Origin: Acidimicrobiia bacterium
GTDB taxonomy: Bacteria > Actinomycetota > Acidimicrobiia > Spongiisociales > ZC4RG35
Direction: 5' to 3'
DNA: 64,000 bases
Assembly: GCA_965203555.1 (NCBI GenBank)
Contig: CBDBCY010000004.1
Span: forward strand, 1,920,001 to 1,984,000
The notes below the pieces were generated by a model. That model saw only the letters and a list, made by a program, of their open reading frames with translations. It did no database searches and had not been told where the DNA came from. Shown piece after piece: positions 1 to 64,000 of the stretch (its first letter is position 1; the number at the start of each line of letters is the position of its first letter). Both the position numbers and the translations under genes were made by a program.

Positions 1-172
1 CGGTCGCGGCATTCGAACCGGTGTCCGAGTGGACCAGGGAGACCTGATCGGCTACGTCGGCACCACAGGAAATTCCCCGGCGAACGTTCCCCATCTCCAC
101 TTCGAATACCACCCGGGTGGCGGAAGGGCCGTCAACCCCTACGAACTGGCCGTGGCAGCCTGCGACCTGTGA
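1..172 (+). CDS. M23 family metallopeptidase, C-terminal part (truncated by window edge)
   Basis: Frame from nt 2 reads [47 protein letters not shown]...stop at 170-172; GxxIGxVGxTGNS..PHLHFE is the M23 signature. Confidence 0.85.
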
Positions 173-330
173 TTACCCCATCCTCACTCGAGGCCAAAAG
201 CGCCACGATGTGGGTTTTACAACCATCACAGTTGGCAACGCCGCCTACTACTCGGACACTGTAACTGTCACCAGGACCGGCGATCCCTGCCAGACATGCG
301 AGGTCCCCTGCCTCTCAGAACCTGGGAGGA

Positions 331-807
331 TCAGTCGTCGGAGAGGGCGAGCACCAGAGTCAGATGGTTGGCGCCATTCTCCCGGCGGTAGCGCATCTCC
401 CGGACCATGGAGCGCACCAGATGAATACCCAGGCCGCCAATCGCCATATCCATCAGTGATGACGCGTCCTGTCCGGGAGGGGCGGGCGCATCGGTTGGAT
501 CAAACGGCACACCGTTGTCAACGATCTCGAATTCGGCTTCCGTCAGGCGGGAGGTCAATGTCATGACCACTGCTTCGGTGGCGCCGGAATGAGTCATGAC
601 ATTTAGCATCATCTCTTCGAGAACCAGTTGGGCCTGCAGAACGAACTGCATGGACCACCCCACCCTGTCGCCGAATTCTTCAACAGCCTCGAAAACGGCG
701 GGCAACTCATCGGCATCCGCCGGTATATCCACCGAAACAGACGCTTCGCGAAAAGTGTCCGCGCCGCTTTTAGGACCGCTGTGAGAATCCTCGTGGACAG
801 GGCTCAT
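331..807 (-). CDS. Anti-sigma factor serine kinase (RsbW/SpoIIAB-type HATPase)
   Basis: LEEMMLNVMTH N-box, IVDNGVPFDP G1 box, GGLGIHLV G2 box. Confidence 0.85.
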   Translation of the reverse strand: MSPVHEDSHSGPKSGADTFREASVSVDIPADADELPAVFEAVEEFGDRVGWSMQFVLQAQLVLEEMMLNVMTHSGATEAVVMTLTSRLTEAEFEIVDNGVPFDPTDAPAPPGQDASSLMDMAIGGLGIHLVRSMVREMRYRRENGANHLTLVLALSDD

Positions 808-820
808 CTGTTAATTGATG

Positions 821-1987
821 CTAGCCAATCCTTTGAATTGCCAGGCAGGTGATATCGTCGAACTGGGCAGCCGGTCCCATATATTCCCTGGTAGCGGCGA
901 AAATCTCCCGAATGTTCTCTTCCACGGTCTCGGCGGCGGAAGTCTCCAACAGGGCATTTCTCAGTCCCTCAACCCCGAACAACTCCCCCTCTTCGGTTTG
1001 GGCCTCGGTGATCCCGTCGGTGTAGAGAACCACCCTGTCGCCTGGTTCCAGGATGACCTTCCGCTCCTGGTACTCAAAGCCCGGTTGGACACCCAGAGCG
1101 ATACCTTCCGTCAAAGGCAGCAGGGTGGTCTGACCGTCCTGCCCCACCAGCAACGGAGCATCATGGCCGCCGCTTGCGTAGGTGAAAGAACCGACTTCAG
1201 GGTCGTACACGGCGTACAGGACCGTGACAAACTGGGTGGTTTCGTTCTCCTCACACAGAAGGTCGTTCACTTCTTCCAGCACCTCTCCGGGTTTGAGAAG
1301 GCCGATAGCCACCCCTTTCATCAGAGTGCGGCAGGTCATCATGAACATAGCTGCCGGGATGCCCTTGCCGGAGACATCTGCCATCACAAGACCTATCCGA
1401 CCCCGGTCCAAAGTGATGATGTCGTAAAAGTCGCCCCCCACATCCTGGGCGGGTTCCATGTTTCCGTACATCTGGTAATGGGACGTGATGGGAAAGTCGG
1501 ACGGGAGAATCGATCTTTGGATCCGGCTGGCCACTTCCAGTTCGTTCTGAATGGATACCAGTTTGTCGCGGTAGGAGAGCGCTTCCTTCCACTGCCTGGT
1601 GTGTGCCAGCGTTCGCTCGATGGTGATCTGCAGGTCCTTGAAGTCCACCGGTTTGGTCACAAAGTCGAAAGCGCCCCGGTTCATGGCTGTCCGGATGTTC
1701 TTCATGTCCCCGTAGGCGGAGACGACCACAGCCCGGACGTTGGGGTTGATCTCCGGTATCTGCTCCAGCATCGCCAGTCCGTCCATCTCGGGCATATTTA
1801 TGTCGGACAGCACTATGTCAATGCCAGGGTCCTCTTCCAGTCTGCTCAGAGCGTCTGCCCCGTTGCGGGCGAAGAGAAAATGGTACGTGCCCCTTCTGAT
1901 GTGCCGTCGCATCCTTTGGAGCATGAGAGGCTCCAGATCCGGTTCATCGTCTACCACCAGGATCTTTGAAGAGGTAACAGGTCTCAT
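821..1987 (-). CDS. Response-regulator receiver fused to PP2C/SpoIIE phosphatase (RsbU-like)
   Basis: ILVVDDE, SDINMPEMDG, FVTKP receiver motifs; VGGDFYD, DVSGKG, YTDGITE, DDIT phosphatase motifs. Confidence 0.92.
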   Translation of the reverse strand: MRPVTSSKILVVDDEPDLEPLMLQRMRRHIRRGTYHFLFARNGADALSRLEEDPGIDIVLSDINMPEMDGLAMLEQIPEINPNVRAVVVSAYGDMKNIRTAMNRGAFDFVTKPVDFKDLQITIERTLAHTRQWKEALSYRDKLVSIQNELEVASRIQRSILPSDFPITSHYQMYGNMEPAQDVGGDFYDIITLDRGRIGLVMADVSGKGIPAAMFMMTCRTLMKGVAIGLLKPGEVLEEVNDLLCEENETTQFVTVLYAVYDPEVGSFTYASGGHDAPLLVGQDGQTTLLPLTEGIALGVQPGFEYQERKVILEPGDRVVLYTDGITEAQTEEGELFGVEGLRNALLETSAAETVEENIREIFAATREYMGPAAQFDDITCLAIQRIG

Positions 1988-2045
1988 AAGCTAACACCAG
2001 GAGAATCGGATATGTGGCCCACCCTTCAGGTTAACAGAAATGTTT

Positions 2046-3236
2046 CTAAGGAGCGGCAGAAATCAACAGGTCCTGGTCCATTCCCGCCTGGGCAAGGCCT
2101 TCCAGCAGCTTGGCCAGGCGTCCCGTGCAGGTTTCATCCTGGGCGGGGGGCACCAACTGCACCAGCAGTGCGGCGATCTCCGCGAAAGCCAGGCCAGCAC
2201 CGGTGGGTGGGACTCTTGCGGCAACCGGCTGGCCGCGGTCTCCCCCCTCAACCACCCTGATGTCGAAAGGGACCCGGCCCAACAGCGGGGTTCCGATGCT
2301 GTCAGCCAACTCCTGTCCTCCGCCCTGTCCGAACAGGTGGTGAACCGTTTCATGCCCGCAGTCGAAACCTGACATGTTCTCGATCACCCCCACGATTGGC
2401 ATATGGGACCGACGGGCCATGTCGGCAATACGGGCCGCCACCTTCTGGGACGCCCGCTGCGGAGTGGTGACCACCGCCATCTCCGCTTGGGGAAGCATCC
2501 GGGACAGGGCCATCTGGATGTCCCCCGTTCCGGGTGGCATGTCTATCACCAGATAATCCAAGTCTCCCCAGTCGACCTGTTTGAGAAACTGCTCCAGGGC
2601 CTTGGCAAGCATCAGACCCCTCCACATGAGAGCTGTTTCCTCGGAGTCGATGATGAGTCCGGTGGACACCACCTTCAATCCATGCGCTTCCGCCGGGATG
2701 ATCAGCCGGGTTTCATCGTCCGCTTCAATCCTGGTGGTAATGCCCAACAGCCGGGGAATGGAGAATCCCCAGATGTCGGCGTCCATGAGTCCCACCGTGA
2801 AACCCAGGTTCCGGACGGCAATGGCCAGGTTGACGCTCACGGAGGACTTGCCCACACCCCCCTTGCCGGAACTGACCGCCACTACCCGAGTAGTAGGCGA
2901 GACCTGGGTGGGCTCGGCCCGGTCCCGGGCCTTCTCCCTGGCCCTGGACATCAGATCGGCCCGTTGCCGTTTGGTCATGGCGGTGGTATGGATCAACACA
3001 TCTTCCACTCCGGGCAGGGACAGCGCCCTGCGCCGGGTATCGCCTTCAATCTGGTTGCGCAACGGACACTCGGCAATGGTCAGCGCCAAGCCGATGGTGA
3101 CAACTCCGTTCCGGGACACGTCCACCGACGAAATCATCCCCAAATCGACCACGTTGTCACCGAGTTCGGGGTCGATCACTCCCCGCAGAGCTGCCCACAC
3201 CTGCTCGGAGGTCGGCGCACTTGAACTGTTATACAC
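2046..3236 (-). CDS. mrp: Mrp/NBP35 (ApbC) Fe-S carrier ATPase with N-terminal DUF59 domain
   Basis: VIDPELGDNVVDLGMI (DUF59), SGKGGVGKS, DMPPGTGD, GVIENMS; GTG start at 3236 chosen from RBS-like GGAGAG (ORF extends to 3308). Confidence 0.9.
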   Translation of the reverse strand: MYNSSSAPTSEQVWAALRGVIDPELGDNVVDLGMISSVDVSRNGVVTIGLALTIAECPLRNQIEGDTRRRALSLPGVEDVLIHTTAMTKRQRADLMSRAREKARDRAEPTQVSPTTRVVAVSSGKGGVGKSSVSVNLAIAVRNLGFTVGLMDADIWGFSIPRLLGITTRIEADDETRLIIPAEAHGLKVVSTGLIIDSEETALMWRGLMLAKALEQFLKQVDWGDLDYLVIDMPPGTGDIQMALSRMLPQAEMAVVTTPQRASQKVAARIADMARRSHMPIVGVIENMSGFDCGHETVHHLFGQGGGQELADSIGTPLLGRVPFDIRVVEGGDRGQPVAARVPPTGAGLAFAEIAALLVQLVPPAQDETCTGRLAKLLEGLAQAGMDQDLLISAAP

Positions 3237-3347
3237 GGACCGTTCTCTCCCTGACCTTGCAAGTAATAGATAGTAGATGCCCCTGCGGAGAATAGGCTGG
3301 CTGGACACTTAATCCTCTTTACATTTTGTTCAAAGTTCGCTACACTC

Positions 3348-4649
3348 TTGGTGGTGGCAATGACCGCTCTCGACCAGATGGCGCCAGAGATCCCGCCGCT
3401 TCTGGGAGATTCGGGGATGTACCGGGAAGCCGTAAACCAATTCGACCGGGTTGCGGCCTACATGGATCTGGACCCCAATGTCTCCGAGCGTCTCCGTCTC
3501 CCGCAGCGATCCTTGGTGACCACGTTTCCGTTCCGAAGGGATGACGGCCGCGTCGAGACAGTGTTCGGCTATCGCGTCAAGCACGTACTCACTATGGGCC
3601 CGACCAAGGGCGGGATTCGCTATGCCCCAAGCGTGAACTTGGGAGAGGTTGCCGCTTTGGCCATGAACATGACTTGGAAGTGCGCCTTGGTGGGACTTCC
3701 GTACGGAGGCGCCAAGGGTGGCGTCAGGGTGGCGCCGGAAACGCTGAGCAGCCGTGAGACTCAACGCTTGACTCGCCGTTACACGTCCGAAATCTTTACC
3801 TTTATCGGGCCGCAGAGTGACATTCCGGCACCCGACCTGGGCACCGATGCACAGGTGATGGCCTGGATCATGGATACCTACAGCCACCACGTCGGCCATG
3901 GCGCCCCGGGAGTCGTGACCGGCAAGCCGGTCGAGTTGGGCGGCACCGTGGTGCGCCAGGAGTCCACCGGCCTGGGATTGGCCTATCTGTTGCCCATGGC
4001 CCTTGATATGGTCGATTTGCCGTTGGAGGGGACCCGGGTAGCGATCCAGGGCTACGGTCAGGTCGGAAGCAGCGTCGCCCGGGCCGTAAGCCGGCTGGGC
4101 GCCCGGGTGGTGGCGGTGAGTGACCTTTCCGGGGGCACACACTGCCCCGACGGCATCGATGTCCGAGCCCTTGAACGGTGGACAGATCGAAACATCTGGG
4201 TGAACGGCTTTCCCGGAGGGGACTCCATCAGCGGAGATCAGCTATTCGAGGTCGATTGCGAGGTTCTTGTCCCGGCTGCCGTCCAAGAGGTCATCCACGC
4301 CGGCAACGCCCACGCCATCACCGCTTCAGTGGTGCTTGAAGGGGCTAACGCTCCCACCACCATGGAAGCCGATCGCATCCTGAGGAACAGGGGCGTCCTG
4401 GTGGTTCCCGACATCCTGGCAAACGCCGGCGGGGTGACGGTCTCCTATTTCGAATGGCTGCAGGGTTTGCAGTACTACATCTGGACCAACGACGAGACTC
4501 GCCAGCGCCTGCAGCAGATCATGACCACCGCCTTCAAGGAAATCCACAAGCTCTCGGTCCAAGAGAAAGTGGACCTGAGAACGGCGGCGCTTATCAAAGG
4601 TGTGGCTCGGGTAACCAACGCGAAACTGCTGAGAGGGCTGTTCCCGTGA
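3348..4649 (+). CDS. gdhA: Glu/Leu/Phe/Val dehydrogenase (glutamate dehydrogenase)
   Basis: GPTKGGIRY, LPYGGAKGG, DIPAPD, VTGKP, EGANAP, PDILANAGGVTVSYFEW. Confidence 0.92.
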   Translation: MVVAMTALDQMAPEIPPLLGDSGMYREAVNQFDRVAAYMDLDPNVSERLRLPQRSLVTTFPFRRDDGRVETVFGYRVKHVLTMGPTKGGIRYAPSVNLGEVAALAMNMTWKCALVGLPYGGAKGGVRVAPETLSSRETQRLTRRYTSEIFTFIGPQSDIPAPDLGTDAQVMAWIMDTYSHHVGHGAPGVVTGKPVELGGTVVRQESTGLGLAYLLPMALDMVDLPLEGTRVAIQGYGQVGSSVARAVSRLGARVVAVSDLSGGTHCPDGIDVRALERWTDRNIWVNGFPGGDSISGDQLFEVDCEVLVPAAVQEVIHAGNAHAITASVVLEGANAPTTMEADRILRNRGVLVVPDILANAGGVTVSYFEWLQGLQYYIWTNDETRQRLQQIMTTAFKEIHKLSVQEKVDLRTAALIKGVARVTNAKLLRGLFP

Positions 4650-4732
4650 TCCCCCTATGCCCTCCCGTGCTTTCGCTCTATACTTACAAACTGGCTTTGT
4701 AATAATCTAAGTAGGCGAATCGAGTCTTCAAA

Positions 4733-5092
4733 ATGCAGTTGCTAACCATCAAAAGTTCAGTTCCCAGCAAGCCGATCGAGCTCACCGACTCTGCCGTCAC
4801 CAAGGTCAAGTCCCTGCTGGCCTCGGAAGGAGACGACGATCTCGGGCTACGGGTGGCGGTGAGACCGGGTGGATGTTCCGGTTTCTCCTACGAAATGTTC
4901 TTCGACGCCGATGTCGAGGACGAGGACGAGGTAATAGAATTCAACGGTCTGCGGGTGCTGGTGGACCAGCAAAGCGTGAAACGGATCACCGGAGCGGTGC
5001 TGGACTACAAGGAAGGTCTGATGGAAGCCGGGTTTTCCATCGACAATCCCAACGTCTCCCGTTCCTGCGGGTGCGGGAACAGCTTCGCTTAG
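4733..5092 (+). CDS. erpA: A-type Fe-S cluster carrier (HesB/IscA/ErpA)
   Basis: GGCSGFSY and CGCGNSF motifs. Confidence 0.92.
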   Translation: MQLLTIKSSVPSKPIELTDSAVTKVKSLLASEGDDDLGLRVAVRPGGCSGFSYEMFFDADVEDEDEVIEFNGLRVLVDQQSVKRITGAVLDYKEGLMEAGFSIDNPNVSRSCGCGNSFA

Positions 5093-5105
5093 GCCTGCGC
5101 TCCTT

Positions 5106-5486
5106 ATGCCGAAGCTGGCGCCCAAGCTGGAGGGAGCGCCTCCCCCGCTGGCACCCTATTCGGTGGTCACCGAGGCCCAGGGTTTGGTTTTCGTCTCGGG
5201 ACAGGTCGCCATCGATCCCAAGACCGGGGAGACTCCCGATGAGGTGACCGATCAAACCGATCTCATCCTGCGCAACATCGGAAGCATCCTCGCAGAACTC
5301 GGCCTTTCCTATTCGGACATTGTCAAGACCACCGTGTTCCTGAGCGACATCCGGGATTTCGGGGCTGTGAACGTCGTCTACGGCGGCTTCTTCGACGACG
5401 AACCCCCCGCCCGCTCCGCGGTTGGGGTGGCGGACCTGCCCCTTCCCAGATTCAAGATCGAGATCGAGGCGATCGCCGCCCGCTGA
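5106..5486 (+). CDS. ridA: RidA/YjgF enamine deaminase
   Basis: PYS, VSGQ, KTTVFL, PARSAV, IEIEAIA. Confidence 0.9.
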   Translation: MPKLAPKLEGAPPPLAPYSVVTEAQGLVFVSGQVAIDPKTGETPDEVTDQTDLILRNIGSILAELGLSYSDIVKTTVFLSDIRDFGAVNVVYGGFFDDEPPARSAVGVADLPLPRFKIEIEAIAAR

Positions 5487-5495
5487 CGCCCTCGC

Positions 5496-6707
5496 TCAGA
5501 AGACTTCCTGGCACCAGGGCTGGGGGTGCCAGTCGAACATGGCGTCAGCCAATGCACAGGCCGCCGGCGCGCCGTCCACCCGGCCCAGCGCTCTCAGGCG
5601 GCGGAACCTCGGTCTGCCCAGGAATCCAGCTCCCAGATCCTCCATGTCCAACATCAAATCGGATGTCTCCGAAGTCGCCTTGCAAGTTCCCACCCCTTCC
5701 GAAACTTCCAGGCGATATCGAGAAGCAGTCCGGTCGATGGGGTCGAAGACCTCCAGCACCAGGTAACCGTCAGCCGAATAGCGCCGTGCCGAGAGACCGG
5801 CTTCCACGTCCAGGATCCTCACCCACAGCCCGTCGCTGAGCGTCTGCGACTCTCGGAAGTTGGCATACAGGTGGTGCAAGGCCGTTTCGGCGGGGACGTT
5901 CCATGCCCGCAACTGGCGAATCAGGTCCTGGTTGAGCAAATAGCTCCACAAGCCCGAATATGCCGCCGGCGTGAGCGCGATCATCTCCTCCAGCCCCACG
6001 GTTATGCCGATGCCGATCCCTTCCCAGGAACCTTGAGTGCGATATTGAACATATCCGATAGCTTCACCGTTCGGATCGAGCGCCAATGCGTACCGGTAGG
6101 AACTGGCGTCTTTACGGTGCCTGGGATAGTCGGAGAATATGTCCAACTCCCACCAATCCGGTGATCGGGCAAACATCCCGGGCACCTGCAGGCGTTTGCG
6201 TTCAAAAATCGGCGGCAGGGCATCTGCGGCTTCATCGGGTTCGATCAGGACCACTGGCGCCGGAGCGGGAGCGAGTCGGTGAGGAAGCAGGGGAAACCGA
6301 TCGATCACCGTATGGGTGGTCACCGCGGCCACGCCGTATCCGAACCGACCGTACAAGGGAACCTCCGACGACCACAGCGCAGCCAGCACATCCCCCCGCA
6401 ACCGGGCGTCGGCCAGCAATTCGGTCATCATCTTGCGCATGAGGCCCCGCCGCCGATGGCTCGGCAATACGGTCACGTTACTTATCCCCGCAGTGGCCGC
6501 CGAACCACCGGGAACGGTCAGATCCAAGCTGTAGGCCCCCGCCGATCCCACCAGCCGCTTCCCGTCAAAGGCCCCCCGGTTCCTGTCGAATTCCAAGAGC
6601 CTGCGGTCTCTTTCCTCCTCGACAGGATCAGGATCCTGCCCGAATGCCATTGCCACGGTTCTTCGCAGAGCCGCCAATTCCTCGGGAACGATGTCCCGGA
6701 TTTCCAC
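5496..6707 (-). CDS. eis: Eis-family GNAT acetyltransferase
   Basis: VTVLPSHRRRGLMRKM, LWSSEVPLYGRFGYG, LWVRILDV, C-terminal CQEVF; AGGAG RBS before GTG at 6707. Confidence 0.85.
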   Translation of the reverse strand: MEIRDIVPEELAALRRTVAMAFGQDPDPVEEERDRRLLEFDRNRGAFDGKRLVGSAGAYSLDLTVPGGSAATAGISNVTVLPSHRRRGLMRKMMTELLADARLRGDVLAALWSSEVPLYGRFGYGVAAVTTHTVIDRFPLLPHRLAPAPAPVVLIEPDEAADALPPIFERKRLQVPGMFARSPDWWELDIFSDYPRHRKDASSYRYALALDPNGEAIGYVQYRTQGSWEGIGIGITVGLEEMIALTPAAYSGLWSYLLNQDLIRQLRAWNVPAETALHHLYANFRESQTLSDGLWVRILDVEAGLSARRYSADGYLVLEVFDPIDRTASRYRLEVSEGVGTCKATSETSDLMLDMEDLGAGFLGRPRFRRLRALGRVDGAPAACALADAMFDWHPQPWCQEVF

Positions 6708-6723
6708 GCTCACTCCTTGGGCG

Positions 6724-7365
6724 TCAGGCGCCGATCGTGGTCTTGGCCCGTTGCACGGCTGAAACGAATGCCGAAGCCGCAGCGTCAAAGTCGGCTGCCG
6801 CGCCCCTCCGAGTCTCTCCGGTATCGGAACTCCGTAGTCCTTCGACGATGGTGGTGGCGGCCACCGCCGCCCGGGTGGAGGAGGCCAGCATATCCTGGTG
6901 GGAGGACGCCAGCGTCGATGGCGCGTTCAATTGGACCACGTTGTCCTGCCACACGATTACGTCTTCCATCACCCTGACCAGTCGTTCTTCTGCCTCGGCA
7001 AAGCCGATGCTCCTCTCGTCCCAGGCGCCGTTCACCTCCCTGACCTCCGAAGCCATGGAGGCGAGCTGTTCTCCAAGGGCTTCGATAGAGGCAAGATATG
7101 AGATAATGGCAGCCGGGAGGGTGGTCGTGGTGGTGGATGTCTCCCCGCCGGCGTCGTCTTCTTCGGAGTCCTCCCCTTCCTCATCGGCAGAAGTGTCCTC
7201 CGTGGAGTCACCCGCCGTGGTGGGGGTGGCAATCGTGGTAACTGGCCTTGGTTCCACTTCAGCCTCGGGCAAAGTCCTCACGAACATGAAGGTAAAGGCA
7301 AACATCGCCAGAACAGCCAGCGGGAGAAGCCATCGGCCGGGCTTGGGATCGGGGTTGACCACCAT
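6724..7365 (-). CDS. Membrane-anchored hypothetical protein (TM helix, acidic/Thr linker, helical domain)
   Basis: N-terminal hydrophobic segment WLLPLAVLAMFAFTFMFV; fills gap between neighbours. Confidence 0.7.
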   Translation of the reverse strand: MVVNPDPKPGRWLLPLAVLAMFAFTFMFVRTLPEAEVEPRPVTTIATPTTAGDSTEDTSADEEGEDSEEDDAGGETSTTTTTLPAAIISYLASIEALGEQLASMASEVREVNGAWDERSIGFAEAEERLVRVMEDVIVWQDNVVQLNAPSTLASSHQDMLASSTRAAVAATTIVEGLRSSDTGETRRGAAADFDAAASAFVSAVQRAKTTIGA

Positions 7366-7497
7366 CTCCCAAACAGCATAGTTGAGATGGGCCCTTCATT
7401 GGCAACCATCCGGTCAAAGGCCGCGACCCAGTTCTTTCTTTCGCGTACCCGGCGATCAACCCTTGACATCGGACCCACATCTCCTCCACACTGCGGG

Positions 7498-8424
7498 ATG
7501 AAAGACTCAAAACAATCCGACCCGGAAGTATTCGAATCCATACCCTGGGAGGAACTGCGGGATCTGGGAGACACTTCCCGGCGGCGCCGGACCTGGTATC
7601 TGATAGCGGGTGCGGCGGTGGTGGCGGTGCTCATTTTCAGCGTTGCCCGCACGTTCTCGGCGCCAGATCCTCAAATAGCGGCGGCTACCACCACAACTCC
7701 TCCCGTTACGGCGGAACTGCCTCCTCTCCAATCCGAAGAGTCGCTGCAAGAAATTCTCCCGCCCGATCCCTTGGTCGGCGAGCCTGCAGTAGTGACCGAG
7801 GCCGACCTGAGGGCGGGTGGAGACATCCGGTGGGAAGAGGACAGCCTTCTGAAATGGCAGGCGGCAGCCTACTCGGAGTGGTTCGTGCTGGATTTCTTTA
7901 CCCTGGACGGGTCCGACCGCCGCGCCGGTCTACAAAGGTGGTTGAACACCGCCGACTTCGGCGAGCAGTCTGACGCTCTCTCCTATGTCGAATGGGTGAG
8001 AACTCTCCAGGTTGAGCCTTTGGGCGACGGCAGATGGAGGGCTGTGGTGGCCCTGCGGCGGCTGGTCTCCACTGACGGCGTGGGTTACAGCCGCCTCTCA
8101 ACCCAAGCGGTTGAGGTGGTTGTGGACATGGCGCCCGGAACCCCGACCATCGTTGACGTGCCTCGCTTCGTTCCCCTGCCGGAAACGGCTGCCGGACAGT
8201 GGTGGATGGGAGAGCCGCGGCAAACGCCCCCCGCGGCGGTGATCAGGGCGGCCCGGGATGAGATGATTCTGAGCGAAGCCGGGACCATAGGGGGAGAACC
8301 GGTAGTCACCCGCACCGGGGATGCGTGGCGGGTGGAATGGGCGGTGGTCGATCCGGCCGGGATAGCCTGGCCGGTCAGCCTCTGGATCGGACCGGAAGGG
8401 ACTGCAGTGCCGGCGGGTGGCTAG
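7498..8424 (+). CDS. Bitopic membrane protein, possibly TcpC/VirB8-like
   Basis: Basic patch RRRR then TM helix, Pro/Thr linker, alpha/beta domain ending IVDVPRFVPLP; family call tentative. Confidence 0.6.
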   Translation: MKDSKQSDPEVFESIPWEELRDLGDTSRRRRTWYLIAGAAVVAVLIFSVARTFSAPDPQIAAATTTTPPVTAELPPLQSEESLQEILPPDPLVGEPAVVTEADLRAGGDIRWEEDSLLKWQAAAYSEWFVLDFFTLDGSDRRAGLQRWLNTADFGEQSDALSYVEWVRTLQVEPLGDGRWRAVVALRRLVSTDGVGYSRLSTQAVEVVVDMAPGTPTIVDVPRFVPLPETAAGQWWMGEPRQTPPAAVIRAARDEMILSEAGTIGGEPVVTRTGDAWRVEWAVVDPAGIAWPVSLWIGPEGTAVPAGG

Positions 8425-8681
8425 TCCTTCCCGAAGTACCCCTCCAAGGCGGCGATCACAGTCGGCTGAATCGCTGCCCACTCCCAAGCCGGGTCCTTGC
8501 TGACCGTGACAAAGTCAGCAGTCCAGAACACCGAGATCACCCCCTCCGTCGCCAGGATGGCCACTGCCAGCGGGTGGTCGACATCCTGTCCGGCCCGGTA
8601 GGTGACCGGTCCTCCCACGGGTGCCCCGACCGAGAACTTCATGGCATTTGGATTGGGAGTGGACTGAGGTTCTATCGACAC
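8421..8681 (-). CDS. Stand-alone Nfu/NifU N-terminal domain protein
   Basis: TPNPNAMKF, PLA..IL...GV.SVF...DFVTVSK...W. Confidence 0.88.
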   Translation of the reverse strand: MSIEPQSTPNPNAMKFSVGAPVGGPVTYRAGQDVDHPLAVAILATEGVISVFWTADFVTVSKDPAWEWAAIQPTVIAALEGYFGKD

Positions 8682-8742
8682 TGTGAATAATCAACCGTAG
8701 TAAAAGACACTGGGAGGGCGGTTCGTTATTATAGGCTCTCCT

Positions 8743-10188
8743 ATGGCCACTGCTCTGACCGAGACCTCCATCGGGCTTCGCGAGGAACTCGTCCGCGTTC
8801 TGGGGGCCCACCGGGTTATGGACTCGGCATTGGAGCGCCATCTCTACGGCAAGGACGCCGGGATTTCCCGAGGACACCCAACCCTGGTAGTGATGATCGA
8901 AGACGCCGAGGAAGCCGCGGCAGTGGTGAGGGCCGCCCGACGTCATGACGTACCGGTGGTGGCCCGGGGGGCCGGCACCGGACTCTCCGCAGGCGCCGTG
9001 CCCGAGGTGGGGGGGGTGGTGCTGGTGACCACCCGCTTGAATCGCATCGACGACATCGACGTGGAGAACCGCACCGCATGGGTGGGACCGGGGGTGATCA
9101 ATCTCGATCTGTCCGAGGTGACTGCCCCGCACGGATTGCATTTCGCGCCCGACCCCTCGTCCCAGTCGGCCTGCACGATAGGTGGAAATATCGCCTGCAA
9201 TGCCGGGGGTCCACACTGTCTTTCCGAGGGCACCACCGCCAACCACGTTCTTGCTCTGGAAGTGGTCACAGACGACGGTGAAATCGTAACCGTGGGAGGG
9301 GCGGCGCCCGACCCGATCGGATTGGATTTGCGGGGAATCATGGTGGGCTCCGAGGGAACTTTGGGAATTGTCACCAGAGCCTTGGTGAAGCTGACTCCCA
9401 ACGCCCCGGACGTGCGCACCCTGGCGGTTGCATTCCCCACCATCGAGGATGCGGCCGCCACGGTCTCGGGGATCATCGCCGCCGGTTTGATTCCCGCCGC
9501 ACTGGAGATGATGGACCAATTGATGATGCAGGCCATCGAGAACTGGTTGCATGCCGGACTTCCCGTGGAAGCGGACGCCTTGCTCTTGGCGGAGGTCACG
9601 GGAGTCACAGAAGCCGTGGAGGCGGAGGCGAAAATAGTCACCGGGATCGCACAGGACAACAACGCACTTTCGATACAGGTGGCCATTTCTGCCGAAGAAA
9701 GAGCGATCTTATGGAAGAGCCGCAAATCGGCGTTTGGAGCGGTGGCCCAGGCCGCGCCTGACTATTACCTGCATGACACCGTGGTGCCTCGCACCCGACT
9801 GGTGGAGGCGATGCGAGAAGTCTACGCGATCGGAGAGCGCTACGGGATCACCATGATGAACGTCTTTCATGCCGGGGACGGAAACCTTCATCCCCTCATG
9901 GCCTTCGACGCATCCGAGCCGGGGCTGTTGGAAAAAGTGAAGGCCGCGGCGGATGAGTTGGTGAAGATCTGCGTCGAAAAAGGCGGGGTGCTGTCGGGCG
10001 AGCACGGTATCGGGATCGAGAAACGGCACCTGATGCCGCTGTTGTTCTCGGAGGTGGATCTCGACGCCCAGGCTCGGGTGAAGGAAGTCTTCGACGCCGG
10101 CGGGGTGTTCAACCCCGGCAAGGTGCTTCCTGAGGGGTCCCGTTGTTTTGATTTTGGGAGGCCGGTGCCCGAGGGCGTCTGGGTGTGA
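8743..10188 (+). CDS. glcD: Glycolate oxidase FAD-linked subunit
   Basis: RGAGTGLSAG, FAPDPSS, TIGGNIACNAGG, GSEGTLG, HAGDGNLH, GEHGIG, NPGK. Confidence 0.92.
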   Translation: MATALTETSIGLREELVRVLGAHRVMDSALERHLYGKDAGISRGHPTLVVMIEDAEEAAAVVRAARRHDVPVVARGAGTGLSAGAVPEVGGVVLVTTRLNRIDDIDVENRTAWVGPGVINLDLSEVTAPHGLHFAPDPSSQSACTIGGNIACNAGGPHCLSEGTTANHVLALEVVTDDGEIVTVGGAAPDPIGLDLRGIMVGSEGTLGIVTRALVKLTPNAPDVRTLAVAFPTIEDAAATVSGIIAAGLIPAALEMMDQLMMQAIENWLHAGLPVEADALLLAEVTGVTEAVEAEAKIVTGIAQDNNALSIQVAISAEERAILWKSRKSAFGAVAQAAPDYYLHDTVVPRTRLVEAMREVYAIGERYGITMMNVFHAGDGNLHPLMAFDASEPGLLEKVKAAADELVKICVEKGGVLSGEHGIGIEKRHLMPLLFSEVDLDAQARVKEVFDAGGVFNPGKVLPEGSRCFDFGRPVPEGVWV

Positions 10189-11288
10189 AAGGCCCGTTCG
10201 GAACCATCCCCGTAGCCGACTCCGAGGCATTGCCTCCGGCCGAGATCGCATTGGCCCCCACCTCCCTCGAACAAGTCGCTCGAGTTCTCCGCACGGCCAC
10301 CGACCACCGCATGAAGGTGCTCGTTTGGGGAGGGGGAAACCACCAGGGATACGGACATCGGACCCATCCCGATGTGGTTCTGGTCACAACGTCCCTGGAC
10401 CGGGTGGAGGTCTGGGAGCCCGAAGACCTCACCCTGGTGGCGGATGCCGGAGTACGGATCGGCAAGGTGGAAAAGATGCTGGCGGAGCGCCGCCAGACCA
10501 CTCTTCTGCCCCAGCATTCGCAGACTGCCACTATCGGCGGGGCTATTGCGGTCGGATTGAGTGGATACCAACGCTTCCGTTACGGTCCCAGCCGGGACCG
10601 ACTCCTCGAAACCAGGGTGATAACCGGCGACGGACGGTTGGTTCGCGCCGGGGGGCGGGTGGTCAAGAACGCAACGGGATACGACATTCCCCGCCTGATG
10701 GTGGGTGCCCTTGGCAGATTGGGACTGATCGGCTCGGTTTGCCTGAAACTGGTCCCCATCCCCACGGCCGCGGTCACCGTGACGGTGGACGATCCGGCCC
10801 GGGCGCTTGCTGCTCTCTACCGGCCCTTGGCGGTTCTCTCCACCCCGGGCGGCCACCAGGCTTTTCTCTGGGGAACGGATGCCGAAGTGGAGTCCCAAGC
10901 CGCTCGGGTGGGCACAGAGATCCAAAGCGGTCACGTTTGGCCGTCCCCACCATCGGGAGCGATGAGTTGGTCATTGCGAGTGCCGCCCTCCCGCTTGCCG
11001 GAAGCAACGGATCTCCTTCCGCTCTCTTGGGATTACGTGGTACAGCAGGGGGTGGGCATCGTGGAATGCGCGGCCCCGGATCTGGACCTGGACCCGGTGG
11101 AGGAACTCCGTGGATGGTCCGAGTCGGTGGGAGGGGCACTGGTTCTCACCGAAGGCCCCGAAACCCTCTACGAACAGATGGACCCCTGGGGCACGCCTCC
11201 GTCCGGCCTCGACTATCAACGTAGGCTGGTGGCGGAATTCGACCCCTACGGGGTTCTCAATCCAGGTCGGCTACCGGGAGGAATCTAA
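10185..11288 (+). CDS. glcE: Glycolate oxidase FAD-binding subunit
   Basis: ATIGG, GGRVVKNATGYD, FDPYGVLNPGR; GTGA overlap with glcD. Confidence 0.88.
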   Translation: MKGPFGTIPVADSEALPPAEIALAPTSLEQVARVLRTATDHRMKVLVWGGGNHQGYGHRTHPDVVLVTTSLDRVEVWEPEDLTLVADAGVRIGKVEKMLAERRQTTLLPQHSQTATIGGAIAVGLSGYQRFRYGPSRDRLLETRVITGDGRLVRAGGRVVKNATGYDIPRLMVGALGRLGLIGSVCLKLVPIPTAAVTVTVDDPARALAALYRPLAVLSTPGGHQAFLWGTDAEVESQAARVGTEIQSGHVWPSPPSGAMSWSLRVPPSRLPEATDLLPLSWDYVVQQGVGIVECAAPDLDLDPVEELRGWSESVGGALVLTEGPETLYEQMDPWGTPPSGLDYQRRLVAEFDPYGVLNPGRLPGGI

Positions 11289-12517
11289 TGGGTTACCAAA
11301 CACCCTACGCCCCTACCAGATCAGAGCTTTCCAACTGCATTCAGTGCGGCTTGTGCCTGCCCCACTGCCCCACGTTCCGCCTCACCGGCAAGGAAACCGA
11401 CTCGCCGCGGGGCCGGCTGACCGCTATGACCGCGGTGTTGGACGGGATCATCGAGATCGACGACACCTTTGAGGAGACCCTCTCTTTTTGCCTCGGGTGC
11501 CGCGCCTGCGAACCGGTCTGCCCTAGTATGGTTCCCTACGGAAGAACCCTGGAGGGGGCGAGGGCGGAGATCGCCGCCCAACGCGGAGGTGCGGCGAGGC
11601 GACTGCGGGGCTGGATCACGGTGACCTGGTTGGGAAGCACCGCGATCATGGGTCTCATCACCTGGACCACAGCCCTGGTCCAGCGGATCGGGCTGGCCAG
11701 AATCGCCCCTCGGCGGCTCCGTAAGGGAATGAGGGGTCTTCGACGAATCCCCTGGAAGCCGCCGTCGCTGCGGGGCAGGACCTTCGAACCGGAGGGTGAT
11801 CCGCTGGGCACTGTGGGGTTTCTGACCGGATGCATCATGGGACCCTGGTTCGACGATGTCCACCAGGCAAGCATCTCACTTTTGGTCCGCGCCGGATACC
11901 GGGTGGTGGCGCCGCCCGGTCAGACCTGTTGTGGCGCCTTGGCCGCTCATGACGGAGCGGCCGACGGCGCCAAGCGCATGGCCCTTCGCAATGTGGCGGC
12001 ATTCGGAGAGGTGGATTACGTGGTGGCCGACGCCGCCGGTTGTTCCGCTCATCTCAAGGACTATCCCCACTGGGTCTCCTCCGATGACCTGGGCGACTGG
12101 AACCCCAAAGACATCAACGAACTGATCGCGGAGGCGATCGAAGAAGGACGACTGCCCCGATTGCCCGCGAGCAGGGGGAACGTGGCCCTGCAACACCCCT
12201 GCCATCTCCGGAACGCTCAGCGGATAGCTGACCAGCCCAGAACGATCCTGGCCGCCGCCGGCTATAACACCTCCGACGTGGACCCGATGTGCTGCGGAGC
12301 GGCCGGCTTTTACTCTCTTCTCCGCCCTGACACTTCCGCTCAACTTGGCGGGCACAAGGTGGAGGACATTCGTAAAAGCGGTGCAACCGTGGTAGCCAGC
12401 GCCAATCCCGGCTGTGAGATGCATCTGCGGTCCTATCTCGGTGACGGATATGTGGTGCTCCACCCAGTGGAGTTGTATCACCAGGCCCTGTCCCAAGAAT
12501 CGGCGGACCTAACGTGA
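11288..12517 (+). CDS. glcF: Glycolate oxidase Fe-S subunit
   Basis: CIQCGLCLPHCPT, SPRGR, CLGCRACEPVCP, two CCG domains, ANPGC. Confidence 0.92.
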   Translation: MGYQTPYAPTRSELSNCIQCGLCLPHCPTFRLTGKETDSPRGRLTAMTAVLDGIIEIDDTFEETLSFCLGCRACEPVCPSMVPYGRTLEGARAEIAAQRGGAARRLRGWITVTWLGSTAIMGLITWTTALVQRIGLARIAPRRLRKGMRGLRRIPWKPPSLRGRTFEPEGDPLGTVGFLTGCIMGPWFDDVHQASISLLVRAGYRVVAPPGQTCCGALAAHDGAADGAKRMALRNVAAFGEVDYVVADAAGCSAHLKDYPHWVSSDDLGDWNPKDINELIAEAIEEGRLPRLPASRGNVALQHPCHLRNAQRIADQPRTILAAAGYNTSDVDPMCCGAAGFYSLLRPDTSAQLGGHKVEDIRKSGATVVASANPGCEMHLRSYLGDGYVVLHPVELYHQALSQESADLT

Positions 12518-13092
12518 CCGGCCCTGAACCTTCGGCGCTAAATCTTTGGGACTGGTATCGGCTGGCAGCCGGTTCTTTTCGTTCGATGCTGCGGGTGGGC
12601 TTCACCGCGGCCGGGGTTGCCCTCCTGGGGCTCGCCCTGGCTTCGCTCCTGTTCGAGTTGGACTGGGTGGCCGGAGGACCGGACCTGACCGTGATGGAAG
12701 CACTGGGCTCCATCGCGGCGGTGGGAGCGGTGGGGGGCGCCATATTGGGGTTGGGAGCGGAAGCGTCCTACGGCGCCGCCGATTTGGAGGCCGAGCAGGA
12801 CGTGTGGCGAAGAGCGGGCGGGAGAGTGGTAGCGGGACTGGGCGTGTCGATAGTCCTCCTGGTACTGGGCATCCTCATTCCACTCCCCGAAGGGATGCCG
12901 ATCACCATCGACTACGGGCAGGCCACTCTGCGGGCGGCGGGGATCGCCGGCCTCGTCTCGACCTCGTTGGTACCTCCCCTGGCCGGTTGGATGTCCATCC
13001 GGATGTCGCGGTGGAAGGCTCGCTGGGACCCCTATCTGCTATTCGGGGTTTGGATTATCCTGATCCTGGTGTTGTTCTCGCCACCGGGCTGA
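12514..13092 (+). CDS. Multi-pass membrane hypothetical protein
   Basis: About five hydrophobic segments; overlaps glcF stop. Confidence 0.65.
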   Translation: MTGPEPSALNLWDWYRLAAGSFRSMLRVGFTAAGVALLGLALASLLFELDWVAGGPDLTVMEALGSIAAVGAVGGAILGLGAEASYGAADLEAEQDVWRRAGGRVVAGLGVSIVLLVLGILIPLPEGMPITIDYGQATLRAAGIAGLVSTSLVPPLAGWMSIRMSRWKARWDPYLLFGVWIILILVLFSPPG

Positions 13093-13098
13093 GTTCGG

Positions 13099-14862
13099 CT
13101 ACATTCTCTCGGGAACAGCGATGCCCAACAGGTCCAGAAGCATCGAGAGCACCCGTCCCGTATAGTCGGCCAGCGCGAGCCACGCATCCCGACGGTCAGA
13201 GTCCGGCTCGCTGAGTATGTGACACTGGTCGTAGAACCGGGTGAATCCAACCGCCACCCGGTAACAGTACTCAGCCAGATGATGGGGAGCGCGCTCGGAA
13301 GCTGCCCGTTTGATCGCTTCGGGCATCAGGCTGAGGACGAGCATCAGGTCCCGTTCGGCGGGTCGCGAAGCCGGCGCCAACCGGCCGGGTGTCAGGTCCC
13401 GCATCGCCGCCTTGGCCAAAAGCGACCGGATCCTCACTACCCCGTATTGCAGGTAGGGACCCGTCTTGCCGGAGAATGACACGAACCGGTCCGGATCAAA
13501 TACGTAGTTCGAAGTGCGATGGGTGGACAGGTCCCCGAATTTGAGAGCGGCCAACCCCACCGCCTCAGCGATCGCTCTGCGCTCCGACCCCGCATACGCC
13601 TTGGCCATATCGTTTTCCTCCAGGCGGCGCCTCGCCGCCTCGGTGACGGTCTCGATCAAGTCGCCCAACCGCACCACTCCTCCCTCGCGAGTGCGAAAGG
13701 GGCGGCCGTCGGGCCCGTTCATGGTGCCGAACCCGATGTGTTCCAGGTCCATGGTGGGTGGGGCCAGTCCGGTCAGTCGGGCGGCCCGGAAGACTCCTCG
13801 GAAGTGATCGGCCTGCCGGGCGTCCACCACGTAGAGAATCGCATCGGCCCCCAGATCATCCACTCGCATCTCGATCGTGGCCAGGTCGGTCGTGGCGTAC
13901 AGAGCCGCCCCGTCCGACTTGCGCAGCATCAAGGGAGGAACGGGGGCGTTGTCGTCTGCCGTGGCCACCTCCACCACCGTTGCCCCGTCGCTGCGGGTGA
14001 CCAGGCCGCTTTCCTCCATCCTGGCGATCATCGCCTCCACCCGGTCGGCCACCGTACTCTCTCCGTACCAAAGATCGAACTCCACTCCCAAACGGGCGAA
14101 ATCGGCCCGCTGGCTTTCCATCGAGACCCGGACCATATGCTTCCACAAGGCCCGGTACCCTGAGCGACCCTCCTGTAACTCGAGAGTGGCGCGGCGCGCC
14201 CGCTCCGCCATTTCCGGGCTGACGGCGCAAGCCGCGGCGATCTGCGGGTAAATCTCGGACAGGTCGGCCAGGCTCACCGGCGGCCGGGCCGGGAAAGTGC
14301 GGGCGTTTTCGTCGAAGTAAGGCAACTGGGGGAACCGCTCCCGCACCCCGATGATCAACATCCCCATCTGGGTCCCCCAATCACCAAAGTGCGGGTCCCG
14401 GGTCACCCGGTGGCCGACCCCGGCCATGATCCGAGCCAGTGCGTCCCCGATGATGGTGGAACGCAGATGTCCCACGTGCATGGGCTTGGCCACGTTGGGA
14501 CCGCCGTAGTCCACCACGATGTGCAAGGACTTGGAGGCTCGAGGAACTCCCAGATGGGGATCCGCCGCCATGTCCCCCACCCATTTGGCCAGAAACCGGT
14601 CGGACAGCCTTATGTTCACAAAGCCGGGCCCAGCCGGGGCCACGTTCTGGAACCGGTCGTCGGCCCTCATTATCTCCGCCACTGCGGCCGCCAATCGCAA
14701 GGGAGGCCGGCGGGCCAGGCGAGCGGCAGCCAGGGCGCCGTTGCACTGAAAGTCGCCCAACTCAGGACGCTGGGAGGGGAAGACCCTCCCAAATTCGGGT
14801 TCCAGGCCCAACTCTTCGAAGGCCGATCCGAAAACCTCTCCCAAGTGGGAAATCAGGGACAT
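13099..14862 (-). CDS. argS: Arginine--tRNA ligase
   Basis: GDFQCN, AGPGFVN, PNVAKPMHVGHLRS, GDWGTQMG, RTREG, GPYLQY, C-terminal ERM. Confidence 0.97.
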   Translation of the reverse strand: MSLISHLGEVFGSAFEELGLEPEFGRVFPSQRPELGDFQCNGALAAARLARRPPLRLAAAVAEIMRADDRFQNVAPAGPGFVNIRLSDRFLAKWVGDMAADPHLGVPRASKSLHIVVDYGGPNVAKPMHVGHLRSTIIGDALARIMAGVGHRVTRDPHFGDWGTQMGMLIIGVRERFPQLPYFDENARTFPARPPVSLADLSEIYPQIAAACAVSPEMAERARRATLELQEGRSGYRALWKHMVRVSMESQRADFARLGVEFDLWYGESTVADRVEAMIARMEESGLVTRSDGATVVEVATADDNAPVPPLMLRKSDGAALYATTDLATIEMRVDDLGADAILYVVDARQADHFRGVFRAARLTGLAPPTMDLEHIGFGTMNGPDGRPFRTREGGVVRLGDLIETVTEAARRRLEENDMAKAYAGSERRAIAEAVGLAALKFGDLSTHRTSNYVFDPDRFVSFSGKTGPYLQYGVVRIRSLLAKAAMRDLTPGRLAPASRPAERDLMLVLSLMPEAIKRAASERAPHHLAEYCYRVAVGFTRFYDQCHILSEPDSDRRDAWLALADYTGRVLSMLLDLLGIAVPERM

Positions 14863-14952
14863 CCAACCATCTCTTCCGCCAAGAAGAGAATCCTACCGGG
14901 GCAGCCACTCGTCATTGGCTTTGCGGGGCCGACCCTGCCATCATTGGCGCCT

Positions 14953-16455
14953 ATGAAAGCCGCAGAATACCGAAGCTATGACGCGATGGGACTGGCCGAA
15001 CTCATCGCTACCGGACAAGTGCCGCCACAGGAAGTGATGGAGGCCGCAATCGGTCAGATGGAACTCCTCAACCCGGCGCTCAACGCGGTGGTCCACACCA
15101 CCTATGACCGCGCGGCCCAGATGGTGGAAGCGGGCCTTCCCGATTCACCCTTGGCCGGCGTGCCTTTTCTTCTCAAAGATCTCGGCCAGTTTTGGGAGGG
15201 GGTGCCCACCTCCTCGGGCTCTCGGGCTCTCTTGGGGTTCACGCCCTCGTTCACGACCACTCTCACCTCCCGGTACCTGGCAGGGGGGCTGGTGATCCTC
15301 GGCAAAACCTCCACCCCCGAGTTCGGCATGGCGTCGGTGACCGAACCGGCTGTGCACGGCGTCACCAACAACCCGTGGGATCCGCAGATAACCGCAGGGG
15401 GTTCTTCGGGGGGATCGGCATCGGCAGTGGCGGCGGGAATGGCGCCGGCCGCGCATGCCAGCGATGGAGGGGGCTCTATTCGCATACCGAGTTCGGCTTG
15501 CGGACTGGTGGGACTGAAGCCCACGCGGGGAAGGAACCCGGTGGGGCCCATAGTGGGAGAGGGATGGTACGGCCTGGCCGCTTCCCACGTGGTCACCAGG
15601 ACCGTCAGGGACTCGGCGGCGTTGCTGGACCTCAGCCACGGACCGGAACCGGGCGATCCCTACGCCGCCACACCTCCGGGGGACGCCTTCCTCGAAGCGG
15701 TCCGCGCTGCTCCTCGACGCCTGCGGATCGGGGTGGTGGAGGGGGCGGTCACCGGGGATGTGACCCTGGCACCCGACTGCATGGAGGCTGTCCGGCAGAC
15801 CGCCTCTCTCCTGGAAGAACTGGGTCATGAAGTCGAGCCCGTCTCCACCGGGATCGGCCCCGGGCCGGGAAGACGGGCGATGCTGGTCCTCTCGTCGGTG
15901 GACACCGCCTGGTTGGTGGAGACCTTCCACATCGACCAGACCCTTCTGGAGCCGGCCAATCAGGTGGTGGTGCGAGCCGGCAGGGAGATCTCGGCCACCG
16001 AGTTTGCCGCCAACCTGTTTCTGGTTCGAAGTTACGGACGCCTGATCGGTCAGATCATGGAGCGTCACGACGTGCTGGTCACCTCCACTCTGGGTACGCC
16101 GCCGTGGCCTCATGGGATACTCCAACCCGATGCGGAACAGAAAGAGCGCATCAGGGCTGTGCTGGAAGGCCGCAACCGCGGATCAGCGTTCGAGTTGGTA
16201 GAGGATTTGGCGGTCAGGAACATGGACCGGATTCCCAACACCTGGCTGTTCAATATGACCGGACAGCCGGCCATGAGCCTTCCCCTCCACCGAACCGAAG
16301 CCGGGCATCCTGTCGGGGTTCAACTGGTGGGACGTCTGGGAAGAGAGGAGGACCTGTTCAATCTGGCCGGCCAGCTGGAGCAAGCCCGACCCTGGGATCA
16401 TCCCTTCGCCAATCCGGAGGGTTCCCAGTGGGCGGAACCGGCTGCGCGGCAGTAG
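14953..16455 (+). CDS. Amidase signature family enzyme
   Basis: GVPFLLKD, GGSSGGS, DGGGSIRIPSSACG, FNMTGQPAMSLP; true start probably ATG 14953. Confidence 0.92.
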   Translation: MKAAEYRSYDAMGLAELIATGQVPPQEVMEAAIGQMELLNPALNAVVHTTYDRAAQMVEAGLPDSPLAGVPFLLKDLGQFWEGVPTSSGSRALLGFTPSFTTTLTSRYLAGGLVILGKTSTPEFGMASVTEPAVHGVTNNPWDPQITAGGSSGGSASAVAAGMAPAAHASDGGGSIRIPSSACGLVGLKPTRGRNPVGPIVGEGWYGLAASHVVTRTVRDSAALLDLSHGPEPGDPYAATPPGDAFLEAVRAAPRRLRIGVVEGAVTGDVTLAPDCMEAVRQTASLLEELGHEVEPVSTGIGPGPGRRAMLVLSSVDTAWLVETFHIDQTLLEPANQVVVRAGREISATEFAANLFLVRSYGRLIGQIMERHDVLVTSTLGTPPWPHGILQPDAEQKERIRAVLEGRNRGSAFELVEDLAVRNMDRIPNTWLFNMTGQPAMSLPLHRTEAGHPVGVQLVGRLGREEDLFNLAGQLEQARPWDHPFANPEGSQWAEPAARQ

Positions 16456-16465
16456 TCTTGAAGCC

Positions 16466-17326
16466 GTGTCGCGGGTCAATTGGCGTCGATACCGGCCACT
16501 GGGACAGCCGACCGCCTTGGTCGCCTACCGGGGCTGGGGAGACGCAGGAGAGGCTTCCAGCCGGGCAGTGGAACATGTGCTCTCCATTTATCCCTCGGTG
16601 CTCTTGGACGAAATCGACGCCGAGGACTACTTCGATTTCCAAGTGGTCCGGCCCGAGATTCGATTCGCCCAGGGAGGAAAGGTCTCTCTTACCTGGCCGA
16701 GCACCAAGATCTACCTGACCACCCCTGAGGGAGAGAGCCCGCTGCTGGTGATCACCGGCGACGAGCCCCATGCCCGCTGGAAGTCCTACGTACAGCAGAT
16801 CATGAACCTGTGCCGGGGGGCCGGGGTGGAGAAGGTCCTTACCATGGGAGCTTTCATGGGCCAGGTCGCCCACACCCTTCCGGTGCCCATGGTGGGCAGA
16901 GCCACCCATCCGGAACAGCTCCATCGCCATGGTCTCTTCGGATCGAATTACCAGGGGCCCACCGGGATTGTGGGGGTGCTCCACCAAGCATTCACCCAGG
17001 AAGGATGGAATGCGCTCACCCTGTGGGCGGCCGTTCCCCACTACCTGTCCACCCAGGAATACCCTCCCGCTTCCCTGGCACTGGTGAGAAAAGCCTCCCA
17101 GATCCTGGACATAGACCTGCAGCCCGCCCCCCTGGAGGTGGAGGTCTCCGAATTCCACGAGAAACTGGAGGCGGTGATCGCCGAATCGGAGGATCTGGCG
17201 GGATACGTAAGGCACCTGGAGAAGGAACTATCCCAAGGTGCCGACCTGCAGCCTGAGGACCTGGAGGACGCCCGCGATCAAATGATCTCCGAAATCGAAG
17301 AGTTCCTGCGCCGCCCCGAAAACTAG
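16466..17326 (+). CDS. PAC2 family (proteasome assembly chaperone-like) protein
   Basis: GWGDAGEA, YFDFQVVRP, EPHARW, YQGPTGI, WAAVPHY. Confidence 0.9.
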   Translation: MSRVNWRRYRPLGQPTALVAYRGWGDAGEASSRAVEHVLSIYPSVLLDEIDAEDYFDFQVVRPEIRFAQGGKVSLTWPSTKIYLTTPEGESPLLVITGDEPHARWKSYVQQIMNLCRGAGVEKVLTMGAFMGQVAHTLPVPMVGRATHPEQLHRHGLFGSNYQGPTGIVGVLHQAFTQEGWNALTLWAAVPHYLSTQEYPPASLALVRKASQILDIDLQPAPLEVEVSEFHEKLEAVIAESEDLAGYVRHLEKELSQGADLQPEDLEDARDQMISEIEEFLRRPEN

Positions 17327-17395
17327 GGGCCCCTCCTTCTCGATCACATTGACGGCTTTGCTGCCCGATGGCCCTCGTCGGTCCTGGCCTCCCCT

Positions 17396-18952
17396 CTATG
17401 TAAACAGATCAGCGTGGCGAGAGCGAAGGACTGTCTTTTGGATCTTGCCCATGGCGTTGCGAGGCAGGCTTTGAGTCTCAAGGAACAGTTTTGGAATCCT
17501 GTACCCGGCCAGCCGGGAGGACAGAGCTTGACGAATCCGGCCGGGAGCGTCTCCGCTCTCACCCTCCCACACCACCGCCGCCACGACCGCCTCGCCGAAG
17601 TCGGGGTGGGGGACTCCGAACACCGCCGACTCCACCACACCGGGCACCGAGTTCAGGACCACCTCCACCTGCAGGGGGTGAACATTCAAACCGCCGGTGA
17701 TGATCAGGTCCTTCGACCTTCCCATCAAGCTCACACGGCCGTCCTCGTCAAGAACAGCCAGGTCTCCAGTGGCGACCCAACCACGGGAATCCATTGTCCT
17801 GGCTGTCTCGGCGGCGCTGTTCAGGTATCCGGTGAAAGCGCCGGCGCTGCGGACCCACAGTTCTCCCGCCCCCCCATCTTCGCTCCGGTCGTCCACCACC
17901 CTGATCTCCACGCCTTCCAGGGGATACCCCACCGACCCGGCGAGTCGCTTGCCCCGGAAGGGGTTGGAAGTGATTATCCCCACCTCGGTCATCCCGTACC
18001 TTTCCACGATCCGGTGACCGCTGCGCCTTCGAAACTCCTCCCAGACATGGGGCAGCAGCGGCGCCGATCCGCTGGTGAACAGCCGCATTCCCGCCACCGC
18101 TCGCCTGCTGAAGGCCGGGCTGTCCATCAGCCGCGTGTAGTAGGTGGGCACCGCCATGAAAACCGTTGCTCTCCCAAACAGCCGGATAGCCGTCCCGGGG
18201 TCGAAGGTGGGCATCAGGATGGTCGAAGCCCCCGCCAACAAGGCACACATCAAAGCCACGAGAAGCCCGTGGGTGTGAAAGAGGGGAAGAGCATGCACCA
18301 GGACGTCCTCGGACCGCAAGTCCCACACCCGGCACAGCGCCAATACATTGGCCGCCACTGCCCGGTGGCTGAGCACGGCGCCCCGGGGCCGGCCGGTGGT
18401 GCCGGAGGTATAGAGGATCACGGCCGGATCATTGCCGGCGGGCGGAAGGTCCGGACTGCAAACCGCGGGTTCAGCGGGAGGAGCGAGCCTGCCGTCCGCC
18501 CCGAGGGCGACTATCCGGACCGACCAGGCGCGGTCTCCCACCGACTCTGCCGCTTCGGCCTGGCAGGAGGGATCACAAACCACCAGTCGAGGCCCGCAGT
18601 CCACCACCAACTCCCGCAACTCCGCCGGTGTGCAGGCGGGATTGATGGGAATGTAAACCGCGCCGTGGCTCAGGCAGGCCAGGAAGAAAAACACGTTGGC
18701 CGGCGACTTGTGAACGTAGGCCAGAATGCGATCGCCCGGCGCCACCCCCCACAACGCCAGGCTGCTTCGACACCGGTCGACCTCAGATCCGAGTTCGGCA
18801 AAGGTCAAAGACCGACCGTCGGGAGTCTGCAAGGCGGGTCTGGCCCCGTGACGGGAAATGACCTGTTGGAGCAGGCCGTACAGTCCCCCGGAAAGGGCGG
18901 GGGGATCGACCCTCCACCGGTGGAGATCGAGATCACCAAAGAGCCGCGCCAT
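17396..18952 (-). CDS. Acyl-CoA synthetase (malonyl-CoA synthetase MatB-like)
   Basis: YTSGTTGRPRG, LPLFHTHGL, VPTYYTRL, SGSAPL, ERYGMTE, TGDL, PRNAMGKIQK. Confidence 0.88.
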   Translation of the reverse strand: MARLFGDLDLHRWRVDPPALSGGLYGLLQQVISRHGARPALQTPDGRSLTFAELGSEVDRCRSSLALWGVAPGDRILAYVHKSPANVFFFLACLSHGAVYIPINPACTPAELRELVVDCGPRLVVCDPSCQAEAAESVGDRAWSVRIVALGADGRLAPPAEPAVCSPDLPPAGNDPAVILYTSGTTGRPRGAVLSHRAVAANVLALCRVWDLRSEDVLVHALPLFHTHGLLVALMCALLAGASTILMPTFDPGTAIRLFGRATVFMAVPTYYTRLMDSPAFSRRAVAGMRLFTSGSAPLLPHVWEEFRRRSGHRIVERYGMTEVGIITSNPFRGKRLAGSVGYPLEGVEIRVVDDRSEDGGAGELWVRSAGAFTGYLNSAAETARTMDSRGWVATGDLAVLDEDGRVSLMGRSKDLIITGGLNVHPLQVEVVLNSVPGVVESAVFGVPHPDFGEAVVAAVVWEGESGDAPGRIRQALSSRLAGYRIPKLFLETQSLPRNAMGKIQKTVLRSRHADLFT

Positions 18953-18973
18953 CCTATGACGGCCCCGTAACAG

Positions 18974-19046
18974 TGGCCAGGGGCAGAATCGAACTGCCGA
19001 CCCTCGGTTTTTCAGACCGATACTCTACCAACTGAGCTACCTGGCC
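18974..19046 (-). tRNA. tRNA-Phe (GAA)
   Basis: Reverse complement GGCCAGGTAGCTCAGTTGGTAGAG...CTGAAAA...GTTCGATTC...CCTGGCCA folds as cloverleaf with GAA anticodon. Confidence 0.95.
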
Positions 19047-19056
19047 TCCCGACCCT

Positions 19057-19134
19057 TGGCGGGGACGACGGGATTTGAACCCGCGACCTCTGGCTTGACA
19101 GGCCAGCGAACACTCCAGACTGTTCTACGCCCCC
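19057..19134 (-). tRNA. tRNA-Asp (GUC)
   Basis: Reverse complement GGGGGCGTAG...CTGTCAA...GGTTCAAATCC CGTCCCCGCCA; GTC anticodon, encoded CCA. Confidence 0.95.
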
Positions 19135-19305
19135 AATTGAGCAAGGGGACATCGGTTTAGCGCCGACCTCCCGAAGTGTCAGTATATCCCCTCTTTCCGG
19201 CGGCCGTGCCGGGTTTGGCGGACACCGCCGCCGTCCCATCACCGAACCGGACCCCAGCGCGTACCCGGCAGCGGTTGTCGCCCTCCGCCCTACTGTGCCC
19301 TATGG

Positions 19306-20328
19306 TCATTCCAGGGAAAGGGCTACCTTCCCCAGTTGGCGAGCCGAATCCAACCTTGCCACCGCAGCCGGCAGTTCCTCGAACGCAAACACATGATCCA
19401 CCGGCGGCGCAGTGGCCTTGCCAGAGGCCAGCAGGTCCAGCAAATCCTGGTATTCAGCAGGGGTGTACATAGTCGATCCGATGATCTCCAGTTGCCGGAA
19501 AAACAGTGCCGGGATGAGGATCTGCGCCTTGGCGCCGCTGGTGGCGCCACACACCACCATCCGGCCTCCCGGCCGCAGTGAACGGAGCGACTGTCCCCAT
19601 GTGGCCGGACCCACATTCTCGATCACCACATCCGCCAGGCCGCCGACCGCCCCTTTCAGATCCTTTGCGAACTGTCCACTGGAGTCAAAACCCGCCTCTG
19701 CACCGTGGGCCACCGCCCAGGCGATCTTCTCCGGATCACGGGACGTAACGAACACCCGGGCGCCCAGCGAAACTCCCAAGAGGGCCGCGGCGCTGGAAAC
19801 CCCGCCTCCCACGCCCACCACCAACATGGTTTCGCCCTCCTCCAAACGACCCCGCCTCAACATACGGAAGGCGGTGCCAGCCGCCAGAGAGAAGGAACCT
19901 GCAGTCTCCCAGGACAGGTTCGCAGGCTTGGCAGCAGCATTGGCGGCGGGAACCACCACCCGTTCCGCCAGGGTTCCCTGACTGTGCTCTCCCAGGACTC
20001 CGAAGTGCCGACAGTAGACCGTTTCCCCACTGGCGCAAACCTCGCATGCTCCACAGGAGAGCGATGGGTTGATGATTACCTCGTCTCCTTCGGCCAGACC
20101 CCCCACTCCGGGCCCCACCGCGTCCACCACCCCGGCGCCGTCCCCGCCAAGGATATGCGGGAGGCTGGGAGGAGCGGGAAGTCCGTGCGTCACCCAGATG
20201 TCCAGGTGGTTGAGGGCAATGATCAGGGGCCTGATTCGCACCTCGCCCTCTCCCGGCACGGGAAGCGGCACCTCATCCAACGAGAGGGATTCGGGACCGG
20301 TAAGTTCATGTAAACGCCAAGCTCGCAT
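19306..20328 (-). CDS. Zinc-binding MDR alcohol dehydrogenase/quinone oxidoreductase
   Basis: LNHLD, HILGGDGAG, CGACEVC..C, GGGVS, CGATSG, GKVAL. Confidence 0.9.
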   Translation of the reverse strand: MRAWRLHELTGPESLSLDEVPLPVPGEGEVRIRPLIIALNHLDIWVTHGLPAPPSLPHILGGDGAGVVDAVGPGVGGLAEGDEVIINPSLSCGACEVCASGETVYCRHFGVLGEHSQGTLAERVVVPAANAAAKPANLSWETAGSFSLAAGTAFRMLRRGRLEEGETMLVVGVGGGVSSAAALLGVSLGARVFVTSRDPEKIAWAVAHGAEAGFDSSGQFAKDLKGAVGGLADVVIENVGPATWGQSLRSLRPGGRMVVCGATSGAKAQILIPALFFRQLEIIGSTMYTPAEYQDLLDLLASGKATAPPVDHVFAFEELPAAVARLDSARQLGKVALSLE

Positions 20329-20650
20329 CTACCTGAGGGTAATGCGTTTGCGGATCACAACGAGTGAGTTCGTAGCCCCCTGATAAGTCTCAGATGGCGG
20401 TTGAGATAGGTGAGGATATTCGCATGGCTGTTCACATCTGGCGCGCCCTATCCGGTTATGGTTGTCGGGATGTCTGGGGATAGCCCAGTCGGCTGGTGTA
20501 TCTTCATGCCTATGAGTCGGCATCGGCGCTTCTTCTGCTGTGGGCCAGGGCTTATCGCACCTCTGGCGAGGAGGCTGGCGCATGGCTCCCTTCCGCTCCC
20601 CCTTTCGGTGGAACCGGTCGACTACGGACCGCGAGCGTGCGGGCGGTGAG

Positions 20651-22750
20651 ATGACAGCCGGGACCGCGGTGGCCGGGTTCGGGCCTCCACAGGACACTGA
20701 AGCCGACGGTGCAAACCTGCTGGACATCGAGAACCTGGCGGTGCGCTTCGAGTTGCCCAACGAGACGGTTCGTGCGGTCAGCGGGGTGAGCCTCAGCGTG
20801 GCGCCGGGCGAGACATTCGCGTTGGTGGGTGAGTCCGGATCCGGCAAGAGCGTATCCATGCTGTCCGTCATGGGTCTTCTTCCTTCACCGCCGGCAGTCG
20901 TCTCGGGGTCCATCCGGCTGGAGGGCCGGGAAGTCCTGGGCATGCCCGGACGCCAGTTGAAGAGACTCCGCGGCCGGGATGTGGCCATGGTCTTCCAGGA
21001 GCCCATGTCGTCTTTGAATCCGGTCCACCGGGTCGGTCGGCAGATCGGCGAGAGCCTCCGGATACACCGCGGCGTCAGCAGGGCCGAGGCGCGACGCCAG
21101 GCGATCCGCCTCCTGGACCGGGTCGGCATACCCTCGGCGGCCACCAGGGTTGACGACTACCCGCACGAGTTCTCCGGAGGCATGCGCCAGCGGGCCATGA
21201 TCGCCATGGCCTTGGCGTGCGAGCCGAAGCTCCTGATCGCCGACGAGCCCACCACGGCCCTCGACGTGACCGTTCAGGCACAGATAGTGGACCTGGTCCG
21301 CGAATTGCAATCCGAGTACCGCCTGGCCGTGGTGTGGATCACCCATGACCTGGGGGTGGTGGCCGAGATAGCCGATCGGGTGGCCGTCATGTACGCAGGG
21401 CGGATACTGGAGACCGGCCAGGCATCCGACCTGTACCGGGCGACCCGCCACCCCTACACCTCCGGCCTGCTCCGCTCGGTGCCGCGCCTGGATCGGGCGG
21501 TCACCACCCGTCTGGCCGAGATACCGGGCGCACCCTTCCGGGTGGTCAGCGAGTTGCAGGCCTGCCCCTTCGACGACCGATGTCCTCTGGCCGGGGAGGG
21601 CTGTACCGATGCCCTGCCGGAGTTGGAGACGGTCGGGACCGGCGGGCACCGTTCGGCCTGCATTCACCATCACCAGATGGGGCCGGCCGCGGCGCTGTGG
21701 CCGGAAGGGACCACAGCCGACGCATCCACGGCAGCCGACCGGGCCGACGACGTGGTTGTCTCGATCCGGGACCTGCGGGTCCATTTCCCGGTCGTCCGCG
21801 GCCTCAGGCGGTCCCGCCACAGGGCCATCCGGGCCGTGGACGGCGTCTCGCTCGACGTGGTCCGGGGACAGACCCTGGGGATCGTCGGCGAGAGCGGGTG
21901 CGGAAAGACCACCCTGGGCCGGTCCCTGGTGGCCCTGGTGCGGCCCACCGCGGGAACGATCGAGATCAACGGGGAGCCGATCAACCCGCGCAGCGGCAGG
22001 CACAGGAGAGTGGTGCAAATGATCTTCCAGGATCCCTTCTCGGCCATGAACCCGGGGATGCGGGTCACCGATGTCGTCGCCGAGCCTTTGCGGATCCACC
22101 GGCTGGCGGACGCCGGGAGCGCCCGTGACCGCGTGGCCCAACTCCTGACCCAGGTGGGTCTGCCGGCCGATTCGGGAGCGCGCTATCCCCATGAGTTCAG
22201 CGGAGGGCAGCGCCAGCGGATCGCCATCGCCCGCGCCCTGGCGGCCGACCCGGAGGTGGTCGTGTGCGACGAACCCGTCTCGTCGCTGGACGTGTCGGTC
22301 CAGGCCCAGGTGGTGAACCTGCTGGCCGACCTGCAGGCGCGAACCGGGATGGCGATGGTCTTCATAGCCCATGACCTGGCGGTGGTGCGCCACGTCTCAC
22401 ACGAAGTGGGGGTGATGTATCTGGGAGAGATCGTGGAGAGGGCGCCTCGCGACCAGTTGTACCACGAACCCCTTCACCCCTACACCAAGGCGCTACTCGA
22501 GGCGGTGCCGGTGCCCGAGCCCGGCAGCGAGACAGCCCGCCGCACCAGGCTGGCGGGAGATGTACCGAGCCCGGCGGATCCCCCGTCCGGCTGCCGTTTC
22601 CACACCCGTTGCCCGGTGGCTGTCGATGGGCTGTGTTCGACGGTGAAGCCCTCGCTGGAGGAGGTGACTCCCGGACGATGGGTCTCCTGCCACCTTGTGA
22701 GTCCGTCCGGTCGGACACCAAGAATGTCCAGGTCTCCGGCGACATCGTGA
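20651..22750 (+). CDS. Peptide/nickel ABC transporter fused double ATPase (OppD-OppF type)
   Basis: Two Walker A ([16 protein letters not shown]), two FSGG signatures, HPYT motifs, Cys-rich tails. Confidence 0.93.
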
Positions 22751-22847
22751 GGTTGCTTGGGTTAGGCTCGACATCAGCTATGGATCAACCGTCCACAGTC
22801 GCATTTCCCCGCTAAGTGTTGGCGGGATAGAGAAAGGAAAACACGAT

Positions 22848-24650
22848 ATGCAACACCACTTGAGATTCAGGAGAACCCTCCTGATGGTAGTTCTGGCGCT
22901 GGTAATCGCCGCCTGCGGCGGCGACGCCGAAGACGAACCGGTCACCACCGCGGCGCCGGAGGCGCCTGCCACAACCGTAGCGGAGGCCCCGTCCGACACT
23001 GACGAGGAGGCGCCTGCCACAACCGAAGCGGAGGCCCCGTCCGACACTGACGAGGAGCCCGCACCCGAGCCCGAGACCACGACCACCACCGCGGCGCCCG
23101 CGCCGCCGGAACCGGTCGCTGTTCGAGCCGCGGTCACCGGGGATGAGGGAACCCTGAACCCCTACACCTACATCAGCGGTTTCCCCGGGTGGAACCTCTT
23201 GATGCTCCAGTACGACTCCCTGATGCAGCTTGACGCCGCCGGGGTTCCCCAGCCCTGGCTGGCCTCGAGCGTCAGCGTTAGCGACGACCTCACCGAGTGG
23301 TCGGTGACCCTGGTCGAGGGCGTCACCTTCCACGACGGGGAGCCCTTGACTTCCGACGACGTGGCCTTCAGTGTCGAGTTCTACACGACCAACCCCGAGG
23401 CGAGCCGCTTCGCACGCGACTTCAGGGGAGTGGCGGATGTGGTGGTGCATGATGACTACAGCGTCACATTCGTTCTCGAAAGCGCCAACCCCGGGTTCGA
23501 CGTGGTGGCGTTGGCTGACGCCCCCATCATCCCGCGCCACATCTGGGAGTCGGTGGAACTCCCGTCGGAGCACCAGTTCGAGGGCGGTACCAACATCGGT
23601 TCCGGTCCCTACATGCTGACCGAGTACGTCGACAGCCAGAGCTACCGTTTCGCGGCCAACCCCAACTACTTCCGGGGCGCCCCGGCGGTTGACGAACTGG
23701 TTGTGATCGTCTTCGCCGACGACGCCGGAGCCCAGGCGGCCATCCGGACCGGGGAAGTGGACGTGATCTTCGAACGGATACCTCCGGAGCAGATCGACTT
23801 GCTCGACTCCCAGGACCCCCTGGACGTGATCCTGGGACCGGAGTTCGCCACCCAGATGATCAACTATGACGCCTCGATTCGTCCTTTCGACGACGTTGCG
23901 GTCCGCCAGGCCATCAACCTGGCCATGGACCGCCAGGACATCGTCGACACGGTGTACCTCGGAGCGGCCACTGTGGGTAGCCCCGGCTGGATCCATCCGG
24001 GACACTCGGTCTACAACTCTGGGATCGAAGTCGACGTGTACGACCCGGCCGCAGCCAACGCCCTCCTGGAGGGCGCCGGATACGCCGACACCGACGGCGA
24101 CGGCGTCCGAGAGTATGACGGACAGCCGATGTCGTTCGAGATCATCACCAACGCTTCCGACTCGCTGCGTCTGCGGATCGCCGAGTTGACGGTGGAGATG
24201 CTGGCTGCGATCGGCATAGAGACCGAGGTGTTGCCGGTGGATACCGCAGTCTGGGAGAACGCCGTGTGGCCCGGTTTCGACGTGAACAACGGTCGCAACT
24301 ACCAGATCGCCATGTGGGGTTGGTCGCCTCCCGTGCAGGCCGACCCACTCCGGCTCCCCTGGTTGGTCCACAGTTCCCTGGACAGGGGATTCCTCAACCT
24401 GACCGGTTACGGCAACGCCGAGATGGACGAACTCTCCGAGGCGCTGGCGGTCGAGCCCGACCCGGCAGAGCGCAAGGCGATCCTGGGTCGCATGCAGGAG
24501 ATAATCGCCGAGGACCTGCCGTTCGTGCTGCTGCTCTATCCGGATGGAGCGTATGTGTACGACTCGAGCGTCTACGCGGACTGGGAGTTCATCGCCGGCC
24601 AGGGTATTGTGAGCAAACTGTCGCTGCTCCCGCCCTCCGCTCGACCGTAG
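22848..24650 (+). CDS. Family 5 ABC substrate-binding lipoprotein
   Basis: Lipobox IAAC, FHDGEPLTSDDVAFS, GSGPY, VRQAINLAMDR. Confidence 0.92.
   Translation: MQHHLRFRRTLLMVVLALVIAACGGDAEDEPVTTAAPEAPATTVAEAPSDTDEEAPATTEAEAPSDTDEEPAPEPETTTTTAAPAPPEPVAVRAAVTGDEGTLNPYTYISGFPGWNLLMLQYDSLMQLDAAGVPQPWLASSVSVSDDLTEWSVTLVEGVTFHDGEPLTSDDVAFSVEFYTTNPEASRFARDFRGVADVVVHDDYSVTFVLESANPGFDVVALADAPIIPRHIWESVELPSEHQFEGGTNIGSGPYMLTEYVDSQSYRFAANPNYFRGAPAVDELVVIVFADDAGAQAAIRTGEVDVIFERIPPEQIDLLDSQDPLDVILGPEFATQMINYDASIRPFDDVAVRQAINLAMDRQDIVDTVYLGAATVGSPGWIHPGHSVYNSGIEVDVYDPAAANALLEGAGYADTDGDGVREYDGQPMSFEIITNASDSLRLRIAELTVEMLAAIGIETEVLPVDTAVWENAVWPGFDVNNGRNYQIAMWGWSPPVQADPLRLPWLVHSSLDRGFLNLTGYGNAEMDELSEALAVEPDPAERKAILGRMQEIIAEDLPFVLLLYPDGAYVYDSSVYADWEFIAGQGIVSKLSLLPPSARP
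22958..23057 (+). repeat. 48-bp in-frame tandem repeat (about 2 copies) in lipoprotein linker
   Basis: GGAGGCGCCTGCCACAACCG(T/A)AGCGGAGGCCCCGTCCGACACTGACGA starts at 22958 and 23006, one mismatch. Confidence 0.9.
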
Positions 24651-24674
24651 AAGAACACCCGAACAATGACGGCT

Positions 24675-24721
24675 GGTGGTAGCCCGCCGCCCGATTGCGC
24701 ATCGCGTGTCGGGCTACCACC
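24675..24721 (+). terminator. Stem-loop after SBP gene (mRNA stabiliser or partial terminator)
   Basis: Perfect 12-bp inverted repeat GGTGGTAGCCCG / CGGGCTACCACC; no U-tract. Confidence 0.55.
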
Positions 24722-24787
24722 CCATAGTGGAATGATCAGCGCACCCCCCGGATCGGGGCGCGTCGCAGGTCAACCCGAGTTGCAGTC

Positions 24788-25762
24788 TTGACAAGGCGAA
24801 TCGACCTTCGCCGGGTGGCCCAATACGGGATCGTGGTGGTCGTGGCGGTGACGCTCAACTTCCTGTTGCCCCGGCTGATGCCGGGCAATCCACTCGCCCT
24901 GATCGCCGGGGTGGATGTCGGCATGCTCACCCCGGACCAACGGGCCGAGATCGTCGCCCGGGTCGGTCTGGACGCGCCCATGTGGGTGCAGTATCTGCGG
25001 TATTGGGGGGATATCTTCACCGGCGACTTCGGGTTCTCGTTCCGGTCCAGCCGTCCCATCGTCGAGATGATCTGGGAACGGATACCCTGGACGCTTCTCA
25101 TCACCGGCCTGTCGCTGATGGTGTCGGCTGTCGTGGGTGTTTTGCTGGGCGCCGTCTCGGCCTGGCGAAGAGGCTCGAAGGGCGACCTGACCATGCTTTC
25201 GGGGATGATCTCGGTGGAGTCCCTGCCCTCCTTCTGGCTGGGCATGGTCCTGATCTCGCTCTTCGCCGTCCAGTGGGGTCTGCTGCCGTCATTCGGTGCG
25301 GTGACCCCCGCCTCGGACCTGGAGGGCTGGGCCCACGTGTGGGACATAATCAGCCATGCCATAATGCCCGTGACCGCCCTCTCGATAGTCGGGACGCCGG
25401 GCGTTTACATGACCATGCGCTATGCGATGCTGGAAACCCTGGGAGAGGACTACATCCGTACCGCCAGAGCCAAGGGCGCCGGAGAGCGCCGGGTGCTGTT
25501 CGGGCACGTCGCACGCAACACCATCGCTCCGGTGATCACAGTTCTCGCCATCCGATTGGGTTTTGCGTTCGGGGGCACGGTGATCATCGAGACGGTGTTC
25601 TCCTATCCGGGACTCGGCCGCTTAGTCTTCGAAGCGGTGGCAGGGCGTGACTATCCGGTGATGCAGGCGGCTTTTTTGGTCTTCACGGGTGCGGTCCTGG
25701 TGGCCAACCTGGCGGCTGACTTACTGTATCCGCTGATAGACCCCAGGAGCAGGACATCGTGA
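24788..25762 (+). CDS. Peptide ABC permease (OppB/DppB type)
   Basis: PRLMPGNP, GDFGFS, EDYIRTARAKG, IETVFSYPGLG, DYP. Confidence 0.93.
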   Translation: MTRRIDLRRVAQYGIVVVVAVTLNFLLPRLMPGNPLALIAGVDVGMLTPDQRAEIVARVGLDAPMWVQYLRYWGDIFTGDFGFSFRSSRPIVEMIWERIPWTLLITGLSLMVSAVVGVLLGAVSAWRRGSKGDLTMLSGMISVESLPSFWLGMVLISLFAVQWGLLPSFGAVTPASDLEGWAHVWDIISHAIMPVTALSIVGTPGVYMTMRYAMLETLGEDYIRTARAKGAGERRVLFGHVARNTIAPVITVLAIRLGFAFGGTVIIETVFSYPGLGRLVFEAVAGRDYPVMQAAFLVFTGAVLVANLAADLLYPLIDPRSRTS

Positions 25763-26625
25763 CGGCCACCGGCGGAAAAGACCAGAAGGTTCGCAGGACC
25801 GTGCGGCGGCGCTCGCGGCTGCCCAAGATCCTCGGGCTGGCGGGGATGGTGATCGTCGGGGCACTGCTGTTCACGGCGGTGTTCGCTCCGTGGTTGGCGC
25901 CGTACGACCCCACCGAGCGGATCGCCCGGCCCTTCCTGCCGCCCAGCGCCGACCATCCTTTGGGCACCAATGACGTCGGCCATGATCTTCTCTCGGAGAT
26001 CATCTTCGGATCGCGGGTGTCGTTGCTGGTGGGGCTGGTCGCGGCAACAGTGGCCCTGCTGATCGGTACCACGGTGGGGGTGGTGGCCGGCTATTACCCC
26101 AAACGGCTGGGCGCCACTCTGATGCGCGGGGTCGACGTGATACTGATCCTGCCTTTCCTCCCCCTGCTCATAGTGCTGGCAGCCTACCTGGGCCGCAGCC
26201 TTCTGAACACGATCCTGGTGATCGGGTTGCTCATCTGGGCGGAGCCGGCCCGGATCATTCGATCACAGGTCCTCTCGCTCCGCTCGCGAGAATACGTGCT
26301 GGCAGCCCGGTCGATGGGCGCTCCCGACCGTTGGACGATCCTGCGGCACATCGTTCCCCGCACAGCCCTGCTGGCTACGGGTTCGTTCGTGCGAGCGGTA
26401 TCAGGGGCGATCTTGCTGGAGGCTGCGCTCAGCTTCCTGGGCCTGGGAGACCCGATCCAAAAGAGCTGGGGGTCGACGCTGTATTGGGCACAGACCCGGG
26501 GCGCCTTCCTGACGCCCGCATGGAAGTGGTGGGTGCTGCCGCCCGGCCTGCTGATAATGCTGGCATCGCTCGGCTTCGCCCTCATCGCCTTCTCGCTGGA
26601 GGAACGAATAAATCCCCGACTGTAG
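25759..26625 (+). CDS. Peptide ABC permease (OppC/DppC type); 3' end is the island attachment site
   Basis: HPLGTNDVGHD, EYVLAARSMGA, EAALSFLGLG, PPG. Confidence 0.93.
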   Translation: MTATGGKDQKVRRTVRRRSRLPKILGLAGMVIVGALLFTAVFAPWLAPYDPTERIARPFLPPSADHPLGTNDVGHDLLSEIIFGSRVSLLVGLVAATVALLIGTTVGVVAGYYPKRLGATLMRGVDVILILPFLPLLIVLAAYLGRSLLNTILVIGLLIWAEPARIIRSQVLSLRSREYVLAARSMGAPDRWTILRHIVPRTALLATGSFVRAVSGAILLEAALSFLGLGDPIQKSWGSTLYWAQTRGAFLTPAWKWWVLPPGLLIMLASLGFALIAFSLEERINPRL

Positions 26626-26629
26626 CCCG
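26578..26629 (+). repeat. Left direct repeat of island (attL-like)
   Basis: GCCCTCATCGCCTTCTCGCTGGAGGAACGAATAAATCCCCGACTGTAGCCCG, 49/52 identical to 46094-46145. Confidence 0.9.
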
Positions 26630-26653
26630 CGGCAGCACCCGCGCGGAACCTCA

Positions 26654-27223
26654 CTATTGCGCGTGGTGGGGTCTGTGTTTGATCGTGGCAACGGAGCGGG
26701 AGAGACCGACTTCTGCTAGGCGATCAAGCATTTGGCTGTAGCTCTGCGGCGGTTGGCTGAGCGCCGTGGCTTGTCTTGCGATGGTGCTGACGACCTCGTC
26801 CAGTGCGATTTCCAACAAGTGCAACACGAATCGGTCAGGGCTTTGAGTCTCAATACCAAACTGGCTCAGGGCGCTGTCGGGGAAGCTACGAAGGTTGCTC
26901 GTCACGATGACCTCGGCGTGGCAGCGGATGGCAGCAGCCACAACATGGCGGTTGCCTTCGTCGGGCAACTCGATTGCTTCGATTAGAGGTTCGTACCCAG
27001 TGACGAGACAGTCGGGCACGGCCTTGATCATAAGGTGGCGGGTTCGTGCGATCTGTGTCGGGTCGAGTCCGGGATTTGTCAGGATAAGGCTGGTAGCCAT
27101 CTCGTCAAGGATGGTGTCGGTCCACTTCGCGCGATATAGGCGGGTGCATGCGAGCCGGACTAGAAAGTCGCGCAGCGATGCCGGGTGCAAAACAGTGGCG
27201 TCGTACACCACGGTGAACGACAT
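26654..27223 (-). CDS. PIN-domain ribonuclease toxin (VapC-like)
   Basis: VYDATVL, ILDEM, LPDEGNRHVVAAAI, IVTSNLRSFP. Confidence 0.88.
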   Translation of the reverse strand: MSFTVVYDATVLHPASLRDFLVRLACTRLYRAKWTDTILDEMATSLILTNPGLDPTQIARTRHLMIKAVPDCLVTGYEPLIEAIELPDEGNRHVVAAAIRCHAEVIVTSNLRSFPDSALSQFGIETQSPDRFVLHLLEIALDEVVSTIARQATALSQPPQSYSQMLDRLAEVGLSRSVATIKHRPHHAQ

Positions 27224-27226
27224 CGG

Positions 27227-27697
27227 TCAGTATTGGAAACCCAAATCCTCAGCTTCGGCGGTGAGCTTGTCTAGCACCCGCTGCCGATGCACTTCCTCCC
27301 GGTCTAAGTAGGCGAGGACATCAGTAAGTCTGACACGGCGGCGGTTGCCTACACGGCGGAATGGAATGGCCCCTCTATCGAGGAGCCCTACTAGGTATGG
27401 GCGTGACACGTTGAGCAGGTCGGCAGCTTGCTGGGTGGTCAGTTCGCTCCGGGCGGGAGCAACGGTAACTGTGTGGCCGTTTGCTAGTTGGGCTAGGATC
27501 TCGCGTAGCAGACTGACCGCCGGTGCGGGCAGGGCAATTACCTGGGGATCGTCCGACTGATCGACCATGCACAACTGTAGAGATGCAACAGCGTCACTGT
27601 GTCCGGCGAGGTAAGCCTGCAGGAGTTCGGCTGCGCGGGCTGCCTGCTTAGCCACCGCTGGATCTGGCGCGGTTTGAATGTCTGTTATAGCAGTCAT
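27227..27697 (-). CDS. Excisionase-family (HTH_17) DNA-binding antitoxin
   Basis: ELTTQQAADLLNVSRPYLVGLLDRGAIPFRRVGNRRRV; GAAGGAGG RBS before ATG 27697; 3 nt from PIN gene. Confidence 0.88.
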   Translation of the reverse strand: MTAITDIQTAPDPAVAKQAARAAELLQAYLAGHSDAVASLQLCMVDQSDDPQVIALPAPAVSLLREILAQLANGHTVTVAPARSELTTQQAADLLNVSRPYLVGLLDRGAIPFRRVGNRRRVRLTDVLAYLDREEVHRQRVLDKLTAEAEDLGFQY

Positions 27698-27894
27698 GTG
27701 AGCCTCCTTCGATCTTCCTTCTTCTAATCTCGATCTAGCGTCCGGCAAGGGCAAAGCCCTTAAACCTGCTCCTCCAGCATTGTCATCATCCTATCATAGG
27801 AATGAATATTCGAAACAGTCGCAATAAATGCTTTGATTGCTGCAGTCGCAACAGTAGAATCCGGTTCGGTGATTGTTTTGAACCGAGATTGTAG

Positions 27895-28803
27895 ATGAAC
27901 CCAAGCAATGTCCGAGTCCTTGCTCAGACACCACCCGTGTCGATCGATGTGCCCGGTGTCGCGGACTCCCGTTGGCTGCCGGATGATGTCTTTGACGCGG
28001 GTTGGCACGCGATCGTCATGCCCGGTGATACCAAAACTCGTCTGGCCCGCCAAGGGGCAGCCACGATTATGCTGCGCCAGCAAGTCACCGCCGACGCCTT
28101 GCCCCTGCACGGCATCGTGCTGCTTGCCGGCCCTCCTGGGACCGGCAAGACAACCCTGGCTCGCGGCCTAGCCAGCCGGATTGCCGCTGGGCTCAGAGTG
28201 AAAACAGTCGCATATATCGAGGTCGATCCCCACCAGCTCACCTCAGCGTCGCTGGGTCGGAGCCAGCGATCCGTCAACGAACTGTTCACCAACACCATTG
28301 CTGACATTGCCGGGCGATACCCCACCATTGTGTTGCTAGACGAGGTCGAAACGCTCGTAGTTGACCGCGCTGGATTAAGCCGGGAGGCAAACCCGATCGA
28401 CGTGCATCGCGCTTGCGACGCGGCACTCACCAACCTGGATCGCCTCGCGGCAGAACAACCCACTTCGCTAATAATCGCAACCACGAACTTCGACGCTGCG
28501 GTGGACGCGGCCTTCGTCAGCCGAGCCGACGTAGTGCATCGCTTCGCCCTTCCGGCGGCTGACGCCCGCCGAGCGATTCTTGAGCACACGATCCGCGCCG
28601 TGGATGCCGCCTTTCCCGGAGCAGCACGGGTGCTGGCCGATCCCCGCTTCGAGGAAGTAGTCGAGAGTTCAGACGGTTTAGATGGCCGCTCGCTGCGCAA
28701 AGCCGTCGCGGCGGCCGCGGCCATGCACCCCAAACTCAACTTCAGCATGCTCAGCGCCGAGTGGCTGCTCGCCGCTATCCGAGAGGCTAAGGAATTCAGA
28801 TGA
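27895..28803 (+). CDS. cap6: CBASS Trip13/Pch2-like AAA+ ATPase
   Basis: HGIVLLAGPPGTGKT Walker A, LLDEVETL Walker B, ANPIDVHR, FVSRAD, GLDGRSLRK; precedes two HORMA genes. Confidence 0.88.
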   Translation: MNPSNVRVLAQTPPVSIDVPGVADSRWLPDDVFDAGWHAIVMPGDTKTRLARQGAATIMLRQQVTADALPLHGIVLLAGPPGTGKTTLARGLASRIAAGLRVKTVAYIEVDPHQLTSASLGRSQRSVNELFTNTIADIAGRYPTIVLLDEVETLVVDRAGLSREANPIDVHRACDAALTNLDRLAAEQPTSLIIATTNFDAAVDAAFVSRADVVHRFALPAADARRAILEHTIRAVDAAFPGAARVLADPRFEEVVESSDGLDGRSLRKAVAAAAAMHPKLNFSMLSAEWLLAAIREAKEFR

Positions 28804-29243
28804 CCAAGTACGCACGCCGCTTCGCTGCCGTGCCGGCGCGGACTTCGACCCAGACTTGGCGCGCCATTGTCGATTGTCTCGGCCCGCCTCTAGCCGATCG
28901 GACGGTTCTTGATGCAGCTACCAACGCTCTAGCGATCATCATCGCCGAGGAGGTCCCCGCAACGAAGCCTATCGTGCTTACGGGATGTGGACCCCGGGTC
29001 AGCATCTATACCGTCTATGGGCAAGACAGCATCGACGGGCACAATGTCAATGAGCGCCCGGTGGTCGGCTTGACTTTCAACCCGGGGTGGAAGCTGCATG
29101 TCCCCGCCGGAAGTGATATTGAATTGATAAGCGGCCTCGTCGACGGATCCCATGTCGTAGTCGGTCCACCCGTGAGCAACGCTACCTCGGCTGGCCAAGG
29201 ACTGCCTCGGGTGTCCAACTTCGATCTCACAGCATTGGAGTAA
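28800..29243 (+). CDS. cap8: CBASS HORMA protein (HORMA3/Cap8 scaffold type)
   Basis: P.R...QTW.AIV, PIV.T..GPR..IY, D.IDG...NE resemble recalled P. aeruginosa HORMA3; ATGA overlap with cap6. Confidence 0.8.
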   Translation: MTKYARRFAAVPARTSTQTWRAIVDCLGPPLADRTVLDAATNALAIIIAEEVPATKPIVLTGCGPRVSIYTVYGQDSIDGHNVNERPVVGLTFNPGWKLHVPAGSDIELISGLVDGSHVVVGPPVSNATSAGQGLPRVSNFDLTALE

Positions 29244-29245
29244 TA

Positions 29246-29758
29246 ATGACTGTAGTTCATGTAGGGACGCGTGTTCACACAAGTACCTATGTCGCAACCA
29301 GTCTGTTGCGCAGCCTCAAGTGGCTCATTACCCAAGCCGGTCTCAGCGCTTTGAAGTTTGCGGGCAGTTGGTCTATTTGGGAAACAGGCGTCGCCCACTG
29401 GATCGGGCAGCAGAGCCTAGAACGATTGGTCCTAGAGGTATACGACCCCATAGCTAGGAGCGACGATCTCCGAGGCCGGTTCGACTTCACGCTGGACTAC
29501 TCTTATACAGGCGACGGCGAACTCTGGATCGACCCCGACATCATAGAGTTCACAGTCCGGAAGAACGGGTCGCTGCCCAGCGCATGCGAGTATCGGCTGG
29601 TCGCTTTTGTCAAGTCGTTCGCAACTGACCCGCCAGAGGGAAAATGGACATCCGCGACAACGCGGTCGACAGACGGATTTCAGCGCCACAATGTCGGCAC
29701 TGCCGTCGCTGGCGGCGCAATCGCAGCTTCGTTGTCTTACTATCGGAGGATCAACTGA
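29246..29758 (+). CDS. cap7: CBASS HORMA sensor protein (HORMA2/Cap7 type)
   Basis: H..TYV...L.SLK, LEVYDP, GDG..W.D, LPS...Y, RSTDG resemble recalled P. aeruginosa HORMA2. Confidence 0.85.
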   Translation: MTVVHVGTRVHTSTYVATSLLRSLKWLITQAGLSALKFAGSWSIWETGVAHWIGQQSLERLVLEVYDPIARSDDLRGRFDFTLDYSYTGDGELWIDPDIIEFTVRKNGSLPSACEYRLVAFVKSFATDPPEGKWTSATTRSTDGFQRHNVGTAVAGGAIAASLSYYRRIN

Positions 29759-29759
29759 C

Positions 29760-30677
29760 ATGTTGATGACTGTTTCCGAAGCTTTTACCAAGTTTCGGTC
29801 AAACCTTGAGCCAACAAAGACGGAGAGGTCTGACGCCTCACGGCGACAAAAGACGATAAGGTCACAGGTCGAGGACGGTATGGGCATTGCCGACTCCTTT
29901 CTCACTGGTTCCTATGCCCGCAACACCGCTGTCCGTCCCCTAAAGGACGTTGACATCATGATGGTGTTCGACGACACCGAACGCGGCTACTTGAGACAAC
30001 ACCCCCAAACAGTACTGGACAAGGTGTGTGAGGTCCTTGAACCTCATTATCCCGGCCGGGTGCGAGCACAAGCCCGCTCGGTAACCGTGGAGTTTGGGAT
30101 AAGGGTTGTAAACGACATCTCAGATCGAGTTGTGGCAGTGGATGTCGTCCCCGCCTTTAGCGAAGGTGCCCATTATCGGATACCAGATACCCACTCTGGT
30201 TCTTGGACCCGAACCAATCCCAAGATCCATCAAAAACTCGCCACTCAAAGCAACCTTCAGCTAAATGGGCATTGGGTGCCGTTGGTAAAAATGGTCAAGA
30301 AAGCAAACAGCCACACTGGCCAAACCCGCTCAGACGACAAGCCTATAAAGCCCAACTTCCTGCTCGAGGTAATGGCGCACTCACTGATCATACCTCCTTG
30401 GACTGGTCCGTACCCACTGGAGATCCGAGCGTTCTTCGCTTCGGCTGCTGACCTCATCGACAATCGATGGCCCGACCCAGCCAGGCTGGGCCCCGACGTC
30501 ACACACCGGTTGCACGGGTCGCCGTCGCTTCTGTACGAAGCCAAGGAGTGGCTTGCCAGCACTGTCGCAGCTTGTGACCTTGCCTTGCGCCAAGCCCGAA
30601 ACAACCAGATCGGAGCCGCGCTTAACATCTGGCAGCAAATGTTCGGTCCTTTGTTTGTCAAGACCAAGACACCATGA
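29760..30677 (+). CDS. cdnD: cGAS/DncV-like nucleotidyltransferase (CdnD-like CD-NTase)
   Basis: EAF.KF.S.LE, SFLTGSYAR.T...PLKDVD, DVVPAF, IPDT.SG.W, WPDPA.LGP, FGP; GGAGG RBS before ATG 29760. Confidence 0.92.
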   Translation: MLMTVSEAFTKFRSNLEPTKTERSDASRRQKTIRSQVEDGMGIADSFLTGSYARNTAVRPLKDVDIMMVFDDTERGYLRQHPQTVLDKVCEVLEPHYPGRVRAQARSVTVEFGIRVVNDISDRVVAVDVVPAFSEGAHYRIPDTHSGSWTRTNPKIHQKLATQSNLQLNGHWVPLVKMVKKANSHTGQTRSDDKPIKPNFLLEVMAHSLIIPPWTGPYPLEIRAFFASAADLIDNRWPDPARLGPDVTHRLHGSPSLLYEAKEWLASTVAACDLALRQARNNQIGAALNIWQQMFGPLFVKTKTP

Positions 30678-32104
30678 ACGAACCCCGACGCCGATCAGCA
30701 CCGGCGGCTCGGCGAATGGGTGACTCCTATCAGGACCTAGTTGCTCTCAATTACTGCCTCAAGGCGCTGTCACCGGCTTCGACGATTCGCTACATCCGGT
30801 TAGAGGCAGACGGCGCCGGGATCCTTGACGATGTGGTAGTGGAAACCCAGCCTGGTCAACCGAATCTCTACATCCAGACCAAACTGACGGTCACCCCAGA
30901 ACCGTGCGACTTGCATTGGCTGATGTCGCCCTCGAACAAAGCAGGCGAAAGTCTGCTGCAACGCATGTACAAGAGCTGGGACAGACTAGGCCGAGAGAAC
31001 GCTCAAGCAGAACTCGTCACAGCACGAGAAGCGGCACTCGATGACCCGGTCTTCGGCCGCCGCGACAACAGAACCGGGCGAATCGACGATGTAGTTGCCG
31101 CGACTCCAGGGCTGCTTAATCGGATCGCAAAACATCTCAAAACGTCAGCCGCAGCGGTCCAAGAATTCCTCGAACATACTCGTTTCACAACCGCATACGC
31201 GTTCACTCACGCTGAAGAACTCGTCACTGTCCAACTCCTTCAACGAAATGTCGCCAACGCTGAGGCGGTCATTCGCGAAGCGCGCACGATAGTAAACGAC
31301 TGGATACAAGAGGGCCATCGGACCATGCCTGTCGGAGAAATCCGAGCAATATTAGGGCAGTTGTTAGGATCACAAATCCCTTCCGCTACGCTCGTCATCG
31401 AGGCGATCGACGACGACCCGGCTGGCCGAGGGGCCGACGCATGGTTGGACTGGCGATGGGCTTTCCCAGGAGACACCCCCTACGAACGCCGCGGTGCCCT
31501 CAGCGCGGCAATCTGGAATGACGCATTGTGGCCAGACCTAGTCAATGGAGTCCGCAATCTCAGCAATGCAGAGGGCAGCACCATTGCTATCGGAGGCAAG
31601 ATGCGTTTGTCCTGCTGGTTCGCTTGCGGTGCCGCTCTCACGCATTCCACTGGCACGGAGGTAACTTGTTTGTGGGGTCCTCGCTGGTCCTCTACAGAAC
31701 TACCCGAGGGCAAGGGTCTCGAGATCGTTAAGGAGGCAGAGATCGGCAGGGGCTCAGAAGCAGCAATCGCCGTCAGCCTCAGCACCGACATCACCGCTGA
31801 CGTCGTCGCTCATATCAAGGAGAACAGTCTCCCGATATCCAGAATCTACACACTCAGCCTGGCATCTGGCACAGGATCCCGGGCAGTCTACTCAGGTGGC
31901 CACGCCGTGAGAATCGCCGAGACATTGCGAAACCACGCGCGCGAACTACGAACTCCCGAACCTATCCACCTCTATATGGCCGCACCTGCAGGGGTAGCGC
32001 TGCTCGCAGGACACCTCTGGAATCACACTCCACCGACTCAACTCTATGAACCGCTCGGCGCAGGATTGGGATATCAGCCCTCCTTTCGGATAGGGCCCCG
32101 CTGA
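30674..32104 (+). CDS. cap4: CBASS effector: DUF4297-like endonuclease plus SAVED domain (Cap4-like)
   Basis: GDSYQ...LDDVVV...YIQTK restriction-endonuclease-like motif; C-terminal SAVED motif IHLYMAAPAGVALLAGH..N....QLYE. Confidence 0.82.
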   Translation: MNEPRRRSAPAARRMGDSYQDLVALNYCLKALSPASTIRYIRLEADGAGILDDVVVETQPGQPNLYIQTKLTVTPEPCDLHWLMSPSNKAGESLLQRMYKSWDRLGRENAQAELVTAREAALDDPVFGRRDNRTGRIDDVVAATPGLLNRIAKHLKTSAAAVQEFLEHTRFTTAYAFTHAEELVTVQLLQRNVANAEAVIREARTIVNDWIQEGHRTMPVGEIRAILGQLLGSQIPSATLVIEAIDDDPAGRGADAWLDWRWAFPGDTPYERRGALSAAIWNDALWPDLVNGVRNLSNAEGSTIAIGGKMRLSCWFACGAALTHSTGTEVTCLWGPRWSSTELPEGKGLEIVKEAEIGRGSEAAIAVSLSTDITADVVAHIKENSLPISRIYTLSLASGTGSRAVYSGGHAVRIAETLRNHARELRTPEPIHLYMAAPAGVALLAGHLWNHTPPTQLYEPLGAGLGYQPSFRIGPR

Positions 32105-32910
32105 CCCAACCACCACCCTTCCCCCGCAACGTGGAGATTGAGCGAACGGTGGAGAGTGCACCCCTGTTACGGATTGCCTCCCGTTCCTGAGGCAGAGAGA
32201 AATGCCTGGTAACGGTGTCTTTCGGGGAGCGTGGTGCAGAAGTGCCACACCCAGAGCATTCCTCCGCTTGGCCAAGATCGGAGAATACGCAGAAACGATG
32301 TGTACATCCATTGAGCACCTCAGGGTAAAGTGGAATACTGAATTTCTTGGCCGTCGCAGATTGTCCCAGCATCCCTGCGCCGACAAGACCGCCGACACTA
32401 AAAGGTTGGCTTAACGCACCTCCAGCGGAAGAGGCGCCCATAGAGAGTACGTTACGGTTTTCTGGACAACCGGGAGCGGCGGGGCCTCTCTCCCGACACC
32501 TAGCCGAGCGACGCCGAGGTCCAGTGCTACTCGTCGGCGAACGAACATCGTTCCCCGCTCGGGAGAGACGGAGCTGTCATACCGGGCGGGGCCGACCGTC
32601 GTATGAGCGGGTTCCAGCGTTTTCGAGGAGGCGAGTGGTGGGTGGACACGTTACCAATTCCGCCACTCGTCGATGACTGATCTCGATGAAGCGTGAGCGT
32701 CCACCGTCCTGTTGCAGGCCAAGAGCTGACACCAAGACTCCGCACCGTAGCCATTTATACAAGACCCCATCGACGAAGCGGTCGCAGAATTGAGCGCCAC
32801 TCGACTAAGAATGGTAGCTTCGACAGCCGCCGCTCCCCGGTTCGTGGTTGTTCACAACCGGGATGGGAACATCGACTGGACTGCCACTCTGGCCGTCTAT
32901 TGTTGTGCCC

Positions 32911-35286
32911 GTGCTCACGCTGCCCCAACTAGAGCGCCATCTCTTCGCCGCGGCCGACATTTTGCGGGGGAAGATGGACGCGTCGGAGTTCAAGGAGTAC
33001 ATCTTCGGAGCATTGTTCTTGAAGAGGGCGAGCGATGTGTTCGAGCAAGAGCGTCGGCTGGTCATCCAGGATCAGCTGGTACGGGGACGTTCATTGGAGG
33101 AAGCCCACTATCGAGCCGATGATCCCGATTTTTACAAGGACGCGTTCTTCGTTCCATCCGAGGCTCGCTGGCGGCACCTTCGTGACCATATCCATCATCA
33201 GGTGGGCCATGGGCTGAACAGGGCGCTCGGCGCGCTGGAGGAGAGCAATCCTTCTCTGGAGGGTGTGCTGCAGCACATCGACTTCAACCGGCGAGTCGGC
33301 AGGACAACCGTTACGGATAGGAAGTGGCGCGACCTCATCGATCACTTTTCGAAGTACCGGCTCCGCAACGAGGACTTCGAGTTCCCCGACCTGCTCGGTG
33401 CCGCATACGAATATCTGATCCGAGACTTTGCCGACTCGGCTGGTAAGAAGGGAGGCGAGTTTTACACACCCCGTCCTGTCGTGCAATTGATGGTGCGCCT
33501 TGTCGATCCGCAGGAGGGAATGGCTGTCTACGACCCGTGCTCGGGTTCGGGCGGCATGTTGATCTATGCCCGCAACCATGTTGCTGACAATGGTGGTGAT
33601 CCCGCCAATCTGGTTCTGGCTGGGCAGGAGAACAATGGCACCACTTGGTCGATTTCGAAAATGAATATGCTGCTCCATGGCATCAGAGACGCTGACCTCC
33701 GCAACGACGACACTCTCACCAACCCCGAGCACGTCCGTGACGGTGAGTTGGTCCGATTCGATCGGGTGATCACCAATCCCCCGTTCAGCCAGAACTACGA
33801 CAAGACCTCGCTCACCCACACCGAACGGTTCCGCTACGGCTACACACCCGAAGGAGGCAAGAAGGCCGACCTTATGTTCCTCCAGCACATGCTGGCTGTC
33901 CTAAAGCCCAACGGGATTCTCGCCACGGTCATGCCCCACGGTGTGCTGTTCCGAGGCGGCGCGGAAGGGACCATACGCCGAGCCATCATCGAAGACGACC
34001 TTCTCGATGCGGTGATCGGTCTGGGCCCGAACCTGTTCTACGGCACCGGCATCCCCGCCGCCATCCTGATCCTGCAAGCTAAAGGCTCCAAACCTCCAGA
34101 ACGGAAGGGCAAGGTGCTGTTCATCAACGCCGACCGCGACTACGGCGAAGGCCGCGCCCAGAACCACCTACGCCCACGCGACGAAGAGAAAATCACCGCC
34201 ACCTACCGAAACTTCGCCGATGTCAACGGTTTCGCGAAGGTCGTCACTCTTGACGGACTGGCCGAAAACGACTTCAACTGCAACATCCGACGCTACGCCG
34301 ACAGCGCCCCGCCACCCGAACCCCACGACGTTCGAGCACACCTCCACGGCGGCGTGCCAATCGCGGAGATAAAGGACGCCAAAGACCAACTGGAAGAAGC
34401 TGGCCTCGAAGCCGACCTACTGTTCTCCGACCAAGGCAACGGCTACGCCGAGTGGTGCCAACCAGTCAATAGTTTGGATGGGCGGGATGCTGCGCACTGC
34501 GTTATTAGCCGGGCTGTCGCGGCCAAGGCAGCCATCAGCCCTTGGCCCCGCTGGTGGGCCAACACCGTCGAACCCATGCTCCGCCAGCTACCCGACGCCG
34601 GCATCCTCGTTGGCCAACGTGACCAACTCGTCAAGGACTTCACAGCCCACATGGTCCCAGCTGGCATGGACCGCTTTTCCGCTGCAGGCATGGCCGCCAC
34701 TTGGTGGGAACAGACCTTCCATGAACTCCAAACCGCCGCCAACCGAGGCTGGAAAGCAGTGATCGAAGCATGGCTGACCACTGCCGAAGCCAGCAAAGAC
34801 GACAAGAAGGCTCCCAACATCGTCGACCAGACCGCCATCAAGCTTCTCGCCGCGGCCCAGTTAGCCAAACGAGCCGATCTTGCAGCCGAGCACACCCTCC
34901 TCGACACCGAGATCAAAACCGCCAACAACAGAAATAGCGGGCGCGGCAACGCAGCCCTGAGCCCGGCCGAGATCAAAACACTGAAATCGGCTCGCGCCAA
35001 AATCAAGCGACAACTCAAGGTCATCGACGCCTCACTGCTCACCACAGCCACCCAAACCCTCCGCACCATGAAGGCAGCCGACGCTCCTACCCACGCCATC
35101 GGCGCGCTCTGCAACCGCATCGAGAAACTCGTAACCGACCATTTCGCCACTATCGAAAACAACACCCTCGCCTGGTACAACAACCTCGCAAACAAATACG
35201 CTGTCCCCCTCCACGAACTCGAAACCCAACGAGACAACGCCGTCGCCCGACTCGAACAGCACCTTAAGGAACTCGGCTATGAGTGA
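32911..35286 (+). CDS. hsdM: Type I restriction-modification methyltransferase subunit with long C-terminal extension
   Basis: [32 protein letters not shown]; GTG 32911 follows TATTGT -10-like box (ORF can extend to 32848). Confidence 0.95.
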
Positions 35287-36370
35287 ATGGAGGCTCACAA
35301 CACTGGGTCGCGTTACAACGATCTCAAGTGGCAGTATTCCGCCGAGACAGAACGGTGCCTATGACGTCATGGGTGCCAATGGGCGAATTGGCGCGGCTGC
35401 CGAGGCAAACTTCGGCCCGGGCTACCTTGTTGGTCGTGTGGGTGCAGTAGGGGTCATCACGAAAGTTGTTAGTCGTTGTTGGGCCTCGGACAACACTCTG
35501 ACGGTGGTGCCCAACGCTTTCATCAATGAATCCTTCCTGGGTCACATGCTGAACGTCCTGGATCTTCAGCGCTTGGCAACAAAGACTGCCCAGCCTCTCC
35601 TTATCCAATCTGAACTCCGAAAACGGAAGATCAGCCTGCCGCCGTTGGAGGAGCAGCGGCGGATCGCAGAAGTCCTGGACACGATCGAGGAAACCATCCA
35701 GGCTACAGAAGTCACCATCACCAAGTTGACCGTCGTGGCGCACGCTGTCCAGCACCAGATCATCTTGACAGGAGGTCGTCAGTCAACGACACTTGCCTCC
35801 CTTGCGAAACTCTACGGAGGTAACGGATTCCCGGAAGATGAACAGGGGCGCCCGAGTGGCTCTCTGCCTTTCTACAAGGTGAGTGACATGAACATCGCCG
35901 GTAACGAGAAATTCTTGTCTAAAGCCAACAACTACGTTGAACCCGACACAGCAAAACGCAGAAGGTGGCGGGTTCTTCCACCCGGTGCTGTTGTGTTCGC
36001 AAAAGTCGGTGCCGCTCTATTGAGTAACAGGCGCCGAATCCTGACAGTTTTCTCAATCATTGACAACAACATGATGGGTGCTGTACCCCGACAGGTTGTT
36101 TCAACGGAGTGGCTCTATCGGTGGTTACAGACTGTTGACTTTGCCGACCTTGTCCAAGTTGGAGCACTGCCGTCCGTCAATCAGAGCCTGGTCGGAAGTC
36201 TGACGCTTGATCTACCGCCGAGTGGGGAACAGGCACGTCATGTCGAAGTTCTTGACGCCTACGATTCTCGGATTAACGCCGAGAAAGCTCAGTTAAAAAA
36301 GTACGAACAGGTTAGAGATGGTCTCGCAGCTGATTTGCTTTCTGGCCGTGTCCGGACGGTAGCAGCGTGA
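35279..36370 (+). CDS. hsdS: Type I R-M specificity subunit
   Basis: Two TRD repeats with [15 protein letters not shown] and LPPSGEQ...LD; ends DLLSGRVR. Confidence 0.92.
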
Positions 36371-39300
36371 CTTTGGGGCCGGAGTGGGAAATGGTCGAGT
36401 GGCCGTTGTTGGAGCATCTTTCTTCGCTTGGCTGGGATACGTTGGTCTGGTCGGAACGTCAGCCAACCGACGGCGTGGCGCGGATGTCGGATCGTGATGT
36501 TCTTCTTGAGGAACGGCTGGGTCCCGGGTTGCTGAGGATAAACCGTGGACCGAACGGCCTGCCGTGGCTTGACGAAGTTCGGATCAAGGAGGCGGTTGCG
36601 GAGTTGGGGTCGATGCCGGCGGGGGCGAAGCTATTGGAGGCGAACCGAGTGTCGACGGATTTGTTGCTTCGAGGGGTTACGGTTGCGGGGCTCAATGGGT
36701 GGGATGGCGGTCGGGATCGGACCATCGATTACATCGATTGGAACAACTGGAAAGCCAATGACTTTCTTGCGGTGTCGCAGTTCCCGATCGCGACGCCGGG
36801 TAAGGCACCGAACATTCGACCCGACGTGACGTTGTTTGTGAACGGTATACCGTTGGTGGTGATCGAGGCCAAGCCTCCCGGCACCGCCAGCGGAATAGCG
36901 GACGCAGTAGATCAACTCCGCCGGTATGCCAACCAGCGAGGTGCCGAGGTTCCCGAGGGTGCGGAGCAATTGTTCTGGACGAATCAGTTCACTGTGGCTA
37001 CTACCGGTGAGCGGGCCGAGGCGGCAACGTTCACGGCGTTGCCTGAGCATTACATGGCTTGGAAGGATCCTTTCCCTTCCACGGTTGAGGAGGTAGCCGC
37101 CTCGTTGAGCAAACCGGTGGAGGCGGTTACTCAGCAGGAAGTGTTGACGGCTGGGATGTTGGCGCCGCAGCGGTTGCTGGACATTGTGAGGCATTTCACG
37201 GTGTTTATGGAGACCGGCCCGGGTCGTACAGTCAAGATCGTTGGGCGGTATCAGCAGTATCGGGGTGTCCACAAGGCGATGCGACGGTTGCTCACCGGCG
37301 CGACCAGAGCGGAGGATGGGGAGAGTGATCGCCGTGGTGGGATCGTCTGGCATACGCAGGGTTCCGGCAAGAGCCTGACGATGGCGTTTCTGGTCCGGGT
37401 GATGCGAAGCCATCCCGATTTGAGAAGGTTCAAGATTGTGCTGGTCACGGATCGGGTTGCTATTGAGCGGCAGCTTCGTGAGACAGCGGCGCTGGTTGGG
37501 GAGACCGTCAGGGTGGCCCGCAAGGGTGGGGAGGTTCGGGGGTTGGTTGGTCGCCCAGGGCCGGGTTTGGTGATGGTGATGATCCAGAAGTACCGGGACA
37601 TGTCGCCGGGTGGCAGCGGAGGCGGGGTTGGAAAGGAGACGTTCGGGACGTTAAACGAGTCGGAGGCGATCCTGGTGATGGTGGACGAGGCTCACCGATC
37701 TCATGGTTCGATTCTGCACGCCAATCTGATGGCTGCCCTGCCGAACGCGACCCGGATCGGGTTTACGGGCACTCCGATAATTATGGGCAAACGGAAAATG
37801 ACACGCGACATCTTCGGTGGGTATTTGGACAGGTATACGCTGGCTGACTCGGAGGCGGACGGGTCGACGGTGCCGATCTTCTACGAGGGCCGCACAACTG
37901 ACGCGGCCGTCAAGGGAGCTTCTAGGATGGACACGGTCTTTTTCAGGTGGTTCTCTGGGCTGACCGATGACCAGAGGCAGATTCTTCAGCAGAAGTACGC
38001 CACAGTCGCGCAGGTGCTTGAAGCTCCGGAGTTGATCAAGGCGAAGGCAAAGGACATCCTTCGTCATTACATCAGCACTGTGTTGCCGGACGGTTTCAAG
38101 GGCATGATCGTTGCTACCAGCCGGGAGGCTTGTCTCCGATATTTCAAAGCTTTGAACAAGGCTCGCGATGAACTCATTGACGAGATTAAGCGAATGGACC
38201 CGGATCAGCACGACATGGCCAGCACCCCGAGGTTCCCCCATTTGTCGTCGGCGGAGACCGCTGCTTCCCATAGTGAGCTGCTAGCCAGCATCGAGTTCGC
38301 CCCGGTGATCTCCGCAGATCACAACGATCCGCCGGATTACGCCCCATGGACCGACAAACAGCGTCAACAGGCACATATCGACAGCTTCAAGCTCCCACTT
38401 GGCTCCGCCGATGACGAACACAGTCCACTTGCGCTGTTGATCGTGAAGTCGATGTTGCTGACCGGGTTCGACGCACCGCAAGCGCAGGTTCTCTACCTCG
38501 ACCGCTTGATCCAGGAGGCTGAACTGCTCCAAGCCGTCGCTCGCGTCAACCGCACCGCACCGAAGAAGTCGTACGGACTGGTGGTCGATTACTACGGCGT
38601 GTCTGCTCAACTGTCCCAGGCTCTCGCCGCCTACGCCAACGCTGAGGGCGAGATCGTCGATCCCGACGTTGACGGGGCGCTCCGGTCGCTCGCCATCGAG
38701 ATCGAAAAGCTCGAACCGCAACGCCAACGCGTCAGGCAGTTCTTCGTCCAGCGCGGTGTCAAACCGGCCCCGGCCAACGAAGCGATCGAAGCCTGCGTTC
38801 AACTGCTTGCCGACGAACGGCTCCGGGCCGAGTTCGATATTGCACTGCGAGCCTTCTTCACCACCTTCGACACTGTCCTGCCGAGGCCGGAAGCACTGCC
38901 GTTCGTAGCGGATGTCAACCTCTTCGGTGAGATCCAGATCAGAACCCGACGCCGATATCGAGACACGCCCGATGGTGACTTCGATCCCCACAAATACAAG
39001 GAGAAGGTCCGACGTTTGATCGACCAGCACATCACGGTTCTGGACCTCAGCCAGAAGATCCAACCCTTGAAGATCAATGACCCGACCTTTGGCATTCACG
39101 TCAAAGGGATGGGTTCGGATCGGGCCATGGCGTCTGAGATGGAACACGCCGTACGTCACCACATCCGCACCCATGTTGACGAGGACCCCGCCTACTACGG
39201 CAAGTTGTCGGAGCGGATCGACGAGATCCTCGATCGGCTGGAGGACCGGTGGGAACAGATCGCGTTCGAATTGGAGGGGATGATCGACGAGATCAACGCC

Positions 39301-39618
39301 GGCCGCACCGATAGAGACCATACGGGCCTGGATCCGACTACCGAGCTCCCGTTCTACGGTCAAATGGTCGACAGAGTCGCGAGTTCAGCGCCGGAAACCA
39401 CCGAGCGTCTCATCCAACTCACCGTCGAACTTGTTGCCAGGATCGGCCGGATCATCGGTGTGGTGGGCTTCTGGGACAACGCCACCAAGCAAGACGAACT
39501 TCGGAAGGCTATCAAGCGAACGCTCGACGGGAGTGATCTGTTCGCTTTCTCCAGCCTTGACGAGTTGGCTGTCGAACTTGTCGCCCTCGCCAAAGCCAAC
39601 CAGCACCGCCTGTCATGA
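36367..39618 (+). CDS. hsdR: Type I R-M restriction subunit
   Basis: RPD..LFVNGIPLVVIEAK nuclease, WHTQGSGKS, DEAH, FTGTP, MLLTGFD, QAVARVNR. Confidence 0.96.
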   Translation: MTLGPEWEMVEWPLLEHLSSLGWDTLVWSERQPTDGVARMSDRDVLLEERLGPGLLRINRGPNGLPWLDEVRIKEAVAELGSMPAGAKLLEANRVSTDLLLRGVTVAGLNGWDGGRDRTIDYIDWNNWKANDFLAVSQFPIATPGKAPNIRPDVTLFVNGIPLVVIEAKPPGTASGIADAVDQLRRYANQRGAEVPEGAEQLFWTNQFTVATTGERAEAATFTALPEHYMAWKDPFPSTVEEVAASLSKPVEAVTQQEVLTAGMLAPQRLLDIVRHFTVFMETGPGRTVKIVGRYQQYRGVHKAMRRLLTGATRAEDGESDRRGGIVWHTQGSGKSLTMAFLVRVMRSHPDLRRFKIVLVTDRVAIERQLRETAALVGETVRVARKGGEVRGLVGRPGPGLVMVMIQKYRDMSPGGSGGGVGKETFGTLNESEAILVMVDEAHRSHGSILHANLMAALPNATRIGFTGTPIIMGKRKMTRDIFGGYLDRYTLADSEADGSTVPIFYEGRTTDAAVKGASRMDTVFFRWFSGLTDDQRQILQQKYATVAQVLEAPELIKAKAKDILRHYISTVLPDGFKGMIVATSREACLRYFKALNKARDELIDEIKRMDPDQHDMASTPRFPHLSSAETAASHSELLASIEFAPVISADHNDPPDYAPWTDKQRQQAHIDSFKLPLGSADDEHSPLALLIVKSMLLTGFDAPQAQVLYLDRLIQEAELLQAVARVNRTAPKKSYGLVVDYYGVSAQLSQALAAYANAEGEIVDPDVDGALRSLAIEIEKLEPQRQRVRQFFVQRGVKPAPANEAIEACVQLLADERLRAEFDIALRAFFTTFDTVLPRPEALPFVADVNLFGEIQIRTRRRYRDTPDGDFDPHKYKEKVRRLIDQHITVLDLSQKIQPLKINDPTFGIHVKGMGSDRAMASEMEHAVRHHIRTHVDEDPAYYGKLSERIDEILDRLEDRWEQIAFELEGMIDEINAGRTDRDHTGLDPTTELPFYGQMVDRVASSAPETTERLIQLTVELVARIGRIIGVVGFWDNATKQDELRKAIKRTLDGSDLFAFSSLDELAVELVALAKANQHRLS

Positions 39619-40388
39619 CCGCTACCGCAGTATTAGCTCTCCACGATCTCCCTGAGTTGGTAGTAGGAGACCTCGTTTTCAAAGTTGTTCCGGCATGCCG
39701 GCGCAAGACAATCGAGATCGTTGTCGAACGCGACGCGTCGCTAGTTCTCAAGGCTCCACCAACCGTGACAATCGAACGCGCAACGAGATTCGTTGCCGAA
39801 AAACGCCAATGGGTCTACCGCAAACTGGTCGAGAAGGACGCACTAATCGGTCCACCAGTCGTCAAGAAGTTTGTCGAAGGAGAAGGGTTCGCCTACCTCG
39901 GCCGCAGCTACCGACTAACCCTCACCCCCGAGGGGACCTGCGTTCGCCTCCATCAAGGCCGGTTCCATCTCCCCGCCGCGCAGGCAGACCAGGGCACTGC
40001 TGCCATGCGTCGCTGGTACACCGATGTCGGTAGCAAGTGGCTCCAAAAGAGGATCTGCCCTTGGGCTGCCCGACTCGGAGAACGATCAGTAGCCGTCGAA
40101 GTCCGCGACCTGGGCTTCCGGTGGGGCTCAGCACGTCCTCACAAAGGGCACCAACACATCAACATCCACTGGGCCACCCTTCAACTGCCCCCGACCCTCA
40201 TCGACTACATCCTGGTTCACGAACTCGCCCATCTGCCCGAGGCCAACCACGCCCCCGAATTCTGGTCGATCGTCGCACGCCTGATGCCGGGATACCAGTC
40301 ACAGAAAACTGCTCTAGCTTCTGTCGGCAAAAGCGTGTGGCTGGGTTCCTCGATCAACCGAGGCGTTGAGTGGTATCTCGAAAAGTGA
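39615..40388 (+). CDS. YgjP/DUF45 (M48-like) metal-dependent hydrolase
   Basis: GE.F.YLG..Y.L, RWGS, DYILVHELAH....NH..EFW; ATGA overlap with hsdR. Confidence 0.9.
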   Translation: MTATAVLALHDLPELVVGDLVFKVVPACRRKTIEIVVERDASLVLKAPPTVTIERATRFVAEKRQWVYRKLVEKDALIGPPVVKKFVEGEGFAYLGRSYRLTLTPEGTCVRLHQGRFHLPAAQADQGTAAMRRWYTDVGSKWLQKRICPWAARLGERSVAVEVRDLGFRWGSARPHKGHQHINIHWATLQLPPTLIDYILVHELAHLPEANHAPEFWSIVARLMPGYQSQKTALASVGKSVWLGSSINRGVEWYLEK

Positions 40389-41539
40389 GGCTGCGCGTTT
40401 TTGTGGGGAGCAGGGTTTAGGGAGGGGTCCTTGGTTAGGGGTTGAGGCCTCGCTGGAATAGGTGGTGTAAGCGAATCGCCTATCCAGGAGGCCTCGATGA
40501 ATGATGTTATGTCGGTCCGGTTGCACCTGCGTGGTGTGAGGGTGACCGAGGTGATGGTTGACACCCTCACAGAGCTGGTGGTGGGAGTTGTTTCGGTGAA
40601 AAAGCTGTCCTTGTGTCCCTATTGTGGTCGGTCCTGCCGGCGGGTGCACGACCGGCGTCAGCGGCGGATCCGCGATCTGGAAGTGAGTGGACGTTTGACC
40701 GTGCTGTTGTGGATCCAGCGACGGTACGTATGCGATGGGTGCGGGAAAACGGCACATGGAAACCCACCCCCAGTTTCTGGGCGGTATAACGCGTCGCCTG
40801 GCCCGCCGACTGGTCTCATCTGATCCGAACCCGGCGGCGCCGACAGAGATGCCGGGTGCTTCTGATCGACGAAACATCGATCAGGAAACGCCACCGCTAT
40901 GTGACCGTGATCGCCAACGGCGACACCGGCGAGATACTGTCCATGTTCCCCGGACGCTCCAAACAAGCCTTGAGCAGGTTCTTCATCGAACAGGGACCCC
41001 GCTGGTGCCAGAACGTGCAGACCGTGGTCTCAGACGGTTCCCGCTCCTATCAGGCGGCCATAGTCCGCTACCTTCCTTCGGCCCGTCATGTCCTGGACCG
41101 GTTCCACGCCGCTCGCCGGTATCACCGAAGGTCTCACCCTGGATGCGCCGGGACCTGCAACGCCAGCCGCCAGGCGTCAAACCCGCCTGGCGCCCGGATC
41201 TGTTCCGCGCCCGGTTCGTGCTCCTCAAGAGAAGGGACCATATCACCCCAAAAGAGCAGAAACGTCTCAAACGGCTGTTCGAGGCGTATCCGCGTCTGCG
41301 GATCGCCTGGGACGCTCTGCAACAGCTCTACGGCCTGTACGAGGCCAAAGACCTCCCCACCGCGCTCGAGACCCTGGAACGGTTCGTGAAACTGTACGAA
41401 ACCGGCCAGATACCCGAGTACTACCACACCGTAAACACTGTCCTCAACTGGTCAAACGAGATCCTCAACTGGCACCACACCCGACGCTCCAACGGACCCC
41501 TGGAAGGTATCAACAACCTCATCCACTCATACTTATAGG

Positions 41540-41725
41540 TGCCCCTGGGCCGGGGCGGGTCTGACTCCAACCTAACCTGGCCTGTTTGTGCCTTTGGTTT
41601 GATTTGTCGGCCTGCTTCCGGCCTGGGGGCGGCGCTCTCCCGACAGGGCGGCTGTGACCTGATAGGAGCCTTGCTCTTGCCACTTGAGTGGTCCGTCCAC
41701 CGCCTTTTCGGGTCAGGGAGAACAG
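41540..41725 (+). ncRNA. Putative IS110 bridge RNA (target-binding and donor-binding loops)
   Basis: Long stem 41541-41565/41606-41630 and stem CCCGACAGGGCGG/CCGCCTTTTCGGG enclose segments matching target and donor junction sequences. Confidence 0.7.
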
Positions 41726-41754
41726 AACCGATTCTAAATGAGGAGAAGAGACGA

Positions 41755-42969
41755 ATGTCAGATCGGGTTGATGTGTTCGGTGGGGTGGACACCCACCGCG
41801 ATGTTCATGTGGCGGCGGTGGTGGATACCACCGGTCGGGTGTTGGGCACGGCATCGTTCGGAACCGACACAGCCGGTTATGAACAACTGGGCAACTGGCT
41901 GGGGTCACACGGCAACGTTGCCCAGGTCGGAATAGAGGGCACCGGCAGCTACGGCGCCGGCCTGACCCGCTACCTGGTGAGAATCGGTGTCGAGGTAGTG
42001 GAAGTGAACCGTCCCAACCGTCAACTGCGCCGCCGGTTCGGCAAGACCGACGCCACCGACGCTCAGGCCGCGGCCCGGGCTGTTTTGAGCGGACAGGCCA
42101 CCGGGACACCCAAAAGCGGCGACGGACCAGTCGAAGCGATCAGGATGCTTCGGGTGGTCCGCCGTTCGGCCGCCAAGGCCCGCACCCAGACCATCAACCA
42201 GCTGCACGCTCTGGTGGTCACCGCTCCCGACCAGGTCAAACACCAACTCGGGAGCCTTTCCCCGAAAGCCCGGGTGAAGGTCTGCGCCGCCTATCGTCCC
42301 GGCGCGAACCGGACCAATATCGCCTATGCCAAGAAAGCGTTGCGTCTGTTGGCCCGCCGATACCAAGCACTTACCTGGGAGATCCAACAACTCGACACCG
42401 AAATCAAACAGCTCTGCGCCCGGGCCAACCCGGCGCTGCTGGCTGCCGGTGGGATCGGCCCCGAAACCGCCGCCGCGCTGCTGGTCACCGCCGGGGACAA
42501 CCCCCACCGCATGCGCACAGAAGCGTCTTTCGCCGCTCTCTGCGGCGCAAGCCCCGTCCAAGCGTCGTCGGGACGCATAGTGCGTCACCGACTCAACCGC
42601 GGCGGCGACCGCCAAGCCAACAACGCCCTCTGGCGTATAGCCACAGTACGGCTACGCACCGACCCCCGCACCATCGAATACGCCCAACGGCGACAAGCCG
42701 AAGGCAAAACCCGCAAAGAGATCATCCGCTGCCTGAAACGCTACATCGCCCGCCAGGTCTACCGACTGCTGACCAACCCGAACCAAACACCCAACGGCAG
42801 CGATCTACGCTGCCTACGCCAAAAAACCCAAACAACTCTGGCTCGCGCCGCCATAGCCCTCCAAACCCACCCAAACCGCCTCTCACAACTCGAACGAGGC
42901 CTCTACCACAACCACCAACTCGCCACCCAATACCAACACTGGCTCACCACCCCCCAAACCCCAATTTGA
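41755..42969 (+). CDS. IS110 DEDD recombinase/transposase with C-terminal XRE-like HTH
   Basis: GVDTH, GIEGTG, KTDATDA (DEDD), PVQASSG serine motif, RLNRGGDRQAN, RCLKR; GAGGAG RBS. Confidence 0.93.
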   Translation: MSDRVDVFGGVDTHRDVHVAAVVDTTGRVLGTASFGTDTAGYEQLGNWLGSHGNVAQVGIEGTGSYGAGLTRYLVRIGVEVVEVNRPNRQLRRRFGKTDATDAQAAARAVLSGQATGTPKSGDGPVEAIRMLRVVRRSAAKARTQTINQLHALVVTAPDQVKHQLGSLSPKARVKVCAAYRPGANRTNIAYAKKALRLLARRYQALTWEIQQLDTEIKQLCARANPALLAAGGIGPETAAALLVTAGDNPHRMRTEASFAALCGASPVQASSGRIVRHRLNRGGDRQANNALWRIATVRLRTDPRTIEYAQRRQAEGKTRKEIIRCLKRYIARQVYRLLTNPNQTPNGSDLRCLRQKTQTTLARAAIALQTHPNRLSQLERGLYHNHQLATQYQHWLTTPQTPI

Positions 42970-43266
42970 CAAACATAGGAGCATCAAACCCTCCGGCGCA
43001 CCGCCCACGGGTTCACCAACACACACAACTACGCTGCCCGAGCACTCCTCCTAACATGAACCCCACCACCTACCAGCCAGACCACAATCCCATAAATACG
43101 CGCAGTGCCCAAAAAGTGAACTTATGCAGACCATGGAGCACCATCCGCAAGACTGCCGTGGCTGCTCCGCTCTACTCAGTAGGGAGCGGCGCACAACTCG
43201 CAACCTCCACAACCTTGATAACACTTATCGCCCGACTACCGCATAGTCCATTGGCGAATGGCACAT

Positions 43267-43905
43267 CTACACCTCACGCGGCTCAGCAGCGCCTCGTTCC
43301 GGGAACAGGCCACGGAGCCGATCACCGACGGATATGATCCTGGCCTGTTCCTCGGCTTCTCGGCTGAGCTTGGACTGCTGAGGACCGAGGGGTGTGTCGT
43401 ATTTGGCACCGGCGGGATATGGCTGTGAAGTCTCCTTGTCGAGTTTCCAAAGCACGAGTTGGCAGATCCGACTACCGGTAATGAGCTTGAGGGGAACGGT
43501 TCCGCTGTTTACCAGTTCAAGGGTCAGCGCTCCTGTGAACCCCGGATGCACGGTCACCGCGGTGGCGACGAGGAGACCGTTGCGGGCCCACGAAGACCGG
43601 TTCAGGACTTGGCCTGCGAGATGGCGCGGTACTCGTAGGTACTCTAGCGTCGACCCCAACAGAAATTGGCCCGGGTGGATAATGAGTTGGTTGCCAAACG
43701 CGACGTTAAATCGCTGCTCGTCGTTGGCAGTGAACGGGTCAAGGACCCCTTGCTTTGTTCGTTGTACTTCCATGAACTCGGTGCCGAGGCGAAGATCGAT
43801 CGAGGCCGAGCCGATCTGTTTGGGATCAAGCATCGGGCACACGATTAGCCGCCGGTCCGCATCGTCATGATTGAGGACGGCGCGGATGGCGGTGTCAGAC
43901 AGCAT
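43267..43905 (-). CDS. dcd: dCTP deaminase (trimeric dUTPase fold), atypical
   Basis: MLSD..I, SIDLRLG, HPGQFLLGSTLE, RSSWARNGL, PGFTG.LTLELVN, RICQL, AKY. Confidence 0.88.
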   Translation of the reverse strand: MLSDTAIRAVLNHDDADRRLIVCPMLDPKQIGSASIDLRLGTEFMEVQRTKQGVLDPFTANDEQRFNVAFGNQLIIHPGQFLLGSTLEYLRVPRHLAGQVLNRSSWARNGLLVATAVTVHPGFTGALTLELVNSGTVPLKLITGSRICQLVLWKLDKETSQPYPAGAKYDTPLGPQQSKLSREAEEQARIISVGDRLRGLFPERGAAEPREV

Positions 43906-45151
43906 CGTGATCGCTCCACAGGCGACGGATCTGGGCCATTTCGATGGCGCGTAACAGCACCCGGCTCAACTCGTAGTCGTTTGGTGCCTCAGCCAGTGTC
44001 TCCGGGGAGTCACCGTGAACCTTGAATGACCACTGCCACCCCAGCGTCAATATCTGCCAGGGTCCGATGGGCTCTTGGTCGACCTCGCTTGGCGGCACCC
44101 GCATGCGCAGTTGATCTAAGGCGCGTGGAGCGACCGCGGCGTGTGCCTCGGCGCTCATCGGCTCCGCGACATGGTGGGAGACGGTCGATTCGATCGCTGG
44201 CGCCAGTGCTTCACAGGCTTCTCGCAGGAACCGTTCTTGTTGCGATGTCGGCATGCGAGAAGCCTGTTGCCGGAGCCATCCGATGGTCTTAGGGCAGGTG
44301 TCCTCCATTAAGTCGCCCCACCCGGTGGACTCCAACGACGACAGGGACAAGTGGAGTCGGTAACTCGGGAAGGGATGGGTGCTTGTGGGATCGTCCGGCG
44401 CTGTAGCAGGAAGGAATGCGGCTCCGGCGAACAGATAGCTGGGTCCACAGAGCGATGTTGCCAAGCTGTCGCAGACCAACTCGTCAACCCAGCCCACGAG
44501 TTGGGTTTGCGCCTTGAAACGAGTCTCGGGATCTGCGTCGACGAGGTGTTTTGCGAGCAGGGCGTTGAGGTCGTCGCTGGCGACGCTCATCGCGGTGCTT
44601 CCCAGGTTTGCTTGAAGGATCGCGGTATGTCCGATCTCGTGGACGAGCAGTGGGGTCATGAGCGCGTTGAACGGACTCAGGACCGGCACGAAGAAGGCGA
44701 CGGGGGTTGGCTCACTTCCCTGTGGCCAACGAAGGAATTGGTACAGGTCAAGCGTCGCGTACATGTGGGCATCAATGAGATGAACTACAGGATCCGCGCC
44801 TGCGGGCAGCAAAGCGGCAATAGCCGAGTCGAGCGCTACCAGCATGCCGATCGGTACGTCATCTCTGCGAGCGCTTTCTATCAGCGGTCGTAGAAACGGC
44901 AGAATCGTCTCCACTTCTGTCAATGTCCGGCGCAGTGTCCGCTCCGCGTAGCGCAGTACGCTGGCGTTGTAGCCAGCCTCAAGCTTGGCGTCAATGTCGG
45001 CGAGCGTTTCTTCCGCTTGCTCGATCACTCGGCGGTGCAGGTCAAAGAGCCTGGCGCCGCGGCCGGTGTGGCTTGTTGGTTGCCCTCGACGTGCGCTGTC
45101 GATGTGGCCGGAGATCAGGCTTCGGATGAACTCAAGGCCTCGCTCATCCAT
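43895..45151 (-). CDS. Uncharacterised soluble HExxH zinc-metallopeptidase-like protein
   Basis: H171-E-I-G-H175, E224xxxD228, THP..R motif; GGAGG RBS; overlaps both neighbours. Confidence 0.75.
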   Translation of the reverse strand: MDERGLEFIRSLISGHIDSARRGQPTSHTGRGARLFDLHRRVIEQAEETLADIDAKLEAGYNASVLRYAERTLRRTLTEVETILPFLRPLIESARRDDVPIGMLVALDSAIAALLPAGADPVVHLIDAHMYATLDLYQFLRWPQGSEPTPVAFFVPVLSPFNALMTPLLVHEIGHTAILQANLGSTAMSVASDDLNALLAKHLVDADPETRFKAQTQLVGWVDELVCDSLATSLCGPSYLFAGAAFLPATAPDDPTSTHPFPSYRLHLSLSSLESTGWGDLMEDTCPKTIGWLRQQASRMPTSQQERFLREACEALAPAIESTVSHHVAEPMSAEAHAAVAPRALDQLRMRVPPSEVDQEPIGPWQILTLGWQWSFKVHGDSPETLAEAPNDYELSRVLLRAIEMAQIRRLWSDHDAV

Positions 45152-45600
45152 CTTTGCCTCCGTTCGGGACGACGTCGAGCTATCGATGCCGCGCTTTCGA
45201 GGGTAACCGCGCCCAAGCCATCAAGAAACCCAACGACGCTGTGAATCTGTTCGGATGTTCCCAATCCCTCCGCGATCGAATCCATCGAGTCGATCAACTG
45301 ATCAACGAACGCGTTGACATCGACCCGGTCCTTCGTTCGCGACACAAATCCGAACGTCTCCTCCAGAATCGAGATGGGACCCATAGCCCGTAGGGCCACG
45401 AGAGGCGGCACAGTTGTCCCTGCAAAGCTCTGCAACTGCACGAGTAATGCTCTGGCGTCTTGAAGTGCCTTGAGGTCGTCACCGTCGAGCGCCCCCGTCT
45501 CGGACCGGTGCACCGCGAGCTCCGCTCGATCGGCCAGCCGTCCTAGCCCCGTCAGGATCGCGACCCTTTCTATGCCAGAGATTCTTTCACGAATGTTCAT
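45115..45600 (-). CDS. Hypothetical, probably all-alpha protein
   Basis: GGGGAG RBS, 12 nt after HTH gene stop, overlaps peptidase start; amphipathic helical pattern. Confidence 0.7.
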   Translation of the reverse strand: MNIRERISGIERVAILTGLGRLADRAELAVHRSETGALDGDDLKALQDARALLVQLQSFAGTTVPPLVALRAMGPISILEETFGFVSRTKDRVDVNAFVDQLIDSMDSIAEGLGTSEQIHSVVGFLDGLGAVTLESAASIARRRPERRQRWMSEALSSSEA

Positions 45601-45612
45601 GGTTCTCCCCTG

Positions 45613-46005
45613 TTAGCGGACTGTGCGCTTGATGGTTTCATAGATGTGAGCCCAATCACCGGGTTCTGCTGGTTGTTTACCGCGATAGTGAATCCCCGCC
45701 AGCATCTCGACGTCAGTCTCGGGAATCTTGGCGCTGCGGGCAAAAGCCCGCAGCGACGTGGGCAGCTCATCGGATTCGTTAGGTTGCCAGGTTTCAGAGG
45801 TGCCCGTGAGATCAGCTATCGAGGTGCCTAGCGCCGTGGCCAAGCGACGCAACACCTCATGGCTCGGCGTTGTCGAGGCACCGTGTTCGAGTTGAGAAAG
45901 GTATGCCTTTGATATCCGGGCGCGGCTCGCGACCTCTGTAAGCGAGACCGACTGCTCAGCACGCATATCGCGGAGCCGGTCTGCCAGGGAGCCACCCGTC
46001 GCCAT
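45613..46005 (-). CDS. XRE-family repressor of DdrO/CapH type (130 aa)
   Basis: HTH LADRLRDMR...ISKAYLSQLE; C-terminus LAGIHYRGKQP...DW..IY..IKR resembles recalled DdrO LSRIELRGKRP...DW..IY..LKR. Confidence 0.85.
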   Translation of the reverse strand: MATGGSLADRLRDMRAEQSVSLTEVASRARISKAYLSQLEHGASTTPSHEVLRRLATALGTSIADLTGTSETWQPNESDELPTSLRAFARSAKIPETDVEMLAGIHYRGKQPAEPGDWAHIYETIKRTVR

Positions 46006-46040
46006 ACGGTTACTATAGTCTCTGGATTCGTAATCACGAA
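46006..46040 (-). promoter_or_regulatory. Leaderless promoter with palindromic operator over the -35 box
   Basis: Minus strand TTCGTG-17 nt-TATAGT-6 nt-ATG; inverted repeat TTCGT-N4-ACGAA at 46027-46040. Confidence 0.6.
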
Positions 46041-46093
46041 CATTATTGCGCGCGATATCTGACATGGTGGTCCAGATACTTGCTACTGCTTCG

Positions 46094-46145
46094 GCCCTGA
46101 TCGCCTTCTCGCTGGAGGAACGAATTAATCCCCGGCTGTAGCCCG
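46094..46145 (+). repeat. Right direct repeat of island (attR-like; displaced permease 3' end)
   Basis: GCCCTGATCGCCTTCTCGCTGGAGGAACGAATTAATCCCCGGCTGTAGCCCG encodes ALIAFSLEERINPRL-stop. Confidence 0.9.
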
Positions 46146-46212
46146 ATGCCCCTGATCGGGACCGCTTGGTATTCTTCCGGCCAGACAGGCCCAACCGAGA
46201 AAGGCAACTGGC

Positions 46213-46842
46213 ATGAGCAGATGGGAACATCGAATCGAGGGAGCACATCTGATAAAGCTGCTGCTGGGACCCTTCGAGAACAACGTCTACATTGTGAGTT
46301 GTACCAACACCAAAAAGGCGGTCATCGTGGACGCGGCCGCCGAGCCCGACGTCATTGTGGACGCGGTCGGAGACTACGACGTGCAGGCCATCCTCACCAC
46401 CCATGGTCACATGGACCATCTCCAGGCCGTGGACCGGGTGAGCGACAAGCTTGACATCCCCTTTCTCCTGAACCCCGACGACATCTTCCTGCTCGAAGAG
46501 TCCGGCATCGAAAAGACATCCCCCGACGGCTTGATCGAGGATGGGCAGGAAATCGAGGTGGGAGACCTTCTCCTTCACGCCATCCATACCCCCGGACACA
46601 CTCCCGGATCGACCTCGCTCGTACTGGAACCGTGGCTGTTCAGCGGAGATACCCTTTTTCCGGGCGGTCCGGGCGCCACACAATGGGACTACGCGTCCTT
46701 CGGCCAGGTCATGGACTCGGTGGAGGCGCTAATAGCCAAGTTTCCCGACCCGACCCTGGTCTTCCCCGGACATGGCGCCAACGACACCACCGTCGGCGCC
46801 GAAAAGCCGCATACCGGAGAGTGGCGAGCCCGGGGCTGGTAA
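46213..46842 (+). CDS. MBL-fold metallo-hydrolase (glyoxalase II-like)
   Basis: THGHMDH, HTPGHTPGS, SGDTLF, PGHG. Confidence 0.92.
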   Translation: MSRWEHRIEGAHLIKLLLGPFENNVYIVSCTNTKKAVIVDAAAEPDVIVDAVGDYDVQAILTTHGHMDHLQAVDRVSDKLDIPFLLNPDDIFLLEESGIEKTSPDGLIEDGQEIEVGDLLLHAIHTPGHTPGSTSLVLEPWLFSGDTLFPGGPGATQWDYASFGQVMDSVEALIAKFPDPTLVFPGHGANDTTVGAEKPHTGEWRARGW

Positions 46843-47118
46843 CCGAAACCTTCAAAAATCGGGGTGCATGACTTGTTTTTGTCTCAGGCGTGTTGCATGT
46901 TGATATAGACAAACATGTATGCGCGGTCCGGATCGCCCTCATCAGATCGGTCGCGCTCCAAGGAGAGTGACGCTGGCTTGACAGTTTCTCTCCAGGGGCG
47001 GACTGTCTAGCCGAAAACTGATTTGCTTCGGGTTCAGGCAGGCCTGCGCCTGTCCGAATTCTGTCACGGTCAGGAGGCGGCGGGTCGGGAGGGAAACCCA
47101 TCAGAGGGGCGACGAAGG

Positions 47119-47683
47119 TCAAAAGTGGCAAAATCGGACGCGTTGGTCTGCCGGCAGGAGATGACAGAAAGGGGAGCGTCGACGGCGGGCAGGAGAGCCG
47201 GTTACAAGTGAGGCTGTTTCATTTTCTCCTCTTGGGCAGGTTTCTGTTCGTGTTTGCGGACCCGTCGCCGCCAATTTGTCCGGAGACTGGGTCCGGGCGT
47301 CGTCGAGCAGTTCCTTTACGGTTGCACACTTGTTGGCGCCGGCCATGATCCGCGCGTTGTAATAGGAGATCTCTCCTTCTCGCAAACCTTCAGACGTCTC
47401 CGGCAAATCCGCCGGTTCTCCGGCGGTCTCCACCTCCGGACGCGCCCGTCTTCGTGATAACGGTCCTTCTTCTTGCAAACGCGGTCTCGGTGCGTTCGGT
47501 TCCCCGGCGGCGCCGCAACTCGGCCAGAGCGTCGGCTCGGACCGCCGCTGCCTGGGTCTGGGCTCTGATAGTGGACTGCACCCGTTGTTTCAGTTCTTCC
47601 GCCGACACTTGTGCGGCCGGCAAGGTGGGAGGCGCCAACCTTGCCAGGTTGGCGGACCGCCGGTTCTTGGCTACTTGTTTCAT
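47119..47683 (-). pseudogene. DUF222 (13E12 repeat/HNH family) N-terminal remnant, frameshifted
   Basis: A.RADALAELRRR in one frame continues as LSRRRAR.EVETA..L.DLP.T..GLREGEISY.NARI in another; no HNH domain follows. Confidence 0.6.
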
Positions 47684-47713
47684 GCATACCAGTATGCCCA
47701 CCAGGTGTGACAA
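47684..47713 (-). promoter_or_regulatory. RecA-NDp/PafBC-like DNA-damage promoter, leaderless
   Basis: Minus strand TTGTCACAC-8 nt-CATACT-7 nt-ATG versus consensus tTGTCRgtg-N8-TAnnnT. Confidence 0.5.
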
Positions 47714-47936
47714 AACCGTGCGATCTCTCATCACAGGATGCCAACAAAACGTCTTGTCGTGCCGCAGTGTCATTTTGGAATTACCTGCGGATCAACCAAT
47801 ACCAGATGTCCCGCTACCGTTTGACCACGGTTCTCATAACCCTGGCAACATCGAGGAACTTGCAGCATCATCCAACACTGCACCTGCTGTATGTTGTGTC
47901 GACCCAGGGCGATCGCAGTCCGCCCCGGGCACTGGG

Positions 47937-49025
47937 TCAGTCGAAGACCACCACCGACCGCAGCACCTCGCCCCGCTCCATGCGGTGAAAGGCTTCCTCG
48001 ACTTCTCCCACGCCGATTGTCTCGCTCACGAAACCGTCCAGGTCCAAGCGTCCCTGCAGATAGAGATCGATCAGCATCGGGAAGTCCCTCTCCGGAAGGC
48101 AGTCGCCGTACCAAGAGGACTTCAACGCCCCGCCGCGGCCGAAAACCTCGATGAAAGGCAGTTCGATCTTCATGTCCGGCGTCGGAACCCCGACCAGCAC
48201 CACCACCCCGGCCAGATCCCGGGCATAGAAAGCCTGCTCGTAAGTCTCGGGCAGTCCGATCGCCTCGACCACCACGTCCGCTCCGTTGCCTCCGGTGATC
48301 TCCCGGATGCGTTCCACGGGATCCTCACGCAGGGAGTTGACGGTGTGGGTGGCGCCGAAGCCCTCGGCCCATTCCAGCTTGCGGTCGTCGATGTCCACTC
48401 CGATAATGGTTGCGGCGCCGGCCATGCGGGACCCGACGATCGAGCCGGACCCGACCCCCCCGCAACCGATCACCGCCACCGAGTCGCCCCGGCCCACTCC
48501 CCCCGTGTTGATCGCCGCCCCGATTCCCGCCATCACTCCGCAACCCAGCAGGCCGGCCGCTTCGGGTCGCGCCCGGCTGTCCACCTTGGTGGCCTGCCCG
48601 GCCGCCACCAGGGTCAACTCTGCGAAGGCGCCGATGCCCAGTGCCGGCGATAGCGCCGTCCCGTCGGCCAGGGTCATTTTCTGCGTCGCGTTGTGGGTTG
48701 CGAAGCAATACCAGGGTCGACCCCTGTCGCATGCCCGACAATCGCCGCAGATCGCCCGCCAGTTCAGGATCACGAAGTCCCCAGGGGAGATCTTGGTAAC
48801 GTCCGGCCCCACCGATTCCACTATCCCGGCCGCCTCATGACCCAGGAAGAATGGGTAATCGTTGTTTATTCCACCCTCCCGATAATGCAGATCGGTGTGG
48901 CACACTCCACAAGCCTTCACCGCCACTCGAGCCTCCCCCGGCCCGGGATCGGGAACCATCACTGTTTCCAGGGAAACCGGGGCCCCCTTTTCGAGGGAAA
49001 TCACTCCCTGCACCTCTGCCGCCAT
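47937..49025 (-). CDS. mscR: S-(hydroxymethyl)mycothiol dehydrogenase
   Basis: [56 protein letters not shown]; GGAGG RBS before ATG 49025. Confidence 0.93.
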
Positions 49026-49185
49026 TGTGCTGACCTCCGTTGTTGCTCCGTTCTCAAGACTAGCCCGCCGACTCCCACCGGCCCTCGTCTGGAACGGTCG
49101 GTTTCGCCAACCTATTCGACTTCCCCCTACTGCCCCTTTTTGTATCCTTGAAACCATCGGAAGATCGGAGTTTGGGCAGGAAGAC

Positions 49186-52100
49186 ATGACCAATCGAACA
49201 CATGACGGTCCGACTTTCCCGGTGCGGTTCGTAACCGCCACCACGCTCTTTGACGGGCACGACGCCTCCATCAACGTGTTCCGGCGGATACTGATTGCCT
49301 GCGGCGCCGAGGTGATTCATCTCGGTCATAACCGGTCCGCCACCGACATCGTGGACACCGCCGTCCAGGAGGATGCCCAGGCCATTGCGGTTACCTGCTA
49401 CCAGGGCGGCCACATGGAGTTCTTCCGTTTCCTCCATCAATTGGCGGCAGAGCGAAGCGGCGGAAGGATCCGCATTTTCGGGGGAGGGGGAGGAACCATC
49501 CTACCCGAGGAGGGTCGCGAACTGCAGGCGGGGGGGATCACCCGGATCTACTCGCCCGACGACGGGCGCACCATGGGACTCCAGGGAATGGTGGAGGACA
49601 TGATCCGCCGGGCCGATTTTCCCACCGGGGAACTTGACCAATTCGATGTCGACCAACTCTCTGTGTCAGATCACCGGATGCTGGCCGGACTGATCTCGGC
49701 CGCCGAGAATTATGCAGACAAATACGCCGACGTCTTCGAGGAACTGGAAGCGGCGGCGCACAGCCGCCCCAATCCTCCGGTTCTGGGGATAACCGGAACC
49801 GGAGGGTCCGGCAAGTCCTCGCTGGTGGACGAAATGCTCCGCAGATACCTGGCGGACCTTGGAGACCACCGGGTGGCGGTCCTTTCGGTGGACCCTTCCC
49901 AGCGGCGCACGGGAGGAGCGCTCCTGGGAGACCGCATCCGGATGAATTCCATACCCCACCCCCGGGTCTACATGCGCTCGATGGCCACCAGGCAAAGCGC
50001 CGGCGCCCTACCCGACGCGGCACGCACCGCCCTTTCCATCTTCGGGGCCGCCGGATTCGACCTGATCGTCCTCGAAACATCAGGCATCGGGCAGGCCGAC
50101 ACCAGCGTGGTGGATCTCTGCGACCATTCACTGTACGTGATGACTCCCGAGTACGGAGCGCCTTCACAGCTGGAAAAGATCGGCATGCTCGACTACGCCG
50201 ATCTGGTGGCGGTGAACAAGGGGGACAAGCAGGGCGCGGAGGATGCTTTGCGGGATGTGCGCCGCCAGGTCAGACGAAACCGTCTCGCCTTCCTCGATCC
50301 CGATCCCATTCAGGACGTGTATCTGACCGTGGCCTCCGACTTCAACGATCCGGGGACCGACAGTCTCTATCGGGCGTTGGTGGCCGCACTGGGGCGAGAG
50401 AGACCATCTTCTCCCCAAACGAGGCCCGCCAACAGCCGACAGGTAGTGATCCCGCCGGAACGTTCCGGCTATCTGGCGCAAATATCCGACACTGTCCACC
50501 AGTACAATCGGGCTGCGGCCGAACAGGCCGAAACAGCCCGCCGGCTGTACCGACTGGAAGGCGCCCGGCGCGCGTTGGAAGAGACGGACCAGGCCGAAGG
50601 CGCATTCGGGGACCTCGCCGCAGCCATCAGCATCAGCGCCGCAGAATTGACGGCCGAAAACCGGGAGGCGCTGGACAACTGGGATGACATGGCGGCCGCC
50701 TACCGCGCCGGTCAATACTCGTACAAGGTGCGAGGGCGCGACATAACAGTTCCTCTGTCGTCTCAGAGCCTCAGTGGAACGCGAGTGCCCAAAGTCGCCC
50801 TGCCCCGGTATCGAGACTGGGGGGACCGGCTGCGATGGCTGCTGCAAGAAAACCTCCCCGGCCGCTTCCCGTACACAGCCGGCGTCTACCCGTTCAAGCG
50901 CACCTCCGAGGACCCCACCCGGATGTTCGCGGGAGAAGGGCCCCCCGAGCAGACCAATCGGCGGTTCCACTATCTGGCCCGGGGCACTCACATGCGGAGG
51001 CTCTCGACTGCATTCGACTCGGTGACCCTCTACGGGGAGGACCCCGGCGAACGGCCCGACATCTACGGCAAGGTAGGCAATTCGGGCGTCTCCGTTTCCA
51101 CTCTTGACGATATCAAGCGTCTCTACTCCGGCTTCGACCTGTGCGATCCCTCCACCTCGGTCTCGATGACCATCAACGGGCCTGCCCCCATGATTCTGGC
51201 TTTGTTCATGAACGCCGCCATAGACCAGCAGTGTGAGTTGTACATCCGCCGCCACGGACGGACCCGCCGGATTGAGGAACAGATCGCGGCAATGTACTCC
51301 GGTCGACGGCGTCCCAGGTACCGCCAGGCCCTGCCGGAGGGAAACGACGGGTTGGGACTGCTTCTGCTGGGAACGTCCGGAGATCAAGTGCTACCCCCCG
51401 ACGTCTATCACAAGATCCGGGCGGAGACGCTCTCTCGGGTGAGAGGCACGGTCCAGGCGGACATCCTCAAAGAGGACCAGGCTCAGAACACCTGTATCTT
51501 CTCGATCGACTTTGCCCTGAAGATGATGGGAGACATCCAGCAGTTCTTCGTCGACAACCGGGTTCGCAACTTCTATTCGGTATCAGTCTCCGGGTATCAC
51601 ATGGCCGAAGCAGGGGCCAATCCCATCACCCAACTGGCCTTCACCCTGGCCAACGGCTTCACCTATGTGGAGCATTACCTGTCCCGGGGGATGGACATCG
51701 ATGACTTCGCCCCCAATCTCTCCTTCTTCTTTTCCAACGGCCTGGACCCCGAGTACGCGGTGATCGGAAGGGTGGCCCGTCGCATCTGGGCGAAGGTGCT
51801 GCGCAACCGGTACGGGGCGAATGCTCGCTCGCAGATGCTCAAGTATCACATCCAGACCTCCGGACGGTCCCTGCATGCCCAGGAGGTTGAATTCAACGAC
51901 ATTCGCACCACTTTGCAGGCGCTGAATGCGGTCTACGACAACTGCAATTCGCTGCATACCAACGCCTATGACGAGGCGCTGACCACTCCCACCGAGGAGT
52001 CGGTCCGGCGAGCAGTGGCCATCCAGTTGATCGTCAACCGGGAACTGGGCCTCACCAAGAATGAAAACCCTCTGCAGGGATCATTCATCATCGAAGAACT

Positions 52101-52542
52101 CACCGACCTCGTGGAAGAGGCGGTGTTGGCTGAATTCTCGCGGTTGAGCCGCAGCGGCGGGGTACTGGGCGCCATGGAACGGCAGTACCAGCGTTCCAAG
52201 ATCCAAGAGGAATCCCTCTACTACGAACGGGTCAAGGAATCGGGAGATCACCCCCTCATCGGGGTCAATACATTCCTGTCCGAGTCCGGTTCCCCATTCA
52301 TGACGCCCGACCGGTTGGTCCGCTCGACCGACGAGGAGAAGGCCCGCCGCATTCGGGAAGTGACCGACTTCCGATCGGTCCACTCCGAGCGCGCCCGACC
52401 GGCCCTGGACTCGCTTGCATCGGCGGCCAGAGCAGGTGGCAACGTTTTCGCCGACCTGATGGAGACCGCCAAAGCGGCGAGCCTGGGGCAGATGGTCAAC
52501 ACCCTCTATGACGTCGGCGGGCGCTACCGGCGCAACATGTGA
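49186..52542 (+). CDS. icmF: Fused isobutyryl-CoA mutase/G-protein chaperone
   Basis: [10 protein letters not shown]12 domain, GTGGSGKSS and GDRIRM MeaI GTPase, [12 protein letters not shown]-terminal GG.YRRNM. Confidence 0.95.
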
Positions 52543-53300
52543 GCCGAGACGGGGACATGAGCAGGGCAGACCGGCAGGACCAGGTAGAGAACGCTTCCCG
52601 GCCTCCCTACCGGCCCCACGTGGGAGAGAGCCGCCCTTATCTGCGGGACATGGTGCTGGGAGTGAATGACGGGTTGGTCTCTATATTCCTGCTGGTGGCC
52701 GGCCTGGTCGGCGGCCGGCTCGGCTCGTCGGAGGTCCTGCTGGGCGGCTTGGTGGGCGGCTTGGCCGGGGCTGTTTCCATGGCGCTGGGCGAATACCTGG
52801 CCACCAAGTCCCAAGACGAGGTGTGGGAAGCGGAGTTGGCGCTCGAGGATGAACACATCAAGCACTACCGGGAGGAGGAGGCCGACCAGCTTTACGATCT
52901 GCTGGGACAATTCGGGATCGAGGGGGAAGATCTCGACGAGGCCGTGCGAATCTTCTCGGCGACCGACCAAAGACTCAAGCAAGCCATGGCGGTGCTTGAA
53001 TTCGGAGTGGTCGAATCGGAACGGCGCTCCCCCTATCGGGCGAGCGTGCTGTCCGGAGGTATGTTCCTGACGGGTTCAGCGGTCCCGATAATCCCTTTCC
53101 TGTTCTCCCTTGAGCCTCACGCCAGTCTGCTATGGGCGTTCGGTCTGACCTTCGTCGGCCTGTTCGCGGTGGGGTGGACCAAGACTCGGATTACCAACAA
53201 CCCGGGCGTCCGATCAGGATTGGAAAACATGCTGGTCGCCGGCGCCGGCGCCGTCCTGGCCTGGTGGGTGGGCCGTCTCTTGGATATCGGGCTGTCCTGA
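52539..53300 (+). CDS. VIT1/CCC1 family transporter
   Basis: [25 protein letters not shown]. Confidence 0.9.
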
Positions 53301-53316
53301 TCCTCCCGAGTCCCGC

Positions 53317-53724
53317 TTACCGGTCTCTCAGCGAAGCCTCCTGCTCCGATGCCTGTTGTATCCACATCTGCAGGCTACGGGTGCTGGGCAACCGTCTCAC
53401 GATCCGATGCTCGTGATTTGCCGCGGTCAGCGCCTCCAGAAAATCCTCCACCGAGAGGTCGTGCAGATCCTCCATCTTGTGTACTCCGGCGGCTCTTAGC
53501 AGAGCGGAATACCTTCCGCCTATTCCTCGCAACTGCAACAGGTCGACCGATGTTGCCATGTCCATCAGTTTCTGCCTGTCGATCCCGGTTTCCTGGGATA
53601 GCAAACGCAGGCGGTCCGACTCCCGAGTTCTTTCAACAAAGGCTTCCGTTGTCTTGATTCCCGCTTTTCTCAACCGCGTCGCGGAAAGGTGGTCGATACC
53701 TGCGATCTGCCCGATAGCGGTCAC
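53317..53724 (-). CDS. DUF4332 family helix-hairpin-helix protein
   Basis: I.GI....A..L.KAGI.T, DL..L.GIG..Y..LL.AAGV, RRLPS....W. Confidence 0.8.
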   Translation of the reverse strand: MTAIGQIAGIDHLSATRLRKAGIKTTEAFVERTRESDRLRLLSQETGIDRQKLMDMATSVDLLQLRGIGGRYSALLRAAGVHKMEDLHDLSVEDFLEALTAANHEHRIVRRLPSTRSLQMWIQQASEQEASLRDR

Positions 53725-54380
53725 GATGCCCCATTCCTCCGGTGTCTGCCTGGCAAGTGGTTGTCTCCGATCGCCTGTTCCGTATGCAGCTTCGGCCCAC
53801 GGGGTTTCAGTCTCTCCACATCCTCCTGGTCATCCACATCCTCGGGGGGCGATTCCGGCAACCAGACTTCGGTGATCCACTCGGGGTGGGACTTGAAGAG
53901 TTGCATTGCGCCGCGATCTCCGTCCAGCATCATCAACCGGCGCCAAAGCACCCTGTCGACCAGGACGGGATTGGAGTGGGTGTAGCGATACCTGGGTATC
54001 ACCGCCGGGGTAATCCCCGGCCGGTAGGCCTCCCGCAGCCGGGCGGCGATCCCGACCTTTACGTCCGGTTGGTCCCCCAGCAGGATCAAGGCGGCGGACA
54101 CCGACGATCCTCGCTCCAGGGCATCCAAACCCACCCGTAGAGACCCAGCCATACCTGTTTCCCACTCGTGGTTGACCACCACCTGACAGTGGGAAAAGTC
54201 CACTCCTTCCAGTATGAGATCATGAGCCGCTCCCAGCACCACCCATGTTTCTTCCGAACCCATTGCCAAAGCCGTTTCCAGGACTGTCCCCAGCAGGGTG
54301 GTTTCCCCCCAGGGCTCCAACTGTTTGGGCCTACCCAGCCGGGAGGAACTTCCCGCCGCCAACACCAGATTGGCAATCAT
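53721..54380 (-). CDS. mocA: Molybdenum cofactor cytidylyltransferase-like nucleotidyltransferase
   Basis: [33 protein letters not shown]. Confidence 0.85.
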
Positions 54381-55174
54381 GGTTTATCCTGCCGACTCGG
54401 TCGGTGTGGTCTACCGACCAGGTCGAAGGGCATCCTGGGTCGCCTGCGAGTGGAGATTATTTCTCCCAGGATGGCCACCGCCACTTCCGAAGGCGAATCG
54501 GCGCCGATCTCAAGCCCAATCGGCCCCCTGATCCGAGAGATCTCCGCCTCCGAGTACCCGGCTTCAGCAAGCCGGCGCCTCCGGGCGGCGGCGGTGCGCC
54601 TGCTGCCCATTGCTCCTATATACCGAACGGGGGCCCCAAGCACCATCGGCCACAGGGGTGCCTCGAAGCGATCATCGTGGCTGAGCACCACCACGTACGA
54701 TCGATGGTCGAACGAAAGTTGCCTGGTGACTTCGTCCGGCCAACCCACCAGGAGTTGATCCGCGTTGGGAAACCGTTCGGCGGTGAGAAAGGCGGGACGG
54801 GCGTCTGAGACGGTGATGTCAAAGTCAAGGTGCTTGGCCAATGCACATAACGCCTGGGCAATGTGAACCGCTCCAAAGATGATCAGATGAGGCCGTGGAA
54901 TAATCACATCGATGAACACAGCCTGCTCCCCGTAGGAAACCGCCATGGACCGTTCCCGAGCCATCAACGTACGGGCATCGGCTATAACCTGCGCAACCAA
55001 CCGGTCGGGAAGTTCCCCGGCCACCAGACCCTTTTCAAAGTCCACCGCTGCCGAAGCGCCGGTTGGCGTCCCTTCCACTACGGTCGCCCTAGCCCCCAAC
55101 CGCCGGTGGGCAATCAATTGGGAGCAGGCAGCCAAGACTTCTGCTTTGTATACAGTCATACGATTGGTAGGCAT
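54377..55174 (-). CDS. xdhC: XdhC/CoxF accessory protein, C-terminal Rossmann part
   Basis: [41 protein letters not shown]. Confidence 0.88.
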
Positions 55175-55229
55175 ATTTTACAAAACATAAAGCGGGATAT
55201 TGCTCAAAGTAAGCAAGGTTTTCGAGAAA

Positions 55230-55538
55230 TCACCACGATTCGATGAACACCTGGATCGTACCGCCGCAAGATAGTCCCACCGTGAAGGCATCCTCGTCGC
55301 TTATGCCATAGGTAACCAGCCGCGGGCTTCCATCAGCCAAAACCGCAAGGGCATGCTCGAAGACATCGTTCTCCACACAGCCCCCTGACACCGATCCGGC
55401 CATGTCACCGGATGAGGAAACCAGAAATTTCGCCCCAACCGGGCGGGGTGACGGACCCGCGGTGGCCACCACCGTGGCTACCGCCACCTCTTTTCCTTCC
55501 TCCACCCATCGGTTACGAGTTCGCAACGCCTCTTCCAT
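55230..55538 (-). CDS. XdhC/CoxI N-terminal domain as a separate gene
   Basis: ATVV...[25 protein letters not shown]; TAATG overlap with coxE. Confidence 0.85.
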
Positions 55539-56659
55539 TATCTCTTTCGTTCGGGTAGTGTTTCCAGAAGTGTTACCAGCGTAGCAAGGTCGGAAAGTCG
55601 GCCCCCCGCCAAGAAATCGTCCACATGGGGCAACGCAGCTTTCATGCCCCGGGTTTGCGGAGAAAAACCCTCCCTGGAAGCCAAAGGATTTACCCAGATC
55701 AAACGGTAAACGGTCCGGCGGAGTCGCTCCATCTCCTGGGAAAGGACCGCCGGGTCCCCCCTGTCCCAACCGTCGGAGATGATCAGGGTCACGGGCCCGC
55801 CCCTGGTCACCCGTCTACTCCACTCGAAATTGAACGTCCGTAGGCACTCGCCGATCCGGGTGCCTCCCGACCAATCGTCCACCGATTCTGAGACCTGCGC
55901 CAAAGCTTCGGTGGGATTGCGCCGCATCAACTGCCTGGTGATGCGAGAGAGTCGGGTGGAAAAGACGAAAGTCTCCATCTTCCCCAACCGGGCCCGCGCC
56001 GCATGGGCAAAGTAAAGCAGCATCTCCGTGTATCGCTCCATGGAGCCCGAGACATCGGCGATGAACAGGATGGGACGCGGTCGGGTTCTGCGCATGCTCC
56101 TTTCGAAGTCGATGAGGTCTCCTTCAGGCCCCACGCACTTGCGCAGGGTCCTCCGCAGATCCGGCCGGTCCCCCTTGGCGGAGGGACGCCGCCGCCGACT
56201 CCTCGCCGGCGCCGGACGCCAAATCATCTGCGCCAGGAGGTTTCGGACCTCGGCCTGCTCGGCCCTGGTCAACTCCGAGAAGTCTTTATCCGAAAGGCGC
56301 TCTGCCCAGGAAGCGCCGGTGAAGGCCTCCATCTCCGGTCCCGCTGATTCCCCGTCGTTTTCCGCTCCGACCTGCCGGACCCGGCTGATAGTCCACAAGC
56401 GGGGCTTGGGGGGCGCGGTCATGGCTATTCCACTGGAAAGGTTGCGGCCAAAGAACCGCACGAACACCCGGTCGAAAATGGGCAACTGCCATGGCGAAGA
56501 GACGGTCAGACAGCGAAACGCCGCGTGCACATCGGCGCCGGAGGCCAAACCCACCTCGTCGATGGCCGCCACCAGGTCGGCGGCGGTTGTGGATCCCACC
56601 GACAGCCCCTCGGAGCGCAACTCGCGGACGAACTCCACCAGGGTCTGGGCGCCGGGCAT
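55538..56659 (-). CDS. coxE: VWA-domain CoxE-like protein
   Basis: [36 protein letters not shown]. Confidence 0.9.
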
Positions 56660-56665
56660 CCCGTC

Positions 56666-57562
56666 TCAGCCTCCCGCCCGAACCAGGCTCTCCACTCCCC
56701 TTTGCGTGACCGCTTCCACATCTTCACGGTACTTGAGCACCACCCCCAGCGTGTCCCGCACGGTCTCGACGCTCAATTCGGCGGCGCCCAGCACTCGCAG
56801 GGCGCGAGCCCAGTCCAATGTCTCGGCCACCCCGGGCGGCTTGAACAGCTCCAAGGCGCGAAGATCGGACATCGCCTCGGCCAGTTGGCGGGCCAGTCGC
56901 AAGTCGATATCCGGTACCTTGGCCCGTACGATCGCCACTTCCCGGTCCAGGTCGGGAAAGTCCAACCAGTGGTAGATGCATCTTCTCTTGAGCGCATCGT
57001 GAATCTCCCGGGTACGGTTGGATGTGATCACCACCACCGGAGGGACGACCGCCTTCACTACCCCTATCTCGGGGATGGTCACCTGGAAGTCGGAGAGTAT
57101 CTCCAACAGGAAGGCCTCGAATTCTTCATCGGCCCGATCGAGTTCATCTATCAGCAGCACCGGCGGTTTGCCGGCCGCCGACGAGTGCTCCACGGCCTGT
57201 AGCAGCGGGCGGGCCAAGAGATACTCCCGGTTCATGATGCTGTCAATGGAAACGCGATCCTCTCCCCCTCCGGCCTCGATCAGCCGAATGGCGAGCATCT
57301 GCCGAGCGTAGTCCCACTCATAGAGGGCGTGGTTGGCATCCAGGCCCTCATAGCACTGCAATCTGATGAGCTCTGTGTCCAGGACCCGGGACAGCACTTT
57401 GGCCACCTCGGTCTTCCCCACCCCCGCCTCGCCTTCCAGGAACAGGGGACGGCCGAGACTGTGCGCCAGATGGATGGCCACCGCCAGGCTGCGGTCCGCC
57501 AGATAGCGGCAAGCGGCAAAAGCGGTGGTTACTTCATCTACCGAACGGGGCGTCACGCCCAT
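56666..57562 (-). CDS. coxD: MoxR-family AAA+ ATPase (CoxD-like)
   Basis: EGEAGVGKT, RLQCYEG, LYEWDY, LIDELD, TSNRTR, ALKRRC. Confidence 0.9.
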   Translation of the reverse strand: MGVTPRSVDEVTTAFAACRYLADRSLAVAIHLAHSLGRPLFLEGEAGVGKTEVAKVLSRVLDTELIRLQCYEGLDANHALYEWDYARQMLAIRLIEAGGGEDRVSIDSIMNREYLLARPLLQAVEHSSAAGKPPVLLIDELDRADEEFEAFLLEILSDFQVTIPEIGVVKAVVPPVVVITSNRTREIHDALKRRCIYHWLDFPDLDREVAIVRAKVPDIDLRLARQLAEAMSDLRALELFKPPGVAETLDWARALRVLGAAELSVETVRDTLGVVLKYREDVEAVTQRGVESLVRAGG

Positions 57563-57578
57563 AAACCTTACCCAGAAA

Positions 57579-57616
57579 GGAAGGGGCCCGAGCCGTGGCA
57601 TGCTCGGGCCCCTTCC
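57579..57616 (-). terminator. Intrinsic terminator after amino-acid SBP gene
   Basis: Perfect 15-bp stem GGAAGGGGCCCGAGC / GCTCGGGCCCCTTCC followed by TTTCT on minus strand. Confidence 0.75.
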
Positions 57617-57633
57617 ATCTCGTGGCTTTAGGT

Positions 57634-58728
57634 TTATCGGGCAGGTGGCGGGTAGAGGAGACCGCCGTCGCTGTAAAGGGCGTTCAAACCGCGCCCCAGG
57701 CCCAGGGGCGTCAGATGCCGATCGTAGACCTCGGCATAGTTGCCGACCTGCTTAATCACCTGGTAGAAGGCATCGGCAGGCAGACCCATCTTGGTCTGGA
57801 GCTCGTCCTCGGTGGCGCCGAAGAGTCGACTCGCCTCACCGTCGACTTCCATCATGCCGTCGATGTTCGAGGAGGTGATGCCCTTCTCCTCGGCGATCAA
57901 CATGGCGAACACCGTCCACGTGACCACGTCGCCGAAGCGGGACTGGTTCTGGATCCAGCCCGGTCCCAGCGGTTCCTTGGAAATGGGAACGGACGGGAAG
58001 ATCACCCACTCGTCGCCGGGGTCGTCGCTGGCCTTACGCGACACCAACCCGGAACCGTCGGTGGTCACTATATCGCAGGCCTCCGACTTGAAGTTCTCCA
58101 GCACGACATTGAAGTCTTCGAATGTGTTCAGGGTCATGTTGATACCCATGGATGCCGCCGTCTCGGTGATGTTCTTCTCGGTTGTGGTACCGGCGTTGGT
58201 GCACACCACCGCGCCTTCGATCTCATCCAACGTTGACATCGAGGTGAATCCGTCAGCGCTTCTCGCCATCAATTGCTGCCCGTCGTAGTAGGTGGTCGGA
58301 CCGAAGTCCAAGCCCAGGTCCGTATCGCGGCTCTGTGTCCAAGTGGTGTTGCGGCTCAGAAGGTCGATGAGACCCGAGTTAACCGCCTCGAACCGGGCTG
58401 CAGCGGTCAACGCCTCGTACCTCACCGCCTCCGCATCGCCGAAGATGGCCGCTGCCACCGCCCGGCACAGATCGATGTCAAAGCCAACAAAGGCGCCGGC
58501 CGTGTCCTTGGAGCCGAATCCCGGCAGGGTCTCGTTTACGCCGCAGTTCAACTCGCCTCGGGCAGAAACCACATCCAGCAGATCTTCAGTCTCCACGGGA
58601 ACTTCCACAACAACGGTTTCCGGCGTTTGGGAGGCTGCCGCAGCCGTGGTCGGCGTCTCCTCGGTTTCTCCGCCACAGGCAGCCACAACCAGGGCCAGGG
58701 CAACCAGCGCGATAGCTGTTCTTTTCAT
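57634..58728 (-). CDS. aapJ: General L-amino acid ABC substrate-binding lipoprotein (AapJ/BztA type)
   Basis: Lipobox VAAC, RG.LNCGV, RNTTWT..RD, YYDGQ, ISKEPLGP, VGNY.E, GL.YPP. Confidence 0.88.
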   Translation of the reverse strand: MKRTAIALVALALVVAACGGETEETPTTAAAASQTPETVVVEVPVETEDLLDVVSARGELNCGVNETLPGFGSKDTAGAFVGFDIDLCRAVAAAIFGDAEAVRYEALTAAARFEAVNSGLIDLLSRNTTWTQSRDTDLGLDFGPTTYYDGQQLMARSADGFTSMSTLDEIEGAVVCTNAGTTTEKNITETAASMGINMTLNTFEDFNVVLENFKSEACDIVTTDGSGLVSRKASDDPGDEWVIFPSVPISKEPLGPGWIQNQSRFGDVVTWTVFAMLIAEEKGITSSNIDGMMEVDGEASRLFGATEDELQTKMGLPADAFYQVIKQVGNYAEVYDRHLTPLGLGRGLNALYSDGGLLYPPPAR

Positions 58729-58900
58729 AAAGTCCTCCTCTTTCCGGGCCAGCCAGGCAGCCAACCTCATGGATCACAGATCGGGCGCGGCCCCGCGCTG
58801 TCGAGCGGGTGATGCGCCCGCACAATTATACACCCCAGCGGCCTTTTGTTTCGGCAACCGTGAAACTGTTGCCGAAGCGAAGCAATCGGCCCGGCGCGCT

Positions 58901-60265
58901 CTATTCTTCTGTCGGCGACTGTTCGACGTTGTGAGGTTTCAATCTCAACAGGAGATAACCCAAAAGCCCCGCCAAAACCGACCCGATCAGTATTCCCAGC
59001 TTGGCCTGATCTGTTAGCGCCGGGTCGACGAAGGCCAGGCTGGACACAAAGATAGCCACGGTGAAGCCGATCCCGGCCACCGCCGCCAATGCCACCACAT
59101 CCAGGCCCGTCACGCCTTCCGGCATTCGTCCCCATCCGATCTTTACCGCCAGCCAGGTGAAGAGGCTGATCCCCACGGTCTTGCCCACCAAGAGCCCGAG
59201 GGCGGTTCCAATCGCCACCGGCTGGAGCAATTGCGTCATGTCTCCCTCCACGCGCACGCCGGCATTGCCCAGCGCGAAAATGGGAAGCACCATGAAGGAA
59301 CTCCAAGCCAACAGTCGATGCTCGTTCCTGGCCAGCGGTGCCACCGATTCCCGCGCCACCTCCGCCAAGGTCATTATCTGGTGGTCGGCCTCTTCCCGCT
59401 GACGATAGGTGACTATGTGCCTCGGGAAAGACCCGAGCAGGTTGTATCCCTTGTCGTAGAGTTCCTCCGCCGAGTACATGGGGCGGGCCGGGGTTATGAA
59501 GGCCAGGGCGACCCCCACAAGGGTGGGATGAACCCCCGATTCATGGATGCAGAACCAAGCCACCAGCGCCATGGGGATATAGAAGGTGCGGGCCCGGATA
59601 CCGACCCTGCCGGCGATCGCCACCACCACCAGCGCAAGAATTCCCCAGGTCAGCCAATTCCACCGCAAGCTTCCCGAATAGAAAAAGGCGATGATCACGA
59701 TCGCTCCCACGTCATCGGCGATCGCCAACGCCAGCAGGAACAGCTTGGCGCCCGGCGAGACCCGTTTCCCGAGAAGGGAGAGCACTCCCAGGGAAAAAGC
59801 GATGTCGGTAGCCGTCGGGACCGCCCAGCCGTTCAGGGCCTCGCCGCCTTCTCCCATCACCATCAGCAGGTAAACCAACGCCGGCACCAGCATCCCCCCG
59901 GCCGCCGCCAGCACCGGCAGCGCCGCCGCCCGGGGATCCCGCAACCGCCCCAGCACCACCTCCCGCTTTATCTCCAGGCCCACCACGAAAAAGAAGATGG
60001 CCATCAGGGCGTCATTTACGAAGATCTGCAGAGACTCCGACAGATGGATCGGGCCGACCGCAAACTCCACATGGGTGTTCCACAAAGCGAAATAGCTGTC
60101 GGCCCACGGGGAGTTGGCCCAGACCATGGCGGCGGCCGCCATAAACAGCAGGACACCCCCGGTGGAGGCCTCTATCCGCATGAATTTCTGAATGGGGCGG
60201 ACAAACCGACGGGGAACGAACCGATTGGAGTCGATCCAGGTTTCGTGAAGCGGTTCTCTCAGCAT
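58901..60265 (-). CDS. nhaA: Na+/H+ antiporter
   Basis: NDALM..FF..VGLEIKRE, ATDIAF, LAIADD, SGVH, GIGFT. Confidence 0.95.
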   Translation of the reverse strand: MLREPLHETWIDSNRFVPRRFVRPIQKFMRIEASTGGVLLFMAAAAMVWANSPWADSYFALWNTHVEFAVGPIHLSESLQIFVNDALMAIFFFVVGLEIKREVVLGRLRDPRAAALPVLAAAGGMLVPALVYLLMVMGEGGEALNGWAVPTATDIAFSLGVLSLLGKRVSPGAKLFLLALAIADDVGAIVIIAFFYSGSLRWNWLTWGILALVVVAIAGRVGIRARTFYIPMALVAWFCIHESGVHPTLVGVALAFITPARPMYSAEELYDKGYNLLGSFPRHIVTYRQREEADHQIMTLAEVARESVAPLARNEHRLLAWSSFMVLPIFALGNAGVRVEGDMTQLLQPVAIGTALGLLVGKTVGISLFTWLAVKIGWGRMPEGVTGLDVVALAAVAGIGFTVAIFVSSLAFVDPALTDQAKLGILIGSVLAGLLGYLLLRLKPHNVEQSPTEE

Positions 60266-60271
60266 CCCTGA

Positions 60272-61306
<1,035 letters not shown>

Positions 61307-61359
61307 TTATCACCTCCGACCAAAGCTTATACCACTTCAAAATAGCACTGGGCGACCAA

Positions 61360-61935
61360 CTATCTCTTCACCTCGGCCCGCCCCAGAAAGTTGCCCAGCA
61401 GGCGCTTCCCCTCCGAGGTAAGAATGCTCTCGGGATGAAACTGCACACCCGCCACCGGCAAAGACCGGTGGCGGACGCCTTGGATCACGCCCTCCTCGCT
61501 CCAGGCGCAGGCCTCCAAGTCCGCAGGCAGCCCGGTGATAGCCAACGAGTGGTAGCGAGTGGCCACAAAAGGATTCTCGCATCCTTTAAAGACCCCTTTC
61601 TGGTCGTGTCTTATAGGAGATGTCTTACCGTGACGAGGCTCAGGCGCAGGTCCCACCTGCCCGCCATAAGCGACGGCCACCGCCTGGTGCCCGAGGCAGA
61701 CACCCAGAGTAGGGATCCTGGACCCGAAAGCCTTGACGTAGTCGACCGAGTACCCGGCGTTTTCCGGGCGGCCGGGACCTGGAGAGATCACCAACCTGTC
61801 CACCTCCCAGCCCAAAGCCTCCTCCGCCGTGGTTACATCGCTTCTCACCACCAGTGGTTCGGCGCCGAGTTCGCCACAGTACTGGGCCAGGTTGAAGGTG
61901 AACGAGTCGTAATTATCAAGAATCAGAACCCGCAT
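61360..61935 (-). CDS. trpG: Anthranilate/aminodeoxychorismate synthase glutamine amidotransferase
   Basis: DNYDSFT, SPGPG, GVCLGHQ, RYHSL, QFHPES. Confidence 0.92.
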   Translation of the reverse strand: MRVLILDNYDSFTFNLAQYCGELGAEPLVVRSDVTTAEEALGWEVDRLVISPGPGRPENAGYSVDYVKAFGSRIPTLGVCLGHQAVAVAYGGQVGPAPEPRHGKTSPIRHDQKGVFKGCENPFVATRYHSLAITGLPADLEACAWSEEGVIQGVRHRSLPVAGVQFHPESILTSEGKRLLGNFLGRAEVKR

Positions 61936-62050
61936 CACTACGCCAGAATACCAAAGACTCCCAGGCCGTTCCTCCATGTGAGAACAGATGCGTCAACTGC
62001 CGTACACCGGATGGGGCGGGTAACTGCCCGCTACTCTCTAGGATGGAAAG

Positions 62051-62287
62051 ATGCCAGTCTCAAAGAAACGCAAAGGCGCCCGCACCCGCAAACCCACACC
62101 ACCTCGCAATCCGGTGAAAGCCTCCCGCCCTTCGCCGAGATGGTATGTGATAACCATGGCCGGGCTGATGGGGGTGGGATTGATTCTGGTCCTGCTCCGC
62201 TTTGTCCTGGGTCTTGACCAACTGTGGCTGGTGGGTGGCCTAGCCCTCATCGCGGTGGGCTTCCTGATGACCACCAGATACCGCTAG
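62051..62287 (+). CDS. crgA: Cell division protein CrgA
   Basis: MP.SK.RK, SP.WY, two TM helices, GF.MTTR; divergent from trpG/pabA as is typical in Actinobacteria. Confidence 0.8.
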   Translation: MPVSKKRKGARTRKPTPPRNPVKASRPSPRWYVITMAGLMGVGLILVLLRFVLGLDQLWLVGGLALIAVGFLMTTRYR

Positions 62288-62544
62288 CCCGAAACCTCCG
62301 GTCGCCACACCGCCACCATCTCCTCTCGACAGTGCCGGGGCGCGGCTGTCTCCGATAAGCTGGCCACTCTCACCGTAAGCTCCGTGCCGCACAGGGTACA
62401 TCGGTAGTCCTGCACGACTTTCACCACCATGGCGGAATCCGGCTTCTCCGGCGGGGCCGCCAAGGCTCGCAGAAACCAAAGGCACAATCGCCAGACTGCC
62501 ACCCCGATCAGGAGGGCGATGATCAGATTCAGGGGGCTGATCAC
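62284..62544 (-). CDS. Small membrane-anchored protein with zinc-ribbon-like motif
   Basis: TM helix then YRCTLCG...PRHCREEM; start GTG 62544 inferred. Confidence 0.65.
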   Translation of the reverse strand: MISPLNLIIALLIGVAVWRLCLWFLRALAAPPEKPDSAMVVKVVQDYRCTLCGTELTVRVASLSETAAPRHCREEMVAVWRPEVSG

Positions 62545-62566
62545 CGCCGGTGAAAGCGTTGGCGGT

Positions 62567-63742
62567 TCAGAGCTTCTCGATGATGGTGGCGTTGGCCATC
62601 CCGCCGCCCTCGCACATTGACTGCAGGCCATAGCGGGTTCCGGTGCGAACCATCTCATGGACCAAGGTGGTGAGCAACTTGGCGCCCGAGGCGCCCAGGG
62701 GGTGTCCCAGGGCTATGGCTCCCCCGTTTACGTTGGTGCGTTCCCAAAGTCCTTCCACATCGCTGCCGCCGTGCTCTGCCCGCCAAGCGCCCACGACCGA
62801 AGAGAACGCCTCGTTGATCTCGAACAGTCCTATATCGTCAATGGTGAGACCGGCCCGATCCAGAGCTTTGGCCGTGGCCGGGATCGGTCCGGTGAGCATC
62901 ATCACCGGATCTACACCCGCCAATGCGAAGGAGACGAACCGCGCCATGGGCGTCAGGTCGAGTTGGGCAGCCCGCTCTTCGCTCATGATCAGGACCGCAG
63001 CCGAGCCATCGGAGATCTGTGAAGAGTTCCCGGCGGTTATCTTGCCGTCCGCCTTGAAGGCGGGCGGAAGACCGGCCAAGGCCTGCATGCTGGTGGTCCG
63101 GCGGATTCCCTCGTCACGGGTCATTATCTCTTCAACTCCGCCTACAGTCACGGTAACCGGTTGGATCTGGGCCTGGAAGCGTCCTTCATCCGTGGCGCGA
63201 GCTGCCTTCTGGTGAGACTGGAGTGAAATCAGATCGAGTTCTTCACGGCTCAGCCCCCACTTGTCGGCGATCATTTCGGCAGAAATGCCCTGAGGAACCA
63301 GGCCGTTGGCATAACGTTCCATCACCTGGGGCCCGAAGGGAAGACCGGGACCCTGCTCAGCTGTGATGCCCATCGGAACCCGGGTCATCGATTCCACCCC
63401 GGCAGCGATTACCGCGTCGTAAGCCCCGGCTATCACCCCCTGAGCAGCGAAGTGCGCCGCCTGCTGCGAGGAGCCACACTGGCGGTCGATGGTGACTCCC
63501 ACGACATCCTCGGGGAATCCGGCGGCCAATGCGGCGTTGCGAGCCACATTCAGGCCCTGCTCGCCGGTCTGGCTCACGCATCCGCAAATCACATCCTCTA
63601 CCAGGCCTGGATCCAAATCGTTGCGCTCTACGAGAGCAGCCAGGGAAATAGCCGCCAAGTCGACCGCGTGGATTCCGGATAGCTTGCCCTTCCGCTTGCC
63701 TGCCGGAGTACGCACGGCATCTACGATTACAGCCGATTTCAT
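62567..63742 (-). CDS. Acetyl-CoA C-acyltransferase (thiolase)
   Basis: RQCGSS, NEAF, GAIALGHPLGASG, CEGGG. Confidence 0.95.
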   Translation of the reverse strand: MKSAVIVDAVRTPAGKRKGKLSGIHAVDLAAISLAALVERNDLDPGLVEDVICGCVSQTGEQGLNVARNAALAAGFPEDVVGVTIDRQCGSSQQAAHFAAQGVIAGAYDAVIAAGVESMTRVPMGITAEQGPGLPFGPQVMERYANGLVPQGISAEMIADKWGLSREELDLISLQSHQKAARATDEGRFQAQIQPVTVTVGGVEEIMTRDEGIRRTTSMQALAGLPPAFKADGKITAGNSSQISDGSAAVLIMSEERAAQLDLTPMARFVSFALAGVDPVMMLTGPIPATAKALDRAGLTIDDIGLFEINEAFSSVVGAWRAEHGGSDVEGLWERTNVNGGAIALGHPLGASGAKLLTTLVHEMVRTGTRYGLQSMCEGGGMANATIIEKL

Positions 63743-64000
63743 CTTCCTCGCTCCTCTCGGGTTCGTCTTGTCGCTAAGAACGGCGTGGAGCCGATGTCAA
63801 CGCTGATTGGACTCTAGTGGTGTTTCTACGCCCTCCAATAGCGCTGTGTCGTCTCTCTCGGTTGGTGTTTCCCCTGTTCATGGCCTATTTGTGGTTGGGT
63901 GTTGTGTCAGGGGCCTTCACCCCATCGCACGGTCGAAAGTGGTACTGGGAGCGGTATGGACACCGACACCTGACGTGATCCCGCCAGAAATCAACCGGTT

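Follow-up and report, generated by a model that had tools for sequence, protein, structure and literature searches.

Guide segments in the leader of an IS110-group element covary with insertion sites and point to a bridge RNA aimed at ISL3

An IS110-group insertion sequence occupies positions 41524-42985 of the window, the 64,000-nt stretch of DNA analysed here, where it lies inside a decayed ISL3 transposase gene. Does its non-coding leader encode a bridge RNA, and do the guides in that leader account for the choice of ISL3 as the site of insertion? Durrant 2024 (PMC11208160) reports bridge RNAs predicted in 85.7% of IS110-group entries together with covariation over thousands of orthologues, and Siddiquee 2024 (PMC11187229) reports RNA guidance shown for an IS110-type element. 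Our literature search, with the supplementary tables of Durrant 2024 outside its scope, found no paper on the Acidimicrobiia IS110 clade considered here. We conclude that the leader of the element very probably encodes an IS110 bridge RNA that acts with a DEDD/Ser recombinase. It belongs to a kind that has been described before, and the locus brings no new principle. The features on which the argument rests, including the target guides (LTG, RTG) and the donor guides (LDG, RDG), are collected in Table 1.

The recombinase gene of the element is intact. Its product matches PF01548 (DEDD_Tnp_IS110) with E 9.2e-26 over residues 10-154 and PF02371 (Transposase_20, the C-terminal Tnp domain) with E 1.4e-18, and it scores 202.6 bits, at a cutoff of 140, against the NCBIfam equivalog NF033542, "IS110 family RNA-guided transposase". 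In a phmmer comparison the similarity to IS621 (8wt6) is low and covers partial stretches only (E 3.5e-11), with ISCro4 (9t56) as the second-best solved relative (E 6.4e-10). The D, E, D..D and SG motifs of IS621 are matched in the recombinase alignment, as in the DEDD/Ser type, and the SG motif aligns with the SG of chain 8wt6_A; by the numbering of the IS621 paper and an assumed tag offset of two residues, the aligned serine would be S241. The leader was found by nhmmer upstream of homologous transposase genes, with 88 matches in 98 loci. The left end of 230 nt and the right end of 15 nt give the layout of a long left and a short right non-coding end that Durrant 2024 (PMC11208160) describes for the IS110 group.

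Table 1. Features of the element, its predicted bridge RNA and its ISL3 target (window positions)
Feature	Position	Strand	Evidence
5' part of host ISL3 transposase gene	40497..41523	+	Pfam Zn_ribbon_ISL3 and DDE_Tnp_ISL3 on three separate ORF pieces
Left target half-site (LT) CAACCTCATC	41514-41523	+	End of ISL3 5' part; empty copies read through
Left copy of core C	41524..41524	+	Junctions at occupied sites set against two empty ISL3 copies
Left non-coding end, 230 nt, very probably bridge RNA-encoding	41525..41754	+	nhmmer leader matches upstream of homologous transposase genes
-10-like hexamer CATACT, putative circle-only promoter	41528..41533	+	Conserved; analogy with IS621
Stem-loop 1, target-binding loop scaffold (predicted)	41542..41629	+	RNAalifold consensus
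Stem-loop 1 helices	41542-41545/41626-41629, 41552-41565/41606-41618	+	RNAalifold consensus
LTG CAACCTAACC, same sense as LT 41514-41523, 8/10 bases match	41568..41577	+	Flank match, covariation
Stem-loop 1 top hairpin	41579-41592	+	RNAalifold consensus
RTG GGTTTG, complementary to core C + AAACC (42985-42990)	41596..41601	+	Flank match, covariation
Handshake guide of target-binding loop, AT	41602..41603	+	Complementary to donor AT 42983-42984, not to target TC
Stem-loop 2, donor-binding loop scaffold (predicted)	41645..41707	+	RNAalifold consensus
Stem-loop 2 helices	41645-41648/41704-41707, 41653-41658/41695-41699	+	RNAalifold consensus
LDG ATAGGAGC, same sense as right end 42975-42982	41662..41669	+	Conservation only
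RDG TGAGTG, complementary to core C + ACTCA (41524-41529)	41685..41690	+	Match, co-change
Handshake guide of donor-binding loop, G	41691..41691	+	Complementary to target C41523, just left of core
Ribosome-binding site GAGGAG	41740-41745	+	Ahead of recombinase gene
IS110-family recombinase gene, 404 aa, intact	41755..42969	+	Pfam, NCBIfam, structure alignment
-35 hexamer TTGACA, putative circle-junction promoter; overlaps stop codon	42966..42971	+	Conserved
Short right non-coding end	42970-42984	+	
Right donor end (LD) ATAGGAGCAT	42975..42984	+	Sequence match; family end comparison
Right copy of core C	42985..42985	+	Empty-site comparison
Right target half-site AAACC (42986-42990) and ISL3 3' remainder	42986..43059	+	Empty copies continuous

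For the comparison across the family, 80 related loci yielded 50 elements with left and right ends paired, 49 of which are tabulated; locus L025, with its left flank missing and its right end mis-assigned, is left out of all counts. The 49 elements reduce to 35 distinct guide/site pairs and to 28 distinct guide pairs. Both ends of these elements carry hexamers of promoter type: TTGACA stands at a fixed position in 38 of the 49, and the -10 position holds CATACT in 29 and CATAAT in 14 (together 43). When the two ends are joined via one C, TTGACA and CATACT are separated by a 17-nt spacer. Since IS621 reconstitutes a promoter in its circle (Durrant 2024, PMC11208160), we infer by analogy that this promoter would be assembled only in the excised circle. 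A search for sequencing runs that contain the stretch gave three DNA runs of one study and no RNA run. In the DNA runs, covered as contigs only, no circle junction, skipped form or joint was seen, and the loose ends in those contigs belong to other copies. A scan of positions 41000-43500 against Rfam 15, with E up to 10, returned no match.

Four words in the leader had been singled out in the original prediction as guide segments, and all four are present and exact. CAACCT at 41568-41573 (+ strand) equals the left flank at 41514-41519; GGTTTGAT at 41596-41603 is the reverse complement of the right junction, 42983-42990; ATAGGAGC, the LDG, equals the right end of the element; and TGAGTGG at 41685-41691 is the reverse complement of CCACTCA at 41523-41529. 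Taken singly these matches are weak, as first-order Markov versions of the leader reach the lengths of 6, 8, 8 and 7 in 3354, 1429, 143 and 852 of 20,000 surrogates (17%, 7%, 0.7% and 4%). Taken jointly they are not, as none of the 20,000 surrogate leaders contains the full set, with neither the observed order nor the position in loops imposed on the surrogates; multiplied together, the single frequencies give about 4e-6. The words stand in the order LTG-RTG-LDG-RDG and follow the strand logic that Durrant 2024 gives for IS621, as had been proposed.

The leader also has a conserved fold. RNAalifold was given 29 aligned leaders, one per distinct sequence type, and its consensus consists of two stem-loops in which standard pairs fill 93.5% of 837 cells, versus 86.5% in shuffles, and 17 of 29 pairs have changes on both sides, versus 9.1 in shuffles. 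All five structure measures were reached by none of 500 shuffles. The shuffle control is generous, as the sequences are related; the firmer control, in which the 3' partners were slid by 1-3 columns, brought pairing down to 39-57%. Within stem-loop 2, pair 126/205 is changed on both sides in 14 sequences and pair 137/197 in 9. The many G-U pairs identify the + strand as the folded strand. Folded as a single sequence, 41521-41755 reaches -103.1 kcal/mol versus -88.05 kcal/mol for shuffles (z -3.2). Both loops are closed below by a GAC/GUC helix, and the top hairpin of loop 1 is GGC/GCC, replaced by GAC/GUC in 5 sequences. The guides had been expected inside two long stems; the two stem-loops are there, but in the consensus structure the segments occupy internal loops, not stems, the LTG in the 5' half (41566-41578) and the RTG in the 3' half (41593-41605) of the internal loop of stem-loop 1, and the LDG and RDG facing each other across the loop of stem-loop 2. 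Measured from the closing GAC stems, LDG and LTG have different offsets, and a parallel between their registers was therefore rejected.

The geometry of the junctions can be read from empty sites. In two ISL3 copies of the same genome that are uninterrupted, the site reads ..CAACAACCTCATC-C-AAACCCTCCG.. (..CCTCATC-C-AAACC..), and in the occupied ISL3 copies the left junction is ..CCTCATC-C-ACTCAT.. and the right one ..GGAGCAT-C-AAACC..; as read by eye, the empty copies keep the frame ..INNLIQTLRRTAHGF.. across the site. Target and donor have one C in common, and at the ISL3 site the next base, A (A41525), as well. The same succession of LT, C and RT is found in empty sites of a family with 13 copies in one Spongiisociaceae genome, whose target is the repeat ..ACTGAAATC-C-GATGA.., and of the L050, L062, L004, L005 (7 empty copies in the present genome) and L019 (8 in the present genome) targets; two matches to the L040 target with a 9-nt spacer were not counted as empty sites. 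Across the seven families insertion is site-specific, with one shared C and without a longer target duplication. The core had originally been placed within (C)ATC; the empty sites of the seven families give instead the single shared C at 41524/42985, which moves the left boundary one base to the right. A core of ATC or of CA is ruled out by the empty sites and by the variable base after the C at right junctions. In the right junctions, the C is followed by a base that depends on the target, and the left junction always continues ACTCAT; in the left junctions, the base before the C varies, and the right junction always has AT before the C. From this division of fixed and variable bases it follows that the crossover lies immediately 3' of the C on both products. 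In agreement with this, Hiraizumi 2024 (PMC11208158) describes for IS621 top strands that are cut just downstream of the core, with the last core base invariant.

If the target guides select the site, they should change with it, and covariation of the guides with the insertion sites of homologs was the refutation test set beforehand. It was found across the 28 guide pairs. The LTG, scored over nine bases in the better of two registers, agrees with its own left flank at 7.75 positions on average and with non-cognate flanks at 3.63, and the five variable bases of the RTG agree with the cognate right flank at 4.14 and with non-cognate ones at 1.32; in neither case did any of 20,000 permutations do as well. 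The same is seen inside this one genome, where the copies of 87% and 72% identity carry different RTGs, each matching its own right flank: the 87% copy has TGGTGGAT in place of the window's GGTTTGAT and the right junction ATCCACCA, and the 72% copy has TGCCAGAT at that guide and the right junction ATCTGGCA. Under fixed indexing, misfits are limited to three of the 28 guide families (L022, L024 and L075) and one extra copy, L042. Two of them, L024 and L075, carry left-end indels, which upset the fixed indexing. Also of note, for L042 and L022 neither guide of the element fits the site that it occupies, which in the case of L022 is the target of another family; these may be off-target or "half-match" insertions, the latter an idea put forward in a preprint, or products of recombination between copies.

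The two registers of the LTG differ by one base. By our reading of the family table, the LTG ends on the core C with its own last base (C) in 17 of 28 families; in 8, including that of the window, the match to LT is shifted to the left by one base and leaves the core C uncovered; neither register fits the remaining 3. In the window copy the first six bases of the LTG are CAACCT, and the guide has two mismatches to the ISL3 site. Empty sites back both registers, the shifted one in L001, L004 and the 13-copy family and the other in L050, L062, L005 and L019. A terminal rU-dG wobble may lie behind the shift, which is one idea. The core C is covered by the RTG and the RDG and not by the LDG, and the LTG covers it in the 17 families but not in the window element.

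On the donor side, nearly all elements have ATAGGAGC both as LDG and as right end, with one-sided exceptions in L057 and L028 and without a double change, so that what speaks for the LDG is conservation only. The RDG, in contrast, varies together with the left end, as elements with CACGC or CACAC carry GCGTG or GTGTG (L069, L076, L080, L060 and L075). As for the handshake guides, in 27 of 28 families the complement of 41602-41603 equals the two donor bases that precede the C, and in none does it equal those of the target; two families are changed on both sides, with TT facing AA. In 26 of the 28 families the complement of 41691 is the target base (C, A or G) that precedes the C, and in none is it the donor T. 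The matches of eight and seven letters proposed for the RTG and the RDG are present, but they are really 6+2 and 6+1, a guide followed by a handshake guide, and it is the extra bases that match the recombined junctions and not the substrates. Likewise, the AT in ATCAAACC, taken earlier for target sequence, is donor sequence, and C41523 in CCACTCA, taken for element sequence, is target sequence, each at a handshake position. In IS621, according to Hiraizumi 2024 (PMC11208158), the handshake guides pair with non-cognate DNA after top-strand exchange, and handshake pairing with cognate DNA blocks exchange; a 2026 paper on directionality reports that the same handshake guides modulate excision. 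The set of 28 families shows this handshake rule holding in nature.

The choice of ISL3 can be followed in the host genome, which comprises 3.4 Mb in four contigs at 62% G+C and, judged by its relatives, is an Acidimicrobiia assembly. Copies of the element number three at 100% identity, one at 87% and one at 72%, besides 13 further partial matches. All three identical copies lie at the same base of ISL3 genes. ISL3 as the natural target is borne out, with three occupied and two empty ISL3 sites: scored with the window's guides in the shifted register, the two empty ones are the best sites in the genome, at 2 mismatches, and none of the 28 sites with at most 3 mismatches is better. Between the ISL3 host of the window and the other two hosts, about 311 of 1281 aligned columns differ, which implies at least two independent insertions at the same base. 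The other two hosts (L002 and L003) differ from each other at 1 of 1281 columns, and here one insertion may have been copied along with ISL3. The third identical copy (L003, L014; G000 C4:2912883-2916638) is cut at element position 1428 of 1465, in the last codons of the recombinase, with about 2.3 kb of other DNA before its last 41 bases follow. Apart from the insertion, the host ISL3 gene in the window is itself decayed, as its zinc-ribbon and DDE parts are spread over at least three ORFs or frames in 40497-41538. The locus documents one mobile element specifically disabling another.

Several other readings of these data have to be weighed. That the four words are chance similarities in a GC-rich, low-complexity leader would agree with how commonly each turns up alone in surrogates; their joint occurrence in no surrogate, together with flank matches at the same columns in 28 guide families, refutes a chance origin, to which we assign a negligible probability. 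Another reading would make the words sub-terminal transposase sites at the DNA level, the leader a structured 5' UTR and the protein the part that picks the target. The LDG and RDG words could then simply be conserved with the ends, and the LDG, with no double change, agrees with this. However, two of the words have their matches in DNA beyond the element and vary with the flank, the RDG changes with the left end in 5 elements, and the helices keep pairing through G-U pairs and double changes on the + strand; moreover, the IS110 family is reported to be RNA-guided in experiments (Durrant 2024, Hiraizumi 2024, Siddiquee 2024). We therefore regard DNA-level sites as very improbable.

A bridge-RNA element could also be genuine and yet owe its distribution to a single ISL3 insertion, spread by ISL3 transposition or gene conversion, in which case it may be inactive. 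The near identity of the L002 and L003 hosts, the interruption of the L003 copy near its 3' end by another insertion and the two ISL3 sites that are still empty speak for it. Against it stand the divergence of the window's host, which requires at least two events at the same base, the intact recombinase ORF with its catalytic motifs and the 100% identity of the copies, and we consider this course of events very unlikely too, if somewhat less so than DNA-level sites.

Returning to the bridge RNA, we envision the following process by analogy with IS621. Transcription of the 230-nt left end would yield a bridge RNA about 180 nt long, folded into two stem-loops, which the recombinase would bind. 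In loop 2, the LDG (41662-41669) and the RDG (41685-41690) would pair with the abutted right and left ends of an excised circular intermediate, the form in which the TTGACA-17 nt-CATACT promoter would be complete. The RNA-loaded recombinase would then exchange strands immediately 3' of the single C common to donor and target, the top strands presumably first, and the handshake guides 3' of the RTG (41602-41603) and 3' of the RDG (41691) would pair only with the partner DNA, after top-strand exchange.

Much of this is shared with IS621 of E. coli (PMC11208160, PMC11208158). There, too, the RNA is encoded by the left end, ahead of the gene for a DEDD/Ser recombinase, has a length similar to the 180 nt or so predicted here, and forms two stem-loops with internal loops, the first binding the target and the second the donor. 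Handshake guides 3' of RTG and RDG are a further likeness, and the -35 and -10 that IS621 joins in its circle have sequence counterparts in the right and left ends here. The differences, besides the low protein similarity, concern geometry. Where IS621 has a CT dinucleotide core, we find not a core dinucleotide in all four pairings but one shared base only, the C. In most families here the base before that C is T in the donor and C, A or G in the target, and it is read by the handshake and is not part of the core. The LDG ends 3 bases short of the crossover, the LTG occurs in two registers relative to the core, and the window's LDG, and its LTG in the register it uses, leave the core base unpaired. 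ISCro4/IS622 (9t56; preprint 10.1101/2025.05.14.653916), compared by protein, belongs to the same protein family and is distant in sequence. The seekRNAs of IS1111- and IS110-type elements described by Siddiquee 2024 (PMC11187229) are also non-coding RNAs with short matches to both target strands; in the IS110 type, as here, the region lies upstream of the transposase gene, whereas for IS1111 the same paper describes an RNA that lies downstream, long sub-terminal inverted repeats and target-matching regions in reverse order. The relatives in Acidimicrobiia metagenome assemblies (L019-L080), at 51-84% amino-acid identity, have the same scaffold, ends and junction promoter, but each lineage has its own LTG and RTG and its own target.

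We tentatively suggest that the Acidimicrobiia IS110 clade has a variant geometry, with a one-nucleotide core C, adjoining handshakes, a pre-crossover base read by the donor loop and two half-site spacings, the last drawn from the position of the LTG end, which is the core in 17 families and one base short of it in 8; we rate this proposal at somewhat less than even odds. If true, half-site spacing and core length would be evolvable in bridge recombinases and not fixed at the values of IS621. Bridge recombinases are under development as programmable genome-rearrangement tools, and natural diversity guides their engineering. The 28 guide/target pairs, seven with empty sites, make up a natural data set from a GC-rich clade far from IS621, and it suggests a one-base core and a flexible register of the left half-site.

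The surroundings of the element and of its relatives provided some further observations. On one side of the host ISL3 gene, 36367-40388 encodes the R subunit of a type I restriction system and, after it, a YgjP-like metallopeptidase, and on the other, 43267-45151 holds a dCTP-deaminase-like gene and an overlapping gene of 418 aa; these neighbors look like a defence island, with no Pfam match for the 418-aa protein and no PADLOC match for either it or the dCTP-deaminase-like protein. The 72% copy (L005; G000 C4:2306491-2307943) lies in a repeat, ..CACATCGTCCA-C-TGGCAAGA.., of which 7 uninterrupted copies are present and whose frame looks, by eye, like an HNH-type nuclease motif. The L019-type element comes from another assembly; the 8 uninterrupted copies of its target in G000 are accompanied, of that guide type, by the fragment L013 alone. 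Finally, at L026:2248 a relative has inserted into another IS110 copy, within the right-end segment TTGACAAA (-35), and the LTG of the inserted relative matches that segment at 9 of 9 bases, an IS110 element aimed at IS110.
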